Assembly (NCBI GenBank): GCA_028284445.1 | Contig: JANQRS010000026.1 | Location: 41,653 to 105,652, forward strand | DNA from: Calditrichia bacterium | GTDB taxonomy: Bacteria > Calditrichota > Calditrichia > RBG-13-44-9 > J075 | Direction: 5' to 3' | DNA: 64,000 nt | Shown here: one piece after another, positions 1 through 64,000 of the stretch | How positions within the stretch are numbered: position 1 is the first letter of the stretch | How the letters are laid out: every line of letters begins with the position of its first letter | Program-made: the position numbers and the translations under genes | The notes under the pieces: model-generated | The model's input: the letters and a program-made list of their open reading frames with translations, nothing else | Database searches by the model: none | What the model was told of the DNA's origin: nothing

Positions 1-229
1 ATAGGTGGGGTAAGTATAGCTGATGTGATGTTCGCCACAATCTATTTTGTTAAGAAAAGCTGTGGGGCAAGCCAAGGCATGTTCCACCCTTACAGGGCAG
101 GAGGTGTATTTTTTAGAAATATTGCGTCGCTACGTGACGAAAACCAGGTATGTGCAATCCCGCAGATAGAATATGCTCCATAGGAGCAAAATATCTCTAG
201 TCTGTGTTTGGTTCAGTCCATTAGATAAG

Positions 230-1162
230 TTAGCCCGATTTGACGGATCGGAACAATCTATACCCCACCAAATGCAAATATCGCGATGCGATGAACAGAT
301 CCAGCAATAGGCGCCACGAAACACCCGTACGGGCACAGAGGTAGATCGGTTGCCAGTCCGGGGAAAATTTCTGTTTAAAATTAAATAGTCCCTGGTAGTC
401 GTATGCGAAGCGCAGCGATTGCCCAATTTTGAAGAACGCTTTTGATTTCAGATTGGGGAGCTCATCCGGCCCAACAAAGGGGACTTCACCGAGGTTGAGA
501 TAGCGGACGCCCTCCCTTTGCAGATGCTCAGCGGTATGACAAATCAATGCCTCCATGATGCCAGCCGGGGCATCCCGATGCTTTAAAAGCACTTCCGTAT
601 GAAACATGTTTGGGCCGGGCCTGCTCAAGGTGATTGCCCCCAGCCAGTTTCCATCTTCATCACAAAAGCAGAAACAGCGCATCTTCGGCCACGGCCTGTT
701 CCTGAACAGAAATCGCAGCTGCGGCTCGCGTCCATGGCGGGAGGCTTTTAGGAGCTCGCAGAATTTCGCAGACGTCGCCGCAGAGGGGGCAACCTCAAGA
801 ATTTTACCATGGCGTTTTCCGCGCCGGGCAAGTTCGCGAAGAGACCGTTTCTGCCAGGTTTTTGCCGATACATCCAGAATGGCTTCCACGCCGACTTGCA
901 GCGCATCCCAGCCAGCGGTCTGCAACCGTTGTGTAAGGAATTGACCGCAGCCGCGAATCACTGCTCGCTCTGGCAGGGAGGCGAGCAATTGTGTATCGAG
1001 TTCCGTCGTGGCGTCAAAGGGGATCTCCGCGGCATAAATCCATTTTGATCTGGAAATCGGGAGCGCGATTCTTTGCATTTCCGCAGCGCCTTGTCCACCA
1101 ACAGCCCAACTGAGTGGCAGGTGGAATGCCGATGAGGTTTCCGAGCTTACCGAATTGCCCAC
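230..1162 (-). CDS. Stand-alone MprF/LPG synthase C-terminal (DUF2156) aminoacyl-transferase-like domain protein; true start may be the ATG at 1078
   Basis: Motifs GIMEALI...LNLGEVPF and YDYQGLFNFKQKFSPDWQPIYL are typical of the DUF2156 GNAT-like domain; no multi-TM flippase domain. Confidence 0.8.
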   Translation of the reverse strand: MGNSVSSETSSAFHLPLSWAVGGQGAAEMQRIALPISRSKWIYAAEIPFDATTELDTQLLASLPERAVIRGCGQFLTQRLQTAGWDALQVGVEAILDVSAKTWQKRSLRELARRGKRHGKILEVAPSAATSAKFCELLKASRHGREPQLRFLFRNRPWPKMRCFCFCDEDGNWLGAITLSRPGPNMFHTEVLLKHRDAPAGIMEALICHTAEHLQREGVRYLNLGEVPFVGPDELPNLKSKAFFKIGQSLRFAYDYQGLFNFKQKFSPDWQPIYLCARTGVSWRLLLDLFIASRYLHLVGYRLFRSVKSG

Positions 1163-3318
1163 TCGCGCCTCGTGTGTTCCGTTTCCGGAATGTCGACTTC
1201 GATCATTTGATGAAAAGGGAAAGTCTCGATCATCGTGTTGTTCTGACGGACGGAAATCTGAAACCCAAGAACATCCCCGCCTTCGATGCCCAGATCTTCA
1301 AAGCTGATGGCAATTTCCAGGCATTCTTTTAAGCGGAATGATGGATTGAGCAAGTGACGTAGCGGTTCGTCGCCCAGCGGCCCAAATCGATCCATCACGC
1401 CACGCAATGGAGAAATGGTAATCAAATACTGCAGCGGCATCTTGATAGAAACAACGAATTCATGCATCAATAATGGTGCTCGACGAAAATCAATTCGCAG
1501 GAAGAGAGTGGTTTCATTAAAGCCGACGAAGAGCTGTTCCATCATTTGTCCATCCGGGTCCGGGGTGCTGAGAAATGCCGACTGCAAATTGTATGCGGCA
1601 GCGCCTTGCCATTCATCCCGATGCGATTCCTTGCCATCGATCGTTGGCCGAATCATTCGTTCTGGTTTAATGGACATGAAACGGGTCATTTCACCCTGCT
1701 TGATGGTTTGATAGAGTTCGGGAGGAATTTCCGCACCGCAAATTTCGTAAACCTGCATCAGGTTCTCGCGGAAGAGCTGATCGAGCTCCAGGTCCTGATC
1801 GGAGGCGTGTTCTTCGCCGTACCACCAATACCAGTCAGACCCTTCGGTTATATAGATATGCTCCCAGGCTTGCTTTAGCAGATCTTCCGGCAGAACCCCT
1901 TCCTGCTCCTTGGCGGTCAGGAAAGCGCGGGTCATGCGCAATTGTTCCCAGGCGCGATTGTCTTCTTCGGAGCCAATCCAGACGTTGAAGCTGTTATTCC
2001 GCCAGCTCCCGGGAATCAGCCGGGGCAGATTCTCCGCTTCAGATGTACGCTCCAGAAAGCCGGAGAAAGTGGTGGTCGTTACTTTCTTGTCCTTGCTCAG
2101 CCGTTCAAAGAGGCGGGCAAGAAATGGATAGCCGGCATCTTTATAGTGATTCCAGAATTTATCACCTAGCAGCACAATGCTAACCAAATGATGCTTCAGG
2201 GAAGCAGCGCCGGAGCGCTTGACGATGCGGCGGCGAATCGTGTAGAGACGATCCATGAAATCGTCGACTGCCTCGTCAATATCCCACTTATGATAAACCA
2301 CGCGAATGGCGTCCGAGAGGTAGTGATCGCGGAAAAATATATCCAGCGGACGGCCGTTTTGGCTAAAGCGCCAGGGGCGATATCTTGAGACACTGTCGTG
2401 TCGTTTCCCGAGGCTGCGGATGAGGATACTTTCATCAGTAGCAATCCAGCGAATGCCGTGGCGCTCAAGCAATCTCGCCGCTGCTTCGGATATCCCGCCC
2501 TCGGGCGGCCAAATGCCTTCCGGAGTCTGGCCAAAAATCTGATCAAAGGTTTCGATCCCTTCCCTCAACTGATCCGCTGCGTCATCCGGAAACGCGATAG
2601 GTGGCAGCGGAATCTGCAAGCCGGGACGGGCAGCCAATGCGCTTTGCGTATCGAGCAAGAGGGGGATGACCGGATGATATTTGGGAGAAGTTGTCAACTC
2701 AATACGCTTGTCGGACAACGCCCGCTGATAAGCCGGTAGCATTTCCTGAATGAGTAGACGGGTTTCTTCCAGCAGCAATTGTTTGTCTGCTTCACTAAAG
2801 TCGCTTCCTTTATCGAATAAATTTTGGATTGCCGGTTTGCGACGACTCAGCTGGCCAATCCAGGTTAGGTTATACCACACCTGGGTATCGAGATAGTCCC
2901 TTGTTGTGAATTGATCAATGATATCCGGCGCTTCCGCCTTACGTCGCAGTGCTTTGTAGCGATTGTAGAGCTCATAATACCGCGGATAGGGTTTGATCAT
3001 GTTTTGTGACTTGGCTACGAAAAAGTTGTCGAGGATTGTTGCCTTATTTTCTGCCGTCAGTTTATTGGCTGGTATTTCGCTGAGTATCCAGATCAGGTCT
3101 TTGGCATCGTTCTCGGCATAATCCTGCAACTGTATTAACAAAGAAGGCGTGATGTTTATGGTCTGTTGAATGCGTGGATAATCATCCAACAGTTTCAGGA
3201 AATCGAGGTAGCTGCGGGTCGAAAAGAGGCGCACCCAGGGCATCTGGTAATAACCACGGGCATTTTTCAAATATGGCTGGTGGTGATTCCAGAGGAATGC
3301 CAGTTGTAGTTTTTCCAT
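1147..3318 (-). CDS. Glycoside hydrolase family 57 protein (amylopullulanase/alpha-amylase-like)
   Basis: LWNHHQP, MPWVRL, GIWPPEGG (nucleophile Glu), W..GSW and EGSDWYWW conserved GH57 regions; ATG at 3318. Confidence 0.9.
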   Translation of the reverse strand: MEKLQLAFLWNHHQPYLKNARGYYQMPWVRLFSTRSYLDFLKLLDDYPRIQQTINITPSLLIQLQDYAENDAKDLIWILSEIPANKLTAENKATILDNFFVAKSQNMIKPYPRYYELYNRYKALRRKAEAPDIIDQFTTRDYLDTQVWYNLTWIGQLSRRKPAIQNLFDKGSDFSEADKQLLLEETRLLIQEMLPAYQRALSDKRIELTTSPKYHPVIPLLLDTQSALAARPGLQIPLPPIAFPDDAADQLREGIETFDQIFGQTPEGIWPPEGGISEAAARLLERHGIRWIATDESILIRSLGKRHDSVSRYRPWRFSQNGRPLDIFFRDHYLSDAIRVVYHKWDIDEAVDDFMDRLYTIRRRIVKRSGAASLKHHLVSIVLLGDKFWNHYKDAGYPFLARLFERLSKDKKVTTTTFSGFLERTSEAENLPRLIPGSWRNNSFNVWIGSEEDNRAWEQLRMTRAFLTAKEQEGVLPEDLLKQAWEHIYITEGSDWYWWYGEEHASDQDLELDQLFRENLMQVYEICGAEIPPELYQTIKQGEMTRFMSIKPERMIRPTIDGKESHRDEWQGAAAYNLQSAFLSTPDPDGQMMEQLFVGFNETTLFLRIDFRRAPLLMHEFVVSIKMPLQYLITISPLRGVMDRFGPLGDEPLRHLLNPSFRLKECLEIAISFEDLGIEGGDVLGFQISVRQNNTMIETFPFHQMIEVDIPETEHTRREWAIR

Positions 3319-3324
3319 TGTTTT

Positions 3325-3508
3325 GCTCACTGCGTTCGCGTCAACTCACTGTGCTCGCGTCAGAGGCTTCGCCTCGTCAGCTCGTTTCACTCGCGTCAAT
3401 TCGCTTTGCTCATGTTACATCCCCCTAAATCCCCCTTCGAAGGCAGGGGGATTTAGGGGGATGTAAACGGCGAGCTTGCGAGCCTGACGCTGGCGACGCC
3501 AGCTGACG
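3325..3508. repeat. Composite REP-like element: five GTCA-spaced 17-19 nt mini-hairpin units, a 48-bp C/G-tract palindrome, then two inverted units
   Basis: Units GCTCACTGCGTTCGC-GTCA, ACTCACTGTGCTCGC-GTCA, GAGGCTTCGCCTC-GTCA, GCTCGTTTCACTCGC-GTCA, ATTCGCTTTGCTCAT-GTTA; palindrome at 3417-3464; TGAC-led units at 3465-3508. Confidence 0.85.
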
Positions 3509-3517
3509 GTCACAGGC

Positions 3518-4981
3518 CTATGGCCTGACGGCGCGAAGCGCCTTTGCCGCAGCGTTTCTCTCTTCGTCAGTTAAGATCCAAAATACCGCAATAATGAGTG
3601 ATAGGGCCACCAAAAGGAGGCGCAGCCATATCGATAAATCCAGCAAGTAATGTGCCATCATCAACCCGATCAATCCAACCGAGATTTTCGCGATCCGGCC
3701 CCATTCAATAGGTATCGGAAAGATTCGGTCAGAAACGATAAATATTGTGAGCGCCATGGTCATATAGCTGATCAAGGTGGCCCAGGCAGCGCCCCAAATG
3801 TGCAGATGAGGCAGCAAAATGATGTTGGCTACGATGTTTAAAACCGCACCGCTGCCGGTAAAGATAATCATGTATTTGCTTTTCTTTGTGATGTAAAAGC
3901 CGGGTGTCAATATCACATAAATACCGTAAAAACAATATGATAGTAGGATGATAGGGATGATGTCGATTGCCGACCAAAAGGGTTCGCCCAGGAAGTAGAA
4001 GCTGTCGAAGTATTTGAATGTCAGGATATCGCGAATGAAAAAGGTGCCGAGCAGGGTGATAAAGCCGGCCCCAAGCAGAAAGTAGCTGAGTACCCGTGAG
4101 TAAATCTGACGGGCGCCGTCTTCCTTGGCGATTTTCAGGAAGAAGGGTTGCCAGGCATTCTTGAAGGCATTAATGAGCAGTAACAACACAGTCCCGAATT
4201 TATAATTGGCCCCGTAAATGCCCACGGCGTCTTTGTCGAGTATAACCGGAACGATTAGGCGGTCAATCATTTCAATCGCTGTGAAGGCAATTCCATGCGG
4301 CAAAAACGGCAGTCCAAAAGCGAGCATTTCCTTGCACAGCGGGATGTCGATTTTCAAGTTCAGATAGCGAACAATGATTGGCAACATCACCAGGAAGTTG
4401 ACAATCGAGGCAGTCAGGCTGGTGTAGAGAATGCCGATGACGCCGGTCTTCAGGAAGACCACGAAATAGATGTTCAGACTGAGCTCCAGCAGGAAACGAA
4501 AGACCCGGAATGAGGTGAACTGGATGGCTTTTTCTTCCGCCCGCAAAATCAGATATGGCAAATTGCCAAGCGCATCAAAAAACAGGATGAAGCCGCCGAG
4601 TCGGACAAAATTTGCATAATCCGGACTCTTCAGTATCAAATCCGCCAGTGGTTCACTAAAGGTAACCAGGATAACGGTGGTGACTAAGCTGGTGCAAAGC
4701 AGCACCACAAAAGTCGAGGAAAAAACGGTTTTGCGATCGCGCTCACCGAGAAAAAAGTAGCGCAGCATCGCGGAATCCATCCCGTAGGTATAGAAGAAAT
4801 ACATGAAGCCCAGGAAGGTGAAAATGACCACGAAGTCGCCAAAATCGCTGGTGGTTTTAATGTATTCGGGATTGGTATAGATAGGAATGAGCAGAAAACC
4901 GGAGAGTTTTTGTACTGCCGTGCTAATGGCGTAGATCGCCGAATGCTGGGCCAGTCGCCCGATTTTCTTGAAGATGCTCAA
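3518..4981 (-). CDS. Oligosaccharide flippase (Wzx/MOP family polysaccharide biosynthesis protein)
   Basis: About 12-14 hydrophobic segments; N-terminal Y.IS..VQKL.GFLLIPIYT and VGIYGANYKFG motifs. Confidence 0.85.
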   Translation of the reverse strand: MSIFKKIGRLAQHSAIYAISTAVQKLSGFLLIPIYTNPEYIKTTSDFGDFVVIFTFLGFMYFFYTYGMDSAMLRYFFLGERDRKTVFSSTFVVLLCTSLVTTVILVTFSEPLADLILKSPDYANFVRLGGFILFFDALGNLPYLILRAEEKAIQFTSFRVFRFLLELSLNIYFVVFLKTGVIGILYTSLTASIVNFLVMLPIIVRYLNLKIDIPLCKEMLAFGLPFLPHGIAFTAIEMIDRLIVPVILDKDAVGIYGANYKFGTVLLLLINAFKNAWQPFFLKIAKEDGARQIYSRVLSYFLLGAGFITLLGTFFIRDILTFKYFDSFYFLGEPFWSAIDIIPIILLSYCFYGIYVILTPGFYITKKSKYMIIFTGSGAVLNIVANIILLPHLHIWGAAWATLISYMTMALTIFIVSDRIFPIPIEWGRIAKISVGLIGLMMAHYLLDLSIWLRLLLVALSLIIAVFWILTDEERNAAAKALRAVRP

Positions 4982-5739
4982 AACGTCAGTTTTAGTCCGT
5001 CGTATGCCAGATGAATGTCCGGAGGCAGCTGCGCTTCCGTTTCCTGATGCATTACACTATGTGCGATGTGAGTAAAATAGGTTGTTTTTGCCCCGATGCG
5101 TTGCGCTGCTTCAATTGCCTGCTCGATAGAAAAGTGCGTTGGATGCGGTTTGTGGCGCAGGGCGCCGAGAACCAGCACCTCGAGATCCTGCAAGCGCTCG
5201 AAAGAACTTTCCGGTATAGTACTGACATCGGTGCAGTAGGCAAAAGCACCAACCCGATATCCAAAAACAGGCATTCGCCCGTGCAACAGCGGTATGGGGG
5301 TGATATCGATGCCGGATACCTGGAAGCAATTTTTATCAATGACATGAATATCAAGCCGGGGAATTGTGGACTTGCTTTGGTTCTCACCGAAGGCGTAAAT
5401 GAATACCCTCTTGATATTGTCCATGGTGTCCTGCATGCCATAAAGCGGGATACTGGTCTTGTTTAGAATGTTGAAGCTGCGCAGGTCGTCCATGCCAAGA
5501 ATATGGTCAACATGATGATGCGTGTAGATGACAGCGTTGAGATATTTGACATTGGCGCGAAGCATTTGTTGGCGATAGTCTACGGAAGTGTCAATGAGGA
5601 TTTGCGTGCCGTCGATTTTCAGGAGGGCGGAAGTGCGCAGGCGCTTGTCTTTGCTATCGGTCGAGCAGCAGACGCGACAATCGCAGCCAGCGATAGGCAC
5701 TCCCATCGATGTCCCACTACCCAATATTTCAACTTCCAT
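4978..5739 (-). CDS. PhnP-like MBL-fold metallo-hydrolase
   Basis: LGSGTSMGVP, CxCxxC, THHHVDHILG (HxHxDH) and THIAH motifs; ATG at 5739. Confidence 0.9.
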   Translation of the reverse strand: MEVEILGSGTSMGVPIAGCDCRVCCSTDSKDKRLRTSALLKIDGTQILIDTSVDYRQQMLRANVKYLNAVIYTHHHVDHILGMDDLRSFNILNKTSIPLYGMQDTMDNIKRVFIYAFGENQSKSTIPRLDIHVIDKNCFQVSGIDITPIPLLHGRMPVFGYRVGAFAYCTDVSTIPESSFERLQDLEVLVLGALRHKPHPTHFSIEQAIEAAQRIGAKTTYFTHIAHSVMHQETEAQLPPDIHLAYDGLKLTF

Positions 5740-5914
5740 AAGTGCGTCTTCCCCATTGGCCTGGCCCAATCAGTCAAAAATTTAAGCCGGATTCCGGGGA
5801 ATACCAAGGGGCTTTTCATTGAAAGTGTGTAGATGGAGATCGGCGGATGACAGCCCGATAAAATCTATTGCTGGATTTCACAAGGTTCGATTAATTGCTA
5901 CAAAAGTTTTAGGG

Positions 5915-8900
5915 TTAGGAATCCGAACTTGCAGATAATTGAGACAATTGGTCGTACAGTTTTTGTATACTTTCCTTTAATTCGTCATCTGAGATTTCAT
6001 GTTTATGAACTGCATATCCCAAATCCGTGACGGATTGCCTAATCGAATTTGTGAGGTGGTCAAAGTTTCTAGAAGCCAGTATTGCCAGGGAATCTAATAT
6101 TTGCAAAAAATCATCGCGTTCCTTAATACCTTCAAAGGATATTGTTCCATCGGCAAGAGTAAAATGACTTATTGGTTTGATCTCGAGAATCTTCTCAAGG
6201 TCGTCGATACCTACCCTGGCTTCGCGGATGCGTTCAGCGATAGCTAACAAGCTATCGCATTTCCTAATCGTATCGCGTGGAATACCAAAGGACATTAGGT
6301 TTATTGCATTTATGAGGCTGGGATCAACAATAAAATCTCGTGATTTAAGATAATTGATAATGATTTTTTCATTAGACTCAAATGGTAGTGGAGGAACATG
6401 CTCGATATGATCAAATGCACTGTCCATTTCGGTTTTTGTTCTCTCACTTTTATCCATAAATGCGTTATATGAATCGGAAGCCAACGATAAATAATAATAA
6501 ACACTTCGAATCTCGAACATGCTTCTCATTCTGATGATTGCCTTTCTGAGATCTGAAGCATCAGTAATCCTATCTAATTCATCAATAGCAACGATCAACC
6601 GCCAGTTACTTTTCGATTGGCCAAAGGCTCCGGCATTGAGCCGTTCTATGCAAAATCTGATAAAGCTTCGATAGTCTTCAATGGATGTTGTCCAGGATTG
6701 ATCTTCCTCTTGCTTTTTCGACAGTTCTCGACTCAATAAAAAAGATCCAAAGAAAATTGTTGCAGTAGAGAGAAGTACAATAATATGTGAGTTAAGAGTT
6801 TGAGAGTCGTTGCTTCCATGTTTATAAAAGTCAACTGGATAAATGAAATATGAGCCAATTGTTGTATGAGATGTAAATATCTCGACTAACCAATTGAAGA
6901 GAATCATGACAATAAATGCCAACGCTACGAACTGCGTTAATCTCAGCCAATAGATTCTTCTATATGTTGTCGTATCGTAGCCAAACAAAACTACAAGACA
7001 CCGCTCATAAAGAAGTTCCAGGTGAGGATTGTTTTTTGGCGATCGTCTGAGCCAAAATCCAAGGTCTTTTCTCTGCAATACTATCGAGGCTGCTATCCAC
7101 ATAGAAATTGTGACAATAAGTGTAAGGCCTACAGGCATCCATATGACCGATGAGTCCAATCTCAAAATAGTTGATTCTGCGACCTGGGTTAAAACATAAA
7201 TTAAGATAGCTACGCCCAATACGAGGCGGATTGCTAAATTGTGGGCATCTTCTCGAAGCTCTCTTTCTGCCATTGAGTTAGCCCCGATATGATTACTAAT
7301 TCGATTCTCTAATATCTGCGCAACCCTGCTTTGCACACCTCGTACAATTGGAACCTCATCAAATTTGGTCGGTGCTTGCAACCAGACACCAATGAAATCT
7401 TCATCGCTATTTTGAGGGATATTCTCATTCACCAGCTCTTTTAGAATTTCGGATTTACCAACTCCTCTTGGGCCAATCAACGCAACCGTATTCCAGCCTC
7501 TTTTAGCATACGCTCTCAAATTAACCAATATGTTGCTTCGTCCTTGAAATTGTGTGGGACTTTCAGGCGGGCGACCTGCACGAACTCCGCGGCGATTGGC
7601 AACGTCTTCTGCCTGGGCGATTATCGCAGAGCGATTTAACAACAGCCGGCCGCCCCAAAGGCCAATAAGGAGTGATAAAGCGACGAAGGGAAAAACAAAT
7701 GTAGATGCCAAAATTGTGCTAAACGATGCGCCGAATCCTTCCGACATTCTGGCTTGAGAAATTACATATCCAAGCACGGATGGTGCATCGGGAGTACCTC
7801 CACCATATAATTTGACAGCTAAATGGTGTAAAAGTTTTTGCCTGGTTTCTTTATTCTCAATGTCTTTAAATCGTTCTATGTAATGCGACAACAACTTAAA
7901 TTCTTTGGGGTCTTCTTCACTAAGTTTTGAATCATCTTTTAGATAGTGCTCGTCTGACCAAACAACTGAAATCGGTGAAGACAATATCATAAGATGTTTT
8001 TGAACTCTGTCAAATTTATCTTCATTGCTTCCAGAACCTGTTCCAAGTGATTCTATAAAGCTAATCAATTCAGGACTGAGGAGTTGAATTGCCAAACCTG
8101 CTTGACCACCTGATTTTAGAAGGGTTGATAAATCCCCTCTAGTAATACCACACTCCAGAAATCTGTCGCGAAAAAGCTCTGCTCGTTTGAAGGCTTCATC
8201 TTTATCAACAACCGCAGGTTGCTCAGACGGTTTATCACTATTGTCCTCGTCTTCGGAGGGTTTAGGTACGATTTTAATATTTTTGACAAAAAAATCTACA
8301 AGTCTTGAATTGTTTTTGTCAATTTTGGAATCATAAATCTCAAAAAGTCCAGTGGAAACGAGGTCAGGAGTTTTAGAATCCGACATTAACTCCAGATCAG
8401 GGATGAGACTGCTTAGTTCTTGACAATCTATTAATTTGAAGAGCACTTCTATTCGTTCGCGTGAATTGGCCAACTCATATAGAACGGGCAGAGCATTCGA
8501 ATCGAAGTCATATTGTTCATTCGCAATACTTATCTTGCCTGAATTCTCCAGAGCAACTTGTTGATATAATAAAAATGTAATACCTGATTCAAAAACAAGA
8601 GGTAGCGACAATTGAGATATTAACATGTTACTTGAGTGAAAATTAGTGATGCGAGGAAAGACGCCATTCATGTTTCTCAGGAACTGCTTTTCTTCCTCCT
8701 TATCTTCGCGCGTGTTTTCGATTGGGCCGTAGTAATACCCTGAGGAGCGCACTGGCCTTAAGCCATACGTTCTTGCTAGATTTATTTGCGCATATTTCAG
8801 GACTGTTTCATCAAGTTCACGATGCCTTTCTTCAGAATCGAGGCCTGGCAGGCCGATACTGCTACGAGAAAAATCGACAGAAATCGGGTGCCGCCATTCC

Positions 8901-9880
8901 ATCCGTTTTACCAGAAACTCAATCCTTTCCTCTGCAGACATGACACGAGTTCCGAGCAGGAGGTTATTCGTAGTTGAAAGATAGTCAAATTGCGAATAGC
9001 CCGTATTGGATTTCATCTCATAGGACCAATCTATTCCGTAGTACCAGCGGTTTAATGACCTCAGTCTCTCTTCTCTTTTTCTTCTTTTCTCAAGTTCTTG
9101 AAGGGTGGCGTAAAAATTTGTCCTGTAAAAATCGTTTAATTCTATTTCAGATGCTATGCGGTAAAATCTCTGTATATACTCCGGCTTTAATTTCGCATTA
9201 ATATCCTGAGCCAAAACGTACGTTTCGTCATCAAGTTGGGCAGGTGTGGTTCGTTGCACTAACGTACTTTGCACCAAAGATTTTCCGCTACCGAGACAAA
9301 CCACAAATAGGCCAAAGCAAATAATCAATAAAAGCCCTTTAGATTTCTTTTGTTTAAAATCTATGACTCTCGGAAACTCAGCTATAAAGAAGCTGGCAAA
9401 AATGATAATTAGGATAGGAATAGCTATCCAGTATGGAAGCGCCGGTTCGACAGTTGTTTCGATTTGCACATCCATAATTGGACTGAGAGGTCCACCCTGG
9501 CCTAAAAGCATAATGAAAATCGATGCTAATGCTAAACTCCAAAGAGATCTCTCAAGTCTATTCGCTTTCCATGAGAACGTGATTATAAAACCAACCACTA
9601 AAGCGCCAAATGAGAGAGCGAGAATTGGGTAGTAAGAAACCGTAGGCTCTGCACCAGCAATAATCATTGAATGACCTGCAGTGAGTACAAAGATAGCGCA
9701 GCAGCCCCAACCCATTGCTAAATCTGCATAACCATTGAAGTGCCTCTTCGTCTCAATTGGTTCCTGGGCCGAAGGTGCAAATATTTTCCTTAGCCAGTCG
9801 TGTAATGCATTGGCTACTAATGCAAATGTAGAAATGGCGAGTTGAATAAAATTAAGAATTTCGATGAGACTGTCTTGCAT
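5915..9880 (-). CDS. Large multi-pass membrane protein with a KAP-family-like P-loop NTPase domain
   Basis: Walker A GPRGVGKS (7451-7474) and Walker B LIVAIDELDR (about 6569-6598), separated by about 4 predicted TM helices; about 7 further N-terminal TM helices; visibly AT-richer than the flanks. Confidence 0.7.
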   Translation of the reverse strand: MQDSLIEILNFIQLAISTFALVANALHDWLRKIFAPSAQEPIETKRHFNGYADLAMGWGCCAIFVLTAGHSMIIAGAEPTVSYYPILALSFGALVVGFIITFSWKANRLERSLWSLALASIFIMLLGQGGPLSPIMDVQIETTVEPALPYWIAIPILIIIFASFFIAEFPRVIDFKQKKSKGLLLIICFGLFVVCLGSGKSLVQSTLVQRTTPAQLDDETYVLAQDINAKLKPEYIQRFYRIASEIELNDFYRTNFYATLQELEKRRKREERLRSLNRWYYGIDWSYEMKSNTGYSQFDYLSTTNNLLLGTRVMSAEERIEFLVKRMEWRHPISVDFSRSSIGLPGLDSEERHRELDETVLKYAQINLARTYGLRPVRSSGYYYGPIENTREDKEEEKQFLRNMNGVFPRITNFHSSNMLISQLSLPLVFESGITFLLYQQVALENSGKISIANEQYDFDSNALPVLYELANSRERIEVLFKLIDCQELSSLIPDLELMSDSKTPDLVSTGLFEIYDSKIDKNNSRLVDFFVKNIKIVPKPSEDEDNSDKPSEQPAVVDKDEAFKRAELFRDRFLECGITRGDLSTLLKSGGQAGLAIQLLSPELISFIESLGTGSGSNEDKFDRVQKHLMILSSPISVVWSDEHYLKDDSKLSEEDPKEFKLLSHYIERFKDIENKETRQKLLHHLAVKLYGGGTPDAPSVLGYVISQARMSEGFGASFSTILASTFVFPFVALSLLIGLWGGRLLLNRSAIIAQAEDVANRRGVRAGRPPESPTQFQGRSNILVNLRAYAKRGWNTVALIGPRGVGKSEILKELVNENIPQNSDEDFIGVWLQAPTKFDEVPIVRGVQSRVAQILENRISNHIGANSMAERELREDAHNLAIRLVLGVAILIYVLTQVAESTILRLDSSVIWMPVGLTLIVTISMWIAASIVLQRKDLGFWLRRSPKNNPHLELLYERCLVVLFGYDTTTYRRIYWLRLTQFVALAFIVMILFNWLVEIFTSHTTIGSYFIYPVDFYKHGSNDSQTLNSHIIVLLSTATIFFGSFLLSRELSKKQEEDQSWTTSIEDYRSFIRFCIERLNAGAFGQSKSNWRLIVAIDELDRITDASDLRKAIIRMRSMFEIRSVYYYLSLASDSYNAFMDKSERTKTEMDSAFDHIEHVPPLPFESNEKIIINYLKSRDFIVDPSLINAINLMSFGIPRDTIRKCDSLLAIAERIREARVGIDDLEKILEIKPISHFTLADGTISFEGIKERDDFLQILDSLAILASRNFDHLTNSIRQSVTDLGYAVHKHEISDDELKESIQKLYDQLSQLSASSDS

Positions 9881-10229
9881 GCAAGGACCTGCAAATTTAT
9901 CCGATTCCGCTTTATATATAATTATAGCAATATTTGGGGTTTTTGTCGCAATAATTTTTGAAAATATTTAGCATTCTAGAGGTGTGTTCATCTCGCCAAA
10001 GGTGTTTTGTCGTAAAAATATGCTCCTAATACATTTGCCGTGACGACCAAAAGCTGACGGTTCTTAACGAAGGCTTATTAAATATATGCCAGAGCAGAAC
10101 CGTGGAATATGGCAATGAATGTTTTTGTTTTCGGTCGTATCCGGATGAGGGTCTATTTAGGCGTATGCCAGTCCCTACAGATTGCTGTGCCGATTAGTGA
10201 ACAAATTTTCATCTTTTTTCAAAAAATTC

Positions 10230-10258
10230 TTGACAAGTGCACGCTTGCACACTATTAT
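10230..10258 (+). promoter_or_regulatory. sigma70-type promoter of lexA, with a palindrome in the spacer
   Basis: TTGACA (10230-10235), 17 bp, TATTAT (10253-10258); GTGCA-CGCT-TGCAC at 10237-10250. Confidence 0.8.
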
Positions 10259-10325
10259 AGATGGTGAACCTATGTATACGCTGGTTCCCTAACTGTTTTT
10301 GTGCGATGAACTTGAAAGGAATTTT

Positions 10326-10946
10326 ATGAAAGGCCTGACCAAGCGCCAGGAGGAAGTGTTACAATTTATTTCCGGTTATATTGCTGATGCCGGTTTTCCA
10401 CCGAGTTATCAGGAAATTGCCGACAATTTTGACATTGCTTCCAAGCATGGCGTCGTTCGACATTTGGATGCGCTCGCCCGCAAAGGGTATATTGAAAAGA
10501 CCGGAACGACCGCACGCAGCCTGCGCATATTGGATGAACGCTATCAACCGATGTCTGCGGACATTATGACTTTACCACTGGTTGGTCGTGTTTCTGCGGG
10601 TTTCCCGATTCTGGCAGAAGAAAACATCGACGACCATATTGCCGTTCCGCGGCGATTGATCAAATCTGAAGGCCGCTATTTTTCTCTGCGAGTACAGGGA
10701 GATAGTATGGTAAATGCCGGCATTATGGATGGCGATCTGGTGATTGTACAATCAACCAGTGTTGCTCAGGCCGGGCAGATTGTTGTCGCCTTGATTGGTG
10801 AAGAGGTAACGGTTAAGCGGCTGATTGTTGAGGAAAAGCGGAAATATCTGAAGGCGGAAAACCCGGCCTACCCGGATATCGTACCGCAAACGGACTGGCA
10901 TATTCAGGGTCGTGTTGTTGGCTTGATACGGGATACCGTTAACTAA
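10326..10946 (+). CDS. lexA: SOS transcriptional repressor LexA
   Basis: LTKRQEEVL...GFPPSYQEIA wHTH, VSAGFP Ala-Gly cleavage site, GDSM catalytic Ser, VTVKR catalytic Lys; GAAAGGA RBS before ATG 10326. Confidence 0.97.
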   Translation: MKGLTKRQEEVLQFISGYIADAGFPPSYQEIADNFDIASKHGVVRHLDALARKGYIEKTGTTARSLRILDERYQPMSADIMTLPLVGRVSAGFPILAEENIDDHIAVPRRLIKSEGRYFSLRVQGDSMVNAGIMDGDLVIVQSTSVAQAGQIVVALIGEEVTVKRLIVEEKRKYLKAENPAYPDIVPQTDWHIQGRVVGLIRDTVN

Positions 10947-10947
10947 C

Positions 10948-11508
10948 ATGCGATTATTGCAGAGACAGGATGTCACCAAAACAGATGGCAAGGCAAATTC
11001 CCTGCTCGATAGGACGGCAACTGGTTTTCCGGGTCTTTCGGCGGGGAATAGGGACAGTGGGGAATCCATGACTGGTAAGAAAATATTGAAAATGACCCGC
11101 GGATTTCCGGATAAGCGTGCGCGTGAAGAGTTTCTGCGTTTGCCGCGTGCCGAATTCCTGATCGAAGATCTGGCTAAAAGCGGGGCTGACGAGATCGGCA
11201 AGATGGTTGTAAACAGCACCATGGATGTTTATGATCGCTACAGCATGCAGGTTGATAATGAACAAATGGCTGGCTGTGGTATCCAGACCGGCGATTTTGT
11301 CGTTATTCAGCAGAAAAAGCGCTATCACGATAATGACGTTGTTGCTGTTAAGGTTGGTGAACAGGTATTTCTACGCCGTTACTTCCAAAATGGAAGCCGC
11401 GTGCGTCTGGAAGGATCGAATAACCGAAAACAGACCATGATTCTGGATGTAAACACCCCCGGTTTTTCAGTGCTGGGAAGTGTTGTCCAGGTGATACGTG
11501 AATTATAG
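10948..11508 (+). CDS. LexA/UmuD-like S24 domain protein lacking catalytic residues and DNA-binding domain; alternative start at 11068
   Basis: Aligns by eye with the adjacent LexA CTD: FSLRVQGDSM vs YSMQVDNEQM, GDLVIV vs GDFVVI, VTVKRL vs VFLRRY, GRVVGLIR vs GSVVQVIR. Confidence 0.8.
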   Translation: MRLLQRQDVTKTDGKANSLLDRTATGFPGLSAGNRDSGESMTGKKILKMTRGFPDKRAREEFLRLPRAEFLIEDLAKSGADEIGKMVVNSTMDVYDRYSMQVDNEQMAGCGIQTGDFVVIQQKKRYHDNDVVAVKVGEQVFLRRYFQNGSRVRLEGSNNRKQTMILDVNTPGFSVLGSVVQVIREL

Positions 11509-11528
11509 TCGATCGCTCCTTTTAAGAG

Positions 11529-11615
11529 CCGCAGAGTTCTTTCAATTATTTGCGTAGTGATTACAGATAATAGCCTGTAACACTCTAATCATTGAGATAG
11601 CTCTGCGGTTTTTTT
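11529..11615 (+). terminator. Extended stem-loop plus T7 tract ending the lexA operon (terminator or small structured RNA)
   Basis: CCGCAGAGTTCTTTCAAT pairs with ATTGAGATAGCTCTGCGG; inner GTGATTACAG/CTGTAACAC helix; followed by TTTTTTT. Confidence 0.65.
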
Positions 11616-11649
11616 ATTGGGTAGATTGACTAAAAAAACAGAGGAAAAG

Positions 11650-12093
11650 ATGAGTGTTTCAGCGATTCCTAGCGGTCATCATAGTGTAGAGCCATACCTG
11701 ATAGTTGATCATGTTGAGGATATGGTGGCATTTTTACAAAAGGCCTTTGGCGCAGAAGTCATTGAACAGCTAACAAAAAAGAACGGCAAAATGAATCATG
11801 CCCAGGTGAAGATCGGCGATTCAATGTTGATGATGGGGTGTTCAGGGCCTGAGTTCCCGGCCTTGAAAGCGATGATTCATATTTACACGCCTAATGTTGA
11901 CAAAATGTATACAAATGCCCTGGCGGCCGGGGCGACCACGCTAATGCCTCCGGAAGATCAATTTTACGGTGATCGCAGTGCCGGTGTACAGGGACCGCAG
12001 GGAAATTACTGGTGGATAGCGACACATATCGAAGATGTTAGCTCGGAAGAAATGCAGCGCCGCAATATTGCCAGGGAAGAAGCCGCAGAGTAA
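11650..12093 (+). CDS. VOC/glyoxalase (PhnB-like) family protein
   Basis: SVEPYLIV, HAQVKIGDSMLMMG and DQFYGDRSAGVQGPQGNYWWIATH motifs. Confidence 0.9.
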   Translation: MSVSAIPSGHHSVEPYLIVDHVEDMVAFLQKAFGAEVIEQLTKKNGKMNHAQVKIGDSMLMMGCSGPEFPALKAMIHIYTPNVDKMYTNALAAGATTLMPPEDQFYGDRSAGVQGPQGNYWWIATHIEDVSSEEMQRRNIAREEAAE

Positions 12094-12139
12094 TTACTAC
12101 TAAAGCCTAACAGCTCCGAATGTCAAATCGAGGAATTTT

Positions 12140-12715
12140 ATGAAACGTTGTAAATGGGCGCCTGAGAACAATGAGCTTTATCAGAAATATCATGATGAAG
12201 AATGGGGCGTACCGGTTTATGATGATCAACTGCTATTCGAATTCTTAATCCTGGAAGGTGCACAAGCTGGTCTCAGTTGGGAAACCATACTGAGAAAACG
12301 GGACCATTACCGCAAGGTATTCGATGAGTTTGATCCGGTGAAGGTGGCTGCTTACAAGGAGAAGAAAATAGAGGCCTTGTTGCAGGATCCCGGTATTGTA
12401 CGGAATCGATTAAAGGTAAATGCCGCGGTGACAAATGCCCACTGCTTCCTCGCGGTTCAGAAAGAGTTTGGCAGTTTCCGAGACTATATCTGGCAATTCG
12501 TGGGTGGACAACCCATTCAAAATAGTTGGCAATCCATGAAGGATGTGCCGGCCAATACCGCTGAATCGGATGCCATGAGTAAAGATTTAAAAAAACGAGG
12601 CTTCAAATTTGTCGGGACGACTATCTGCTATGCATTTATGCAGGCCGCCGGTCTGGTCAATGACCACACAACTGACTGTTTTCGCTATCATACGGTAAAA
12701 GCTCTGTCAACATAA
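12140..12715 (+). CDS. tag: DNA-3-methyladenine glycosylase I
   Basis: RCKWA, YHDEEWG, LEGAQAGLSW, VRNRLKV, GFKFVGTTICYAFMQAAGLVNDH..C. Confidence 0.97.
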   Translation: MKRCKWAPENNELYQKYHDEEWGVPVYDDQLLFEFLILEGAQAGLSWETILRKRDHYRKVFDEFDPVKVAAYKEKKIEALLQDPGIVRNRLKVNAAVTNAHCFLAVQKEFGSFRDYIWQFVGGQPIQNSWQSMKDVPANTAESDAMSKDLKKRGFKFVGTTICYAFMQAAGLVNDHTTDCFRYHTVKALST

Positions 12716-12737
12716 TTCAACCTGACCAGGAGGCCAA

Positions 12738-13199
12738 ATGTCCTCGGACATTTTTGTAACCAGTAAATATTTTGCTGTGCCGTTTGACCATGCATGGCGG
12801 CTTTTGACCAATCCCCTTTACTTTCCGGAGCTTTATCCAAACTGGGTAACATCCGTTGAGCCGCTTGACGAGTCCAGCTACGAAGGTGCCGGGTCTGTTG
12901 GTGACCCCTTTATTATTGTTCCTCGTCTGAATAAACAGTTTGGGGCCGCAGATTTTGAGACCATTGACATCGATGGTAATATCGAGATTACCCGGAGCAG
13001 GCTCTTTCCGGTTGAACGCGGATGCCTCATGGTCTATCTGGTTGTTCGCAGCGAGGTAATCCACCTGGCCGAAGCTTTCCAGGTTGATCACGATCTATTC
13101 TGGAAGATCTACATGCAAAACCTCCAGCATGATCTCTCTCGAGCTAAGGTCGTGGTCGAAAAAATCTATAAAACCCACCGGCTACGCGCTGCAGTCTAG
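12738..13199 (+). CDS. Hypothetical protein, SRPBCC/START-like fold likely
   Basis: FDHAWRLLTNP..FPELYPNWVTSV start and LQHDLSRAKVVVE end resemble SRPBCC proteins; GGAGG RBS. Confidence 0.55.
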   Translation: MSSDIFVTSKYFAVPFDHAWRLLTNPLYFPELYPNWVTSVEPLDESSYEGAGSVGDPFIIVPRLNKQFGAADFETIDIDGNIEITRSRLFPVERGCLMVYLVVRSEVIHLAEAFQVDHDLFWKIYMQNLQHDLSRAKVVVEKIYKTHRLRAAV

Positions 13200-13282
13200 A
13201 CGACGCTTTCAAAGTGATAGCAATTGTCATCTGAGAGCCCTTTGCCGTGGTTTTGCTTACCGGCCGGAAATATCGGTATTAA

Positions 13283-13401
13283 TGTTCGTTTTCGGACAAG
13301 CCTTGTCCACTAAGAGAACACCTCAAATCAGCTAGTCTTCTCGTAATTATCCCCAAGTTCAATAAAATCAGCGATGTACCGCCTCTGGCATAGTTGTTGT
13401 C
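13283..13401 (+). promoter_or_regulatory. Putative sigma54 promoter with two upstream dyad sites
   Basis: TGGCAT-N5-TTGT at 13386-13400; TGTTC-N6-GGACA (13283-13298) and TGTCC-N7-GAACA (13304-13320). Confidence 0.5.
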
Positions 13402-13446
13402 CTCCATAGAGCAAACCAGTCATTGCCCAATACCGCGAGGGACACT

Positions 13447-15903
13447 ATGTTTCAGAACTACCTGAAAGTAACGATTCGTAACCTGATGAAGTATAAGGCG
13501 CACACCTTAATCAATATCATTGGCCTTTCAATTGGTCTGGCCAGCTGCATTCTGATTTTGATGTTTGTAAATGATGAACTGAGTTTCGACAAGCATCATG
13601 CTAATGCTGACAGAATATATCGGGTGGCGAATGTCGGGAAATTCGGCGGGAATTCATTTGATGCTGCTGTCTGTCCGGCACCAATGGCGCAAGCGCTCCT
13701 CGATGACTATCCGGAGGTCAGTGCCGCAACCCGCTTTCGTGCCCGCGGTAGCTTTCTCGTAAAGAAAGACGTGCAGAATTTCAAAGAGGATCAGGTTGTT
13801 TATGCTGATAACGCGGTATTTGATGTGTTCACCATCCCGCTGATTACCGGCGAAAGATCAACCGCACTTAGTAAGCCTGAAAATATGGCGATAAGCTATT
13901 CAGCTGCCAAGAAGTACTTTCCAGACCTGATCAAAACCAATCCCGGCGCCATCATTGGACAAACACTGACTTTTGATAATCGCCAGGACTTCCAGGTGAG
14001 TGCGATCTTCGAGGACATGCCATTAAATGGGCACTTTCATTTCGACTTTCTACTCTCAATGGAAGGCAATGGGGAAAGCCGCAACAATATGTGGTTGAGC
14101 AACAATTTCCAAACCTATATCTTATTGGAGGCGGGTGCAGACGTATCGGCGCTTGAAGGGAAACTTGCAGCGATTCTTGACAAATACATTGGGCCGCAGG
14201 CTCAGCAGTATATGGGGATTTCGATCGATGAGTTTATGGCTCAGGGCAACGAGCTCGCATACTACTTGCAACCGCTTACTGATATTCACCTCCACTCTCA
14301 GCTAACGGCCGAGTTCGAGCCCAACGGCAGCATTCTCTATGTTTATATTTTTAGCGCAATTGCACTATTTCTTTTGTTGATTGCCTGTATCAACTTTATG
14401 AATTTGGCAACTGCCAGGTCCTCTCACCGCGCTCGGGAAGTTGGCGTAAGAAAAGTACTCGGATCTCAGAAGATTCAACTTGTTCGGCAATTCCTGACTG
14501 AGTCCTTTTTGCTTACCGCGATTGCGCTCATTATGTCCATTGGGATCGTTGAACTGTCGTTACCCTGGTTTAATCAATTGTCTGGCAAAGCCCTTGAGAC
14601 CGGCCAATTTTTTGAAACACAATATGTTATTGGCCTCTTTGGCATTGTTCTGCTGGTCGGATTCATGGCCGGTAGCTATCCGGCATTTTTTCTCTCTAGT
14701 TTTCAGCCAATCGAAGTTCTAAAAGGAAAGTTGCAGATGGGAACGGCCTCCGGTAAGCTTCGCAGCGTTCTGGTTGTCTTTCAATTTGTAACCACCATCA
14801 TTCTCATTGTTGGCACCCTGGTTATTCGCAATCAGCTTGAATATATTCAGAACAAACAATTGGGGTTTAACAAAGAACAAGTACTGGTGATTCACGATGC
14901 ATATGCCCTCGGTGAAAATTTAGATGCGTTTCGGGAGGCGATTGCAAAGCATCACTTCACCCAAGCTGCGAGTGTAAGCAGCTACTTGCCGGTGTTTTCA
15001 AATCGTTCCGACACCGGTTTTTGGCAGGAAGGCAGGCCAATCGAGGAAAACACCGTCTCTATGCAAATATGGGATGTCGATGAACACTATGTTCCGGCTA
15101 TGGCAATGGAAATGGCAGCCGGGCGCAATTTCTCATCTGACTTCGCGACCGATTCCAGCGCTATTATTATTAACGAAAAAGCGGTATCTCTGTTTGGATT
15201 CGAAGATGCGATTGGTGAACGAATCAGCACGGTTCTCTGGAATCCGGAAACTGGTATTGATTTGAATAATGTAGCGTCTTACACGATTGTCGGCGTATTA
15301 AAAGATTTTCATTTTGAATCCATGACTGAAAATATCGGGGCACTTGCTCTTCGAATAGGAACAAGCAGGCAATTTATCTCCGTGCGTTTTAATACCGACG
15401 ACGTTGAATCGTATCTTGCTTTTATTAGCGATACCTGGAATGCGCATCTTGATGGTCAGCCGGTGGAATATACCTTCCTCGATGAACGCTTCAGCAATAT
15501 GTACGCAGCTGAACAACGTCTCGGTAGCATCTTCAGCGTTTTTGCTACTCTATCCATCCTGGTTGCATGTCTCGGGTTGTTTGGCCTTGCTTCATTTACA
15601 GCTGAACAGCGCACCAAGGAAATAGGGGTTCGGAAAGTCTTGGGAGCTTCTACCGGCAGTATTATTATGTTGTTATCAAAAGAGTTTACGAAGTGGGTTT
15701 TGATCGCCAATCTAATTGCCTGGCCTATCGCTTACTTCTTTTTAAATCAATGGCTACAGGGATTCGTTTTCAGGACAGAATTTACAACCGCGATCTTCGT
15801 GGTTTCGGGGCTACTGGCATTGCTTATCGCGATCTTGACTGTCACCTGGCAGGCCGTCAAAGCAGCGCTTAGTAACCCGATCGATGCCTTACGATACGAA
15901 TAG
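13447..15903 (+). CDS. MacB/FtsX-type ABC transporter permease (duplicated MacB_PCD-FtsX architecture)
   Basis: MFQNYLKVTIRNL, LLIACINFMNLATARS..RAREVGVRKVLG, EQRTKEIGVRKVLGAS and NPIDALRYE terminus. Confidence 0.95.
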   Translation: MFQNYLKVTIRNLMKYKAHTLINIIGLSIGLASCILILMFVNDELSFDKHHANADRIYRVANVGKFGGNSFDAAVCPAPMAQALLDDYPEVSAATRFRARGSFLVKKDVQNFKEDQVVYADNAVFDVFTIPLITGERSTALSKPENMAISYSAAKKYFPDLIKTNPGAIIGQTLTFDNRQDFQVSAIFEDMPLNGHFHFDFLLSMEGNGESRNNMWLSNNFQTYILLEAGADVSALEGKLAAILDKYIGPQAQQYMGISIDEFMAQGNELAYYLQPLTDIHLHSQLTAEFEPNGSILYVYIFSAIALFLLLIACINFMNLATARSSHRAREVGVRKVLGSQKIQLVRQFLTESFLLTAIALIMSIGIVELSLPWFNQLSGKALETGQFFETQYVIGLFGIVLLVGFMAGSYPAFFLSSFQPIEVLKGKLQMGTASGKLRSVLVVFQFVTTIILIVGTLVIRNQLEYIQNKQLGFNKEQVLVIHDAYALGENLDAFREAIAKHHFTQAASVSSYLPVFSNRSDTGFWQEGRPIEENTVSMQIWDVDEHYVPAMAMEMAAGRNFSSDFATDSSAIIINEKAVSLFGFEDAIGERISTVLWNPETGIDLNNVASYTIVGVLKDFHFESMTENIGALALRIGTSRQFISVRFNTDDVESYLAFISDTWNAHLDGQPVEYTFLDERFSNMYAAEQRLGSIFSVFATLSILVACLGLFGLASFTAEQRTKEIGVRKVLGASTGSIIMLLSKEFTKWVLIANLIAWPIAYFFLNQWLQGFVFRTEFTTAIFVVSGLLALLIAILTVTWQAVKAALSNPIDALRYE

Positions 15904-15932
15904 TAGATGGATTAAACTTTGCAAAAATTTCA

Positions 15933-15973
15933 AGGGCCGGTTAGCTAATGCAGCCGGCCCTCTTCTTTTCTTT
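15933..15973 (+). terminator. Rho-independent terminator after the ABC permease
   Basis: AGGGCCGGTT/AGCCGGCCCT stem followed by CTTCTTTTCTTT. Confidence 0.7.
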
Positions 15974-16061
15974 GAAGCCAAATTGATTTCTCAAACAATT
16001 GTTTTTCAACCGCTTACCTTCAAATTCCTCCCAATTTTTCCGTATTTGGCCCTTAAAATAG

Positions 16062-16153
16062 TGTATTTTTATACAAATTTGGTCAAAATTGTTGATAATT
16101 TTGAATTTATGGCCTTCAAGGACTTGACAAATCAAAAAAACCACCATTATATT
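16062..16153 (+). promoter_or_regulatory. sigma70-type promoter with two upstream palindromes
   Basis: TTGACA 16124-16129, 17-18 bp, TTATAT/TATATT; TCAAAATT-N6-AATTTTGA at 16083-16104; TGTAT-TTTT-ATACA at 16062-16075. Confidence 0.6.
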
Positions 16154-16237
16154 TCATTATTACGCGCTTTAGAAGCTGGAAACGCTTTGAAGCCGCGCCA
16201 TTCAAGACCTTGTTTGAGAAAATATACGGGCGAAATT

Positions 16238-16561
16238 ATGAAAATGAAGACGCCAACCACCGGCGAAGCCGATAGCTCAGCCAATGCTGCTGAGGACGGA
16301 ACCAATAAAGACATCATCCTTGAATTGTTTCAAGTGCTGGAAGGGCAGCGATCGTCCCTCATTTTCTACAGCCATACCCTGGAATGCGATATCTGCCTGG
16401 TTAACACGGCACTTGCTGATGTGGAACAGCAAAACATGACATGTCCTGTATACACCACAGACGAATTGGCTTACATCCTCACCCTCTCACAAATGGACCT
16501 AAAGCGGTATCATTATCTGAAATCGAGGACCGAAGCGCAGGTTGTGGCTGTGGGGAGTTGA
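16238..16561 (+). CDS. Hypothetical protein, 107 aa
   Basis: ATG downstream of a near-consensus promoter; the upstream extension of the listed ORF runs through a terminator and AT-rich intergenic DNA. Confidence 0.55.
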   Translation: MKMKTPTTGEADSSANAAEDGTNKDIILELFQVLEGQRSSLIFYSHTLECDICLVNTALADVEQQNMTCPVYTTDELAYILTLSQMDLKRYHYLKSRTEAQVVAVGS

Positions 16562-16612
16562 TGCAACTGTTTCGCCTCGGGTGATAGATCGGCGAAAAGA
16601 AATTTAGAAAAA

Positions 16613-16637
16613 TAGAGACGCAGCGCTGCTACGTCTC
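16613..16637. repeat. Degenerate GTAGAGACG-type REP palindrome
   Basis: TAGAGACGCAGCGCTGCTACGTCTC, with GAGACG/CGTCTC arms, between convergent genes. Confidence 0.55.
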
Positions 16638-16680
16638 AGGAAGATAAATCGGATTGCATTTTACTATTTTGAATAGCTGT

Positions 16681-18147
16681 CTACTCTTCAATAGACCATT
16701 CAGACTCGCCACCGGGTTTGTCAGCGACGATAATGCCGATACGCTTGAGTTCGTCGCGAATCAGATCGGCTGCAGCCCAGTTTTTCTGTTTGCGCATTTC
16801 ATTACGCATTTCGATATTGGCTCGTACAAGCTTGTCCAGAAGTTCCGGATGCTCACTGCTCCGTTGGAGTTCATCATCGGCCGGAATGATGCCAAGAACA
16901 TCAATACCAATCGATCTGAAAAGGTCAGCTACTTCTTCAAGAAATGGTCTGCTCTTGCTGCCGTCAGCGTTCAGATACTGATTGACTTGTTTGGCCAGAT
17001 CAAACAAAGCAGCGATTGCCTTCGGGGTATTGAAGTCATCGTTCATTGCTGCTTCAATCCGCTCTTTATATTCTGCAAGAGAAAAGCCAGCTTCTGCACC
17101 ATCATTGCCTGAAGCCTTCTCGATAGCTGCCAGCAATTTTGTCATTGTACCATGCAGGCGTTTGTTGCCTTGTTCCGCTGCCTGAATGGCTTCATCGCTA
17201 TACTCCAGCCTGCTCCGATAGTGGCTGCTAAGAACAAAGGCCCGAATGGTATGAGCAGAGTAGGTTTTCAGCATGTCCTTCACATTCAGTACATTGCCCA
17301 GAGACTTGCTCATCTTTTCCTTGTTGATGCTAATCATATTATTGTGCAGCCAATAACGTGCGAACGGTTTGCCGGTAGCGGCCTCGCTTTGGGCAATTTC
17401 ACATTCGTGATGCGGAAAAATATTGTCAACGCCGCCACCGTGAATGTCGAATGTCTCGCCAAGGTACTTCATTGCCATGGCCGAGCATTCAATATGCCAG
17501 CCCGGGAAACCGACACCCCAGGGACTATTCCAGCGCATCAGGTGATTCGGAGCAGCTTTCTTCCATACTGCGAAATCGGAAGGATGTCTCTTGTCTTCAT
17601 TGATGGAAAGGCGAGCACCGGATTCCAGCTCATCCAGTTTCCGTCCACTCAGCTTGCCGTATCCCTTGAACTTGTGCACGTCAAAGTAAACAGAGCCGTT
17701 TGATTCGTATGCAAATCCCTTTTTGATCAAATCTTCGATCATTTCAATTTGCTCTGTGATGTGCCCGGTTGCGCGCGGGGAAATGTCCGGTCGAGCAACC
17801 CCAAGAGCATCCATGTCGTCAAAGTAGCTCCATGTATATGTCGAGGCGACCTGCATGGGGTCCACTTCATCCTCGCGGGCCTTTTTTAGAATCCGGTCTT
17901 CACCGTCATTATTTTCACCCAACAGGTGTCCAACGTCGGTGATATTTTGAACATATTTGACCTTAAAGCCAAGATGACGAAACCAGCGAACGATAACGTC
18001 AAAACTGATGTAGCTCTTGGCATGACCAATATGCGCATGTCCATAAACTGTGGGACCACAAACATAGATATTTACCCGTCCGGGATTTATCGGCTCAAAA
18101 TCTTCCTTGCTGCGAGTCAAAGTATTATATAGTTGTAGTTGTGCCAT
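16681..18147 (-). CDS. cysS: Cysteine--tRNA ligase
   Basis: [14 protein letters not shown] (HIGH), [27 protein letters not shown] and KMSKS. Confidence 0.99.
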
Positions 18148-18313
18148 TTCAAATTTCCTTGTTGTAGAGGCAACTAATGTAAGATATCAGCAGATTGCTT
18201 CGCAAGCGTTAATATCCATAGCCTTAAAGAGGTACTCAAAATGCAAATAATCTCATGTTTCGCTGTCACCTTCGACACAACCTGCCGTAAAAAAAACTAA
18301 ACCGTAAGAAGAT

Positions 18314-18433
18314 CGACAAAACTGTCGCCATATCAGTGGCTTACGACTTGAAGAATTGTGTTTTAAATAATTGTTTTGTATAGATTTGTCTTGTTGTAAT
18401 TTGGGCTTAGGGGATTTTGGCACCGATTTCGCA
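18314..18433 (+). promoter_or_regulatory. Putative sigma54 promoter with upstream palindrome
   Basis: TGGCAC-CGATT-TCGCA at 18418-18433; CGACA-AAAC-TGTCG at 18314-18327. Confidence 0.6.
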
Positions 18434-18525
18434 ATATTCAGGAGATATCATTTAAGCAACATAGCAGAAGCATTGCACTTGCAGTTCCAGATATCTCACT
18501 TTGATCACAACAGGGAGGCATTAAC

Positions 18526-19347
18526 ATGCTCAGTCGTTACTTACGAGGCTTGGCTTTCGGACTCATCATCTCTTTTGCTGCGATATCTCTGACAGCTTGC
18601 AATTCCATTGGATTTCAAAGATTCAATTACTCCGGGCCGGATTACCAGGTGCCGGTACGCCTTGGAGAGGAACGCAAACCGGGGGACGCCCAATTTTCAC
18701 CGGTTGTTTCCGTTCCGCTTGAAAAGACCCATGAAGGGATTATCATGCCGCCGGACACGCTGCCGGATCAAACCAATCTGATATGGGAACTACCGGAATA
18801 TGTGGTCGGTGGGCAGATACAAATGTTTATCGAAAAAAGTACCTCCTTCTTTGCCGGTATGAATGTGGCGCAAATGAACGGAGAATCTCTTGTCGGTTAC
18901 CACTTTGGTTTTGGTCATGGTATCGTCTATGATGATCGCATTACCAGCTTTGAAATAGGGCTGCTTGGGCAGGAATATTTGATTGATGCCGATTATTTAT
19001 TGGAAAATAGCCACCGGGATGTTAGTGAGGCCGGCTCCTTTAGTAATAAATCTTCTTATAATAGCCTTTATGCCGCGATGACATTTAATGGAAGTGACCG
19101 AGACCGGGATCTCATTCCATACTCTCGCTTGATCATTGGCATCCAGGACTTCATCCATGAAGAAATTGAAAATATAGATGTGGATGCTTCTCAACCATTC
19201 CTGGCATTACAGGCCGGAATCCGGCAACGCATGAGTGATAATTTTGCGATGTTGATCGGATTTGAAGTGAAAAAGCAAACGGATTATATCGAAGGCAGTG
19301 GCCTGATGGGGCGTTTTATCCTGCAAACAGATTTTACAATGAACTGA
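18526..19347 (+). CDS. Hypothetical lipoprotein, possibly an outer-membrane beta-barrel
   Basis: Lipobox LTAC; alternating hydrophobic strands; C-terminal FILQTDF; GGGAGG RBS. Confidence 0.6.
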   Translation: MLSRYLRGLAFGLIISFAAISLTACNSIGFQRFNYSGPDYQVPVRLGEERKPGDAQFSPVVSVPLEKTHEGIIMPPDTLPDQTNLIWELPEYVVGGQIQMFIEKSTSFFAGMNVAQMNGESLVGYHFGFGHGIVYDDRITSFEIGLLGQEYLIDADYLLENSHRDVSEAGSFSNKSSYNSLYAAMTFNGSDRDRDLIPYSRLIIGIQDFIHEEIENIDVDASQPFLALQAGIRQRMSDNFAMLIGFEVKKQTDYIEGSGLMGRFILQTDFTMN

Positions 19348-19367
19348 GACACAGTGGCAATTTCAAT

Positions 19368-22244
19368 TTAGGCCGGGGATTGCGCTGTCAGAGCTGGTTC
19401 AACGGCTTTAACCACAACAACGGTCAGGTCGTCGTGCTGATTCGTGCTACCGGCAAAGTTGTTGACTGCCGTGACCAGCTGGTCACGAATACGCTTTGCG
19501 CTGGCATCATGATTGTCTTGCAGTAGGCTGATCATGGTTTCATCGCCGAATTCCTCTCCGGCTTCATCCTGGGCTTCGGTAATGCCATCCGTTATGAACA
19601 AGAACACATCCCCTGGACGATAGGGTATGGAGATCTCTTCCAGTTCTGTGGCGAATGTCGCTGACTTTGTCAGTCCCAGGCCAATCCCTTTTGGAGATAC
19701 CTCCTCTACATGGTTCGTTGCAGCATTGTAATAATAGAGGGGCATATGTCCGGCGCGGGCCATAACCAGCTCATGCTGAGTCGCATTGAAGCTGGCACCC
19801 ACCGCAGTAATGAAAGACTGTTTTTCAAGGTCTTCTGCCAGTAGCTGATTTGCGCGTATCAACAACTCGCGTGGAGATAGCCCAAAGTCATAGAGCGAGC
19901 GCATGATGCCCTGAATTTTTGACATGTAAAGCGCTGCAGAGGTTCCCTTACCGCTGACGTCTCCGACAATTACTGTCAGCTCTTCACGAACCCCATTCAG
20001 GTAATCAAAATAGTCACCGCCAACTTCCTGGGCCGGAATCGAAATACCGGCAATATCAAGCCCGCTGATTTCCGGGGTATGTTGTGGCAAGGAAGCAATT
20101 TGAATCCGGCGGGCGATTTCCAGTTCGTGCCTGAGACGCTCCCGTTCTGCCAGTTCATTGTACAGGAATGCATTCTCGATTGCCACAGATGATTGCCGCG
20201 CTACGGAAGAGAGGAATACCAGGTCATCTTTATGAAAGGCGGCTTCTGATCGCTTTTCGCCAAGCAGCAAGATGCCTACCAGGACAAATTTTGAGCGGAT
20301 GGCAATAATGTGTCGAAAGCCGGCGCCTTCGAATTCCGTGCGCAGGTCGGTTCGCAAATAGTCTGAGCTGAATCGGTCATCGGTCTTGTGTTGCTGGACC
20401 AATTGAATAATCCGATCTGCTGTCGTATCGCAGAAAGTGTTCCAGGCATCTTCATTGATACCGTAGTGCGTTTGGCAGGTGCGAATTTTCTCACTCTCAA
20501 GAAAGATGACGCCAGCCTGCTTAAGCTGCATTTGATTGACGAGATTCTTTACAATCCCTTTGGCCAGCTCTTCCAGCCCGAACTGGTTTGACATCACTTC
20601 CGCCATCTCGTTGGCAGCGCGTTTATAATCGTATTTTTCACGATAAAACTTCTTGTTCAACAGGCTTTGTCCACCGAGCAGGATGCGCCAGAACAAAAGC
20701 AGCAGCAAAATGCCGGCAAGAATAACGAATCCTTTTTCCAGAACTATTTTGCGCGCAATTTCCATAGGTTCATCTACGACTTCAATGTAGCTGCCCATGA
20801 AGCGAATATTCGGAAGCGCCAATTCCAAAGTCGGTAGTTTGAAAATGCAAAAAAGAAAAGCTACTGCAATTGTCATTCCCCAAAGCGAATAGACCAGCGT
20901 ATAGAGAATGTTGCGCCGGATACGAATGTCCATGTTGAACAGATTATAGCGGCCAATGGTATAGAGGTAAGCCATTGGAAACAACGCCATCAGAACGATG
21001 CTGTAGCGGCCATCGATGGTACGAAAGACAAAGTCCGGTGGCCGGCCAAATAGCAGGGGAATGGTAACCAGGCCGATCATAACAAACAGCAAGGTAACGG
21101 ACGTCCAGCGGATGACTGAGTTCATCTCCACATAATCATGCGGCTTCAGCTTGCGGTAGAACCATGGCAATACCCAGAACATGATGATCGTGATGGAAAA
21201 TAGCAGATTGGCGAATCCACCCTGTCCAAACGCATTGAAGAGAATGGCGGACAGGCCCAGGATGTACACGGTCATAATAATCCAACGGCGGTTGCGTAGC
21301 GCCGGAAATTCCCGCGGAAAATAATGATGCATATGGAACCAGGTGGCGACCCCAAAGACCAGTGCTCCTACTTGCAGCAGGTTCACCAGGTTTGTCCACT
21401 GATTTGGGAGTGCACGGAGCGGAGAGAACAGGGTCAGATAAAACCCGATCAGCATAAACGATATGGCCATGAGCCGCGCGCCAACATATTCCGGGCGTTT
21501 CAAGCCGACAAACAGGCCGCTGCCGATAAAGAACAATCCGCAAAGCAGGATTATCAGCAGTACCGTTTCCAGGCCCACGCGTGCCAGCGTGAGATGAAGT
21601 GTTTGCGTTTGATTATCTCTGACAATATCGTAGGCGATTGTCTTATCCAATTGCGCGAAACGCATAATTCGATCGGCAGAATTGGCGTCCTTGAACCGTT
21701 CGCCGTTAATGCTGTAAATCAGGTCCCCAACTTGCAAGCCTGCGCGATCTGAAGCCCCATTGGGCAATACTTCACGCACGGTGACGCTTGCCGAGATTTC
21801 ACGGACCCAGGCCGCATCAAAATCTTCCGCCGGGAGATGATAGCGCAGGAAGCGGTTCAAGCGAGATCTGAAGATATTCAGCTCTATAACAGTTTGACTA
21901 TCGGCTTCCGCCAGAAAGTCGACGAATTCGTCTTTCTCGGCAATGCTAATGGATTCATCAGTATAAAGGTTATCAGCAAACACCAGGATGTCGCCGACTA
22001 CGAGAGAATCACCGGCAATCTTTTCTTCCGTTCCCATAAAGTTGCGCGTACCAATACTGGTGACGAGTTTTGCGGGAACGGTTACCGTGAGGTATAAGCC
22101 TTCGGGGGTTGTGAAGAAGACGTTTTCATCTGTTGGACTACCGGCATAGTTAATGAAGACGCCGATCGACGTACTGAACATAACCAGGGCGAGCGCTATG
22201 AATAGAAGGCGAGTGTAGCGCGGAGAGTCGGTGATTCTATTCAT
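19368..22244 (-). CDS. Membrane PDZ-GAF-SpoIIE (PP2C-type, RsbU-like) phosphatase
   Basis: GASDRAGLQVGDLIYSING PDZ; about 8 TM helices; GAF-like LLLGEKRSEAAF..DDL; EVGGDYFD, GDVSGKG, TDGITEA and DDLT PP2C motifs. Confidence 0.9.
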   Translation of the reverse strand: MNRITDSPRYTRLLFIALALVMFSTSIGVFINYAGSPTDENVFFTTPEGLYLTVTVPAKLVTSIGTRNFMGTEEKIAGDSLVVGDILVFADNLYTDESISIAEKDEFVDFLAEADSQTVIELNIFRSRLNRFLRYHLPAEDFDAAWVREISASVTVREVLPNGASDRAGLQVGDLIYSINGERFKDANSADRIMRFAQLDKTIAYDIVRDNQTQTLHLTLARVGLETVLLIILLCGLFFIGSGLFVGLKRPEYVGARLMAISFMLIGFYLTLFSPLRALPNQWTNLVNLLQVGALVFGVATWFHMHHYFPREFPALRNRRWIIMTVYILGLSAILFNAFGQGGFANLLFSITIIMFWVLPWFYRKLKPHDYVEMNSVIRWTSVTLLFVMIGLVTIPLLFGRPPDFVFRTIDGRYSIVLMALFPMAYLYTIGRYNLFNMDIRIRRNILYTLVYSLWGMTIAVAFLFCIFKLPTLELALPNIRFMGSYIEVVDEPMEIARKIVLEKGFVILAGILLLLLFWRILLGGQSLLNKKFYREKYDYKRAANEMAEVMSNQFGLEELAKGIVKNLVNQMQLKQAGVIFLESEKIRTCQTHYGINEDAWNTFCDTTADRIIQLVQQHKTDDRFSSDYLRTDLRTEFEGAGFRHIIAIRSKFVLVGILLLGEKRSEAAFHKDDLVFLSSVARQSSVAIENAFLYNELAERERLRHELEIARRIQIASLPQHTPEISGLDIAGISIPAQEVGGDYFDYLNGVREELTVIVGDVSGKGTSAALYMSKIQGIMRSLYDFGLSPRELLIRANQLLAEDLEKQSFITAVGASFNATQHELVMARAGHMPLYYYNAATNHVEEVSPKGIGLGLTKSATFATELEEISIPYRPGDVFLFITDGITEAQDEAGEEFGDETMISLLQDNHDASAKRIRDQLVTAVNNFAGSTNQHDDLTVVVVKAVEPALTAQSPA

Positions 22245-22377
22245 ATCCTGGTCACAATTTAATTACTTAATCTATTGTTATTTATACAGATTAAAATGTA
22301 ATTTGTTACGATATATGATGCAAGTTTTGTTATTGGCCTAACCGCTGTCCTTGAATTAAAGAACATTCTCAAATAAT

Positions 22378-23085
22378 ATGAAAAAAGGCACAGATACGAA
22401 CGAAAAAAATTCCAATATTTTACTGGGAATTGAGACCAGTGGTAAAACCTGTGCTGCCGGCCTCTTTGCCGGTGGTGAGCTGCGTGCAGAATCAACAATC
22501 AGTATTCCTAATGTTCATTCGGAAAAGTTGGCCCCGCTGGTAAATCAAACATTGGAAAATGCCGGTTTATCACTTTCGGACCTCGACGGCCTGGTGCTGT
22601 CGGCCGGTCCCGGCTCATTCACCGGATTACGGATAGGCTATAGCCTGGTAAAAGGCTATGCATATGCCCTCGATATCCCATTGGTTGAAGTTTCGACACT
22701 CGATGTTTGGGCGTACCAGTGTGGCGATCGAGGCCGGCCGGTGCTGGTCGTCATCGATGCCCGGCGTGGAGATGTCTACTGCGCAGAATATGCCTGGCAT
22801 AACAGCAAGCTGGAGCGGACCAGCGACTACTCGCTGCTTCCCATTGGCGAGCTGAATCGATTCGCCAGCCGTCAGGTGATTGTTACCGGGGTTGATGCAG
22901 TTGGTCTGAAAGAGATTCTCATGCCTCATCTGCCCAATGGAGCAACTTTCCTGACACCAGCACCGAGCGTATTGGACGTCAATGCCTTACTGGCCCTTGG
23001 TGCTGAAAAATTTCAGGCGGGTCATTTCTCGGACCTGGTTGAAAGTGAACCACTTTATATGAGAGCGTTTCACGGAGTTTCATGA
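22378..23085 (+). CDS. tsaB: tRNA threonylcarbamoyladenosine biosynthesis protein TsaB
   Basis: LGIETS, HSEKL, GPGSFTGLRIG, IDARRGDVY and EPLYMR. Confidence 0.95.
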   Translation: MKKGTDTNEKNSNILLGIETSGKTCAAGLFAGGELRAESTISIPNVHSEKLAPLVNQTLENAGLSLSDLDGLVLSAGPGSFTGLRIGYSLVKGYAYALDIPLVEVSTLDVWAYQCGDRGRPVLVVIDARRGDVYCAEYAWHNSKLERTSDYSLLPIGELNRFASRQVIVTGVDAVGLKEILMPHLPNGATFLTPAPSVLDVNALLALGAEKFQAGHFSDLVESEPLYMRAFHGVS

Positions 23086-23534
23086 GTGCGGTGCCAAACA
23101 TACGGCGAATGAAAATAGATGATCTTGATCGGATTATGGGGCTGGAGGCTGAACTGTTCACCGATCCCTGGTCGCGGCAAAGTTATCTGTTTGAAATATG
23201 CACCAATCGATTTTCCCTGCCGGTCGTAATGGAATTGAATAAGGCAATCATTGGTTATGCCGTTGTCTGGCGCCTCTATGGTGAATTTCATCTGGCAACC
23301 TTTGGCATTGCGCCGGATCATCAGGGCAATGGTTGGGGGCGATATTTGTTGGAAAAGCTGCTTGGGATGGCTGACGTGGAAAAACGTGCCATTCTGGAAG
23401 TGCGGCGAAGCAATCACAAAGCCAAGTCGCTTTACGAGTCCTTCGGATTCCGGGAAATTGCGTTGCGGATGAAATATTATAAGAACGGTGAAGATGCACT
23501 GGTAATGGAAAAACGGTTTGATCAGCAAACATGA
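23082..23534 (+). CDS. rimI: Ribosomal protein alanine N-acetyltransferase RimI
   Basis: DPWS, HQGNGWG, LEVRRSN..A..LYESFGF, R.KYY.NGEDALVM; position after tsaB. Confidence 0.9.
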   Translation: MSAVPNIRRMKIDDLDRIMGLEAELFTDPWSRQSYLFEICTNRFSLPVVMELNKAIIGYAVVWRLYGEFHLATFGIAPDHQGNGWGRYLLEKLLGMADVEKRAILEVRRSNHKAKSLYESFGFREIALRMKYYKNGEDALVMEKRFDQQT

Positions 23535-24736
23535 TTACTATCTCAGAAGCAAAAAAAATCCTCGATGACAGCCTGCCTGAGCCTGTTCGTGAAGACATAT
23601 CGCTTTCAGAAGCCGCCGGGCGGGTGTTGTATACAGATCTACATGCCCTTGAACCGTCACCCCGCTATACCAATAGCGCTATGGACGGCTTTGCAGTCCG
23701 TTGGGCTGACATTGAACCGGCTTCTCGCGGGATCGCCTGTCAGCTGGCATTGCTTGGTGAGAGCCAGGCCGGTATACCTTTTGATGGTACAGTCGGCACC
23801 GGGCAGGCGGTTCGCATCAGTACCGGCGCCAAACTGCCCGATGGCGCGGATGCTGTTGTGCCGATCGAAGAATGTACCGCATCAGGTAATGAACTTAATA
23901 TCGAAATTGCCCATAAACCGAAACAGAACATTCGATTTGAAGGGGAAGAGTTTACCCCCGATACCCGCCTTATCCACAAAAATGTAGTCTTGAATCCGGT
24001 GCATATTGCCTTGCTGGCGTCTCAGGGAATTCGAACGGTGCCTGTATATCGACCGGCGCGTGTCGCCATCATTGTTACAGGGACGGAACTGGTGCCCTAT
24101 GATGCCCAGCCAAAGCCCTGGCAAATTCGTGACTCTAACGGGATTATGCTAACAGAAGCGGTGCTCGCCGGGAATGGCGCAATTGCCACGTTACAGCGTG
24201 TTGGCGACGACTACGAAGACACGGTCCGCGCTGCCCAGACTGCCGCGGAACAGGCTGACATCGTGATCTTTTCCGGCGGTGTTTCGGTTGGTCCGCATGA
24301 CCTGGTGAAGAAGGCCGCGGCTGAATGCGGCTTTGAACGGCTCTTTTGGCGTGTGCGTCAACGGCCGGGAAAACCTTTGTTTGTTGCACAAAAAGACAGT
24401 AAACTGCTATTCGGGCTGCCTGGTAATCCGGTGTCGGCCTATATGTGCTTCCTTTTTTACGTGACGCCGGTATTGCGTTATCTGGCAGGACATGGCAAAG
24501 ATATCCGCAAGGTTTCAGGAGTGATGAATACCGAGCTGGTCAATAAATTGACGCGCGCCCAGATGTACCGCGTGATGATGCGAGACGGCGAGAATGGCAT
24601 TCGCGAAGTAATACCAATTGCCCGGCAAGGATCGCATATGCTCACCAGCGTATCTGACGCCAATGGCTTTATTTTGCTGGAGGTCGGACAAGCTTTGAAG
24701 AAAGGTGATAAGGTGGAGGTAATACCGTTCTCATGA
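23531..24736 (+). CDS. moeA: Molybdopterin molybdotransferase MoeA
   Basis: SAMDGFAV, RISTGA.LP.GADAV, TGTEL, RDSNG, SGGVSVG..D and GLPGNPVSA. Confidence 0.97.
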   Translation: MITISEAKKILDDSLPEPVREDISLSEAAGRVLYTDLHALEPSPRYTNSAMDGFAVRWADIEPASRGIACQLALLGESQAGIPFDGTVGTGQAVRISTGAKLPDGADAVVPIEECTASGNELNIEIAHKPKQNIRFEGEEFTPDTRLIHKNVVLNPVHIALLASQGIRTVPVYRPARVAIIVTGTELVPYDAQPKPWQIRDSNGIMLTEAVLAGNGAIATLQRVGDDYEDTVRAAQTAAEQADIVIFSGGVSVGPHDLVKKAAAECGFERLFWRVRQRPGKPLFVAQKDSKLLFGLPGNPVSAYMCFLFYVTPVLRYLAGHGKDIRKVSGVMNTELVNKLTRAQMYRVMMRDGENGIREVIPIARQGSHMLTSVSDANGFILLEVGQALKKGDKVEVIPFS

Positions 24737-25263
24737 GCAAGGTAGATGAAAAATTGAAGGAATTGATGGGGGAAGATGACGAGTTGGTTGTCGTTGTTCG
24801 CCCTTCCTGGTGGAAATTCAGCGGCTATATGTTGCTCACGCCGTTGATTATCCCCTTTCTCGTTGGTATTGTCAAGCGCTATTCATTGGGACTGTATATT
24901 TATCGTCACAAAATTGTTGTTCAGCGCGGTTTGCTAACAACCAATATGAAGGTCATCTTTATTGATGATATTCGAACGATAAATGTTGAGCAAACGGTGC
25001 TGGAGCGCATGCTCGGCTACGGTACTTTGATGATCGCAGCCTCTGGTACTTCTGAATATGAAGAGATTGCCGACGGTGTTGGAAACCCGGTCTCAGTGAA
25101 AAACCTTATCTTATGGCAGAGAAAACGGAATCTTGAAGGTGACGAAGAAGTGCCGGTTGAGAAAATCCCGGAAGCCAGAGCGCCTCGTAAAGAACCGCCG
25201 CCAGAGAAGCCCAAAAAGGTTGTCCGCAAGAAGAAAGGCGGACGGAATCGTTTTACGATTTAG
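24733..25263 (+). CDS. Bacterial PH-domain (bPH_2) membrane protein
   Basis: QRGLL...I.IDDIRTINVEQTVLERMLGYGTLMI. Confidence 0.75.
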   Translation: MSKVDEKLKELMGEDDELVVVVRPSWWKFSGYMLLTPLIIPFLVGIVKRYSLGLYIYRHKIVVQRGLLTTNMKVIFIDDIRTINVEQTVLERMLGYGTLMIAASGTSEYEEIADGVGNPVSVKNLILWQRKRNLEGDEEVPVEKIPEARAPRKEPPPEKPKKVVRKKKGGRNRFTI

Positions 25264-26525
25264 TTCGTCTTCCTTAAGTCAATACAAATAATCTCGCGAG
25301 TATCGCGAAGCAATAGCCGGCCGCCGGCAAGCGACGGAACCGTATAACACTTCCCGTCCAAAATATCTTTAACAGCAACTTCCTCGTACCTATCGGGCCT
25401 GGCCTTGACAATACCCAGTTTACCGCGAGTGCCCATCACCAGCAGATAGCCATCAGCAAACATCAATGTACCTTCTCCATAACCGCGCTGCTGCCATTGC
25501 ATCTTGCCGGTTTTTACATCGATGCATTTTAAGATCGATCTGTCGGTGCCGTATAGATAGCCATCATGCAGAATGGTGGTCGAGAAATGATTTTTCATTT
25601 CGTTATTGCCCCACAGCTTCTCGGCTGAGAAGCTCCCTTCAGTATCCCGGGAGATTTGCAGCAGGGCCGAGCCCGATACTTCCGCATGGGCAGACGAAAA
25701 GAACAGCCGATCGCCTCCGACCGGGACCGGAGTTGCGACATTCTCGTAAGAGCTTGTCTTCCAGGGATATTCCCAGATGACCTGGCCATTGGCGGGAGAA
25801 ACGCCGGAAATTTTGCTGCCGGTGAAGAAAATCAGCTGTGGTTGTCCGGCGATCGTGGTCATGATCGGGGAAGAATAACCGTTATGATCCGACTGGCTTG
25901 AGTGGCGCAGTTTGCCTGTGGTTTTATCTAAAGCAATGATGGCGTTTTTATTCTGGCCGCCGGCGACAACCCATAAATTGCTGCCGTCGACCAATGGTGA
26001 ATTTGAATAACCAAGGTTGGGGGCTCCACCTCCGAATTCGTTGACCAGGTCTTGCTGCCAGAGAATACTGCCATCACTGATGTTAACGGCGTAGAGCTTC
26101 GATCGACCGCTCACGGTATAGGCAATGCCGTCGTTGATTGTTGGCGTTACCCGCGGTCCGTTTCCCCAGTTGCTGACAAAGCGTTTGTCCGTTTGCAGTT
26201 GCCAGAGGATTTTGCCACTTGTTAGGTCCAGGCATATCAGGTATTCTTCATCACCTTTGTCGTACATTGTAAAAACGCGCTTGCCGCTGATTGAAATGCC
26301 CGAGTATCCTTCGCCCAAGGGGGTTCGCCAAAGAATTTTTGGGCCGCTGGACGGCCAGGGAAGGGCGAGATTGGTTTCGCTGGACTTGCCATTGCGCTCC
26401 GGACCCAGCCATTGCGGCCAGTCGCTGGAATAATGTCGGGTTTCCGGTCCATCAGCAAGTAGGGGAATAAAGCTTAGAAAGAAGATGATGCTGAGAATGG
26501 GGCAGAGTCGTTTTGCGGCAGGCAT
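25260..26525 (-). CDS. PQQ-like beta-propeller repeat protein, exported
   Basis: Signal peptide, DWPQWLGPERNG and repeated G...W blades. Confidence 0.9.
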   Translation of the reverse strand: MPAAKRLCPILSIIFFLSFIPLLADGPETRHYSSDWPQWLGPERNGKSSETNLALPWPSSGPKILWRTPLGEGYSGISISGKRVFTMYDKGDEEYLICLDLTSGKILWQLQTDKRFVSNWGNGPRVTPTINDGIAYTVSGRSKLYAVNISDGSILWQQDLVNEFGGGAPNLGYSNSPLVDGSNLWVVAGGQNKNAIIALDKTTGKLRHSSQSDHNGYSSPIMTTIAGQPQLIFFTGSKISGVSPANGQVIWEYPWKTSSYENVATPVPVGGDRLFFSSAHAEVSGSALLQISRDTEGSFSAEKLWGNNEMKNHFSTTILHDGYLYGTDRSILKCIDVKTGKMQWQQRGYGEGTLMFADGYLLVMGTRGKLGIVKARPDRYEEVAVKDILDGKCYTVPSLAGGRLLLRDTREIICIDLRKTN

Positions 26526-26654
26526 GAGATATCCTCGTTATATCGACATGCTTTTATTACGTTGCCGGAATAGAACGGTTTCATTTAGGGAGTAGATTAT
26601 CAGAAATGAAAGAATCTACTTCGGAATTTGGAAATTGTTGTTTGGATTTTCTTT

Positions 26655-27836
26655 CTACGGCTGATGGTATGCCAATGACGAGCCAACCCAGCTGTGATTG
26701 CGATTATAGTCAACACCCATCATTTTACCTTTACTCATACGCAGTAAGTTGTTGACCAGCATAGGTTCTTCATCCCAGAGAAACATCATGCGTACTTCCG
26801 CCATTGCTTTTCCATCCGGGGTTTCGACCAATGGGGTATACTGAACCTTGTGCTGCAGGATATAGTTTTTACGATCACTGATGCCGTCGAGCATCTCTTT
26901 GGTGACATCGATTTCCACGCCGCTGCCGGCAAAGGAAAATAATGGCTTAAGGACGTAATTCTCCAGGTCCGTCGGATAGCTGTCCAGTTCAGCCAGGTAA
27001 TGACAATCCGGAGAGTAATCACTTCTGATCAAGGGCATCGAATGTTTGCTGACCTTAAAAAACCAGTTTGGATGCCCAACCCAATGTACGTCAATTTGAT
27101 CGTCGCGCCAATCAAATCCCATTTGTACATTCTTCTTCACGATTTCATCAAAAATAAAACGGTGGTAGAGCCGTTCAATAGGCACCAGCTGCTTGCCATT
27201 GGGATAGTAGAGATAGTTGCCACGCTGGACGATTTCTGTGAGGCAGACGGGCCGAATGCCATAGTATTCTTCGGTCAGATAAAAGTCGATACGGGTTTTT
27301 TGTTTATGTGGTTGATACTCCAGCAAGAACACATTCTGCGGGTCACTATCGCCGAGCAGCATTTTTCCAAGCTCCTCCCGGTATGACTCGGAGTCCAGGC
27401 CGCTGTAGAAGGGGGTAAGATTCTCCGGAAATTCAAAATATTGTCGCAGCTTGATGTCGAGATAATGTTGATAAGTATAGAGTGAGGGGAAGCCTTGCAA
27501 TTCAATCAGCTGTGGTGTCAGCTTGCCGTTTTCGTCCTCGCAAATCGCAAAATCGACTTGCAGGAAATTGGGATGATCATCCTCATTGGCGACCGCAAGG
27601 CCATCAGGGATCGCTTCTGCTGATTTTTCGGCGAATCCAGGCGCCCGGATGGACGCGATGACATCATACGCCGCGGTTTCCAGCATCTGATTCATTTCCG
27701 GAGAGAGGAAAAGCGGCGTTTCTGAAACCCGGAACACCAGGCTTTCGCGATTGCTAAGATGAATATCATCGATCATGCGAATGTACTGTGCCTGGTCAAA
27801 AGACTTATTGAATTGTTCACGGATTTCGGAGAGCAT
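26655..27836 (-). CDS. Circularly permuted ATP-grasp / glutathionylspermidine-synthase-like ligase
   Basis: QVDFAI...PQLIELQGFPS, YVLKPLFSFAGSGV, YILQHKVQY and EVRMMFLW. Confidence 0.65.
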   Translation of the reverse strand: MLSEIREQFNKSFDQAQYIRMIDDIHLSNRESLVFRVSETPLFLSPEMNQMLETAAYDVIASIRAPGFAEKSAEAIPDGLAVANEDDHPNFLQVDFAICEDENGKLTPQLIELQGFPSLYTYQHYLDIKLRQYFEFPENLTPFYSGLDSESYREELGKMLLGDSDPQNVFLLEYQPHKQKTRIDFYLTEEYYGIRPVCLTEIVQRGNYLYYPNGKQLVPIERLYHRFIFDEIVKKNVQMGFDWRDDQIDVHWVGHPNWFFKVSKHSMPLIRSDYSPDCHYLAELDSYPTDLENYVLKPLFSFAGSGVEIDVTKEMLDGISDRKNYILQHKVQYTPLVETPDGKAMAEVRMMFLWDEEPMLVNNLLRMSKGKMMGVDYNRNHSWVGSSLAYHQP

Positions 27837-27894
27837 AGAAAACCTTTTACCTGTTTAGGGTTGATTAATTCAAAATGCGTGATGTTTGTCGAAA

Positions 27895-27940
27895 ATATCC
27901 CCCCTATATGTCCCCCCGGGGGGACATATAGGGGGGATAT
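27895..27940. repeat. C/G-tract palindrome, CCCGGG-centred subtype (perfect, 46 bp)
   Basis: ATATCCCCCCTATATGTCCCCCC|GGGGGGACATATAGGGGGGATAT. Confidence 0.9.
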
Positions 27941-27974
27941 CAGAAGTAATTCCTTGAGGTATTATCTTGGCACA

Positions 27975-29099
27975 TCAGGTATGTGAAACGCCGAGCCCCA
28001 AATGGGTTTCCTTGATAATATAATCGACAACCCGTTTCAAATCATTGGATTGTTCAAATACGGCCAACTGGCGGTCGGCTCCGCTGCCCATTTCCATCAT
28101 TTTTTTAAGGTATTCGAATTCTTCGCGGGTGCCGAGATCATCAATAACATCGTCTACAAAATCGACCAGTTCCTGGATCAAATCTTTGATGTGAAATTCC
28201 TGTTGTTTGCCAAAATCGATCAGCTTGCCATCCATGCCGTAGCGGCAGGCGCGCCATTTGTTTTCCATAATCAGGGAGCGCCGATAGATGCGAAAGCCAA
28301 GATTTTGCTTTTTAAGCTTATGGAGTTTGGCAACAATGGCCTGAAAGAGTGTGGCGATCATCAAGGTTTCTTCAGCTCTCATCGGTACATCACAGATGCG
28401 GAATTCCAGGGTGTCGAAGAATGGATGCAAGCGAATATCCCACCAAATTTTCTTGGCGTTGTCGATACAGTTGGTTTTCACTAGCAGCTTGAGGAAGTTT
28501 TCATAGACCGCCAGGCTGTCGAAATATTCCGGTATTCCGGTTCGTGGAAAGCGATCAAATACTTTTACCCGGTAGGACTTGAATCCGGTATTGCGCCCCA
28601 CCCAGAAAGGCGAATTGGTGCTTATTGCGAGAACATGCGGGAGAAAGTAGCGGGCAGCGTTCATAATTTGCAGTCCGTCTTCGCGATCGTCGATGCCGAC
28701 ATGAACGTGTAAGCCAAAGATCAGGTTGCCGCGAGCAACCATCTGCATATCCTGAACGATGGTTTTGTACCGCGGATGCTCGGTAATATCCTGATCTTTC
28801 CAGTGAGAAATCGGGTGAGTGCCTGATGCTGCAATGCGCATCCCGGCGTTCTTGGCAGTACGGGCCAGTTCTGTCCGCAATTCATAGAGATCTTCCCGGG
28901 CTTCCTGGATGTTTTTACAAACGCGGGTGCCAATTTCGACCACCGATTGATGCATTTCCGGCTTAAGCTGTTCTGCCAGTCGCGGCTCTTGGTTACCCTC
29001 TATGATCTGCTGTATGTGTGATTTCAGCTCACGGGTTTGCGGGTCAACAATCTGAAACTCTTCTTCTATCCCAATGGTAAATAACTTGGATTTCGCCAT
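27975..29099 (-). CDS. ybdK: YbdK-type carboxylate-amine ligase (GCS2, glutamate--cysteine ligase 2 family)
   Basis: FTIGIEEEFQIVD, EMHQSVVE, FGLHVHVG, STNSPFW.G, WWDIRLHP and TLEFRICD. Confidence 0.95.
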   Translation of the reverse strand: MAKSKLFTIGIEEEFQIVDPQTRELKSHIQQIIEGNQEPRLAEQLKPEMHQSVVEIGTRVCKNIQEAREDLYELRTELARTAKNAGMRIAASGTHPISHWKDQDITEHPRYKTIVQDMQMVARGNLIFGLHVHVGIDDREDGLQIMNAARYFLPHVLAISTNSPFWVGRNTGFKSYRVKVFDRFPRTGIPEYFDSLAVYENFLKLLVKTNCIDNAKKIWWDIRLHPFFDTLEFRICDVPMRAEETLMIATLFQAIVAKLHKLKKQNLGFRIYRRSLIMENKWRACRYGMDGKLIDFGKQQEFHIKDLIQELVDFVDDVIDDLGTREEFEYLKKMMEMGSGADRQLAVFEQSNDLKRVVDYIIKETHLGLGVSHT

Positions 29100-29107
29100 G
29101 TTTTACC

Positions 29108-30082
29108 TCACAGGTTCAGGGCTTTCACATTGACCTTACGGTTTTCAACTGCTGAGGTAATAAACTTACCCCAGGTAAGGTTCATACCGGTTTTCTTGTG
29201 GGCTTTAGCGCGGCGGATTGCCATATCTGCGGCATTTTCAACAACCCACTCAAAATTTTCTTCACCAACGGAATGATAATCTGCATCCGGCGCCGGATTG
29301 CCAAAGTCAATTGCATATGGCTTACCATCGCGGAGCGCCAGCTCAACTGTGTTAAAATCGTAGCCAAGGCCAACGCACAGGCGCATGACGGTATTATCCA
29401 GCAGTTTCTTCATTTTTGCCGTAATTGGCTTCGGTTCCTTGGCATATTGCATGTGGAAAGGTTGGCGGGGATCGTATTCCATCAGCTTGATATCTTTTTG
29501 CCCCAGGCAATAGCAGCGGTAGTATTCCGTAAACTTGATTTCTTCCTGGAGCATCATTACCAACTGGCCGGTTTGATTGTATTTATCAAAAAAGTCATCA
29601 CGATCGGTCACGCGATAAACGTTTTTCCATCCACCGCCGGCGAAGGGTTTAAAGTATGCCGGCCAGCCAATGTATTCGAAAATGGCATCCCAGTCGAGCG
29701 GATAGGCCAGGTTGCGCATGGATTGCTCGTCTGTATCCGTCGGATGGGCATTTGAAGGCAATATCACTGTCTTCGGCACGTGAACGCCAACCATTGTGGC
29801 CAGGGCGTTATTGAAAAACTTATCGTCCGCACTCCACCAGAATGGGTTGTTAATGACCGCAACACCAGCAGAAGCGGCATTCTTGAGGTATGCGCGGTAA
29901 AATGGAATATCCTGCGATATCCGGTCTATGATAACGGCATATTCATCACACACGCCCTGCACTACCTTGTCGACTTTAACAAATTCAGCTTCAATGCCTT
30001 TTGGTGCTTTCGCGTTTACCCGGTCAACAAAGGCCTGAGGAAACGTATTTTCTTTCCCAAAAAGAATCCCAATCTTCTTCAT
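29108..30082 (-). CDS. RimK/glutathione-synthetase-like ATP-grasp protein
   Basis: INNPFWWSADDKF, PKTVILP, YFKPFAGGGWKNVY, MLQEEI, YDFNTVE and AIDFGNPAPD. Confidence 0.85.
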   Translation of the reverse strand: MKKIGILFGKENTFPQAFVDRVNAKAPKGIEAEFVKVDKVVQGVCDEYAVIIDRISQDIPFYRAYLKNAASAGVAVINNPFWWSADDKFFNNALATMVGVHVPKTVILPSNAHPTDTDEQSMRNLAYPLDWDAIFEYIGWPAYFKPFAGGGWKNVYRVTDRDDFFDKYNQTGQLVMMLQEEIKFTEYYRCYCLGQKDIKLMEYDPRQPFHMQYAKEPKPITAKMKKLLDNTVMRLCVGLGYDFNTVELALRDGKPYAIDFGNPAPDADYHSVGEENFEWVVENAADMAIRRAKAHKKTGMNLTWGKFITSAVENRKVNVKALNL

Positions 30083-30322
30083 AATAGCAGCATCTCCTCA
30101 CTTCTCAAAAATCGATGGTTAGTGGTAGTATTTGTGTTCTTGATGGTAGGTGGTAGAAGAGGGGCCGGAGGGTGTCGGAACCCCAAGAGTCGAAGTACCA
30201 TACTGCTTTTGGTAGCAGTAGCGTCTCATTCTGCGTGCCTCTTCTTACGGATTGTCGCTTCAGGAACGCGATAGCTGTCGCGTTATCCGCAAGAATGTAA
30301 GACAAATATTTTTTAATTCCAA
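30083..30322 (-). ncRNA. Candidate structured 5' leader (about 200 nt) with upstream sigma70 promoter
   Basis: Minus-strand TTGGAA-17-TACATT (30322-30294); helices GCGGAU/AUCCGU, AACGCGA/UCGCGUU, UACUGCU/AGCAGUA, AGAAGAGG/CCUCUUCU and GGGG..CCG/CGG.CCCC. Confidence 0.45.
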
Positions 30323-30410
30323 AAAAAGGTGTAGAGGAAAGGGGATAGGTGTTGCTTGTGAGGTGGCAGGTGATTGTTCTTGGTTGTTCGGTGGTGGCTG
30401 AACCCAAGCA

Positions 30411-30454
30411 ACATCCCCCTTTATCCCCCTTCGAAGGTGGATAAAGGGGGATGT
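30411..30454. repeat. C/G-tract palindrome, TTCGAA-centred subtype
   Basis: ACATCCCCCTTTATCCCCCTTCGAAGGTGGATAAAGGGGGATGT, one mismatch. Confidence 0.9.
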
Positions 30455-30474
30455 TTTACGTTCAACTCACACGA

Positions 30475-32331
30475 TCATCTTGTGTAAATCGTCAGTTGCT
30501 CGCCGGGCTTGATCTTGTTGCTGCTTTTACGGTTCCAGAGTTTGATGTCGGCAATGCTGACTTTATAGAGCTGGGCAATTTCCCAGAGAGTGTCGCCGCG
30601 GCGAACCGTATGGGTCACGGCATCACCTTCAGTGGTGGCTTTTGTCACCGGCGGATTGCTTTCAGCGATCGCTGCGGTTGCCGTCGCTGTAGCATTGTCA
30701 TCCGGCAGCCAGATATTGAGCGTCTGGCCCGGTTTGATAAGGCGGCTGCGACGCAAAGCATTCCAACTGCGAATTTGATCAATGGAAACGCCGAAGCTGT
30801 TGGCAATTTTCCAAAGTGAATCGCCGGCCTTTACAACGTAGACTTTCTTTGATCGTCCTTTAACGCTTGTCACTGGCTTGCGCGACGTGCTGGATACGCG
30901 GCTTGAGCGGGTGTTGCTGGAACTGCGTTTGCTGCTGGCATATTTCTTATAGTAGTTTTTGCCTTGAGGAATGGGGATGACCAGGCTTTGACCGGTGCGA
31001 ATGAGACTGCCGCGAATTTTGTTAAAGCGTTTTAGCTCGGACAGGCTGATACCGTAGCTGCGGGCAATTGTGGAAAGTGTTTGTCCACTGCGAACGCGAT
31101 GATGGACCCAGCTGACTTTTTTCTCCTTCGGAATTTCGTCGTATTTCTCCACAAATAAGTCGCGAGTGCCGGCCGGCAGGTTGAGCAGCCAGCGATCTCG
31201 GTCCGGTGGGGTACACCAGCGCAGCAAAGCCGGATTGAGGTTCTTCAATTCGCGATAACTGCTGTTGATAATTTTCGCTACGACATTAAGGTCTACGCAG
31301 TCTGTGACAGTCACGGTGTCAAATACAATTGGCTGTTCCTTGACGATATCGAAACCATATTTTTCCTGGTTATAGGCAATTTCAACTGCTGCTAAAAAGG
31401 TCGGTACATAGTTGCGGGTCTGACGCGGCAATCGCGGCACGTCCCAGAATTCGTCCACCTTATAGCGTTTGATGCGCCGCGCCAATTTGCCGGGGCTGAA
31501 ATTGTATCCGGCCAGGGCAATATACCAATCGCCGAATCGTTCATGGAGGTCCAGCAGGTGACGTGCTGCTGCATGCGAGGCTTTTACCACATCGCGGCGC
31601 TCATCATACCACCAGCTGTGATTGAGGTCGTATGCCCGTCCGGTCGCTGAAATAAACTGCCAGATACCGACAGCGCGGGCATAAGAGCGGACCGTCGGCC
31701 GCAGTCCGCTTTCAATCATAGACAGGTAAAAGAGTTCTTCCGGGGCATTCTCTTTACGCAATATCCCTTTCATCAGGTCTTCATATTTGCCGGCCCGTGC
31801 CAGCCAGCGCTGCATGACCTTGCGGCCTTTGCCACGAGTGAAATACTTAATGGCTTTTTGAACATTGCGATGATCAGATGCCGGGATGGTTAGCTGCGTC
31901 GAAGCGTTGATGTCAGCGACCATTAGGGAATCGAGGGTGTCAGCCTGCACAAAGAGGCTGTCGAGATCTTCCAGGACCTCATTGCTCAAAAGCGAATCAT
32001 CGTTGATTTCATTAAACGCCAAGAAATTGTTATAGGAGGAATCTGCCAGAGCATAAAGGGTTGTTATTGTGCTATCCTCAGTGCGGGCAGTGCCAAGGCT
32101 GTCCAGCAGCTCAAATGTGCTTTGATAGAGTCTGTCAATGACACCGCGATCAGCTTGAAGGGAGTCTTGCAAAGAAATAGCTCGGGTGAGATAAGCTTCA
32201 GCGATCATCAGATCATTATCGACGGCAGCAGTTTCAGCTCTCGGGTTTGCGTCTTTTTTCCAAAAAGCGAGTTGGCAGCCAGAGACGCTAAAAATTAGGA
32301 TAAGCAGGCCCAGTAGAAGGCGATTGTTCAT
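30475..32331 (-). CDS. mltD: Membrane-bound lytic murein transglycosylase D-like (SLT plus three LysM), lipoprotein
   Basis: Lipobox VSGC; YLSMIESG, AVGIWQFI, ALAGYN, LPRQTRNYVP; three H.V..GDTL..IA LysM repeats. Confidence 0.9.
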   Translation of the reverse strand: MNNRLLLGLLILIFSVSGCQLAFWKKDANPRAETAAVDNDLMIAEAYLTRAISLQDSLQADRGVIDRLYQSTFELLDSLGTARTEDSTITTLYALADSSYNNFLAFNEINDDSLLSNEVLEDLDSLFVQADTLDSLMVADINASTQLTIPASDHRNVQKAIKYFTRGKGRKVMQRWLARAGKYEDLMKGILRKENAPEELFYLSMIESGLRPTVRSYARAVGIWQFISATGRAYDLNHSWWYDERRDVVKASHAAARHLLDLHERFGDWYIALAGYNFSPGKLARRIKRYKVDEFWDVPRLPRQTRNYVPTFLAAVEIAYNQEKYGFDIVKEQPIVFDTVTVTDCVDLNVVAKIINSSYRELKNLNPALLRWCTPPDRDRWLLNLPAGTRDLFVEKYDEIPKEKKVSWVHHRVRSGQTLSTIARSYGISLSELKRFNKIRGSLIRTGQSLVIPIPQGKNYYKKYASSKRSSSNTRSSRVSSTSRKPVTSVKGRSKKVYVVKAGDSLWKIANSFGVSIDQIRSWNALRRSRLIKPGQTLNIWLPDDNATATATAAIAESNPPVTKATTEGDAVTHTVRRGDTLWEIAQLYKVSIADIKLWNRKSSNKIKPGEQLTIYTR

Positions 32332-32352
32332 TGTTCCGAATTCCTTATAAAC

Positions 32353-32853
32353 TTAATTGAGGATCCCTTTTTCATTCAAATCGATTATCTTTCGTACCAC
32401 ATCACTGGTCGAGCGATCCGATACAAACGGCACGGTTAAAACCTTGCCGCCATGTGCCTCAACAACTTCCCTCCCAACAATATTCTCGATCGCATAGTCG
32501 CCGCCCTTAACAAGTATATCCGGAACAAGGGTTTCTATCAGGGCCAGTGGGGTATCTTCAGAAAATAGGGTGACGAAATCGACAGCGGCAAGTGCGGCAA
32601 GAACAAAGGCCCGGTCTGCTTGCGGAACGATCGGCCTTCCCTCACCTTTCAGACGCCGAACAGATGCATCGTTGTTGAGACCGAGAATGAGCACATCGCC
32701 GAGATTGCGGGCTTTTTGCAGGTATTCGGCGTGACCACGGTGCAGAATATCGAAGCATCCGTTGGTAAAAACAACCGTTTTTTTATCTCGTGCTAACTGT
32801 TTGCGAATACCTTTGAGTTCATCCCTGCTTTTAATTTTTGTGTGGCTATCCAT
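32353..32853 (-). CDS. rfaE2: D-glycero-beta-D-manno-heptose 1-phosphate adenylyltransferase (RfaE domain II)
   Basis: VFTNGCFDILHRGH, GLNNDASVRRLKG..RP, EDTP and PDILVKGGDY. Confidence 0.95.
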   Translation of the reverse strand: MDSHTKIKSRDELKGIRKQLARDKKTVVFTNGCFDILHRGHAEYLQKARNLGDVLILGLNNDASVRRLKGEGRPIVPQADRAFVLAALAAVDFVTLFSEDTPLALIETLVPDILVKGGDYAIENIVGREVVEAHGGKVLTVPFVSDRSTSDVVRKIIDLNEKGILN

Positions 32854-32920
32854 CCATTGAGTCCATCTTGGTAGAAAACTTGGATAAAGAACTAAATATA
32901 CCGGGTTTGCGGGAGAATGC

Positions 32921-32944
32921 AAATGTGCAAATGAGCAAATCGGG
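32921..32944. repeat. Short degenerate octamer tandem (AAATGTGC-AAATGAGC-AAATCGGG)
   Basis: 8-nt periodicity; resembles the AAATCAGC unit at 43202-43281. Confidence 0.4.
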
Positions 32945-32991
32945 AAGTGTTAAGAAGTTGAAGCGTTATACCGTTTTTGATATCTTCGTTC

Positions 32992-33040
32992 ACGGTCAAC
33001 GGTCAACGGTCAACGGTCAACGGTCAACGGTCAACGGTCA
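32992..33040. repeat. Perfect heptamer tandem repeat (ACGGTCA)x7
   Basis: Seven exact copies counted in the sequence. Confidence 0.98.
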
Positions 33041-33053
33041 ATTCCTGCCACTG

Positions 33054-35738
33054 CTACTGTTTCTTCTTCTTCATCTCCGGCAGCTTGAATTTCATGGTCA
33101 CTTCGCCGGTTTTCGGATCAATCGTTACCGATTGGTCGTCGGTTAGCAGCTGCTTGCCGGTCGACATCTGAAAGAGGCCGTTGAGGAATTGCATGCCCTG
33201 ATTGAGGGTTTCGGCAAGGGTGTCCGGATCTTGTTCTGCTTCCGACTTTTTGGATTTCTCTTTGACCGGTTTGCCGGCAGCATCTGCCTGGTGCAAGGCG
33301 GCCGGATTTTCCATGTCATCGCTGGAGAAAAGCGGAAGCTGTTCGGCCAAGCGGGTTGCCGGTGAGATCGATGTTGCGGTCTCCATCACCTCCGCCTGTT
33401 CAGCTGCGGCCGGATCACCGAAGGCGGCAACCAGTTGCTCAACCTGGCGGATAAAGGTTGCCGCGCCACGAGCGGAGAGATCGACTTCATCGGTCAGGTT
33501 GGATTCATCAAGCACTGCATCAAACAGCGATTGCTTGACCTGCAAACCACTTTGGATGCGTTCTTCAATGCTTTCCCGGGCCACCAGATTGATGACCGTA
33601 ATTTTATCGCTTTCCTGACCAATGCGATTAATACGCCCGATGCGTTGATTCTTCCTGGCCGGGTTCCATGGCAGCTCCATATTGATGACTGTGTCAGCGA
33701 ATTGCAGATTCAGGCCGGAGCCACCTGCCTCTGTTGATAAGAAAACATGACAATCAGTGTCGTCACGGAAGGTGGAGATGAGCTCGCCACGCTGCTTCAC
33801 CGGGACGTCGCCGCTGAGTGTGACATAGCCAATTTGATTGGCCTTGAGAATGCGCTCAATAAGGCGTTGCATCATCTTCCATTCCGTGAAAATGATTGTT
33901 TTCCGGCCGGATTCGCGAACTTGCAACTTGTCGGTGAGGATTTCTTCCAGCTCTCGCAGCTTCGGAGAAAAATTGGTTTCCTTGTCGATCAGGAAAGTTG
34001 AGTTGCAAACCATGCGCAAATTTAATAACAATGCTTGCAGACGCTGCATGTCGTATACAGTCTTGTATTTCTTGTGCAGAATGGCGGCGAGGGATCGCGC
34101 AAATTCCGCGTGCAACTCCGCCTGTCGCGGATGCAGGTTGACCGGAATGGTCATTTCCTGCAGCGCAGGTAGTTGATCAAGCACATCGCTGCGGCGGCGA
34201 CGAATCACCCAGGGCGCAATGCGGTCTTTCAGCGCCTGCAAATTGTAATAGCCGATAATGCGATCCTTATTTCGCCGATCAAAATAGCAGTGGTTCATGG
34301 AAAATTCCCAGAGCGGCGCGAGGATCTTCGGATCAATGAAATTCATAATTGAATAGAGATCACCAAGGCGATTCTCAATCGGGGTACCGGTAATCACCAG
34401 TGAATGCTTCTTCGGGATGGCCTTAACCGCATAGGAGGTCTTGGTGGTATAATTCTTGATCCGCTGCGCCTCGTCGAGAATGATCATATCCGGTGGATAC
34501 ATCTTCACAACATCCAAATCGCGCAGCACCGCTTCATAGTTGGTAATCAGGAAGTAGGCGTCGGCTGTGCGATAAAGCAGTTGCCGCTCGTCCTTGCCGC
34601 CTTCAACCACCATGACGGTTTCATCGGTGAAATTTTCGATTTCTTCTTTCCACTGAAATTTTAAACTGGCCGGGCAAATGACCAGCACTCGCTTAAATCC
34701 AAAAAGGTCTTTCTTGAGCGTCGCAACGGTAATTGCCTGTGCGGTTTTCCCCAGACCCATTTCGTCGGCGATGATGGTGCCTTTCTTGAATAACGAGAAG
34801 CGAATACCGTCAATCTGATAGTCCAGTAGGTTGCCTTTAATGGCGCTGAAATCCGGCTGCGCGTTCCGCGACAGCTTGCGGATATGAATATCTTCAAAAT
34901 ACTGATCGACTTTTTCTACAACACCGGGGCGTATCAGGAACTTTTTGATCTGTGCCGCATCGTTCAGGAAATTGAGGAACGCCGGATATTCTTCAGCCTC
35001 AACATAGTTCTTACCCCCAAAATACTGGTCCAGCAAAGAGGCAATCTCAACCGATATGGCGCCCTTGTAGAAATAAGTGATGCGGTAATCGTGCAAGGGA
35101 TCGCAGTAAATGTCCACAAAAGGGAAGGGCTGAAGCTCGGCCAGGCGTTGAACCGGCAGTTCGTTATTTATTTTGCGCTGCATAAAAATCAGGTGTTTGC
35201 AGGTGCCGAGCTTATTGGTCTTGAAATCCGGGCAGGAGCAATAGCAATTATTGCTGTCAAAATCGCGGATGGTGATTTCATAGATGCGGCCTTTGGCCGT
35301 TTTTAGCTGATGGATGCCGTGGATATTGTCCGCAAACTGAACCTGGTATGCTTCCTTCTCGGCGCGTTCTTCACGTTCGTAGACCACGCGTCGAATCATT
35401 TCTTCGCGGGTATACGGCGTGCCCTCATCCGCTTCACCGGATTCATCCACTCGGCGAAAATGCTGCTCAACCAGCAAGAGCGCTGCTGCAGTGTGATGAC
35501 AGCAAGGGAGGCGCGATTGGCAGGAGCAGCTATGCTGCAATTTATTGCCGGCATGAATTTCCACTTCGAAATCCTCGAAACGATCCTCAATACCAATTCG
35601 CCAGGTACCTTCGTCCTTCGACAAGAGTGAACACATCTCCATTTCCAGCAGTTGCTTGCCACGATGGTAGGTCAGTTCGGAGCGAATGTAGTTGGATTTC
35701 AGTTCCGGTACGGATGGAAAAACAATGGGACTGCTCAT
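33054..35738 (-). CDS. SWIM zinc-finger SNF2-family helicase
   Basis: Two SWIM motifs (CSCQ...CCHH; CSCPDF..N.LGTCKH), IADEMGLGKT, ILDEAQRIKN, TGTPIEN, STEAGGSGLNLQ and QRIGRINR; GGAGG RBS before 35738. Confidence 0.95.
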   Translation of the reverse strand: MSSPIVFPSVPELKSNYIRSELTYHRGKQLLEMEMCSLLSKDEGTWRIGIEDRFEDFEVEIHAGNKLQHSCSCQSRLPCCHHTAAALLLVEQHFRRVDESGEADEGTPYTREEMIRRVVYEREERAEKEAYQVQFADNIHGIHQLKTAKGRIYEITIRDFDSNNCYCSCPDFKTNKLGTCKHLIFMQRKINNELPVQRLAELQPFPFVDIYCDPLHDYRITYFYKGAISVEIASLLDQYFGGKNYVEAEEYPAFLNFLNDAAQIKKFLIRPGVVEKVDQYFEDIHIRKLSRNAQPDFSAIKGNLLDYQIDGIRFSLFKKGTIIADEMGLGKTAQAITVATLKKDLFGFKRVLVICPASLKFQWKEEIENFTDETVMVVEGGKDERQLLYRTADAYFLITNYEAVLRDLDVVKMYPPDMIILDEAQRIKNYTTKTSYAVKAIPKKHSLVITGTPIENRLGDLYSIMNFIDPKILAPLWEFSMNHCYFDRRNKDRIIGYYNLQALKDRIAPWVIRRRRSDVLDQLPALQEMTIPVNLHPRQAELHAEFARSLAAILHKKYKTVYDMQRLQALLLNLRMVCNSTFLIDKETNFSPKLRELEEILTDKLQVRESGRKTIIFTEWKMMQRLIERILKANQIGYVTLSGDVPVKQRGELISTFRDDTDCHVFLSTEAGGSGLNLQFADTVINMELPWNPARKNQRIGRINRIGQESDKITVINLVARESIEERIQSGLQVKQSLFDAVLDESNLTDEVDLSARGAATFIRQVEQLVAAFGDPAAAEQAEVMETATSISPATRLAEQLPLFSSDDMENPAALHQADAAGKPVKEKSKKSEAEQDPDTLAETLNQGMQFLNGLFQMSTGKQLLTDDQSVTIDPKTGEVTMKFKLPEMKKKKQ

Positions 35739-35749
35739 GCTGATGCCTC

Positions 35750-36265
35750 CTAGAGCAATGCGGTGATCATCTTGCTGATATCCGCTGCTGAATGGTCGGA
35801 CGAGCTGATGCGCTGCTGGCTCCACATGTCGTAAATTGGTTCCCGCCGCAGGTAGTTTGCCTTGATGTCATCAATCATATTGCCTTGATTTAGCAAGGGG
35901 CGATTCCTATCGCCGGCAATCCTGGCAATGATATCATCGATAGCGGCATCAATCCAAATGACCAGTGAAGACTCGGACAGCGAGGCCATATTTCCGGCGC
36001 GCTCAATCACTCCACCACCGCAGTCAATGACACAGTTGATATTGCCTTCAAGGCTCATGATGATATCACTTTCGATATCGCGAAAAGCTGTCCATCCTGA
36101 AGCGGCGACAAATTCAGAAATGGGTTGGCCAAGATGATCTTCGATCATCTGATCGGTGGAATGATATGGCCAAACAAGATCTTTTGCCAATTGACGCCCT
36201 ATCGTGGTTTTGCCGACACCACGATAGCCAATCAGCACCAGTCGCCGGTACGCGGCTTTGGTCAT
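35750..36265 (-). CDS. aroK: Shikimate kinase
   Basis: LIGYRGVGKTTIG, STD, GWTAFRDIE, DCGGG and RPLL; ATG overlaps the aroA stop (TAATG). Confidence 0.95.
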   Translation of the reverse strand: MTKAAYRRLVLIGYRGVGKTTIGRQLAKDLVWPYHSTDQMIEDHLGQPISEFVAASGWTAFRDIESDIIMSLEGNINCVIDCGGGVIERAGNMASLSESSLVIWIDAAIDDIIARIAGDRNRPLLNQGNMIDDIKANYLRREPIYDMWSQQRISSSDHSAADISKMITALL

Positions 36266-37524
36266 TATAAACTCACAAAAAATTGATCGAAGTGCTGCCA
36301 GTACTGCGGATAAGATTTTCGAACACAATCAGGATTCTCGATAGAAATACCCGGCACGCGCAGGCCTGCCAGCGAGAAACACATTGCCATACGATGATCG
36401 TTATAGGTTTTGATCTGTCCGCCGTTTAAAGGCGTTGGCTCAATCAGAAGGTCATCATCTTCTGCCCACGCCTTGCCGCCCATGATGGCAACATTATCAA
36501 TAATAGCCTGTAAACGGTCACATTCCTTGTATCGAAGGTGGGAGATATTGCGAAAGCGGGAGATACCGTCTGCAAAGAGGGCAAGCATGGCAACTGTTGG
36601 TACCAGATCCGGTGAGTTATGCATGTCCCAATCAAGCGGCCTGATGGTTTCTGTACCGCGGACGGTTACTTCTTCGTTGTTCCAACTAACATCTGCTCCG
36701 GCATCTGCCAGGATGTCAAGAATCACCCGGTCGCCCTGCACGGATTGCGGCGAAAGATTGGTGATGGTAAAGGCTGTGCCGGTCATGGCAGCGGCGGTTA
36801 ACCAGTAAGAAGCGCTGGAATAGTCACCTTCAACTGTGGTGTCGCTGAGATGATATCGCTGTCCACCGGGCACCTCAAATCGATCATCAAAGCTATGTAG
36901 TTCGATGCCGGCTCGTTTCATTAAGGCCACGGTCATATCGACATAAGGACGGGAGGCCACGTTGCCGTTATGCGTAATCGTAAGGCCTTGTCCGGTGTAG
37001 GGGGCAATGATCAACAGGGCTGAAAGAAACTGAGATGATTTGGATGCGTCGATCGTAACGTGTGCTTTGTTGATAGTGCCGCCTCGTAGGCGAAAAGGCA
37101 TATAGCCGTTCTGGCTCTCGCTGTGAATCCCAAGTGTCTGCAAGGCATCGAGAAGTTCGCCCATCGGTCGCTCGCGCATTCTTTCCGAGCCGTCAAAGGC
37201 GCTGATGACTGGCTGAATCGCAGCAAAGCCGGTAAGCAAGCGCGCACTGGTGCCGGAATTTTCCACCAGGATGTTAACGGTATCAACTGGCTGCTGATAG
37301 TTACCGCTAAAAACGACTTTATGACCATGATCTTCAGCATCAAAGCCCAGCTTGCGAATGGCTGTGAGGGTGATTTCCGCATCCTCGCTGATAAGCGGTT
37401 TACTAACGGTAACAGGACGTCGGCCAAGCGCGGCCATCAGAAAGAGCCGGTGCGTGAGGCTTTTGGACGATGGGAGTTCCAGCTTCCCGGCTATTTTGCC
37501 TGGATGGATATCGCGGAATTTCAT
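36265..37524 (-). CDS. aroA: 3-phosphoshikimate 1-carboxyvinyltransferase (EPSP synthase)
   Basis: LPSSKSLTHR, ENSGTSAR, RPM, SSQFLSALL, EGDYSSA, KECDRL and DHRMAM. Confidence 0.97.
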   Translation of the reverse strand: MKFRDIHPGKIAGKLELPSSKSLTHRLFLMAALGRRPVTVSKPLISEDAEITLTAIRKLGFDAEDHGHKVVFSGNYQQPVDTVNILVENSGTSARLLTGFAAIQPVISAFDGSERMRERPMGELLDALQTLGIHSESQNGYMPFRLRGGTINKAHVTIDASKSSQFLSALLIIAPYTGQGLTITHNGNVASRPYVDMTVALMKRAGIELHSFDDRFEVPGGQRYHLSDTTVEGDYSSASYWLTAAAMTGTAFTITNLSPQSVQGDRVILDILADAGADVSWNNEEVTVRGTETIRPLDWDMHNSPDLVPTVAMLALFADGISRFRNISHLRYKECDRLQAIIDNVAIMGGKAWAEDDDLLIEPTPLNGGQIKTYNDHRMAMCFSLAGLRVPGISIENPDCVRKSYPQYWQHFDQFFVSL

Positions 37525-39020
37525 ATGCCAATTCTCTGATATGCGCGTTCAACATCTTCAGGTGTAATCGACTGACCGGTGAAAATCTCAAATTGCTTTG
37601 CTGCTTGCAGCAAAAACATATCCACGCCGGAAATGATACGGCATCCACGATCCTGGGCAATCTGCAGGAAGCGGGTTACCGGCGGATTGTAAATGACGTC
37701 CAAAACCACGCGCTCGCGACGAAAATGCGAAGTACCGGTTGGATAGCGGTCGGTATATGGAACCATGCCAACCGGGGTTGTCTGAATTATCCCGGAAACA
37801 CCGGCATAGTGCACTTCGCTTTCCAGTAGAAAATCGATACCGAGCTTCTCGGAAAGCAGATTACCACGCTCCTGGTTTCTGCCGACGACAAATACCGGTT
37901 TGATATCAAGACGCTTTAATGCCGCGATGGCGCTGCGGGCAGTTGCCCCGGTGCCAATGACCAGCGCCCCACTGCCGAGCAAATGGCGTACCGGCGTAAG
38001 CAGCGCCTGTAAAGCCAGGAAGTCTGTATTATGCCCGGTCCATCCTTTGGATGTTTTGATCAAGGTATTGCATACACCGGATATCTTCACTTCGGTCGTG
38101 AAATCATCCAAAAAAGGAACAATTGTTTCTTTATGAGGAATTGTAACACTCAACCCATGCAGGTGCGGGTGCCATTTCTCCCAAAACGATTCCAGTTCCT
38201 CGACGTGGAAGTTCAGATAAATATAGTCGGGATCATTGGCCTTGCGATTCTTCAAATGCTGGGCAATCAGGTCATTATGCAGACGCCAGCCCTTGCTTTG
38301 GTGAATCGGTGAGCCGATCAGTCCAAGCACGCGCGTCTTGTTGCGCTTCTCGGGAATATTGAAATAGTTGCTGGCTTCCAGCAGGGTCAGTTGCCCGGAA
38401 GCTGTGGTTTTATCGAAGGCATTTGCCACATATGTCCACTCGTTGCCATCAAGCGCGCCCATGATGCGCGAAAGCTTGCCGTCATCATCCATACCGTGAA
38501 TCACATACTTGACTTTGCTCAGTTTTGCTTTCTTGATCAGGCGCTTGGCGATCAGCGAATCGTTCAGCGATTGTGCCGTATAGATCAGTTTGTAGACGTC
38601 GGCTTTGACTTCCAGCATTTCCTCTAAAATGGCGGTCAGTTTTTCCGCATCATTGTCCCTTGTATGATAGGAGAGAATCACCTTGGTTTTTCTGTCTTTA
38701 GGCAGGCTGTCGATACATTTGGCGGAAGCAAATTCAATATCGACATAAGCCACTTCTGCTTTGCAAGCTGCTTTCGCGAACTTCAAATATTCTGCATCGC
38801 TGCCTTCCCAAAAGCCGCCCTGGGACTTGGTGCGCAAGGTTGCAATGATTGGCGTATCAACATTCTTCAGAGTACGCGCCCAACTGATGCGCGGAATGTG
38901 GTCGGCCCGAATTTCAAGGAAGTCACCCTCGATGGCATTGGAGAGCCACTCTTTCAGCTCTTTATCATTTGATGGTAACAAACTGGTACAGAGTTTATTC
39001 CGTTTGGTAGGCATCCTCAA
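37521..39020 (-). CDS. aroE: Bifunctional type I 3-dehydroquinate dehydratase / shikimate dehydrogenase (AroD-AroE fusion)
   Basis: N-terminal EIRAD, YVDIE, ILSYH and YKL (DHQase I); C-terminal SVTIPHKE, NT, GHNTD, GTGATAR, DVIYNP and GVDMFLLQA. Confidence 0.92.
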   Translation of the reverse strand: MRMPTKRNKLCTSLLPSNDKELKEWLSNAIEGDFLEIRADHIPRISWARTLKNVDTPIIATLRTKSQGGFWEGSDAEYLKFAKAACKAEVAYVDIEFASAKCIDSLPKDRKTKVILSYHTRDNDAEKLTAILEEMLEVKADVYKLIYTAQSLNDSLIAKRLIKKAKLSKVKYVIHGMDDDGKLSRIMGALDGNEWTYVANAFDKTTASGQLTLLEASNYFNIPEKRNKTRVLGLIGSPIHQSKGWRLHNDLIAQHLKNRKANDPDYIYLNFHVEELESFWEKWHPHLHGLSVTIPHKETIVPFLDDFTTEVKISGVCNTLIKTSKGWTGHNTDFLALQALLTPVRHLLGSGALVIGTGATARSAIAALKRLDIKPVFVVGRNQERGNLLSEKLGIDFLLESEVHYAGVSGIIQTTPVGMVPYTDRYPTGTSHFRRERVVLDVIYNPPVTRFLQIAQDRGCRIISGVDMFLLQAAKQFEIFTGQSITPEDVERAYQRIGI

Positions 39021-40080
39021 GTTCCTGTTTTTCGATTGCGTAATATAATTCGGGCTTCGTTTCGGTTCGCATTAAGGTAAAGCGAGGCAGTTGCCGCCTT
39101 GCTTTTTTATCGGTTAGAATGACATTCCAAATATCGTCCAGCGAATAATCATGAAGATGAACGGTATTCAGTCCGAGATTGGCGAACAGTGCTTTCTGGC
39201 GGTGAACGAGTTCCTGCGGATAATCCAATAATTGATGAGACAGGCGAGCGGCGATGTTCATGCCCTCCGCGATGGCAAATCCGTGTTTGACGCCGTATTG
39301 ACTGAGCTTTTCAATGGCATGGCCGACGGTATGTCCCCAGTTGAGAATACTGCGCAGACCGGATTCTTTCTCATCTTTCTCAACCACATCAATTTTTAGC
39401 TGAATACAGCGGCGGATAATCGGTTCGATGAAGCTGGGATCATATTTGACCACGGCGGCAATATTGGCTTCCAACTGCTGCCAGAGCTCCGGATCGAGAA
39501 TGACGCCGTACTTGACCACTTCTGCCATCCCGTTGATGTATTCTTCATCGCTCAATGTGGAGAGGTAATGAATGTCGCTAAAGACAGCGGTTGGCTGATA
39601 GAAGGCCCCAAGCAAGTTCTTGCCCGCAGCGTGATTAACACCAACCTTGCCGCCGATGCTGCTGTCGACCTGGGCCAGCAATGTTGTTGGGACATGAACC
39701 AGTTGTACCCCACGATGCAGCGTGGCTGCCACATAACCGGCCATATCACCCGTGACCCCGCCACCAAAGGCAACAATCACCGTATCACGGCCGGCTTTTG
39801 CAGAAAGCAGCTTGTCATGCAAAGAAGCGGTGGTTTCGGCATTCTTGCTGGCCTCACCGGCGGGGAAGGAGAACAATTCCTTAAAGCCAGGATGTGCGCT
39901 TAAATGAGATGTCAGTTGGGCGCCATGGAGCTGATTGACTGTGTCGTCGCTGATGACAAAGATGGAATGCTCCGGAAATTCCCCCAGCAAATACTGGCAA
40001 AGTGTGTCACCAAGATGTTCCCCGACCACAAAGGGAATTTCCTTCTGCCGGATGCTGAGATTCATGCGCAGTTTTTGCAT
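38995..40080 (-). CDS. aroB: 3-dehydroquinate synthase
   Basis: GEASK, FGGGVTGD, PTTLLAQVDSSIGGK, KNLLGAFYQP, LNWGHTVGHAIE and HGFAIAEG. Confidence 0.97.
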   Translation of the reverse strand: MQKLRMNLSIRQKEIPFVVGEHLGDTLCQYLLGEFPEHSIFVISDDTVNQLHGAQLTSHLSAHPGFKELFSFPAGEASKNAETTASLHDKLLSAKAGRDTVIVAFGGGVTGDMAGYVAATLHRGVQLVHVPTTLLAQVDSSIGGKVGVNHAAGKNLLGAFYQPTAVFSDIHYLSTLSDEEYINGMAEVVKYGVILDPELWQQLEANIAAVVKYDPSFIEPIIRRCIQLKIDVVEKDEKESGLRSILNWGHTVGHAIEKLSQYGVKHGFAIAEGMNIAARLSHQLLDYPQELVHRQKALFANLGLNTVHLHDYSLDDIWNVILTDKKARRQLPRFTLMRTETKPELYYAIEKQELEDAYQTE

Positions 40081-40352
40081 GGCCCGTCTGGTCTCTTCTA
40101 CTTAAGACAAACCCCTCTGGAAATGGAGAGGGGCAATGTGTTTTTCGGCTGATTTGAACCCGCTAAATCTTGCTTTGAGGGCGAATTTGCGACTCGCCAC
40201 TTCGTGAAGGTTCGCCCAATATATATTGACACTTGAGGCAAATCAACCGGAAATAATCACAGCATATAAAAACGATTGCAGTTTCTTTTTGAATCGCACC
40301 TAATCGGTCCTAAATTAAGCAGCCTGAAATCAACATTTAAGAACGAGCAACA

Positions 40353-41840
40353 ATGAAAAACTTAGTTCCGCAGTGTCTGTTAGCCCTCTTGATATTGATT
40401 GTTAGCGTGGCTTGTCAACCCGCTGCAAAGATGGAAAAGCAGAAACCGAAGCCCGTCGATTTTCGTGAGACGGTAGAGCAACTCATACACAACGACTCGA
40501 CATTATATGAATGGGTTGATCCGGAAGCCCTCGCGGCATCACGTCGACTGGGAATCAGCTATAAGAAAGTTGCCCACAAATTCCTGATTCAGAATGGGAT
40601 TGACGTCAAAGTGCAAAACGGCTTGAAGGCCGGCGTATTGAAATACACCCTTGCTGATTCATTGCTGGAAGATGGGTTTCGCAGGGTGACGTTAGAGGTG
40701 GCATCCAGTGACTATGAATTTAGCTGGATCTTTCGCAATGGCCGTTTGTCTTCGCCTATTCATTATTACAGCCGCAACTGGCAGCAGCGAAAGTCACGCT
40801 TCTTTCGTTTTCTGATTAGCGACCCGGCAGATTTTAACAAAGCCGCAATTGCGCAGCTGGATGAGTTCGTCGACGAACTGGCTGAAACGCTGGCTTTAAC
40901 ACCGGGCCAAATCGATACGCTTGGCCGTGAAAAGATTGACTACGTGCTCTGTCACAGTCCGGAAGAAATTGAGGTCTTAACCGGATTTAATACCCGCGGG
41001 ATCTACATATTGGCTTTCGATCAGGTAGTCAGCACATTCAATACCCATTTCCATGAAGTCGCGCATCTCCTGCTGAATTTTAAGCAGCGGGAATCTGACC
41101 TATTCGTTCATCCGTTTCTGCAGGAGGGCTTTGCGACAGCGATGGGCGGGCGTGGTGGAAAATCGACACGCGTGATTAATGAGCTTGGCGCCTTTCTGCA
41201 GATCAGTGAATTTATGAAAGTGAATGAGATTCTCGATGCGGACGCCTTTCGTAATAATGATGCGTCTCTCACTTATCCGTTGAGCGGTGTCTATCATCAA
41301 TTCCTGCTGTCCGAATGGAGTATCGACAAATACCTTGACTATTACCAGAAATGGGGAAGCGCCAGTCCGACCCTGCGCCGGAAACGACTGCGTGCAAATC
41401 AGCTGCCGCCAATGAAGCGCTTCAATGATTACGTTAAGGCATATCAGGAAAATGTTGCAGTCTTTTTTACCGATGAACCGAGCGGCAAGCTGGTGCTTGA
41501 GGCGGATTGGGGACAAGTTTGGGATGAAGGAGAGAGCTTTCGATTTAGTTTGACCCAGTCGCTTCAACTTTCAGAAGCCGAACGTCCGAGCGGTTTTCTT
41601 AGCCAGGAGTATGGAGAAATTTTTTCCGATCGCACTTATAGCGGCGAGAAATATCTGCTTGAAGTTGGGGATGATGAGATAAAGCTCTTCAATCTCTATT
41701 TTGGACGTCTGGACGCCTTTTACAGCAATGGCTTGACCCTTGACCGACGACAAATCAAGCGCGACAACGGCCACTACGAATTCAATATTCGCAAGGAAGC
41801 GTTTGAGAATGATTTGTTGAAGATGGTGATTGAGAAGTAG
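40353..41840 (+). CDS. Lipoprotein with a gluzincin-like metallopeptidase motif
   Basis: Lipobox VSVAC; HEVAH (41052-41066) followed by FLQEGFA. Confidence 0.55.
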   Translation: MKNLVPQCLLALLILIVSVACQPAAKMEKQKPKPVDFRETVEQLIHNDSTLYEWVDPEALAASRRLGISYKKVAHKFLIQNGIDVKVQNGLKAGVLKYTLADSLLEDGFRRVTLEVASSDYEFSWIFRNGRLSSPIHYYSRNWQQRKSRFFRFLISDPADFNKAAIAQLDEFVDELAETLALTPGQIDTLGREKIDYVLCHSPEEIEVLTGFNTRGIYILAFDQVVSTFNTHFHEVAHLLLNFKQRESDLFVHPFLQEGFATAMGGRGGKSTRVINELGAFLQISEFMKVNEILDADAFRNNDASLTYPLSGVYHQFLLSEWSIDKYLDYYQKWGSASPTLRRKRLRANQLPPMKRFNDYVKAYQENVAVFFTDEPSGKLVLEADWGQVWDEGESFRFSLTQSLQLSEAERPSGFLSQEYGEIFSDRTYSGEKYLLEVGDDEIKLFNLYFGRLDAFYSNGLTLDRRQIKRDNGHYEFNIRKEAFENDLLKMVIEK

Positions 41841-41849
41841 ATTGCCTCG

Positions 41850-42878
41850 TCAAGCTCCGGGCCAGGTATCGGCAATGCGATAACCTTCCGGCCAGGGATC
41901 GTCCGGGTCAAGCATCAGCTGGTGGGTGCCGGTAATCCAGGCCCTACCGGAAACAGTAGGGATAATCGCTTGCTTGTCACCAACTGTTGTTTCCGAAGCA
42001 ATACTGCAAATAAATTCCGAACCGATAATCGAATGTGCGCGATAGCGCTCGCCAACTTGCATCTGTCCACGTGCATGGAGAACCGCCATTCGTGCGGAAC
42101 AGCCGGTGCCTGTGGGGCAGCGATCAATCTTCCCCGGTTGGATAACCACCGCATTTGGGCCCACCCACTCGCCGTCTTTTTTCTCCAGCGGTCCGGCAAA
42201 CTGGCAGAATGAAATATGATCCCAATCTTTATTGCCCGGATGATAAAACCCGAGTTGCTCGTTGGCGGCGTTGGTGATTTTTACGCCAAGTTCAACCAGG
42301 TTCCCTGCCTCTGATGGATGGATCTGAATGCCAAGGGCTTTGGCGTCGACAATCACAAAGCTGTCACCACCGTAAGCGGTATCAACAGTCAGCGTGCCGA
42401 GGCCCGCTACTTCCAGTTTGGCGTCAAGCTTGTCGACAAAGGACGGCACGTTGGTAATGGTAATCCGCTCCGCCTTGCCATTGTGACAAAGCGCCTTCAC
42501 TTTGACCAACCCCCCGGGCGCTTCCATGAAGAATTCAGTCTCCGGCTCGGTCATTGGCACAATGCCGGTATCGAGAACAACTGTTGCCACGCAGATGGAG
42601 TTTGAACCGGACATCGGCGGGGTATCGGCGGGCTCCATAATAATCCAGCCCACCTTCGCTTGCGGATGTTTCGGCGGCACCAATAGGTTGACGTGTCGAA
42701 AAACACCGCCTCGCGGTTCGTTGAGAACGAAGCGCCGCAGTTTATCATCCTGCTCTATGAAGCAGCGTTGTTCCCAAAGCGTATCGCCCGGCGGCGGGGC
42801 AACGCCGCCAACGATTACATCGCCGACTTCCCCTTCCGCATGACAGCTAACAATGTGAATGGTTTTGCTTGTTCTCAT
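41850..42878 (-). CDS. Proline racemase family protein, Ser/Thr type (probable trans-3-hydroxy-L-proline dehydratase)
   Basis: HAEGE, LNEPRG, MSGSN in place of MCGH, and DRCPTGTG in place of DRSPCGT. Confidence 0.8.
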
Positions 42879-42934
42879 GAGATTTAAGCTTCTTTGTCTG
42901 TTGGCTGGCTGATTCTACTGCCAGGAGCACTGTA

Positions 42935-42978
42935 AGTCCCCCCTCTATCTCCCCCCGGGGGGAGATAGAGGGGGGACT
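42935..42978. repeat. C/G-tract palindrome, CCCGGG-centred subtype (perfect, 44 bp)
   Basis: AGTCCCCCCTCTATCTCCCCCC|GGGGGGAGATAGAGGGGGGACT. Confidence 0.9.
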
Positions 42979-42981
42979 GTT

Positions 42982-45900
42982 CTATTTTAACTTTTTCTTT
43001 ATAGCTCTTGCCGGTTTCACGGCCTTCTTCGCTTTACTTGCTGCCTTGCTTCGCGGTTTTTTTGCTGGTTCTGCCGCTGCAAACAGCTTTTCTACCTGGT
43101 ATTCTGACTTCTCGGCGGCCTTCTGCCATTTTTCAATCATGGCAAAGAAGGTCCTGGCAGATTTCCCGGCGGCTCCGACTTTTGCTTTCCCCGTTTGCGG
43201 CTTTGCCGATTTGCTCTTTTGCTGATTTACAGATTTGCTGATTTGCTCTTTTGCTGATTTGCCATCTTGTTGATTTGCCGTTATTTCGAACACCTGCACC
43301 AGGGGCAACCAGTTACAGATTTCAGAAAATGCCTCCTTATTGAACCAGACTGTCTCTTCAAACTGATTAACGCCACTATAGGCCTGGAAGGCCGGTGTCG
43401 CAAAAAGATGTCTGAGCAATGAAGTTGATTCTTTTGCTGTTTCAATTTCCAGCAGCGCTTTTTGTAATGTTAGCAAGAGCTGCACCTGGTCAACTGCTTG
43501 ATGTGCTGCGTCGTCAGCAAGGCCCCAATTTTGGAGTTGCGCGACGATAACTGTACGCAGTCGCCAATCGTGCATCCACTGCCGGCTGGCATCGAGATAG
43601 TCGCCGGGCAGGGTCTTTTTCGGCAGGGCAAGATGCCCGAGATCGCGCAGAATGAGCCAGTAGCACAATACTGCAAAACGCTGCTTATCTGCACCGACTT
43701 CGTCTATTGCTTGCTTCAGGCGTTTGTCTGCTGCCGATGTGCCAAGCTCCAGGTTTTTGCTTGCAGCCTTACCGGTGAATTTCAGCAGTTCTGAAAGTTG
43801 ATTGCTGATTTTCGCTGCTGATGGCAGGTTGGGAGTATCGATCTTTTCAAAGTCAACAGCGGTTTTGAGGAACGCTTTGTAGCCCACCTCAAATTCCTTG
43901 AGGGTTTTACGAATGTCTGCAGCCGTGATGTCGCCCTGATAGCGTTGCCACAATGCAGTCAGTGTTTCTTTATCGAAGCGCGCCGTAAAACTCTGGTGAA
44001 TCGGCTGCACATACATTTCGTGAAGCGCCTCGTCGATGCTGGGAACGCCCCGTCCATTCAGATAGGTATTTAGTCGGCCATATTGCAGGCTAATGCTATC
44101 AGCAACGAAGCGAAAATCGATGTATACATGATATTTATATGCGCCCAATTCCACCCGGAAGCCGTGATCCCAGATTTCCCGTGAGGAGCGAATATATTCC
44201 AGACCGCTAATCTGATCGCGGAAGATGACAAAGCTATTGGCATCGATTGGTAGTTGCAGGCCATCGCCGAGGTTGCGCTGAACGAGGGACTTGTCGCTGC
44301 CGCCGTTTTTGCTGGAGAACGCTGCAGAGCGACGAATCCAGCCGCTAGTTTGCGAGTAGGCATTGTTAAATACCACCAGGGCGCGCTCATCGCCAAAGCG
44401 ATTGGAGTAGGCAAAGACGTTTTCGTCTACTGATCCGTTCTCCAGGTAAAAATCGTAGAGCAGAAAATGCTCGACTTCCGCGAATAGATAGCGCTTTTTC
44501 AGCAGCGGGAAAATTTCACGAGCGTGGCGATCGATCAACCACTGATTCGGTGTTTCATCCCAATACGCTCGTTTGAATTCCATCCCATACTTTTCGCGAT
44601 ATCCTTCCACCTGGCCATGACCAAACATTGGCAATCCCGGTAGAGTAGACATCAGAATACAGACCCCGAAGTATTTGTCGCCATCGCCAAATTGCTCTAT
44701 CGCAGTATCTTCATCCGGATTATTCATGAAGTTGACATACCGTTTCAGTACTTCCGGCTCAAATTCGAGTGTGTTTTTGATGGTATAGCGGTATTTCTTG
44801 TTCTCCTCTTTCTTAAGCATGTTCATGAAGGCACTGTTATACACCCGGTGCATACCGAGGGTGCGAACGAAATAACCCTCCATCATCCAGAATGCCTCAG
44901 CCAGCAAAAGTGTGTCCGGTGACTCTTCAGCCACGCGATCAACAACTTCGCGCCAGAACTCGATTGGGATCAGCTCATTAAAATGGGCAAATGTTAATCC
45001 ATGCTCCGCCCGAGAAGGAATATCGCCGCCGCTGCCCGGTTGGGGATACCACAAGCGCTGAAAGTGCTTTTTGGCGAGGGTCATGGCGGCATCAAAGCGA
45101 ATAATCGGCGAAAGACGTGCCACCCGCAGAATGGTCTGGATAATCTCTTCGCGGACTTCCGGAATCAGATAGTTGAGCTGGGCAGTATCATTCCAGGGCA
45201 TGCTGGTGCCATCATTTCCGTGGTAGATAAAGCGTGTCTCGCCGCTGTGATTGTCGACGCGCTTAAACACCACGGAGGCATCGGTGCGATCATAATAGTG
45301 ATCTTCCAGGTAGATCCCAACATGTGGATTGTTCGAAAGGTTCACACCATTAAATGTATATGATGGAAATGGGGGATAGGGAAGCTGGATGAACCAGTCC
45401 GGCCGCTCCATCATCAGCCGTGAATCGATACCGGTGTGATTGGGTACCATGTCGCTCCCAAGGCGGATACCGCGCTGCCAGCAGCGATCACGCAAGATGA
45501 TATATGCCTCTTCACCACCAAGCTCCTGTGCAATCTGATAGTCTTCCAGCGAATATGCCGAAGCTTCCGCATCGCTGTTTCCGGTCAGGTGTTTGATGCG
45601 TTTGGAGGCCTTGCTGCGTTCCCATAGCCCGATGAGCCACAATCCGGTAAAACCACGTCCTGCCAGCATATCCAGTTCTTCATCCGGAACTTCATCAAGG
45701 CGGCGAATTTCACGCTCATATTGCTTGCTGAGTTGATCGAGCCAAACCAGGGTGCACTTCGCCAGGAGCACCAGGCGTGGCATCCAGTCCAGGTCTGCGC
45801 TAAACTGTTCCGGTTCGTCGTACTCATATGAAAAATCAGGCACGTGGGTTTCTACTTCACCGCTTGCCGGATTAAAGCGCTGTTTCTGCTCCTCGCTGAT

Positions 45901-46788
45901 ATAGTCAAGGTTGCGGAGCATGCGAACCTCGTATTCATCCGGGGGAAGACCCCACTCGTGAATGAAGGCATCGCCGAGAACGATCCGCCAGTTGATATCT
46001 GACATGGCTTCCAGCAGCATGCCCCAATTCAGGCGAATAAAGCGTAGTTGCTCGCTGAGTGATCCACCCGCTTCCCGCCCCGGTTGCAAGAGCAGGTCGA
46101 TCAGACTCATTTTGTTTTGACCGGGACCGAACCAGGGCTGGTCATCGAAAAAGGAGATGAGCTCCTGAACCGCCGGTTTGTATACGGTTTCCTTTTGCAG
46201 CAAGGTATCGTCAAAGAGCTCGCGGAATTTATCAAAGGCCGGATTTTGATTGGCGAGCCAAAGCACCAGCAATTCTTCCAGAACCAGTTCCCGATTACTC
46301 ACACCGTCGGTAGTTCCAGCCAAATATTCCCTGGGCGTCATTTTTGCGTTGTAAACCGGCGTCGGCGGGAATTCATCAATAAAACGCAATAGCAAACCGT
46401 CCGTTTTATCCTCGGCAAACTGTTTTTGCAGTTGTTCGATGGCTTCATTGAAGACATTCCCGTTTATCTGCTCGCGATATTGACGAATGATGTTGTGTAG
46501 AATTTCGTCGATCAATCCCAGGGCATTCAGCTCGGCCGCGCTGCAAGCCTGTTCCGGATGATTAATGATGTCTCGCTTTTGATTGATTTTCTGGGCAAAT
46601 ACACGCGCCGCATAAAAATTGGCGAAGATGACGTTGCCGCTGGTTGTGAACAGCGTTTCGTCGAACTGATATTTCTCTCTTGCCGCCCGCGATACGTGGA
46701 AGGCCATTTCGCGATGATCGAGGCGATCTGTGCGCGGGAATTTATCAAAATGGACCCGAAGGGCAATCGGGTGATCCGGTAAAAGCAT
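42982..46788 (-). CDS. Large GH13 alpha-amylase-family protein with long N- and C-terminal extensions
   Basis: DMVPNH, MPWNDTAQL, IRFDAAM (nucleophile), LLAEAFW (acid/base), FMNNPDE and PGLPMFGHGQ. Confidence 0.9.
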   Translation of the reverse strand: MLLPDHPIALRVHFDKFPRTDRLDHREMAFHVSRAAREKYQFDETLFTTSGNVIFANFYAARVFAQKINQKRDIINHPEQACSAAELNALGLIDEILHNIIRQYREQINGNVFNEAIEQLQKQFAEDKTDGLLLRFIDEFPPTPVYNAKMTPREYLAGTTDGVSNRELVLEELLVLWLANQNPAFDKFRELFDDTLLQKETVYKPAVQELISFFDDQPWFGPGQNKMSLIDLLLQPGREAGGSLSEQLRFIRLNWGMLLEAMSDINWRIVLGDAFIHEWGLPPDEYEVRMLRNLDYISEEQKQRFNPASGEVETHVPDFSYEYDEPEQFSADLDWMPRLVLLAKCTLVWLDQLSKQYEREIRRLDEVPDEELDMLAGRGFTGLWLIGLWERSKASKRIKHLTGNSDAEASAYSLEDYQIAQELGGEEAYIILRDRCWQRGIRLGSDMVPNHTGIDSRLMMERPDWFIQLPYPPFPSYTFNGVNLSNNPHVGIYLEDHYYDRTDASVVFKRVDNHSGETRFIYHGNDGTSMPWNDTAQLNYLIPEVREEIIQTILRVARLSPIIRFDAAMTLAKKHFQRLWYPQPGSGGDIPSRAEHGLTFAHFNELIPIEFWREVVDRVAEESPDTLLLAEAFWMMEGYFVRTLGMHRVYNSAFMNMLKKEENKKYRYTIKNTLEFEPEVLKRYVNFMNNPDEDTAIEQFGDGDKYFGVCILMSTLPGLPMFGHGQVEGYREKYGMEFKRAYWDETPNQWLIDRHAREIFPLLKKRYLFAEVEHFLLYDFYLENGSVDENVFAYSNRFGDERALVVFNNAYSQTSGWIRRSAAFSSKNGGSDKSLVQRNLGDGLQLPIDANSFVIFRDQISGLEYIRSSREIWDHGFRVELGAYKYHVYIDFRFVADSISLQYGRLNTYLNGRGVPSIDEALHEMYVQPIHQSFTARFDKETLTALWQRYQGDITAADIRKTLKEFEVGYKAFLKTAVDFEKIDTPNLPSAAKISNQLSELLKFTGKAASKNLELGTSAADKRLKQAIDEVGADKQRFAVLCYWLILRDLGHLALPKKTLPGDYLDASRQWMHDWRLRTVIVAQLQNWGLADDAAHQAVDQVQLLLTLQKALLEIETAKESTSLLRHLFATPAFQAYSGVNQFEETVWFNKEAFSEICNWLPLVQVFEITANQQDGKSAKEQISKSVNQQKSKSAKPQTGKAKVGAAGKSARTFFAMIEKWQKAAEKSEYQVEKLFAAAEPAKKPRSKAASKAKKAVKPARAIKKKLK
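43202..43281. repeat. Ten degenerate octamers (consensus TTTGCTGA) inside the GH13 CDS
   Basis: TTTGCCGA TTTGCTCT TTTGCTGA TTTACAGA TTTGCTGA TTTGCTCT TTTGCTGA TTTGCCAT CTTGTTGA TTTGCCGT. Confidence 0.85.
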
Positions 46789-46898
46789 GTGAATACCTTA
46801 GGGAAATGGGTTTCAGGCCAAAAAAATGTTCATGAAGCTATCAAAGAATGAAATGACAATCAATAGCAAAGTCGTGACGCGACCATGATCGACTTATT

Positions 46899-46930
46899 CA
46901 TTGAAACATTGAAACATTGAAACATTGAAG
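46899..46930. repeat. Octamer tandem repeat (CATTGAAA)x3 plus CATTGAAG
   Basis: Read directly from the sequence. Confidence 0.9.
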
Positions 46931-46980
46931 ATTGACAATTGTTGGCGTTTCATGGCTAGGGGGTTTTTATTGGACATTTG

Positions 46981-47505
46981 TCATTTGTCATTTTCCCAAT
47001 TCTTTGTCAAGAGCCACAACACCAACCCCAAACCCGCTCCAACCAAAAGTCCATTCACCCCGCCGCCATGTCCCTGGTAGGTGAATTTGATGTAGAGGTC
47101 CTTGGCAAAAGAGAGCAGAAGCAGGGTGATGAACCAGCCCGGCAATTTTCTGATAAGGCTCTGCGCCAGCATCAGTACATACCAGGCCATATGCCCGCTG
47201 ACCTCAACTGATTGGGCAATCAGGCGCAAATACAAGAGGACAAATCCTGCCAGCCAAACAATGATGAAAGGCGATTGTGCTTTGATGCTCCTGACAAATG
47301 GTCTTTGGAAAGTTGCGAAAATCAGGTCCCAGGCCAGGAAGGCGAAGACGAAGGAAATGGGCACATTGTAAATCAGGGATTCCGGATGGCGGACATAGGC
47401 AGGCAAGTGAGGAAAAATGTAGTAATATAGAAAAAGCCAGACGCCCATGGTGGACGTCAGGCTTAGAAAAATGTTTGTTTTGTTCGAAGGCTGCAGCTGG
47501 GCCAT
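46981..47505 (-). CDS. Hypothetical integral membrane protein
   Basis: About 6 hydrophobic segments; SGHMAW motif; abuts the upstream gene. Confidence 0.65.
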   Translation of the reverse strand: MAQLQPSNKTNIFLSLTSTMGVWLFLYYYIFPHLPAYVRHPESLIYNVPISFVFAFLAWDLIFATFQRPFVRSIKAQSPFIIVWLAGFVLLYLRLIAQSVEVSGHMAWYVLMLAQSLIRKLPGWFITLLLLSFAKDLYIKFTYQGHGGGVNGLLVGAGLGLVLWLLTKNWENDK

Positions 47506-48576
47506 TTATCCCTGGCTCAGCAAATCACGCAGGTCGATGATGCCGGCATTTGCCCGTGCAATGTATGATGACATTACCAGGGAGTGATTCGAAAAAAAGC
47601 CAAAGTCCGAGCCGTTCAGAATCATCGGACTCCAGATGGTACGCTGAGTCGATTCCAATTCGCGAATGATTTGCTGGACGCTGCGCAGGGCATTTTTCTT
47701 TTCAAGCACCTCTGCAAAATCAACCTCAATAGCGCGCAGTAGGTGAATCAGCGCCCAGCAGGTGCCGCGTGCTTCGTAAAAGACATCGTCGATTTCGGTC
47801 CAGGGTGTTTTTACATCGACAACGGATTGCGAGGCCGTCGATTGACGGGCAGAAGCATCACCGGCAAGGTCGGTATTGATGCGTTGTTGGCCCACACTGG
47901 CGCTGAGGCGCTGCGATAAAGAGCCAAGGCGGTTCGCAACCACTTTCAGCCAGTCGCGCAGGTTATCTGCGCGCGCAAAAAACTGGGTATTCGGATCGCT
48001 TTGATTGGATAGTTTGCTCAGGTAGCTTTCCAGCGCCTTAACACCTTCCTGGTATTCGCCTTCTGCAGAGGGGAAAATCCAGGATTCACTATCGACATTA
48101 AACTGCGGTTCAGCCCGGGCCAGATCGGGATGCTCCTGCGACTGGGTTTGCGCGCGGCTAATTTCGTTGCGTAACACCTTACTGAAATCACGCACCTGAA
48201 CCAAAACGCCAAATTCCCAGCTGGGAATATTGTCCATCATGATACTTGGTGGTGCAATATCATTGCTCAGATATCCGCCGGGTTTGTCCAGCAGCGTGTT
48301 GGCTACTTTGATTAGCGCGCTGGTAGTCACTTGTCCGGTAACCAGCTTGTCATGAGCCGAGCTTTGGTGCGCATTAGCGACCACGTCGAAACTATCAGGT
48401 TCGCCACCCCACATATACGAAATGACCAACATTGCAGCCAGGAATAATCCCAGGATAATCAGCAGGGCAATTGCGCCACGCGAACGGCGATCTTCAGTGG
48501 TCGCCGGCGTCCTTGGCGATCTTTTAAACATTCCTTTTATGCGATCAATCATGTTTGTTTTTGCTGGGTAACTCAC
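47506..48576 (-). CDS. DUF2333 family protein
   Basis: LLDKPGGYLSND..PP..MDNIPSWEFGVL.QVRD, FYARADNL-like segment, DDVFYEARG and GFFSNHSL; GTG start with CAGGAG RBS. Confidence 0.9.
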   Translation of the reverse strand: MSYPAKTNMIDRIKGMFKRSPRTPATTEDRRSRGAIALLIILGLFLAAMLVISYMWGGEPDSFDVVANAHQSSAHDKLVTGQVTTSALIKVANTLLDKPGGYLSNDIAPPSIMMDNIPSWEFGVLVQVRDFSKVLRNEISRAQTQSQEHPDLARAEPQFNVDSESWIFPSAEGEYQEGVKALESYLSKLSNQSDPNTQFFARADNLRDWLKVVANRLGSLSQRLSASVGQQRINTDLAGDASARQSTASQSVVDVKTPWTEIDDVFYEARGTCWALIHLLRAIEVDFAEVLEKKNALRSVQQIIRELESTQRTIWSPMILNGSDFGFFSNHSLVMSSYIARANAGIIDLRDLLSQG

Positions 48577-48610
48577 GGAACTACTCCTGATATATGATGA
48601 TTAGTGCGTT

Positions 48611-48655
48611 CACATCCCCCTGAATCCCCTTCGAAGGAGGACGTAGGGGGATGTG
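48611..48655. repeat. C/G-tract palindrome, TTCGAA-centred subtype (degenerate)
   Basis: CACATCCCCCTGAATCCCCTTCGAAGGAGGACGTAGGGGGATGTG. Confidence 0.85.
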
Positions 48656-48836
48656 GACTGCTCATAACTAAATTGCACATTGTCTACAGACGCTGCAAGA
48701 TGTTTCGGATTTTGTTGCGCTGACAACTTAACAATATAAAGCATCTACTGCGTGGCTGATTGCGCTTCACCACAATGTCTCTGCCTCATAATAAGCTTAC
48801 CGGAAACAATGCTTTTTTTGAATCATTTCGGGGGAT

Positions 48837-49535
48837 TTATCCGGCGAGAATGTGGATGATATCATTGGTGTCGCTGAAATTGTCGACCAGGGCATCCGGC
48901 TGATGCTGGCGGAGCTCGTCGGCAGAATACATGCCGGTGGCGACAGCCATACAGCGCAAACCATGAGCGCGGGCACAGCGAATATCTTTCGGGGTATCGC
49001 CGATAATCCAGGAATTGCCTGCCGTGAAATCACGCTGGAAATGTGCTGTCGCTCTCTCAAGGGCAATCGGGGGCAGTTGATTACGATCTCGATGATCGCT
49101 GCCGTAGCTGCCTACACCAAAATGATGATCAAGACCGGCTGCGCCAAGCTTGATAAATGCGCCCCGTTCAAAATTGCCGGTTAAGAGGCCGAGAGCGAAG
49201 CGTTCATCCGATTCCAGGTTTTGCAGGAGGGTGCGCACGCCATCGAAGACTTGAATAGTAGGCCGTTCTTCCAGTTCCACGACCAGGCGATCGAGGTAGG
49301 TCTCTATAATTTCCGGGATAGTTGTTCCGTATTTTTGCGGATCAAACCCTTGACGTCCCAGCAGGGTATGCATAATTTCCAGGTCAGTGGACCCGGCGAA
49401 GTCTTCCGGCCTGCTTTCAACATCGGAACCAAAAATCTCAATAAGCAATTTGGTCATCGTTCGCCGGCCAGCGCCTTCGCTGAAGAGGAGAGTGCCGTCT
49501 ATGTCGAAGAGAAGCAGTTTTTGTGCGATAGCCAT
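48837..49535 (-). CDS. HAD-superfamily hydrolase (phosphoglycolate phosphatase-like)
   Basis: LFDIDGTL, LLTGN, IIGDTPKD and AVATG. Confidence 0.9.
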   Translation of the reverse strand: MAIAQKLLLFDIDGTLLFSEGAGRRTMTKLLIEIFGSDVESRPEDFAGSTDLEIMHTLLGRQGFDPQKYGTTIPEIIETYLDRLVVELEERPTIQVFDGVRTLLQNLESDERFALGLLTGNFERGAFIKLGAAGLDHHFGVGSYGSDHRDRNQLPPIALERATAHFQRDFTAGNSWIIGDTPKDIRCARAHGLRCMAVATGMYSADELRQHQPDALVDNFSDTNDIIHILAG

Positions 49536-49600
49536 ATTTATTCCCTTGGTTATAGAAATGCCAAATCCCAACAAGAAAAATTCCAAAAAAATATTGCGAT

Positions 49601-49679
49601 GTCATGCCCGAATGTATTTATCGGGCATCCATCAAGCTTTACTCTGTATGGATTCCCGCTAAAAGCATGCGGGAATGAC
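49601..49679. mobile_element. MITE/REP-like element with GTCAT..ATGAC termini and two internal hairpins
   Basis: GTCATGCCCGAATGTATTTATCGGGCATCC ... GGATTCCCGCTAAAAGCATGCGGGAATGAC. Confidence 0.75.
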
Positions 49680-49727
49680 AAAACAGGGCTTTTGGATCTT
49701 TTCCTGTTGGAATTTGGGAATTCTCTT

Positions 49728-50627
49728 TCAGTAACCCATTTGTTTAAGCTGAGATGATTTTTTACGCCAGTCGGCGACAACCTTGACGTGTAGCTCAAGA
49801 TATACTTCTTTATCAACAAAGCGCTCAATTTCTTCCCGTGCCCACTTGCTGGCGCGCTTTAATGCTTCGCCGCCTTTACCGATGATGATCCCCTTTTGCG
49901 ACTTCTTCTCGACAATGATGGCTGCACGGATGTAATCCTTGCCGTTAGCACGTTCCTTGTATTCTTCTATATCGATGTGCGTGGCGTAAGGAATTTCCTG
50001 GGAAAACAGCGTGAAGATTTTTTCGCGGATAATTTCCGCCACGAAAAAGCGGGTCTGTTGATCGCTGAGTTGGTCGGTGGGGTAATACGGCGGACTTTCC
50101 GGTAGCAGAGCCGCCATTTCCTTAACAACCAAATCGATGCCGTCATTTTTCAGGGCGCTGATTGGTACAACAGCCTTGAAAGGATGCAACGCAGCGAGAT
50201 CGGCAATGAGCGGCAATAGCAGTTGACGTTTGACGAGGTCGATTTTGTTGAGTCCCAGGATCACCGGCTTCTTCACTTTGTCCAGATGGCTGCTGATAAT
50301 TTCCGGATCAAGCTTCCTCTGGGAAACATCGACGAGATAAAGAATCACGTCAGCATCTTCAATGGCCGTTTTGACGTAGCCCATCATGTTTTTTTGCAAT
50401 TGGGTATCCGGATCAAGAATGCCTGGCGTATCGATGAAGATCATTTGCGATCCGGGCTGATTATGAATGCCAAGAACGCTGCGGCGGGTGGTTTGCGGCC
50501 GTCGCGATACAATCGAGAGCTTTTCATCGAGGATTTCGTTCAGCAGGGTTGACTTACCGGCATTCGGTAATCCGAGAACGGCAATGTATCCGGCGCGGAA
50601 GGGGGCTTTTGAGGGTGCTTTGGTCAT
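49728..50627 (-). CDS. era: GTPase Era
   Basis: LGLPNAGKSTL, PQTTR, DTPG, NKID, ISA, EIIREK, QEIPY and KGIIIGKGG KH motif. Confidence 0.98.
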   Translation of the reverse strand: MTKAPSKAPFRAGYIAVLGLPNAGKSTLLNEILDEKLSIVSRRPQTTRRSVLGIHNQPGSQMIFIDTPGILDPDTQLQKNMMGYVKTAIEDADVILYLVDVSQRKLDPEIISSHLDKVKKPVILGLNKIDLVKRQLLLPLIADLAALHPFKAVVPISALKNDGIDLVVKEMAALLPESPPYYPTDQLSDQQTRFFVAEIIREKIFTLFSQEIPYATHIDIEEYKERANGKDYIRAAIIVEKKSQKGIIIGKGGEALKRASKWAREEIERFVDKEVYLELHVKVVADWRKKSSQLKQMGY

Positions 50628-50653
50628 AGAAGTATCAATAGTTTTGAATTAGA

Positions 50654-50696
50654 AATCCCCCCTCTATCTCCCCCGGGGGGAGATAGAGGGGGGATT
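50654..50696. repeat. C/G-tract palindrome, CCCGGG-centred subtype
   Basis: AATCCCCCCTCTATCTCCCCCGGGGGGAGATAGAGGGGGGATT. Confidence 0.9.
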
Positions 50697-50783
50697 CTTC
50701 ATCTGTGAATACTGCAAATTACCTGATTAATCCGCTACTGAATCCTCTCGCGGGGGGATTCTCCAGCTGTGAATGTTCTAAAT

Positions 50784-51368
50784 TTACTCAACGGTCTTCT
50801 TGAAATTGAACATCCCATCGATCAATTGCAAAAGCGACTCGGCCTTCATGTCTTCGGTGATGTTCTTCGATGTGCGCTCCAATATCATTCCGGTCTTTGC
50901 CATCAGGATATAGGCAAACGGAGCAATTCTTTCCAGCTGCGCTTCGATTGTCGGCAATTTGACCTTGTGTAACTGGGTTGAATTACGCGGCTCCATGAGG
51001 TATGCACCGTCCTGGAGCGGAATTAGCGTGCGTTTTTCGTCCTGCTGACTGGGGCCCATCCATTCAGCGGAAAGAATCGAGAAGTTGATTTTCGCTTTCG
51101 CTTCCATCGTCGCCGTAATGTAATAGCGGCGCCCGTCTTCTTTACTTTTTTCAGATGTAAAGGAGATGCTAACGTTTTGACCCTTGTATTCACAGGCGTA
51201 ACTGGGACGGGCAGCAAATCCTGCTCGCCGAACCTGTCCGCCAATTTGGTCCTCAAGGTCAAGGAAATTCTGATGGATGACATCAAACTGGAGTTTGCGA
51301 ATAAACACCATCGCCAGCAAGAGCAGGAAGATGGCTGCAAGCACTCCAAAGATTCCCCATAATATCAT
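50784..51368 (-). CDS. Hypothetical protein with a single N-terminal membrane anchor
   Basis: Hydrophobic MILWGIFGVLAAIFLLLLAMVF; GAGG RBS; start at 51368 avoids overlap with the upstream gene. Confidence 0.65.
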   Translation of the reverse strand: MILWGIFGVLAAIFLLLLAMVFIRKLQFDVIHQNFLDLEDQIGGQVRRAGFAARPSYACEYKGQNVSISFTSEKSKEDGRRYYITATMEAKAKINFSILSAEWMGPSQQDEKRTLIPLQDGAYLMEPRNSTQLHKVKLPTIEAQLERIAPFAYILMAKTGMILERTSKNITEDMKAESLLQLIDGMFNFKKTVE

Positions 51369-51382
51369 ATATGTTTTTACCT

Positions 51383-52405
51383 CTATATGTCCACGAAGAT
51401 CGGCATCGGAATAAAACAAACTATGAAGATTGCGATGCAGAGCCAACCTAAAAATTTACGAGTTGGCCCCAACTCATCGTGATCGTTCATTGTGGGTGGA
51501 TGGCGAAGGCCGATAAATAGCAACAATCCCATTAGCAAGACCCACATCAAGCCCATGCCGCCGTATTTCCAGATCAGGAAGGCGCTGAAGGCTGCAATCG
51601 AGCCAAATGCCAGGTAGCTGATATATTTGGCGCGCGCGCCAAATAAGGCATAGGCAACATGGCCGCCATCCAGCTGGCCGATTGGTAGCAGGTTGATCGC
51701 GGTGATCAACAGGCCGATCCAGCCTGCAAAGATAAATGGGAAATGATAGGCTTCACCCATCGGCAGGCGTCCGTCGCTGAAGAAGTCGGTGAAGTAGTAG
51801 AAGAGCAGTGATTTGCCTAATTCGATATTGATCATTGTTGGTGCGGCATTGGGATCATCACTCGGTGTATTGGCTAACATCGGTCCGTGTATCTGGTCGA
51901 CATAAGCTTGAATACCAGCGCTCGTCGGCAATTGATTGAATCCGTAAGCCAGAAAAATAAGGCTCACGATAAACCCGGCAATCGGTCCGGCGACTGCGAC
52001 ATCCAACAGCGCGCGGCGACTGGGAATCGGCGATTTTAAGCGAATGACAGCACCCATCGTTCCGAAGTGCAAACCGAGGCCAAATAAGGGCAGGGGAATA
52101 TAATACGGCAATGTGACGTCTATGCGGTGATACTTGGCTGCAAAATAATGTCCGAATTCATGGAAGGTCAGGATTAGCAGCAGGGCAAACGAGTATTGCC
52201 ATCCCAGCAGGATCAAAGAGGGATCTTGCAGAATTTCCAGGAAACTGGTGCCGACATTTTCGGCGCCCATAACCATGGTACTAATAACCGTTGCGAGGAA
52301 CAGAAATATATGCTTCCAGGGAATTATCGCTGGTTTATTGACATTGCGGACGGTGTCCGAAGGCCGTGTTAAATCGGCATAACTTTGCCAGTTGAGTTCA
52401 CTCAT
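51383..52405 (-). CDS. Site-2 protease (peptidase M50) family protein
   Basis: HEFGH, GTMGAVI, VAVAGPIAG and NLLPIGQLDGGH. Confidence 0.95.
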   Translation of the reverse strand: MSELNWQSYADLTRPSDTVRNVNKPAIIPWKHIFLFLATVISTMVMGAENVGTSFLEILQDPSLILLGWQYSFALLLILTFHEFGHYFAAKYHRIDVTLPYYIPLPLFGLGLHFGTMGAVIRLKSPIPSRRALLDVAVAGPIAGFIVSLIFLAYGFNQLPTSAGIQAYVDQIHGPMLANTPSDDPNAAPTMINIELGKSLLFYYFTDFFSDGRLPMGEAYHFPFIFAGWIGLLITAINLLPIGQLDGGHVAYALFGARAKYISYLAFGSIAAFSAFLIWKYGGMGLMWVLLMGLLLFIGLRHPPTMNDHDELGPTRKFLGWLCIAIFIVCFIPMPIFVDI

Positions 52406-52613
52406 CGTATTTCCTTTTGTCAAGACTCAAATCGTCCTTACCACACTGAAACCGCCATCGAGCGAGAGAGTTCCCACCATAGCTGAATGCCAAGGTTATC
52501 GACGTGCTGAAAGACAATATTGAGGAACAAAAATGCAGGCTTATTGCATGGTAGGTGATTATCTCCAATGCCATGCCAGCAGGATCACGCATTGCCATTG
52601 CAGAAATTTGGCA

Positions 52614-53885
52614 TTAATCATCTGCCAGGCGAAATCCCTTAAATTGCCAACGTTTGTCCGCCTGGAAAAAATTCCGGTAGGTGATGCGGGCGTGATCAGC
52701 CGAAGTTGCGCATGAACCGCCACCACGTAAGACCATCTGATTGATCATAAATTTCCCGTTATACTCACCCAAAGGTCCCTTAAATCGGCGATAACCAGGA
52801 TATGCCAGATAGGCACTATTGGTCCATTCCCAGACATCGCCAAACATTTGTTGCAGACCTTGCGGATTGCTGTTTTGCACCGGGATCGGGTGGAAATTTT
52901 TGTTGTCGTAGAAATTTGCGCCATCTTTACTGGCTGAACTTTGCCGCGCTGCAATTTCCCATTCTGCTTCCGTCGGCAGGCGCTTCCCGGCCCAGTTGGC
53001 GTAGGCATCTGCTTCAAAGAAGCTGACGTGACAAACCGGGGCATCAAGGTTCAACTTCTGAAGGCCAAAGAGGGTAAATTCAAACCATTCACCATCGCGA
53101 TTTTCCCAATAGAGCGGGGCCTTCCAGTCACCGGCGCGAACCGCATCGAGACCATCGGACAGCCAATGTGTAAAATCCGTATAGCCACCGTCTTCCACAA
53201 AGGCCAGAAATTCCCGATTGGTCACCAGGCGCTTATGCAGTTTAAAGTCGTCCACGTAAGTTTTGTGAACCGGACGCTCGTTATCATAGTAAAAGCCTTC
53301 ATCCTGGTAGCCGATTTCGTAAACGCCGGCTGCAAATTCTGAATAGCTGTCGGGATTGCTGGCAGCTGCACCGGCAACCGCCGCGGGCATATCGGTCAGG
53401 TACGCAGGACGCAAGGGATTGCTGGCGAGAATATACTTGATATCGGTAACCAGCAGTTCCTGGTGCTGCTGTTCGTGGTTTAGCGCCAGCACCAGCAGCT
53501 TGCTGAATTCCGTCCACCTGCTGTCATCCAGATTATCGATCAAATTTGTCATGCGCGCATCAATCTCGGTACGAAACGTCATGATGTCGTCTACCGTCGG
53601 ACGGGACAGTGACCCGCGGCGATCACGGTCTACACGGACACCGAAGCTATTGTAGTAGCTGTTGAGAACAAAGGCGTAGTCGGGATGGAAATCTTTATAA
53701 TTTTCAACGTATTCGTTGAGGAACATTGCCTCGTAGAACCAGGTGGTGTGACCAAGATGCCACTTTGGCGGGCTTACATCAATAATCGGCTGGATGACAT
53801 GGTCTTCTACGGTGAGCGGCTTGCAAATCTCTTCAGTAACCGAGCGAACCCGGTTATAATATTGCTTCAATTGATCGCGCGTCAT
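52614..53885 (-). CDS. egtB: Ergothioneine biosynthesis sulfoxide synthase EgtB
   Basis: SPPKWHLGH, NSYY, NHEQQHQEL, FGE-sulfatase domain RLPTEAEWE, GDVWEWT and RNFFQ...RWQF.GFRL. Confidence 0.93.
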   Translation of the reverse strand: MTRDQLKQYYNRVRSVTEEICKPLTVEDHVIQPIIDVSPPKWHLGHTTWFYEAMFLNEYVENYKDFHPDYAFVLNSYYNSFGVRVDRDRRGSLSRPTVDDIMTFRTEIDARMTNLIDNLDDSRWTEFSKLLVLALNHEQQHQELLVTDIKYILASNPLRPAYLTDMPAAVAGAAASNPDSYSEFAAGVYEIGYQDEGFYYDNERPVHKTYVDDFKLHKRLVTNREFLAFVEDGGYTDFTHWLSDGLDAVRAGDWKAPLYWENRDGEWFEFTLFGLQKLNLDAPVCHVSFFEADAYANWAGKRLPTEAEWEIAARQSSASKDGANFYDNKNFHPIPVQNSNPQGLQQMFGDVWEWTNSAYLAYPGYRRFKGPLGEYNGKFMINQMVLRGGGSCATSADHARITYRNFFQADKRWQFKGFRLADD

Positions 53886-53971
53886 GTACGTCCCCTTATA
53901 AATTGCAGGTATCAATAACGACGTAAATTAGGCGGCGCGGGTATTGATGTCCAGTTTTTAAAAATTCGGTA

Positions 53972-55429
53972 TTACTTGGTTTCGGCGATTGGCTCAACCG
54001 GCGGTGTTTTTACATAGACCCGGTAATCCCAGGGCGCCAGCTCCACACTGGAGCTTTTGCGCATGACGACAGCTTCTTCGCTGAACAACTCCTGATAGGT
54101 GCCGCGATAAGCCGCTTCATTGAAATAAGCGATTTGCTTTTCAGGGGAAAGATTCACCACCACAAATACCTTGTCATCATCGCGCTCGCGAACAAAGGAG
54201 AATACGGCTGAGCCCCCGGAGTTGTGGATCTTTGTCACTTCACCACCGCGCTCACCGTTCCAGAGTGCGGTGTTTTCCTTGCGAAGCTTCAGGAGCTTTT
54301 CGATGATGGGATACATCTCGCCTTTCCGCCAGCGAATATGATCTTTCTCGTACAGCTTCAGATTGCGATTAAGATCTGCTTCCTGCCCGTTGAATATCAG
54401 CGGTACGCCGCGCAAGGTGGCAGACAATACCGTAAACATCGGCAGGCCGTCTCCGAGACGTTCTCTGGCAGTCTGGTTCCAGGCATTTTCATCGTGGTTC
54501 GTCGTGAAATACAAGCGAAAGGCATTATGGGGAAAAGAATTTGCCTCTTCGTAGAGGAAATTGTCGAAGCTGCGGCTGTCGGCATAGCCCTGGGCCACAG
54601 CGTTGACGATGCCAAAAAAGTTGCGTCCGTAGGTCATATCGAAGGCGCGGGCGTGAAATTCCGGGGCTTCCCATTCAGCGAGCATTAGCAATGGTTTGAT
54701 CTTGCGCAGTTCTGCGGTGGTTTCTTCCCAGAATTCCAGGGGCACGAGGCCGGCAAGGTCACAGCGAAAACCGTCGATATTGGTTTCGCGTACCCAGAAC
54801 TCCATTGCGTCTTGCATATAGGCATGTAATTCCGGCTGATCGTAATTGAGGTCAATCACGTCAGTCCAGTCTTCAAAGGGCGGCATGAAGTTACCGGTGC
54901 TATCCAGATTATACCATTCCTTGTGTTCCTGGGTTAGGGGATGGTCCCAGGCTGTATGATTAGCGACCCAATCGATAATCACATACATACCATGATCATG
55001 GATCTTCTGAACCAGTGCTTTGAATTCCTGGAGGGTGCCATAGTCCGGATTCACGGCCACATGATTGGCAACTGAGTAAGGATTGCCCATGGTGCCCTGG
55101 CGGTTTTTCTCGCCAATGGGGTGAATCGGCATCAACCAAATGACGGACACACCCAATTCCTTAAGGCGCTTCAGTTCTTTTGCAAATCCTTTGAAATTGC
55201 CTTCAGGGCTGAAATGGCGGATGTTGGCTTCATAAATGGTGGTGTTGTAACTCCACAAAGGGTGTTCAATCGTGCTGGTCACAAAGTCCTCTTCTACAAC
55301 GGAATCCGGCGGCGCAGCCTCGGCCGCTTCCATGCGTTTTTCATGCTGACAGTGCAGCAGTACCGGGCTACTGACAAGCATGAGGCCTAAAACCAACCCG
55401 CTAACAGGTGTCCGTATCGAGAAGTTCAT
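53972..55429 (-). CDS. Exported GH13 alpha-amylase-family protein
   Basis: IYEANIR, IWLMPIHP, DWVANHT, DGFRCDLA, MLAEWE and TNHDEN; hydrophobic N-terminus. Confidence 0.92.
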   Translation of the reverse strand: MNFSIRTPVSGLVLGLMLVSSPVLLHCQHEKRMEAAEAAPPDSVVEEDFVTSTIEHPLWSYNTTIYEANIRHFSPEGNFKGFAKELKRLKELGVSVIWLMPIHPIGEKNRQGTMGNPYSVANHVAVNPDYGTLQEFKALVQKIHDHGMYVIIDWVANHTAWDHPLTQEHKEWYNLDSTGNFMPPFEDWTDVIDLNYDQPELHAYMQDAMEFWVRETNIDGFRCDLAGLVPLEFWEETTAELRKIKPLLMLAEWEAPEFHARAFDMTYGRNFFGIVNAVAQGYADSRSFDNFLYEEANSFPHNAFRLYFTTNHDENAWNQTARERLGDGLPMFTVLSATLRGVPLIFNGQEADLNRNLKLYEKDHIRWRKGEMYPIIEKLLKLRKENTALWNGERGGEVTKIHNSGGSAVFSFVRERDDDKVFVVVNLSPEKQIAYFNEAAYRGTYQELFSEEAVVMRKSSSVELAPWDYRVYVKTPPVEPIAETK

Positions 55430-55722
55430 ATCCATCCTCTGGTAACAACTACGTAATCGACTCCTTGCGACAATACCGGGACCGGTATCGTGCAATTCCC
55501 TGAATGATTGCTAGTGTGATGATGATCCACCATCAAACTAAAGCGCTTTTCGATTGATCGGATGATCCAACGCAACTATCTTAGTCCTCATATTTTTGGT
55601 GATGCGTTGTAAGTTGGCAGAATTTCAAATCATCACTCTCTAGATATATTCGTAAAGTCGATAGTATTTGTTTATAAATAGATTCGATAATTGACAGTTT
55701 TCTCATCAATATCAGGTTTCAT

Positions 55723-57849
55723 ATGCCCGATACCCGCGCGAAGAAAAAAACAGATTCCGATTCAACATATTCTTCAATACAGGTCTTAAAAGGGAAACCC
55801 TATCCGCTAGGCGCCACGCTGCAGCGCGGTGGCGTTAATTTTGCCCTTTTCTCGAGTCATGCAACCGACGTAAATCTTGTGCTCTTTAGAAATAGTGAAC
55901 ATGAGCCGGTCATTGAATTGCCACTTGATCCGCGCATTCATAAGATAGGAAATATTTGGCACATTTTCGTGCGCAATCTTGAGGCAGGAACGCGCTACGG
56001 ATATCGCCTTCGTGGCGCGAAGGACGACGACCCGAATATTCATCGGTTTGATCCTGCGATTGTCGTTACCGATCCCTATGCCCGGGCCTTTACCGGTGGC
56101 CGGCGCTGGGGTGAAATCTATCGGAGAAACAATAGCCCCGCGAATCAGTCACAAAATATTCGCCGCTCCCTGGTCGTTGATGATGATTTTGAGTGGGGAT
56201 TTGATCGGCCGTTGAATATTCCGATGTCCGACTCGATCATTTATGAGGTGCATGTCCGCGGCTTCACTCGCGACGACTCTTCCGGTGTTGACTATCCCGG
56301 GACTTTTCGCGGTTTGGTGGAAAAAATACCATATTTGAAAGAGTTGGGCGTGACAGCGGTAGAGTTGCTGCCAATAAACGAGTTTGAAGAAATCGAAAAT
56401 GCCGTTATTCACCCGGCCACCGGCGAATACCTGCTGAACTACTGGGGATATAATCCCATCGGCTTTTTTGCCCCAAAGGCCTCATATGCTCACGCCAGCC
56501 GCGATGGTGAGCAAATTCGTGAATTCAAGAAGATGGTTAAGGCCCTTCATGATGCCGGAATCGAAGTCATTCTCGATATGGTCTTTAACCACACGGCTGA
56601 AGGCAATGAAAACGGTCCGGTCTATAACTTCAAGGGACTGGATAATTCCATTTATTACATCATTGACCCCAAGACGGGACGCTATCACAACTACTCCGGT
56701 TGCGGCAACACCCTTAACTGCAATCATCCGGTGGTACGCGATTTGATTCTCGACTGTTTGCGATATTGGGTTACGGAAATGCATATCGACGGTTTCCGTT
56801 TTGACCTGGCATCTATCCTTGGGCGTGGGCAGGATGGTTCGGTGCTTTCCAATCCACCGCTGCTGGAGCGCATTGCGAAAGACCCGATTCTGGCCAATAC
56901 CAAGCTGATTGCCGAAGCCTGGGATGCTGCCGGACTCTACCAGGTTGGCAGTTTTCCTTCCTGGGGACGCTGGGCGGAATGGAACGGCATGTTTCGCGAT
57001 GATGTGCGGCGTTTCGTAAAAGGTGACGAAGGCATGGTGAATGCACTGGCCACTCGTCTTAGCGGCAGCTCTGACCTCTACCAGTTGAGTGGTCGTTCAC
57101 CGGTTCATAGCGTCAACTTTATTACTGCGCATGATGGTTTCACCCTGATGGACCTGGTTTCTTATAACAACAAGCATAACCTGGAAAATGGCGAAGAAAA
57201 TCGCGATGGACATAACCACGAAAATAGCTGGAATTGTGGTGTTGAGGGAGAGACGGATAATCCTGAAATTAATGCCCTGCGCCGACGCCAGGTTCGCAAC
57301 TATTTGACAATTCTAATGATGTCGCATGGTGTCCCGATGTTGAGCGGCGGTGATGAATTTGGGAAAACCCAGGGCGGCAACAACAATGCGTACTGTCAGG
57401 ACAATGAGATTAGCTGGTTTAATTGGGAGTTGCTGCAAACCAATCAGGATTTGTTTCGCTTTGTACGTGAGCTGATTCGTTTTCGCAAGGCGCATCCAAA
57501 TCTGCGGCGCACCAGCTTTCATGAAGATGGCGGCGAAGCGCCGATCCGAATTACCTGGCATGGCACAACGCTCTACCAGGCAGATTGGTCCGGTGAGTCG
57601 CAGGCGCTGGGAATGTTGTTACACAACAATCCCAATGACAATGATATCTACCTGATGACCAACGCTTTTTGGGAGAGTCAGCTATTCGAACTGCCGAAGC
57701 TGCCAAAAGGCAAATCCTGGCATCAATTCCTCGACACCAGCCTGGAAGCCCCGGCGGACGTGACCAATGCCGGTGAAGAAGTTCGTCTTGATAATCAGAT
57801 GGATTATGAGGTGAGCGGTAGGACAACAGTGGTGGTAGTGGCTAAGTAA
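55723..57849 (+). CDS. glgX: Glycogen debranching enzyme GlgX (isoamylase)
   Basis: GKPYPLGA, IIYEVHVRG, NYWGY, DMVFNHTAEG, DGFRFDLA, LIAEAWD, FITAHDGF and NNAYCQDN. Confidence 0.97.
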   Translation: MPDTRAKKKTDSDSTYSSIQVLKGKPYPLGATLQRGGVNFALFSSHATDVNLVLFRNSEHEPVIELPLDPRIHKIGNIWHIFVRNLEAGTRYGYRLRGAKDDDPNIHRFDPAIVVTDPYARAFTGGRRWGEIYRRNNSPANQSQNIRRSLVVDDDFEWGFDRPLNIPMSDSIIYEVHVRGFTRDDSSGVDYPGTFRGLVEKIPYLKELGVTAVELLPINEFEEIENAVIHPATGEYLLNYWGYNPIGFFAPKASYAHASRDGEQIREFKKMVKALHDAGIEVILDMVFNHTAEGNENGPVYNFKGLDNSIYYIIDPKTGRYHNYSGCGNTLNCNHPVVRDLILDCLRYWVTEMHIDGFRFDLASILGRGQDGSVLSNPPLLERIAKDPILANTKLIAEAWDAAGLYQVGSFPSWGRWAEWNGMFRDDVRRFVKGDEGMVNALATRLSGSSDLYQLSGRSPVHSVNFITAHDGFTLMDLVSYNNKHNLENGEENRDGHNHENSWNCGVEGETDNPEINALRRRQVRNYLTILMMSHGVPMLSGGDEFGKTQGGNNNAYCQDNEISWFNWELLQTNQDLFRFVRELIRFRKAHPNLRRTSFHEDGGEAPIRITWHGTTLYQADWSGESQALGMLLHNNPNDNDIYLMTNAFWESQLFELPKLPKGKSWHQFLDTSLEAPADVTNAGEEVRLDNQMDYEVSGRTTVVVVAK

Positions 57850-57898
57850 AGGCGCTAACCCGCCTCTAAGCCTTCTCGGGGGGCAAAATGCAAATGAT

Positions 57899-57990
57899 TA
57901 ACACGAATCTACACGAATGGACGCAAATTGTTAACGTAACCCTGGATAAAGTATAGGTATCATTCGCGAAAATTTGTGGAAATTCTGTTA
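57899..57990. repeat. Inverted arrays of degenerate decamers (ACACGAAT.. / ..ATTCGTGT-like)
   Basis: Left: ACACGAATCT ACACGAATGG ACGCAAAT; right: ATTCGCGAAA ATTTGTGGAA ATTCTGTT. Confidence 0.6.
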
Positions 57991-58040
57991 ACGGAAACCC
58001 TTTGCCCTATCGGAAGTGGATTTAGGGGTGTGTTAAAAAC

Positions 58041-58068
58041 AAAAAGGCTGCCCAATGGACAGCCTTTT
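58041..58068. terminator. Bidirectional rho-independent terminator between glgX and rpsD
   Basis: AAAAAGGCTG-CCCAATGGA-CAGCCTTTT. Confidence 0.8.
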
Positions 58069-58094
58069 CTGTAAAGGTCGTATAAAAATCTCGT

Positions 58095-58700
58095 TTAGCG
58101 AGAGTAATATTCGATAACCAGTGACACTTCACAAACTACCGGAACCTGATCACGGATCGGTAATTCTTCGACCGTAATGGACATATCCGGTTTGGAGAGC
58201 GTCAGATATTCCGGGGGATCGCTCAGCTTTACAGCTTCAGCAAAGCCCGGGATGCGACGGCTTTTCGGACGCACGGTGATCACATCATTCGCGCGAACAC
58301 GATAAGATGGAATGTCAACCGGCTTGCCGTTTACGTGAATGTGACCATGTCCAACGAATTGGCGGGCTGCATAAATGGTGCGAGCCAGGCCGCCGCGATG
58401 AACAATCGAGTCCAGGCGGGATTCAAGCATCTGGATCAGATTGTCGGAAGTGTTTCCGGATTTACCAGCTGCTTTCTTGTAATAGTTGAGCAATTGACGC
58501 TCATGAATGTTGTACTGAGCACGAAGACGCTGCTTCTCAAGCAACTGACGCTTGTAGTCAGACATCTTTGCATTCGGCCGTTTCGATGGACCATGCTGTC
58601 CCGGGGGATATGATTTTTTTTCCATGATCCGAGCAGCCTTCGGGGTCAACGGAACACCCAGCTGGCGGGACAATTTGACTTTAGATCCATTAAACTTCAT
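58095..58700 (-). CDS. rpsD: 30S ribosomal protein S4, stand-alone, no zinc-ribbon cysteines
   Basis: PPGQHG, SDY..QLLEKQRLR..Y, LESRLD, ART..AARQ.V.HGHI.VNG..VDIPSY and IEYYSR. Confidence 0.98.
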   Translation of the reverse strand: MKFNGSKVKLSRQLGVPLTPKAARIMEKKSYPPGQHGPSKRPNAKMSDYKRQLLEKQRLRAQYNIHERQLLNYYKKAAGKSGNTSDNLIQMLESRLDSIVHRGGLARTIYAARQFVGHGHIHVNGKPVDIPSYRVRANDVITVRPKSRRIPGFAEAVKLSDPPEYLTLSKPDMSITVEELPIRDQVPVVCEVSLVIEYYSR

Positions 58701-58844
58701 AACGCTTTAACTCCTGTTCAGAGGTTCTAACACTATTCAATATATCTTGTTTCGTTATCTGCAAAGCTTGTCTCAATTCTCTGAGAGCTCGACAATATAA
58801 TGTACCAATATGCGATTATCCAGTATAAAATCAAAAAATGTGGG

Positions 58845-58916
58845 GCTGAATGCTGGATACTTGCTCCGGCCATCGAGGTCACTTTCCAGCATCCAGTATC
58901 AAGAATCCAGCATCAG
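58845..58916. repeat. Inverted heptamer arrays (ATGCTGG / CCAGCAT-like)
   Basis: GCTGAAT GCTGGAT ACTTG ... CCAGCAT CCAGTAT CAAGAAT CCAGCAT. Confidence 0.55.
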
Positions 58917-60403
58917 CTGCTTTCCGCTTCCATAAAGTAAATATTCTCTTCCGGAATCAAGGCATCGAAGATCTCTTCGTTATGCGAAATCATTAATATC
59001 GCCTTGCCTTCCCGCTGCTTGTCCTGCAGGAGTTTGATAACCCGCTGAATACTTTCGAAGTCCAGGCCGTTTAGCGGCTCATCCAGAATGATCAGGTCGG
59101 TATCGAGGATCAGGGTGCGCAGCAGGTTCAGGCGCTGCTTTTGACCACCGCTCAAGAGCTTGACCTTCTTTTTCAGAAATGCATTATCGACTTCCAGATC
59201 GAAGAGATCTTTCAGACGTTGCCGGATGTACTCGTCTGTGATCTTGTCCTTCGAGGGCAATCCCTTGAAGACATCACGGACGTTGGACATCAGATTCAGG
59301 GCTTCATCTGCGTGTTGAAACACCATCCCCACCTGTTTGCCCCAAATCTTCCGCTTCCAAAAATTTGCTGCCGTTTTGTCGGTGAGATGCAAATTGCCGA
59401 GTTTTAAGTCCAGACCGGTGCAGCGTGCAAGACCGATAATGATTTTGGCGAGGGTGGTTTTGCCAACGCCGCTGGCCGCTTTCAGATAGACCATTTCACC
59501 ACGACGTATAACCAGCGGAACGTCCTGGTCGTCTTCGCGCTTGCGAAGCATGCGAATGCGCTTGCCATATATCTGGTAACCGCTCTGCATTTCCAGAATG
59601 GTATCCTCACCATGTCCTTCAAATGTCGGTAGCGATTTCTCCTGCTTCAACCAGTTCAAATACGCGTCAGCTTCAAAATCGCGCATTTTCAGACCGCTCT
59701 CCGCATCTGTTAGTTCCTTGAAGGCAACATTCTTGCGTAGATCGCCATGACTGTCATAAATCTCGCTGATCATTGAATAATCATGGGTGATGATCAGTGA
59801 GGTAAACGCCTGGTCCCGATATTTGTCGAAGAGTAATTTCAGGAAGAGATTGCGGAAGTTGTTATCGAGGCTGCCGGTCGGCTCATCGAAAATGTAAAGC
59901 CCTCGAACGTTTTTGGACTGATTGAGATTGATTTTTTTGAAAGCCATTGCCAGGAGAATGCGCTGCTTTTCACCGCCGCTGGGGCGATGTGGCTTGGGAT
60001 AGACCGTCAGAATTTGCCGAATGGCATCATCTTTTGTTGTATCCCACAGGTGCCGAAGAATTGCCGCCTCGCCGCCGGCTTGTGCCAGGCTGCCTTCACC
60101 AAGCTGTGTCTCCAGCGGGATAAGCGGGTTTAAATGGGAAGAGGGCTCCTGGAAAACAAAGAAGCCATTTTCCTGCAGCGTCCCGGCTGTTTCCCGGAGA
60201 TAGCTCTCATAGTTGCCTTCGTTGATAGTCACCGACAGCCGCGTGGGGTCCAGCAGCCCATAAACCGCCTTCGAAAGAATCGATTTGCCAATACCCGATT
60301 CGCCAAATAGAAAGGTGATCTTCTGATCCGGAAGCTGGAATTCATCAATAGAAACGATGGTGCGCGCCGCTTTGGCGATGTGGATATCGTATTGGGCTAT
60401 CAT
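58913..60403 (-). CDS. ABC transporter ATP-binding protein with two ATPase domains (Opp/Dpp-like)
   Basis: GESGIGKS, SGGEKQR and IFDEPT; ASGVGKT, LSGGQKQR, ILDEPL and ISHN. Confidence 0.92.
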   Translation of the reverse strand: MIAQYDIHIAKAARTIVSIDEFQLPDQKITFLFGESGIGKSILSKAVYGLLDPTRLSVTINEGNYESYLRETAGTLQENGFFVFQEPSSHLNPLIPLETQLGEGSLAQAGGEAAILRHLWDTTKDDAIRQILTVYPKPHRPSGGEKQRILLAMAFKKINLNQSKNVRGLYIFDEPTGSLDNNFRNLFLKLLFDKYRDQAFTSLIITHDYSMISEIYDSHGDLRKNVAFKELTDAESGLKMRDFEADAYLNWLKQEKSLPTFEGHGEDTILEMQSGYQIYGKRIRMLRKREDDQDVPLVIRRGEMVYLKAASGVGKTTLAKIIIGLARCTGLDLKLGNLHLTDKTAANFWKRKIWGKQVGMVFQHADEALNLMSNVRDVFKGLPSKDKITDEYIRQRLKDLFDLEVDNAFLKKKVKLLSGGQKQRLNLLRTLILDTDLIILDEPLNGLDFESIQRVIKLLQDKQREGKAILMISHNEEIFDALIPEENIYFMEAESS

Positions 60404-60474
60404 GCGGTTGTGTTGGTGTTGGGAATGGAAGAAATGCTGCGATCACCGTGATGATCGCAGCATGAAAGTCGTGT

Positions 60475-61074
60475 TTAAAGCTTTGCCTGGCTGCTAACGA
60501 TGGTGCCAACGAGACCGTAGTCTTTGGCTTCTTTAGCGGACATCCAGAAATTACGTTCTGTCTGCTTCTCAACCTTGTCAATTGGCTGACCGGTTTGCTT
60601 GGCAAAGATTTCGTTCAGACGGCGGCGCATCTTCACAATTTCATTTGCTTCAATGCCGATGTCCGTTGCCTGGCCGCGTGCGCCACCATATGGCTGGTGC
60701 AGCAGGAAGCGGGTGTTCGGCAGACAAAAACGGTCTTCAACCGGAGCAGCGGCAAAAATCAAAGCGCCGGCGCTGGCCACCCAGCCGGTACCAACGATCT
60801 TGACACGCGGCTTTACGAAACGAATCATATCATGAATCGTATCGCCGGATTCAACGTGCCCGCCCTGCGAATTTATATAGATGGTAATGTCGTCATTGTT
60901 GTCGGTAGACATAACCAGCAACTGCTCGCTAACGCGTTGGGCAACCTTCTGATTAATTTCACCATAAATGAGAATGGTGCGATTTTCCAGGAGCTTGGCG
61001 GCAACGCCCTGCGGGCCTTTTTCTTTATCCTTATCCTTGGCATCCTTTTCGGCTGCTTCCAGGTAGTATTCCAT
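60475..61074 (-). CDS. clpP: ATP-dependent Clp protease proteolytic subunit
   Basis: YINSQGG, VASAGA (catalytic Ser), LHQP, GQATD and A.DYGLV. Confidence 0.96.
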   Translation of the reverse strand: MEYYLEAAEKDAKDKDKEKGPQGVAAKLLENRTILIYGEINQKVAQRVSEQLLVMSTDNNDDITIYINSQGGHVESGDTIHDMIRFVKPRVKIVGTGWVASAGALIFAAAPVEDRFCLPNTRFLLHQPYGGARGQATDIGIEANEIVKMRRRLNEIFAKQTGQPIDKVEKQTERNFWMSAKEAKDYGLVGTIVSSQAKL

Positions 61075-61338
61075 GTTGGCAATCTCCTTAATTCGAATGT
61101 TTAATGTATGTAAATTCTGATTCTGCTTGTTCTTTCTGATTGTATTTGCAAATCGGCGATCGGTTCCCGTTTGCTGGCCTAGACTTCAAATATGTGAATT
61201 GAATTTTTCGAATGCTGCTTTATCACCTTTGAAACTATATACAATCCATTCCCTGTGCAATCAAAAAGTGTAACAAATCCCCTCTCTGATTCATAAGATG
61301 TTCGACGGCTTCGACCAAAACTGAATGCTCCTCCTGTT

Positions 61339-61380
61339 ACATCCCCCTCTATCCCTTCGAAGGGGGATAGAGGGGGATGT
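61339..61380. repeat. C/G-tract palindrome, TTCGAA-centred subtype
   Basis: ACATCCCCCTCTATCCCTTCGAAGGGGGATAGAGGGGGATGT. Confidence 0.9.
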
Positions 61381-61383
61381 GAC

Positions 61384-62244
61384 CTATAGTTCATACCTTT
61401 CCGCAAAGCCGTTCGAAATCTTGTAGACGCAAAGCAAGGTAAACACGATCAAAAAGGCCACGCTGATGCCCTGCAAATGCTCAAAAAAGAGCCGGCTGAA
61501 GTAGGTGATGTCTCCAAACGTATGACCGATTGCCAGGATATCCTGCTTGCTGTCAATCTTGGCCAGCAGGCTGCCGAGTGTGACCGGCAAGTTGATGGCA
61601 CTGACCCGCGTCGATAAGCCTACTGAAATAATAAAGTCTATGCTGCATTGCAGGAAAATCGTGATGCCAAATATCGATATCAGCTTGTTGAAAATATGTG
61701 ATAAAGAATTCTTCCAGAGAATTTCGGTATTAATAATTCGATTTTCTGATATTCCGCAAACTCGCATGGCATTGTAAAAGTCGCGCTTCTTATAATAATG
61801 AATGCGTTCGCGAATCAAGTCGACTAGCTCCAGGAACACAAATAGACTGATGGTCACTGCAATTGCGAAGATGACGCTCAATGGGGTTCGCAGGGTGCCG
61901 TTTTGCAGCCAGAAGGTGATCAAGGTATAGCCACCAAGAATACCGACAATCTGCGGAATGGAACGGATGATGTTCAGAACAAAGGTTGCAGCCAGATACA
62001 GGGCTGAGAAACGACTGTTCTCCAGGCGCTCCAGCAATACTGCTACAATCCAGCTGACCACCGCAGTGAGCAAAATAACGATCAGGGCAATTTTGATCGT
62101 TTGATAAAAGCCGATTCGTAGCTGGCGAAACGCCGGCTGGTTTAGGAAAAGCATATCCCAAATGCCCAGGGCCGCAATGCCCAGCAGCCAAATCACAAAC
62201 CAGAGTTTGTCTTTCTGCTCATATATATTTTGCAAATAGCTCAT
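61384..62244 (-). CDS. ABC transporter permease (OppC/DppC-like)
   Basis: TM segments; EAA-like FYNAMRVCGISENRII; FIISVGL and TLGSLL. Confidence 0.75.
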   Translation of the reverse strand: MSYLQNIYEQKDKLWFVIWLLGIAALGIWDMLFLNQPAFRQLRIGFYQTIKIALIVILLTAVVSWIVAVLLERLENSRFSALYLAATFVLNIIRSIPQIVGILGGYTLITFWLQNGTLRTPLSVIFAIAVTISLFVFLELVDLIRERIHYYKKRDFYNAMRVCGISENRIINTEILWKNSLSHIFNKLISIFGITIFLQCSIDFIISVGLSTRVSAINLPVTLGSLLAKIDSKQDILAIGHTFGDITYFSRLFFEHLQGISVAFLIVFTLLCVYKISNGFAERYEL

Positions 62245-63365
62245 GAGGCTTTGTTCTCGTAGCGTCGCGATTCAAAATACAGCCAATAATCTGCCAGAAT
62301 CTCTGTTGTTTTCAAGACCAGGTAAATGCCCAGGACGATGAGCACCACCACGTCATATTGCTGATAGAGAATATTTTGCAGTAGTTCATAGCAGAGGTGA
62401 TTGTGAATGTTGAGGGCCATTTCAATGATCACCAGGCCGGATATCAGGAATGATGCCTGCTCTTTGATCGTTGAGAGATACTGGTAGCGGGCATTGATAA
62501 AAATATGATGAAAGACATGTCCCTCGAATGACTTACGCAGTCGAAAGATCTCGCCGAGCTTAATGCCCCCTTCTTCCGCCAGGTAGCTATTGCGTAGATT
62601 CTTTACAATAGCGGTTTGCACGTAGCCTTTGCGACTTTCACTGACCAGAAACGTGTAGAATTTATTGGCGTAATTGATCAATAAGCCGTTTGAGAGCACG
62701 CCCAATACCACCATAAAAAACAAGGAATCGGTATCGAAGCGGGTTTTGAAGGAGTAGGCCAGCACATATGCCGGTGAAAAGAGAATCATGTACAAAATGC
62801 CCTTTGCAAGGGCTTTACCGAAAAGTGTCGCTCCTGTTTTGGCGCAGTCTTGCCAATTGGCGCTATCGGCGCCGCGACATTTGTTGACATGTTTCACAAG
62901 AGCAGCTAGATAGGATGTCTGGCCTTTCTTCATTTGAACGAAGCGTAGGGTGCCGAGGGTTTGCACGCCGTAATAGGTGAGGAACATGACGATCCCGTAG
63001 GCGAGAATGAAGCGCAAATACATACCGAAGAGTTCCCATAAGCGAGGCGCAGATAAGCCCTTGCCGCTGTTGTCCTGCTGTCTGGCTGCGGTAATTTCGC
63101 GGGCGCGATGATCCTGGATTTTTTGCAATAGCTCGGCATGGCGACTTTCCTGTCCGGGATAAAATGCATCCATACTTTCTTTCAACAAGGAGCGGTGCAG
63201 GGGATTGTCGTAGTCGATGAAATCCAGTGCCAGGAAGGGAGCAATTTCCCGATCCGCAGCCATCTCCACATCGCGGCTCTGCGACTGAAACTGCACCATC
63301 ATGAACAGGAAAATACTGCTCACAACCACAATGCTGAGAATATGTTCAAGCAATTTGGATTTCAT
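62241..63365 (-). CDS. ABC transporter permease-like membrane protein (OppB/DppB-like)
   Basis: YVQTAIVKNL, HIFINA, LVIIEMALNI and YDVV resemble the OppB C-terminus. Confidence 0.7.
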   Translation of the reverse strand: MKSKLLEHILSIVVVSSIFLFMMVQFQSQSRDVEMAADREIAPFLALDFIDYDNPLHRSLLKESMDAFYPGQESRHAELLQKIQDHRAREITAARQQDNSGKGLSAPRLWELFGMYLRFILAYGIVMFLTYYGVQTLGTLRFVQMKKGQTSYLAALVKHVNKCRGADSANWQDCAKTGATLFGKALAKGILYMILFSPAYVLAYSFKTRFDTDSLFFMVVLGVLSNGLLINYANKFYTFLVSESRKGYVQTAIVKNLRNSYLAEEGGIKLGEIFRLRKSFEGHVFHHIFINARYQYLSTIKEQASFLISGLVIIEMALNIHNHLCYELLQNILYQQYDVVVLIVLGIYLVLKTTEILADYWLYFESRRYENKAS

Positions 63366-63385
63366 GAATTTACTTCGTTCGTTGG

Positions 63386-63540
63386 ACTCACTATGTTCGC
63401 GTTAGTTCGCTGCGCTCACGTCAGGGCCTTCGGCCCCTCAGCTCGTTTTACTCGCGTCAGGCTCGTAAACTCGCCGTCAGTTCGCTGCGCGAAACATCCC
63501 CCTGTGTCCCCCTTCGAAGGGGGATTCAGGGGGATGTTTC
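63386..63540. repeat. Second composite REP-like element: GTCA-spaced mini-hairpins plus TTCGAA-centred palindrome (63491-63540)
   Basis: Unit types and central order match 3325-3417, with compensatory stem changes. Confidence 0.85.
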
Positions 63541-63545
63541 CGAGG

Positions 63546-64000
63546 CTATTTCTCAATTATTTCAATGTGTGTATCTGTTCTGCTAACCTTGAATTTACTG
63601 CCGAGCAACACATTCTCGAGATCCAACACCAGGTAGTCGATGCTGGTGGACAACTTTTCGTACCACAATGGATCGCTGAGCTGAAAGGCCAGGCTGCCGT
63701 CATTTTCCGATGCCTGCCACTGTGGTGCTGCCTGTTTTCGCCCGCTTTCCATACTATGATGGTCAAACAATTGCACAATCAGCTTGTTGAAAGTGTCAAC
63801 GCGCGCTTTCAGGCGCCTGGTCAATCCATCATCAAGTGTGGTAGTGACTGCTTCTGGCACAAATTTTCGCCAAATACGATTGCGCGGACTTGCTGGCATC
63901 GTTACCCAGCCAAAGAGCGTCGGACCGCTAAGGCTTGCTACCAGGTAAAGTCCCCGGTGGCGAAATTGCCGCAACAATAAGGTCTCCTTGGTCGCCGTCC
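63546..64000 (-). CDS. Hypothetical protein, 3' part only (5' end lies beyond the window)
   Basis: The frame of ORF 63546..63977 stays open to base 64000; the stop is just upstream of the repeat. Confidence 0.6.
   Translation of the reverse strand, partial: TATKETLLLRQFRHRGLYLVASLSGPTLFGWVTMPASPRNRIWRKFVPEAVTTTLDDGLTRRLKARVDTFNKLIVQLFDHHSMESGRKQAAPQWQASENDGSLAFQLSDPLWYEKLSTSIDYLVLDLENVLLGSKFKVSRTDTHIEIIEK

Follow-up and report, generated by a model that had tools for sequence, protein, structure and literature searches.

TGAC-linked mini-hairpin arrays form a dispersed, REP/BIME-like repeat family in a Calditrichia bacterium

REP-type repeats are abundant, and outside a few Proteobacteria their origin and role are poorly understood. 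Those of the REP/BIME and REPIN-RAYT systems are short, GC-rich extragenic palindromes of high copy number that carry an unpaired conserved tetranucleotide tag, fall into lineage-specific families and collect in mosaic clusters that favor the gaps between tandem and convergent genes (PMC3733652). The tag of REPs is GTAG (GT[AG]G). BIMEs consist of REPs in alternating orientation with conserved inter-REP motifs and REPINs of near-identical doublets in inverted orientation, and HH/TT dimers are typical of REPs (PMC3733652). The CGTC-tagged REPs (CGTC-1 to -4) have no dedicated transposase, stems of 8-9 bp that start with A-T, loops of 4-5 nt and a CCA tail, and some of them form large clusters in Neisseria and Wolbachia (PMC3733652).

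Stable DNA mini-hairpins follow the rule d(GCGNAGC), with a C-G pair closing the loop (PMC13037366, PMC3201870), and tandem sheared G.A pairs are found in CGAG-type contexts (PMC10085684). Triloops of GNA closed by C-G are an optimum for DNA and not for RNA (PMC13037366). Natural mini-hairpins serve as single-stranded DNA signals, as at the phage G4 origin, at ssiA and in the N4 promoters (PMC13037366, PMC3201870, PMC10085684). Heptamer repeats, such as the cyanobacterial STRR and the TAACTGA repeats of Beggiatoaceae, are short tandem intergenic units that change by whole units; the TAACTGA units form no hairpin and are oriented toward start codons (PMC4679880).

Here we describe repeats of a Calditrichia bacterium that have the general traits of the REP/BIME systems listed above but differ from them in several respects. 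The tag is TGAC, the stems have 5-6 bp and carry triloops, and the units run head to tail within an arm where the REPs of a BIME alternate. The arms are inverted but mosaic, with unlike unit content on the left and on the right and no near-identical doublets. A sequence-only reading of the region had proposed a REP/REPIN-like family. Dispersed, tagged, extragenic hairpins are indeed what we found, whereas the doublet structure of a REPIN is at odds with the mosaic, head-to-tail arms. The complementary strand of a junction reads C-GTCA, which recalls the CGTC REPs, as does the lack of a dedicated transposase; the stems of 5-6 bp that start from G-C, the loops of 3 nt and the absence of a tail set the arrays apart from them. 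Both the C-GNA-G loop and the GA/AG pairs, flanked 5' by Y and 3' by R, correspond to the described DNA mini-hairpins (PMC13037366, PMC3201870, PMC10085684). The natural examples, however, are single functional sites, whereas here there are hundreds of arrayed units whose folding is predicted. The repeats represent a new family of the REP/BIME kind. In each unit a linker is joined to a DNA-type mini-hairpin, the units stand head to tail in arms that diverge from a center, the distribution is family-wide with linkers that differ by lineage, and there is a connection to cassettes of IVS proteins and to short tandem repeats.

The stretch of DNA analyzed (the window) is 64,000 nucleotides long. 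Its positions 3319-3570 form the spacer between two minus-strand genes and are filled by mini-hairpin repeats (locus 1); a second locus lies near the other end of the window. Their features are as follows.

1147..3318, minus strand: glycoside hydrolase family 57 (GH57) gene, flanking the array downstream
3325..3343, minus strand: left-arm unit 5, outermost, TGAC-GCGAAC-GCA-GTGAGC; tandem G.A type; ends 6 nt before the GH57 ATG
3344..3362, minus strand: left-arm unit 4, TGAC-GCGAGC-ACA-GTGAGT; tandem G.A with two G.T wobbles
3363..3379, minus strand: left-arm unit 3, TGAC-GAGGC-GAA-GCCTC; 5-bp stem without mismatches, mini-hairpin loop of C-GAA-G type
3380..3398, minus strand: left-arm unit 2, TGAC-GCGAGT-GAA-ACGAGC; tandem G.A type
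3399..3417, minus strand: left-arm unit 1, innermost, TAAC-ATGAGC-AAA-GCGAAT; variant lead that overlaps the outer palindrome bases
3415..3466, no strand: central palindrome, TTACATCCCCCTAAATCCCCCT / AGGGGGATTTAGGGGGATGTAA; perfect 22-nt arms at 3415-3436 and 3445-3466
3465..3484, plus strand: right-arm unit 1, AAAC-GGCGAG-CTTG-CGAGCC; variant lead, tandem G.A, 4-nt loop
3485..3503, plus strand: right-arm unit 2, TGAC-GCTGGC-GAC-GCCAGC
3504..3525, plus strand: right-arm unit 3, TGAC-GGTCACA-GGCC-TAT-GGCC; aberrant or degenerate
3526..3542, plus strand: right-arm unit 4, TGAC-GGCGC-GAA-GCGCC
3543..3570, plus strand: degenerate tail, TTTGCCGCAGCGTTTCTCTCTTCGTCAG, reaching the flippase-gene stop codon (3571-3573)
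3571..4981, minus strand: gene of a polysaccharide-biosynthesis (Wzx-like flippase) membrane protein, flanking the array upstream
63366..63493, minus strand: arm of locus 2, about six units, which runs up to the start codon (ATG at 63365) of a gene for 374 aa
63494..63537, no strand: palindrome of locus 2, CATCCCCC..GGGGGATG family, bordering the arm on its inner side

Locus 1 (3325-3542) consists of two diverging arms around a 52-bp palindrome, each arm built of abutting head-to-tail units of TGAC plus a mini-hairpin of 13-16 nt. When the sequence was re-read and coordinates were assigned, the five minus-strand units came out exactly as in the sequence-only reading. The flip to the plus strand right of the palindrome was also found, with four units there and not the two described. 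These four right-arm units and the tail up to the stop codon make the element longer than 3325-3508, the extent first given to it; it reaches about 3570. The strict motif TGAC-NNGANN-N3-NNGANN had six matches in the window against 1.74 expected (0/100 shuffles). Locus 2 (63366-63537) is a single arm in which the order of unit types matches that of locus 1. From locus 1 to locus 2 the perfect-stem unit changes from GAGGC/GCCTC to GGGCC/GGCCC, with both sides of the stem altered, and the palindromes of the two loci belong to one family.

We searched the assembly of this genome (8.19 Mb, 48.7% GC) for further copies, calling arrays by class-based hairpin detection. About 75-85 TGAC-linked arrays with at least 225 units were identified, so that the family is far from confined to the two loci of the window. 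Strict clustering gave 84 arrays and 224 units, and chain parsing gave 73 arrays and 236 units; both are under-counts from our own regular expressions, which missed, for example, an arm on contig C56. The pattern TGAC-N4-C-GNA-G-N4-TGAC had 72 matches in this genome and a single match in the reversed control. TGAC was the most frequent preceding 4-mer for each hairpin class (70 GA-type, 88 five-bp, 23 six-bp and 25 GGCGAG-type). With the chain parser, internal leads were TGAC in 143 of 163 cases, and the innermost (first) lead of the arrays was variable (TTAC, AAAC, TAAC; NNAC). The arrays show a regular spacing of 17-19 bp and conserve the words TGACG and GCGAGC. Several other classes of element were considered and dismissed: CRISPR because spacers are absent, attC sites on size and architecture, and CsrA-type GGA-loop decoys because, among GNA loops, GGA occurs least often. 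The genome also contains an AGGATT 9-mer repeat that is unrelated to the family.

For the analysis of covariation, units were selected solely by their position between TGACs at a spacing of 17 or 19 nt, within chains of three or more. A formal covariation signal was found genome-wide in both the 17- and the 19-nt-spaced sets. Under a 5-3-5 model, 86.3% of the cells were paired, against 61.9 +/- 2.0 with the 3' letters shuffled (0/500) and 30-51% in partner-slid controls, and each of the three middle stem pairs occurred as six pair types. This confirms the observation, made from the window, that the stem pairs vary and stay complementary. Among the 15-mers, the four outer pairs were paired in 82.3% of cases compared with 68.3% after shuffling (0/500). 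The two central positions of the unselected 15-mers held G.A/A.G in 21-22 of 48 units and Watson-Crick pairs in 17-18 of 48, and therefore two sub-classes share one frame.

The loops and mismatches have a clear strand asymmetry. In perfect 5-bp units, with the loop left unconstrained, the triloop was GNA in 71 of 86 cases and TNC in 3-4, and the loop-closing pair was C-G in 43 of 51. GA-type arms read R-Y-G-A-R-Y, the known context of sheared tandem G.A pairs, and RYGARY-GNA-RYGARY was matched 110 times in this genome versus 10 in the control. GA-type variants occur in compensated forms (GCGAAC/GTGAGC, GCGAGT/ACGAGC) and in arm-swapped forms such as GTGAGC/GCGAAC, and in all of them GA and the GNA triloop stay on the strand that reads TGAC. 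The ratio of G.T to A.C pairs was only 21:10, with a parser that itself favors G.T. ViennaRNA calculations on the left arm, which contains GA-type units, yielded no excess stability under either DNA or RNA models (z of +0.4 to +0.7), nor did the two strands of the GA-type arm differ under these models. Nearest-neighbor energies do not favor the GA-type hairpins, and the case for folding is built on covariation and on the known motif rules. Conventional models fail for the GNA mini-hairpin motif, according to a review of DNA mini-hairpins (PMC13037366, PMC3201870 and PMC10085684 being cited for the motif). The proposal that the units fold as ssDNA is thus favored by the one-strand GNA/G.A signature and by covariation and disfavored by predicted folding energy; we infer that the units may fold in this form in vivo. 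In Rfam, which includes the Gut-1 RNA motif (RF01706), no family was matched at E <= 1 by the window region or by the arrays of relatives. Look-alikes of miRNAs and CRISPR direct repeats on the palindrome were sub-threshold Rfam matches only and were rejected.

The arrays are intergenic (median ORF overlap of 0) and often abut start or stop codons. They are enriched between convergent genes (30% of arrays, baseline 14%) and depleted between divergent genes (7%, baseline 19%). Their polarity relative to one another is nearly invariant: genome-wide, neighboring arrays were found in the order (-,+) 13 times and (+,-) 0 times, and next to a palindrome the TGAC strand points away in 25 of 26 cases. 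Unit types are also unevenly placed, with GA-type units at 62% of first (inner) arm positions versus 29% in the middle, and perfect-stem units concentrated mid-arm (67%). Relative to the transcription of flanking genes, orientation showed no bias (25 same, 27 opposite), and none was found relative to the replication proxies GC skew and gene-strand majority (44:40 and 47:37). Because orientation is independent of transcription, folding in DNA fits better than folding in RNA, and a strand-specific signature that ignores the direction of transcription argues against an RNA-only role. In antisense transcripts, which would arise from half of the transcribed copies, the GA-type units would become U.C/C.U mismatched.

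The palindrome at the center of locus 1 has a distribution of its own. This genome holds about 237 copies of CATCCCC..GGGGATG palindromes, of which 214 have no nearby array; a palindrome is lacking, in turn, from 56 of the 84 arrays. The same palindrome family occurs at 5-35 copies in many relatives without TGAC arrays. In the orthologous spacer of L108, the closest relative found, the center of the arm pair is GTTTAAAC and the palindrome is absent; in the window the palindrome occupies exactly this center point (GTTT-[palindrome]-AAC). These comparisons show that the palindrome is an independent family, inserted at the center of the arms.

We then compared this genome with its relatives. The pattern TGAC-N4-CGNAG-N4-TGAC had only 0-1 matches in each of 40 related genomes. 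A linker-free GA-type hairpin pattern identified 397 copies in the relative G011 (33 in the control) and a moderate excess in G003, G010, G008 and G019; a loose pattern with variable gaps produced only noise in the relatives. G011 shares several hairpins with this genome (GTGAGC-GCA-GCGAAC, GCGAAC-GAA-GTGAGC, ACGAGC-GAA-GCGAGT, GCC-GAA-GGC and GCTGGC-GCA-GCCAGC) and has the same diverging layout. Its units are joined by AAACATC or AAATATC, and its arrays often show a higher-order periodicity in two-unit repeats of 38 and 45 nt. The linkers are therefore largely genome-specific, TGAC being, on these comparisons, only the linker of one lineage. In a wider genome scan, most matches were single chance matches in high-GC genomes. 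A Pelovirga MAG, which belongs to another phylum, has TGAC-linked C-GNA-G hairpin arrays beside heptamer repeats at a minimum of four loci. Matches in Chitinophagaceae were rejected as family members: they belong to a different 17-nt tandem repeat, CCGG-TGAC-TCACCGG.

Occupied and empty sites can be compared directly, as the sequence-only reading had advised. The flippase-GH57 spacer, which here holds TGAC arms and a palindrome, contains diverging arms with TGAC-type linkers in L108, where gene order is conserved, GH57 has 72% amino acid identity and a single 19-nt unit of the spacer has been duplicated exactly, in tandem. In G011 it contains arrays with CAATGAC (AATGAC) and AAACATC linkers, and in G007 and G012 it measures just 25 nt, an empty site. 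Upstream of the locus 2 gene, where this genome has a TGAC arm and a palindrome, L109 (61% identity) has an AAACATC-linked array. The amidohydrolase-aceE spacer, likewise with a TGAC arm and a palindrome here, is filled in G003 and G010 by gene-less inverted arms of heptamer type and holds nothing in G011. Downstream of PtrB, this genome has a diverging pair of TGAC arms without a palindrome, genomes lacking the family are empty, and G011 has no orthologue of the site. The presence of arrays at orthologous sites across genera shows that the mini-hairpin repeats have an old history in this bacterial family. A site, once occupied, can persist across genera while linker and unit content turn over, and such long persistence could reflect a host function and not selfish turnover.

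A connection with protein-coding cassettes emerged from the genes of PF05635 (23S rRNA IVS protein, TIGR02436 four-helix bundle; "IVP"), a family that we take to include the DGR accessory protein Avd. Each of the eight IVP genes of this genome lies between inverted arms whose short tandem units are 8-mers, heptamers including TGACCAA, or the 9-mer TGACTAAAG. No published description of such IVP-flanking arms was found in the literature searched. At C56:11936-12100 in this genome, a C-terminal IVP remnant lies at the center of a diverging pair of TGAC mini-hairpin arms, and at G011:C56:101964-102284 an intact IVP gene is centered in a long diverging AAACATC mini-hairpin pair. Once in each genome, therefore, the arms beside such a gene are mini-hairpin arrays. 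Of the five IVP genes of G011, four have arms on both sides; the remaining one is a pseudogene and shows a clear arm upstream only. The IVP genes of the genome studied here, like its two Y1 genes, are preceded by a TTGTGGAATTT-like motif. The window loci and nearly all other arrays differ from these cassettes in having no gene: no PF05635 gene lies between the arms in the window, and the gene-less array centers of this genome showed neither an IVP remnant nor a promoter motif, the remnant being found at one of about 85 loci. Two readings fit: most arm pairs are old derivatives without a gene, or arm centers attract insertions, as with the palindrome; the link with the cassettes could instead mean that array centers are insertion hot spots. 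The heptamer repeats here share the word TGAC with the arrays (TGACGAA, TGACCAA, and the 9-mer above) and, as short tandem intergenic units with whole-unit changes, fill the site upstream of aceE in relatives. They differ from the arrays in forming no hairpin, and the arrays differ from the TAACTGA repeats in not being oriented toward start codons (PMC4679880).

On balance we favor, as somewhat probable, the view that we see here a single copy of a non-coding, dispersed system of REP/BIME-like repeats that evolves by folding, exchange and copying. The units would fold whenever the TGAC strand becomes single-stranded, and slippage, template switching or recombination at the linkers would add, remove or swap entire units of an array. 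Inter-locus copying by a putative trans-acting ssDNA activity would give rise to new loci and to the genome-specific linker. The arm pair would correspond to the inverted arms of a small cassette whose center may be empty or may hold an Avd-like IVS-protein gene or another repeat, here the palindrome. The copying mechanism is putative, as is any benefit to the host. We infer mobility from distribution, and no enzyme is tied to the units. A broader idea, which we regard as quite doubtful, is that mini-hairpin arrays and the 6-9-nt tandem repeats are outputs of one process that writes units outward onto a defined strand, in association with Avd-like cassettes, for instance by telomerase- or reverse-transcription-like templated addition or by an ssDNA enzyme. 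If true, it would account for the genome-specific linkers, the shared TGAC, the divergent polarity and the arrays of Pelovirga.

The alternative closest to the REP literature is that the units are REPs mobilized by an HUH Y1 enzyme that nicks and joins ssDNA at the hairpin and TGAC. The sequence-only reading had taken this view, with TGAC as the analogue of GTAG and an enzyme encoded elsewhere, and had suggested looking for a RAYT or TnpA gene flanked by the same units. Two Y1 genes with HUH and Y-x3-Q motifs are indeed encoded, on C59 and C72, but neither is flanked by TGAC units. The C59 gene is a true RAYT (NF047646, 195.8 bits) flanked by GTAG-GTCGGATTAGCC REPs, with about 27 GTAG-tagged copies in the genome. 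The C72 gene encodes an IS200/IS605-type TnpA (NF033573, 76 bits; HVH and Y-IEN-Q motifs) and has an element of its own on both sides, in inverted orientation; this element comprises two hairpins, is about 60 nt long and is present in about 33 copies. Each enzyme therefore has repeats of its own, and the RAYT mechanism fails the very test proposed for it. Nor is the analogy with GTAG supported: that tag sits on the REPs beside the RAYT, and relatives join their units by AAACATC or AATGAC in place of TGAC. The C72 element begins xxAC-ACGGC-GNA-GCCGT, which places its hairpin in the class of five-bp units, with C-GNA-G and an "AC" just 5'; this class is the only hint of an HUH link. The Y1 gene of G011 is likewise flanked by a repeat of its own, GGCCC-GAA-GGGCC. 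The first lead of arrays is often TTAC, an IS608-type target, and the ssDNA-type features, independent of transcription, would suit such an enzyme. Y1 genes, however, occur in 36 of 41 relatives, unrelated to array abundance, whereas arrays occur in few; the linkers vary by lineage, and head-to-tail arrays are unlike the HH/TT dimers typical of REPs (PMC3733652). We consider this mechanism unlikely.

Slippage and quasi-palindrome correction, together with ordinary recombination, could instead generate the arrays as passive minisatellites that need no factor and have no function. The exact 19-nt duplication in L108 and the two-unit periods of 38 and 45 nt in G011 are what such events would leave, and complementarity can be maintained by templated correction, not selection. 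Slippage nevertheless fails to account for several findings: the spread over about 85 loci, an architecture that is invariantly divergent (13:0 and 25:1), the preference of GA-type units for arm ends (first 62%, middle 29%), the genome-specific linkers, and the persistence of a GA.AG mismatch without correction and of GNA on a single strand. We find a purely passive origin rather unlikely. A role in RNA, such as mRNA end protection, termination or processing with the linker as a protein or RNase site, would fit the location at gene ends, the abutting of stop and start codons, the convergent enrichment with depletion at divergent promoters, and the conservation across genera of the site upstream of GH57. 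Transcripts running outward from the center, in either direction, would also carry the GNA-sense arm. Orientation is nonetheless unbiased relative to flanking genes (25:27), antisense GA-type units should not fold and yet are conserved, Rfam returned no match, and C-G-closed GNA triloops are the DNA optimum (PMC13037366); action in RNA therefore seems quite improbable to us. Finally, the conserved words TGACG and GCGAGC at a regular 17-19-bp spacing, in intergenic arrays kept at orthologous sites, could be bound by proteins in double-stranded DNA, with a role in nucleoid organization or gene insulation. IHF and gyrase bind BIMEs. Fixed half-sites would predict neither stems that vary and remain complementary nor the asymmetry of GNA over TNC, which makes this role highly improbable.

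Whatever their exact mechanism, such arrays are of practical concern: they break assemblies and yield spurious ORFs and miRNA-like or CRISPR-like matches. For work on REP-type repeats the family is an unusually clean case. The link of the arrays with the Avd-like IVS cassettes and with the long-unexplained heptamer repeats ties together three orphan features of bacterial genomes. The adherence of one strand to the rules of stable mini-hairpins, whatever the direction of the genes, points to intergenic DNA that is recurrently single-stranded in vivo. Genera share one set of hairpins but differ in linker, and a co-evolving trans factor should therefore exist, which comparative genomics could find.

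The palindromic repeat family is present in ~237 copies in the 8.19-Mb assembly, located at gene ends and at the centres of mini-hairpin arm pairs. Its layout is CATCCCCCT-NNN-TCCCCC-TTCGAA-GGGGGA-NNN-AGGGGGATG, with pairing often missing between the two internal 3-nt blocks. Many related genomes hold this family as well, with 5-35 copies each. Copies in the window include:

3415-3466, palindrome
30411-30454, palindrome
48612-48654, palindrome
61339-61380, palindrome
63494-63537, palindrome

Upstream of aceE, this genome presents a TGAC arm and a palindrome; at the same site, two relatives, G003 (L151, G003:C42 ~168915-169035) and G010 (L152, G010:C22), possess inverted heptamer-type arms without a gene, whose units are GGGCAAAT/GAGCAGAT and CAATTGA-like.

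TGAC-linked C-GNA-G hairpin arrays were also found in another phylum, in the Pelovirga sp. MAG CWP5-2.bin.96 (Desulfuromonadota; contigs L004, L049, L056 and L058). These arrays have a higher-order period of four units and are preceded by CAGAAGC-type and TGACNNN heptamers, and a CopZ-like gene starts just downstream of the end of one of them. Several Chitinophagaceae MAGs (L053, L062, L043, L052, L059 and L072) carry a 17-nt tandem repeat, CCGG-TGAC-TCACCGG-AGGNNG, immediately upstream of genes; it is a distinct repeat that has the TGAC word in common by chance.

The window also encodes a KAP-type NTPase:

5915-9880, KAP-type NTPase gene, 1321 aa

Judged by gene order, this gene is a lineage-specific insertion, because L108, the syntenic contig from the closest relative found, lacks it and has the lactamase-like gene directly beside lexA.

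Elsewhere in the genome, two Y1 genes are flanked by repeats of their own:

C72:17400-18400, IS200-like TnpA gene and flanking element, the element also at ~33 other places in the genome
C59:77000-78600, canonical RAYT (NF047646), flanked by GTAG-GTCGGATTAGCC REPs

The TnpA gene lies between inverted copies of a ~60-nt element, ACGGC-GNA-GCCGT-TACATAGCACAGCC-..-GTTCGC-N5-GCGAAC, whose dispersed copies are surrounded by heptamer arrays. The RAYT-flanking REP has ~27 GTAG-tagged copies in the genome. An 88-nt tandem repeat is found downstream of the RAYT.

All eight IVP genes of this genome (23S-rRNA-IVS-protein, Avd-like, PF05635) are located between inverted arms of 7-9-nt tandem repeats, with units GGCGTTGA, GGAATGAT, CATTGAAG, TGACCAA/TGACAAA and TGACTAAAG. 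Examples, outside the window, are:

C36:14691-15400, IVP locus
C35:32768-33400, IVP locus
C43:1-520, IVP locus
C4:1-700, IVP locus

These repeats probably break the assembly, because contig ends lie within ~200 nt of three of the eight loci. Finally, the motif TT(G/A)TGGAATTT(T/C) is conserved 20-60 nt upstream of the small IVP and Y1 cassette genes (on C72, C59, C43, C25, C6, C23 and C56) and may be a promoter common to both.

Follow-up and report, generated by a model that had tools for sequence, protein, structure and literature searches.

An inert LexA-domain paralogue encoded directly downstream of lexA in Calditrichota

The gene that directly follows lexA in the phylum Calditrichota encodes a pseudo-peptidase, hereafter S24d, which has the fold of the LexA C-terminal domain and carries neither a DNA-binding domain, nor the Ala-Gly bond, nor the Ser-Lys dyad. 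Strong purifying selection maintains S24d throughout the phylum. The surrounding DNA signals suggest that it shares one SOS-box-controlled transcript with lexA, and it probably modulates the damage response through a binding partner. Our preferred reading, which we hold tentatively, is that S24d could act without catalysis as a binding partner of LexA itself; the direction of its effect on the SOS response is a guess.

The lexA-S24d operon was analysed within a 64-kb stretch of DNA (the window), where it comprises the following features.

10197..10212, + strand: conserved upstream element GTGAACAAATTTTCAT, a candidate distal LexA box with a good GTGAAC half-site and a degenerate second half
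10230..10258, + strand: sigma-70-type promoter of the lexA operon (TTGACA, 17 nt, TATTAT)
10264..10279, + strand: candidate LexA operator (SOS box) GTGAACCTATGTATAC, of the GAAC-N4-GTTC type, just 3' of the -10 hexamer
10326..10946, + strand: lexA, 206 aa, canonical, with the wHTH, the VSAGFP Ala-Gly site, the GDSM Ser and the VTVKR Lys
10947..11067, + strand: non-coding spacer of 121 nt within the operon, open in the S24d frame yet outside the gene
11068..11508, + strand: S24d, a 146-aa catalytically inert paralogue of the LexA C-terminal domain (assigned from PF00717, AlphaFold and family statistics)
11524..11620, + strand: probable intrinsic terminator of the lexA-S24d operon, a long hairpin followed by a seven-U run

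The first gene encodes a full LexA, which scores 215 bits against a TIGR00498 cut-off of 111 and contains both PF01726 and PF00717 (wHTH plus S24); its Ala-Gly, Ser and Lys are kept in 10 of 10 Calditrichota LexAs examined. The second open reading frame (ORF) had been described in the original prediction as an S24-like protein lacking a wHTH, and both points hold. Its match to PF00717 (41.4 bits vs 23.3) spans model positions 34-116, which identifies a Peptidase_S24 domain, and the LexA model is matched with 55 bits (E 8e-15), below the LexA equivalog threshold (TIGR00498 cut-off 110.95). PF01726 is absent, and Pfam detects no DNA-binding domain in S24d. The identity with the neighbouring LexA is 25% by BLASTP (E 1e-8). 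PHROGs return only generic ‘UmuD-like’ (43.7 bits) and repressor families, and PADLOC gives no match for S24d or its neighbours. An AlphaFold model of S24d has a pLDDT of 80 (above 90 in the core), and its best structural matches by Foldseek are LexA C-terminal domains (E 2e-8 to 1e-6; rmsd 1.5-2.0 A over 88-90 residues). A second model, of the majority-type family member P0020, is likewise confident in the core, with residues 1-39 at pLDDT <50.

Exactly as had been proposed, the nucleophile motif GDSM reads NEQM in S24d, with Gln66 in place of Ser (codon 11263-11265), and the general-base motif VTVKR reads VFLRR, with Lys replaced by Arg at residue 103. The further suggestion that the cleavage loop VSAGFP had become MTRGFP was mistaken. 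MTRGFP (residues 9-14) lies in an N-terminal tail that is unconserved, being seen solely in the window and in P0001, the product of the related locus L001, where it reads MTRGFA, and its register is wrong, which rules it out as the cleavage loop. Profile alignment instead sets the LexA LPLVGRV opposite S24d residues 25-31, LPRAEFL. With the family aligned to LexA in this way, the Ala-Gly positions prove variable or gapped, and the window protein, which reads LPRAEFL-IEDL, has no Ala-Gly. Residues 1-20 form a disordered tail (18-20 residues in the AlphaFold model), and residues 21-31 (EEFLRLPRAEF) are a remnant of the LexA cleavage-site strand.

An open frame of 186 aa does begin at 10948, within which Pfam recognizes PF00717 alone (residues 96-180), and the gene had been thought to start 1 bp past the lexA stop codon. 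However, the homologues begin at the equivalent of 11068, and comparison of 10948-11067 with the 91%-identical L001 gives substitutions of 15/13/15 by codon position, as in non-coding DNA, vs 9/6/69 within the 146-aa gene. This flat pattern and the start sites of the homologues therefore define a 121-nt non-coding spacer, with 64% identity between the window and L001. They rule out a 186-aa ORF coupled to lexA by 1 bp, and bear out the 146-aa protein from the ATG at 11068, which had also been put forward. The accompanying idea that an upstream ATGFP motif could make S24d a trans-cleavage substrate falls, because the gene starts at 11068.

Several DNA signals suggest that the two genes share a transcript. 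The lexA promoter matches the consensus at 11 of 12 positions and is the best site of the region, and the same arrangement recurs in the related loci L001, L005 and L008. In these three loci and the window, TAGTGAACAAAT... occurs at the same position upstream of lexA. The sequence GTGAACNNNNGTWYAC has a single exact match in the whole 64 kb, namely the candidate box at 10264..10279, which is kept as GTGAACYTATGTATAC in L001, L005 and L008 and is a perfect palindrome, GTGAACTTTAGTTCAC, in L002-L003; in L004 just its 3' part is left, at the contig end. Bacillus subtilis likewise has boxes of the GAAC-N4-GTTC type. GAAC-type boxes thus flank the promoter, and binding of LexA to them is predicted. 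On the + strand of the spacer, neither a promoter-like nor a terminator-like site was found between lexA and S24d, and folding of the spacer RNA revealed no significant structure (z = -1.0). The terminator hairpin that follows S24d is unique within the window and has a minimum free energy of -42.7 kcal/mol (z = -5.8; none of 200 shuffled sequences reaches this stability). A scan of 9900-12200 against Rfam gave nothing beyond a chance sub-threshold match, and a search of sequencing runs for transcripts matched DNA in one coral metagenome only and found no RNA run. The spacer varies among relatives from a few nucleotides (3-19) up to 172 nt; in L020-L022, lexA and S24d have overlapping open frames. 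The frequency of such short spacers (3-19 nt) or overlaps suggests translational coupling and stoichiometric co-production of the two proteins.

Homologues of S24d fall into approximately 99 clusters of 138-157 aa with intact ORFs, and every named one is from Calditrichota; a metagenome-assembled genome (MAG) labelled as the cultured species Caldithrix abyssi encodes a family member. The tandem arrangement, whose conservation had been set as a test of the prediction, is conserved: S24d lies directly 3' of lexA in all 17 Calditrichota-type lexA loci that could be read, whereas a second S24 ORF is present at 0 of 77 lexA loci of other phyla. The genes flanking the pair differ from lineage to lineage. 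The S24d homologues are unbroken, with a dN/dS of 0.023, and their divergence tracks that of LexA from genome to genome. Retention of the catalytic residues is limited to Ser in 14 of 99 homologues, and Lys occurs in none. The general-base position is Arg in 97/99, the nucleophile position is free to vary (Gly 58, Ala 15, Ser 14, Arg 7; n = 99), and Ala-Gly at Pro+7/+8 occurs in 3/95. New invariant residues have arisen at Asn49, Asp64 and Arg103. Because Ser and Lys are lost, dN/dS is low and the tandem is conserved, the description of S24d as a conserved, non-catalytic and non-cleavable LexA paralogue without DNA binding, apparently co-expressed with lexA, stands. Aligned to LexA, the family profile covers residues 75-197 with no gap; it scores the resident LexAs at 31-54 bits, and most LexA-length proteins of other organisms in the match set outscore them (best 60: 66-89 bits). 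This ranking leaves a recent duplication of the resident lexA unsupported. Databases label the family proteins either ‘hypothetical’ or, wrongly, ‘SOS-response transcriptional repressor LexA’, and our literature searches found no description of a lexA-adjacent inactive S24 gene.

We tentatively favour LexA as the partner of S24d for several reasons. S24d strictly adjoins lexA across the phylum (17/17, vs 0/77 in other phyla), the pair is served by one lexA promoter with GAAC-type boxes and by a terminator only after S24d, and the fold is nearest that of the LexA C-terminal domain rather than that of UmuD'. The low dN/dS, together with the parallel divergence of S24d and LexA, points the same way, as does the natural occurrence of heterodimers between LexA and its C-terminal domain (CTD) (PMC3159453). 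The residues that pair strand beta11 with beta11 in the LexA dimer are conserved in sequence: Pa V201/I202/R203 and G130 correspond to S24d V142/I143/R144 and G71, with family counts of V57 L28 I11, I54 V16, R91 and G93, respectively. However, operon membership by itself is no proof that S24d and LexA interact physically, and the 25% identity to the resident LexA domain and the low family-profile scores of the resident LexAs count against this reading. No clear signal of global charge complementarity was seen between S24d and the LexA domain.

The surfaces that LexA uses to dimerize and to bind activated RecA (RecA*) are, judged from residue conservation, each only half conserved in S24d, and the proposal that S24d heterodimerizes with LexA or acts as a RecA* decoy thus finds mixed support. 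The beta11 strand and the pocket for RecA F203 are kept, but the interface cluster and Glu152 are changed. Within the hydrophobic cluster of the LexA dimer, the equivalents of Pa I106 and I202 are retained in the family, whereas that of F110 is R45/Q17/K11 and that of F111 is K22/L15/Q11 (Thr51 and Met52 in the window). The equivalent of Pa R204 is Glu, which does not preserve the R204-F110 cation-pi contact. The canonical LexA-type interface is thus only half present, because the F110/F111 cluster has become polar or basic and R204 is Glu.

If LexA is the partner, S24d would pair with it through the retained beta11 edge strand to give ‘one-headed’ dimers similar to the LexA/CTD intermediate that arises naturally from a single cleavage. 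S24d would escape destruction by RecA*, so that its ratio to LexA would rise during damage, and this higher ratio may weaken or delay the re-establishment of repression, thereby tuning the threshold or the shut-off of the SOS response. The Asp64-Arg103 pair, which replaces Gly117/Lys156, could be a structural salt bridge that fills the dead active site.

[quoted passage not shown] S24d would compete with LexA because, once bound in the groove, it cannot be cleaved. Consistent with this possibility, the strand before the cut site reads IPLLGEV in 74/99 members, and the spacing from Pro to the ‘Ser’ position is 42 residues, as in LexA, in 53/95. In addition, loss of the Glu152 charge is among the four changes in the LexA mutant crystallized as PDB 1JHE, which we take to represent the cleavable conformation. 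Non-cleavable LexA does bind RecA* (PMC3159453), a property that lends weight to a decoy. The RecA F203 pocket of LexA is formed by V79, V82, F111, L113, V146 and V153 (bioRxiv 10.1101/2023.10.30.564768), and all six positions are hydrophobic in the S24d family, although these residues double as core residues of the fold and their conservation is therefore weak evidence. Against a decoy stands the acidic patch. LexA Glu152 touches a basic patch on RecA, and cleavage that depends on RecA is impaired when the charge at this position is reversed (PMC9926225). This residue, invariant in ten Calditrichota LexAs, is Arg or Lys in 89 of the 99 family members, and Asp150 is Gly in 82. The patch D150, D151, E152, which faces RecA K232, R243 and K245, reads Gly97-Glu98-Gln99 in the window and is not preserved there; across the family its positions are G82; E41/D17; R48/K41. 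Furthermore, the cleavage-site region is remodelled and shorter in the subclade to which the window belongs, and both this region and the arm that completes the F203 pocket are predicted with low confidence.

It is similarly doubtful that the dead protease cleft serves to bind some other partner, such as the LexA cleavage-site strand in trans, the product of a neighbouring 84-aa gene, or nucleic acid. One candidate within this scheme is a substrate trap, in which S24d would hold the LexA strand in trans and so protect LexA. Arg103 is nearly invariant (97/99) and sits beside the family-specific Asp64 (94/99), and a face formed by Lys/Arg99, Tyr/Phe101 and Arg103 lines the former substrate cleft. 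The N-terminal motif E-F-Y-D-I-P-L-L-G is highly conserved and falls within a predicted flexible stretch, as expected of a docking motif, and both canonical LexA surfaces are partly remodelled. However, no charge signature emerges for the protein as a whole (median pI 6.1; core +1).

We consider it improbable, more so than either of the two preceding schemes, that S24d serves a Y-family polymerase as a UmuD-like subunit or regulator that needs no cleavage, the polymerase being a second Pol IV paralogue encoded nearby in many Calditrichota. S24d does have the size and architecture of UmuD (an S24 domain only, with an N-terminal arm), as well as the ‘UmuD-like’ PHROG score noted above. The 84-aa gene, with a weak match to DUF6504, lies close downstream of the pair in 7 of 14 loci with called genes (150-700 nt where measured), and is followed in four of those seven by a Pol IV-type polymerase gene, which in L018 encodes a 168-aa fragment. 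SOS-box-like motifs precede the operon of the 84-aa and polymerase genes in L009 and L014. The original prediction that no umuC, imuB or dnaE2 follows was correct as regards Y-family polymerases in the window, in all 64 kb of which tblastn finds no Y-family polymerase, which itself counts against a translesion-synthesis role. It does not extend to the several relatives in which the pair is followed by the 84-aa gene and a second Pol IV gene, and it overlooks a dnaE2-like gene further downstream of the pair in L014. Nevertheless, these polymerases are of the DinB/Pol IV type (316 bits) and not UmuC (113 bits), their genes form a transcription unit apart from lexA-S24d, and they are missing beside the pair in the window, L001, L005, L006, L008 and L016, whereas lexA is always adjacent. 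S24d is also nearer to LexA than to UmuD in both score (55 vs 32 bits) and structure (rmsd 1.5-2 vs ~5 A). Finally, although S24d has lost its DNA-binding domain together with the Ala-Gly site and the catalytic Ser and Lys, the notion that it is a decaying, functionless lexA duplicate is refuted because the gene is conserved, with intact ORFs in ~99 clusters across the phylum, a dN/dS of 0.023, the 9/6/69 codon-position pattern, new invariant residues (Asn49, Asp64 and Arg103) and a position beside lexA kept in 17/17 loci.

Few bacterial switches have been studied as thoroughly as LexA/RecA*, and attempts to counter resistance include blocking the cleavage of LexA. A plausible reading, though one we stop short of calling probable, is that S24d is a RecA*-proof mimic of the LexA cleavage product, which would either form one-headed LexA dimers or trap the LexA cleavage strand or RecA*. 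If made together with LexA across an entire phylum, S24d would be nature’s own ‘non-cleavable LexA domain’, and such a mimic, if real, would constitute a built-in SOS memory or threshold element, a layer undescribed in other phyla. The identity of its partner would show how a pseudo-enzyme paralogue tunes SOS sensitivity or shut-off, and would also tell which LexA surfaces suffice for which interaction. The finding likewise corrects database annotation as ‘hypothetical’ or as the LexA repressor. All three proteins (LexA, S24d and RecA) are small and soluble-looking.

Among known systems, the LexA C-terminal domain (E. coli LexA 75-202; PDB 1JHH, 1JHE and 8GMS) shares its fold with S24d, which keeps the GIxxGD turn, the ...V-I-R of beta11 and the LPLVG-type strand, and the two proteins belong to one operon under the same predicted SOS control. 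Unlike LexA, S24d has no wHTH, Ala-Gly site or Ser-Lys dyad, its Glu152 equivalent is Arg or Lys, and its dimer cluster is polar. UmuD and UmuD', a subunit of Pol V, resemble S24d in consisting of an S24 domain only, at ~140 aa with an N-terminal arm, and in being SOS-regulated, as is predicted for S24d. However, UmuD has an active Ser60-Lys97 dyad, a Cys24-Gly25 site cleaved through RecA* and a partner gene, umuC, whereas S24d has no dyad, no site and no umuC, and falls well outside the UmuD family (NF007621: 32 bits, cut-off 110; rmsd ~5 A).

Laboratory non-cleavable LexAs (S119A, K156A and G85D) and the natural LexA:LexA-CTD heterodimer likewise consist of or contain a LexA domain and resist inactivation by RecA*; the S119A variant binds RecA*, and the CTD dimerizes and mixes with full-length LexA (PMC3159453; PMC11787620). 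These species are mutants or transient intermediates, whereas S24d is a separate, anciently diverged gene with remodelled surfaces. The LexA/RecA* switch is also tuned by small proteins that act through binding, not catalysis, among them DinI, RecX, gp7 of phage GIL01 and DdrR of Acinetobacter; several are SOS-induced, and none is known to be an S24 domain or to lie within the lexA operon. On RecA, DinI engages the groove elements that LexA also uses (PMC9926225). S24d has no homology to any of these four proteins. A precedent for a non-enzymatic role within the same clan is provided by SipA of Streptococcus pyogenes, a signal-peptidase homologue without catalytic residues and a distant structural match of the S24d model (PDB 4N31), which differs in belonging to the S26 family, in being extracellular and in serving pilus assembly with no link to SOS.

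The core observation, a lexA gene followed by an S24-like neighbour with altered motifs, is real and far beyond chance. The features of this stretch of the window are as follows.

10197-10212: upstream GTGAAC element, flanking the lexA promoter
10230-10258: lexA promoter, TTGACA-17 nt-TATTAT (11 of 12 consensus matches)
10264-10279: proximal box, GTGAACCTATGTATAC, flanking the lexA promoter
10326-10946, + strand: lexA, 206 aa, PF01726 wHTH plus PF00717
11068-11508, + strand: S24d, 146 aa from ATG 11068
11524-11613: probable terminator 3ʹ of S24d, a hairpin plus seven U (z = -5.8)

The lexA product is a complete LexA (TIGR00498, 215 bits versus a cut-off of 111) with the canonical cut site VSAGFP, Ser motif GDSM and Lys motif VTVKR. 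The S24 domain is the sole domain match in the open frame at 10948-11508 (PF00717, 41.4 bits versus a cut-off of 23.3), which scores 55 bits (E 8e-15) against the LexA model and 32 bits against the UmuD model, and a domain search of this frame detected no DNA-binding domain. S24d aligns with the adjoining LexA by BLASTP at 25% identity over 88 residues (E 1e-8). Both this alignment and profile alignments place NEQM opposite GDSM (Gln66, codon 11263-11265) and VFLRR opposite VTVKR (Arg103). The original prediction of a paralogue that lacks the wHTH and has exchanged both its nucleophile and its general base holds.

Two other details of that prediction require revision. The paralogue was thought to start 1 bp after the lexA stop, but S24d homologues start at a Met equivalent to ATG 11068. 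Moreover, substitutions relative to L001 (a 91%-identical related locus) are distributed by codon position as 15/13/15 across the 120 nt at 10948-11067 (64% identity), versus 9/6/69 in S24d and 14/9/84 in lexA. Both patterns place 121 nt of non-coding spacer between the genes. The idea of an upstream ‘ATGFP’ motif, reached from a start at 10948, was dropped because this segment is non-coding. Likewise, MTRGFP (residues 9-14), which had been taken for the altered cleavage loop VSAGFP, sits in an unconserved tail and is confined to the window protein and, as MTRGFA, to its homologue in L001 (P0001). The S24d family profile aligns gap-free to E. coli LexA 75-197, and MAFFT places LexA LPLVGRV opposite S24d residues 25-31 (LPRAEFL).

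An exhaustive HMMER search combined with a profile search yielded approximately 99 full-length S24d relatives of 138-157 aa. Members carrying only the S24 domain score at least 96 bits in the profile search, versus at most 70 bits for the first full-length LexAs. All organism-named members are from Calditrichota (Calditrichales, Caldithrix sp., a MAG labelled Caldithrix abyssi and Calditrichia MAGs), and they are labelled in databases as ‘hypothetical protein’, ‘S24 domain-containing’ or, wrongly, ‘LexA’. The window DNA itself was matched in a coral metagenome only, and a search for RNA runs returned none.

Across 99 sequences, the Ser position is unconstrained (Gly 58, Ala 15, Ser 14, Arg 7, Gln 1, Thr 1 and three other single residues), whereas at the Lys position 97 have Arg and none has Lys. 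Near-invariant residues specific to the family are Asn49, Asp64 (opposite LexA Gly117) and Phe22. A majority subtype (74 members) has a LexA-like strand, EFYDIPLLGEV, and the 42-residue spacing from Pro to the ‘Ser’ position found in LexA, and a minority subtype (19, including the window protein) has LPRxEF and a loop shorter by 2 residues. Ser occurs in both subtypes, always alongside Arg, as would be expected if Lys changed to Arg early and Ser was then lost several times. Between the window and L001, dN/dS is below 1 for both S24d (0.023) and lexA (0.042), with dS saturated. The residue counts, the number of full-length relatives and this ratio show that S24d is a conserved family and not a product of decay. 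Ala-Gly is kept at the LexA position in 3 of 95 members (P0158, P0160 and P0174; IPLLGMVRAGDP, IPLLGQVRAG..), where ‘Ser’ is Ala and ‘Lys’ is Arg; it may be left over from a LexA ancestor or be cleaved in trans.

The AlphaFold model of the window S24d (pLDDT 80; core above 90, residues 1-18 below 50) finds its best Foldseek matches among LexA C-terminal domains (CTDs), with rmsd 1.5-2.0 Å over 88-90 residues, and UmuDʹ and lambda CI fall well behind. In a modelled majority-type member, the conserved N-terminal arm is at low confidence. Profile comparison with known chains also ranks LexA (1e-14) ahead of UmuD (5e-6). The family is not especially close to resident LexA, meaning the LexA of S24d-carrying Calditrichota. 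The S24d profile gives Calditrichota LexAs 31-54 bits and UmuD 29, and most LexA-length proteins of other organisms in the hit set outscore the resident LexAs (top 60 hits, 66-89 bits), which makes the paralogue either ancient or acquired. Four large multidomain proteins (P0019, 453 aa; P0032, 1064 aa; P0085, 979 aa; P0052, 704 aa) contain two or three tandem S24 domains in which GDSM is mostly kept and the Lys position is Arg, or Gln in one repeat (VVVRRL, ATLRRF, ATLQRF); one P0052 repeat retains Lys. They look like another Lys-to-Arg S24 class, outside Calditrichota judging by composition.

The tandem arrangement is strict and phylum-specific. lexA lies directly 5ʹ of S24d in the window and in related loci L001, L002, L005, L006, L008, L009, L010, L012, L014 and L016-L019. 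The genes flanking the pair differ in every lineage. Spacers among relatives range from a few nucleotides (3-19) up to 172 nt, and the two open frames overlap in L020-L022. As a reciprocal control, 80 metagenome lexA loci were collected using the window LexA as query. All three at Calditrichota-level identity (73-74%) have S24d abutting lexA (family HMM, 125-141 bits), whereas no second S24 ORF was found within 2.5 kb of lexA in the 77 from other phyla (38-45% identity). The tandem is conserved in every Calditrichota locus examined. When genomes are compared pairwise, LexA identity declines from 92% to 53% and that of S24d from 91% to 27%, so the two genes diverge together, S24d at the higher rate. 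In metagenome contig L019 (4391-5046), lexA is split into two called ORFs, one of 64 aa for the DNA-binding part and one of 124 aa for the S24 part, the latter running past the S24d start; the split reflects a frameshift or else a misassembly.

Both elements flanking the lexA promoter are kept 5ʹ of lexA in relatives, and the proximal box is a candidate SOS box of the GAAC-N4-GTTC type. Nowhere else in the 64 kb is GTGAACNNNNGTWYAC matched exactly; the proximal box is a perfect palindrome (GTGAACTTTAGTTCAC) in L002-L003, and in L004, where the contig ends, just its 3ʹ part remains. Between lexA and S24d, no promoter-like or terminator-like site was found, and RNA structure is not significant (z = -1.0). 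The single promoter with its boxes, the lack of intervening signals and the 3ʹ hairpin suggest that both genes are co-transcribed under LexA control, from an SOS box. The hairpin is unusually long (approximately 90 nt) and nearly perfect; no other like it exists in the window, and it matches no Rfam family. A 14-bp palindrome, GTGCACGCTTGCAC, within the promoter spacer (10237-10250) might serve a different factor as a second operator; its arms are kept in L001 (GTGCACGTCTGCAC), not in more distant relatives.

Upstream, between a metallo-beta-lactamase-fold gene and lexA, a gene at 5915-9880 (- strand) encodes a 1321-aa protein that by look seems rich in hydrophobic, possibly membrane-spanning stretches. 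Its P-loop match (AAA_16/AAA_22) is weak, falling below cut-off, and it has no PADLOC or PHROG match; its absence from the otherwise syntenic L001 indicates a lineage-specific insertion. Downstream, a glyoxalase/VOC-family gene (11617-12093, + strand) separates S24d from tag (3-methyladenine glycosylase I, 12140-12715); L001 lacks this gene and has tag directly 3ʹ of S24d.

S24d is an S24 pseudo-peptidase that descends from a LexA-type CTD and is maintained by selection throughout the phylum. It is without a DNA-binding domain, cut site or dyad, and lies directly 3ʹ of lexA in every locus examined. A literature search found no description of it. We infer that it acts by binding, and among candidate partners LexA ranks first, albeit tentatively.

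Activated RecA filament (RecA*) is a somewhat less likely partner than LexA. LexA accommodates RecA F203 of the filament groove in a pocket formed by F111, L113 and V153 (PMC9926225), with V79, V82 and V146 (bioRxiv 10.1101/2023.10.30.564768), and all six positions are hydrophobic in the S24d family. However, the LexA acidic patch (D150, D151, E152) faces RecA K232, R243 and K245 (PMC9926225), and the family has Arg (48) or Lys (41) at the Glu152 position and Gly (82) at that of Asp150; Glu152 is kept in 10 of 10 resident LexAs. The dimer surface is similarly mixed. The P. aeruginosa LexA dimer uses antiparallel beta11 pairing (V201, I202 and R203 with G130), a hydrophobic cluster (I106, F110, F111, I202) and an R204-F110 contact (PMC11787620). 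The family retains the beta11 residues and the G130 and I106 equivalents, but has Arg/Gln/Lys and Lys/Leu/Gln at F110 and F111, and Glu at R204. Each surface is therefore about half retained and half remodelled. That the dead cleft binds another ligand instead is doubtful to much the same degree as a RecA* partnership.

The original prediction that no umuC, imuB or dnaE2 follows the pair holds, as regards Y-family polymerases, for the window, where a search detected none; several relatives carry Pol IV and one a dnaE2-like gene. A highly conserved 84-aa gene (weak DUF6504 match) lies close 3ʹ of the pair in 7 of the 14 loci that have gene calls (at 150-700 nt, where measured), sometimes followed by a ~100-aa gene (92-114 aa). 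A 400-aa Y-family polymerase comes next in four of these loci (a 168-aa fragment in L018), and the dnaE2-like gene lies further on in L014. Locations of the unit, or parts of it, are listed here.

L009, 6147-8255: 84-aa/~100-aa/Pol IV unit or part of it
L012, 5585-7064: unit or part of it
L014, 5748-7575: unit or part of it
L002, 6863-7565: unit or part of it
L017, 5694-5948: unit or part of it
L019, 5675-5929: unit or part of it
Window, 16238-16561: ~100-aa protein homologue, sole remnant of the unit

Neither the 84-aa gene nor the polymerase of the unit is present within the 64-kb window. By score the polymerase belongs with DinB/Pol IV (316 bits) and not with UmuC (113 bits); it is a second Pol IV paralogue with SLDDAY for SIDEAY and a C-terminal HNPALTR, and SOS-box-like motifs precede the unit in L009 and L014. 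The unit may be an undescribed translesion cassette. It keeps alive a UmuD-like role for S24d as a Pol IV accessory, which is the least probable of the binding roles considered; the invariant genomic partner is lexA, not a polymerase.

LexA is placed first among possible partners because of the strict adjacency of the genes, often with apparent translational coupling, the retained beta11 strand, and precedent: mixed dimers between LexA and its CTD are a known species (PMC3159453).
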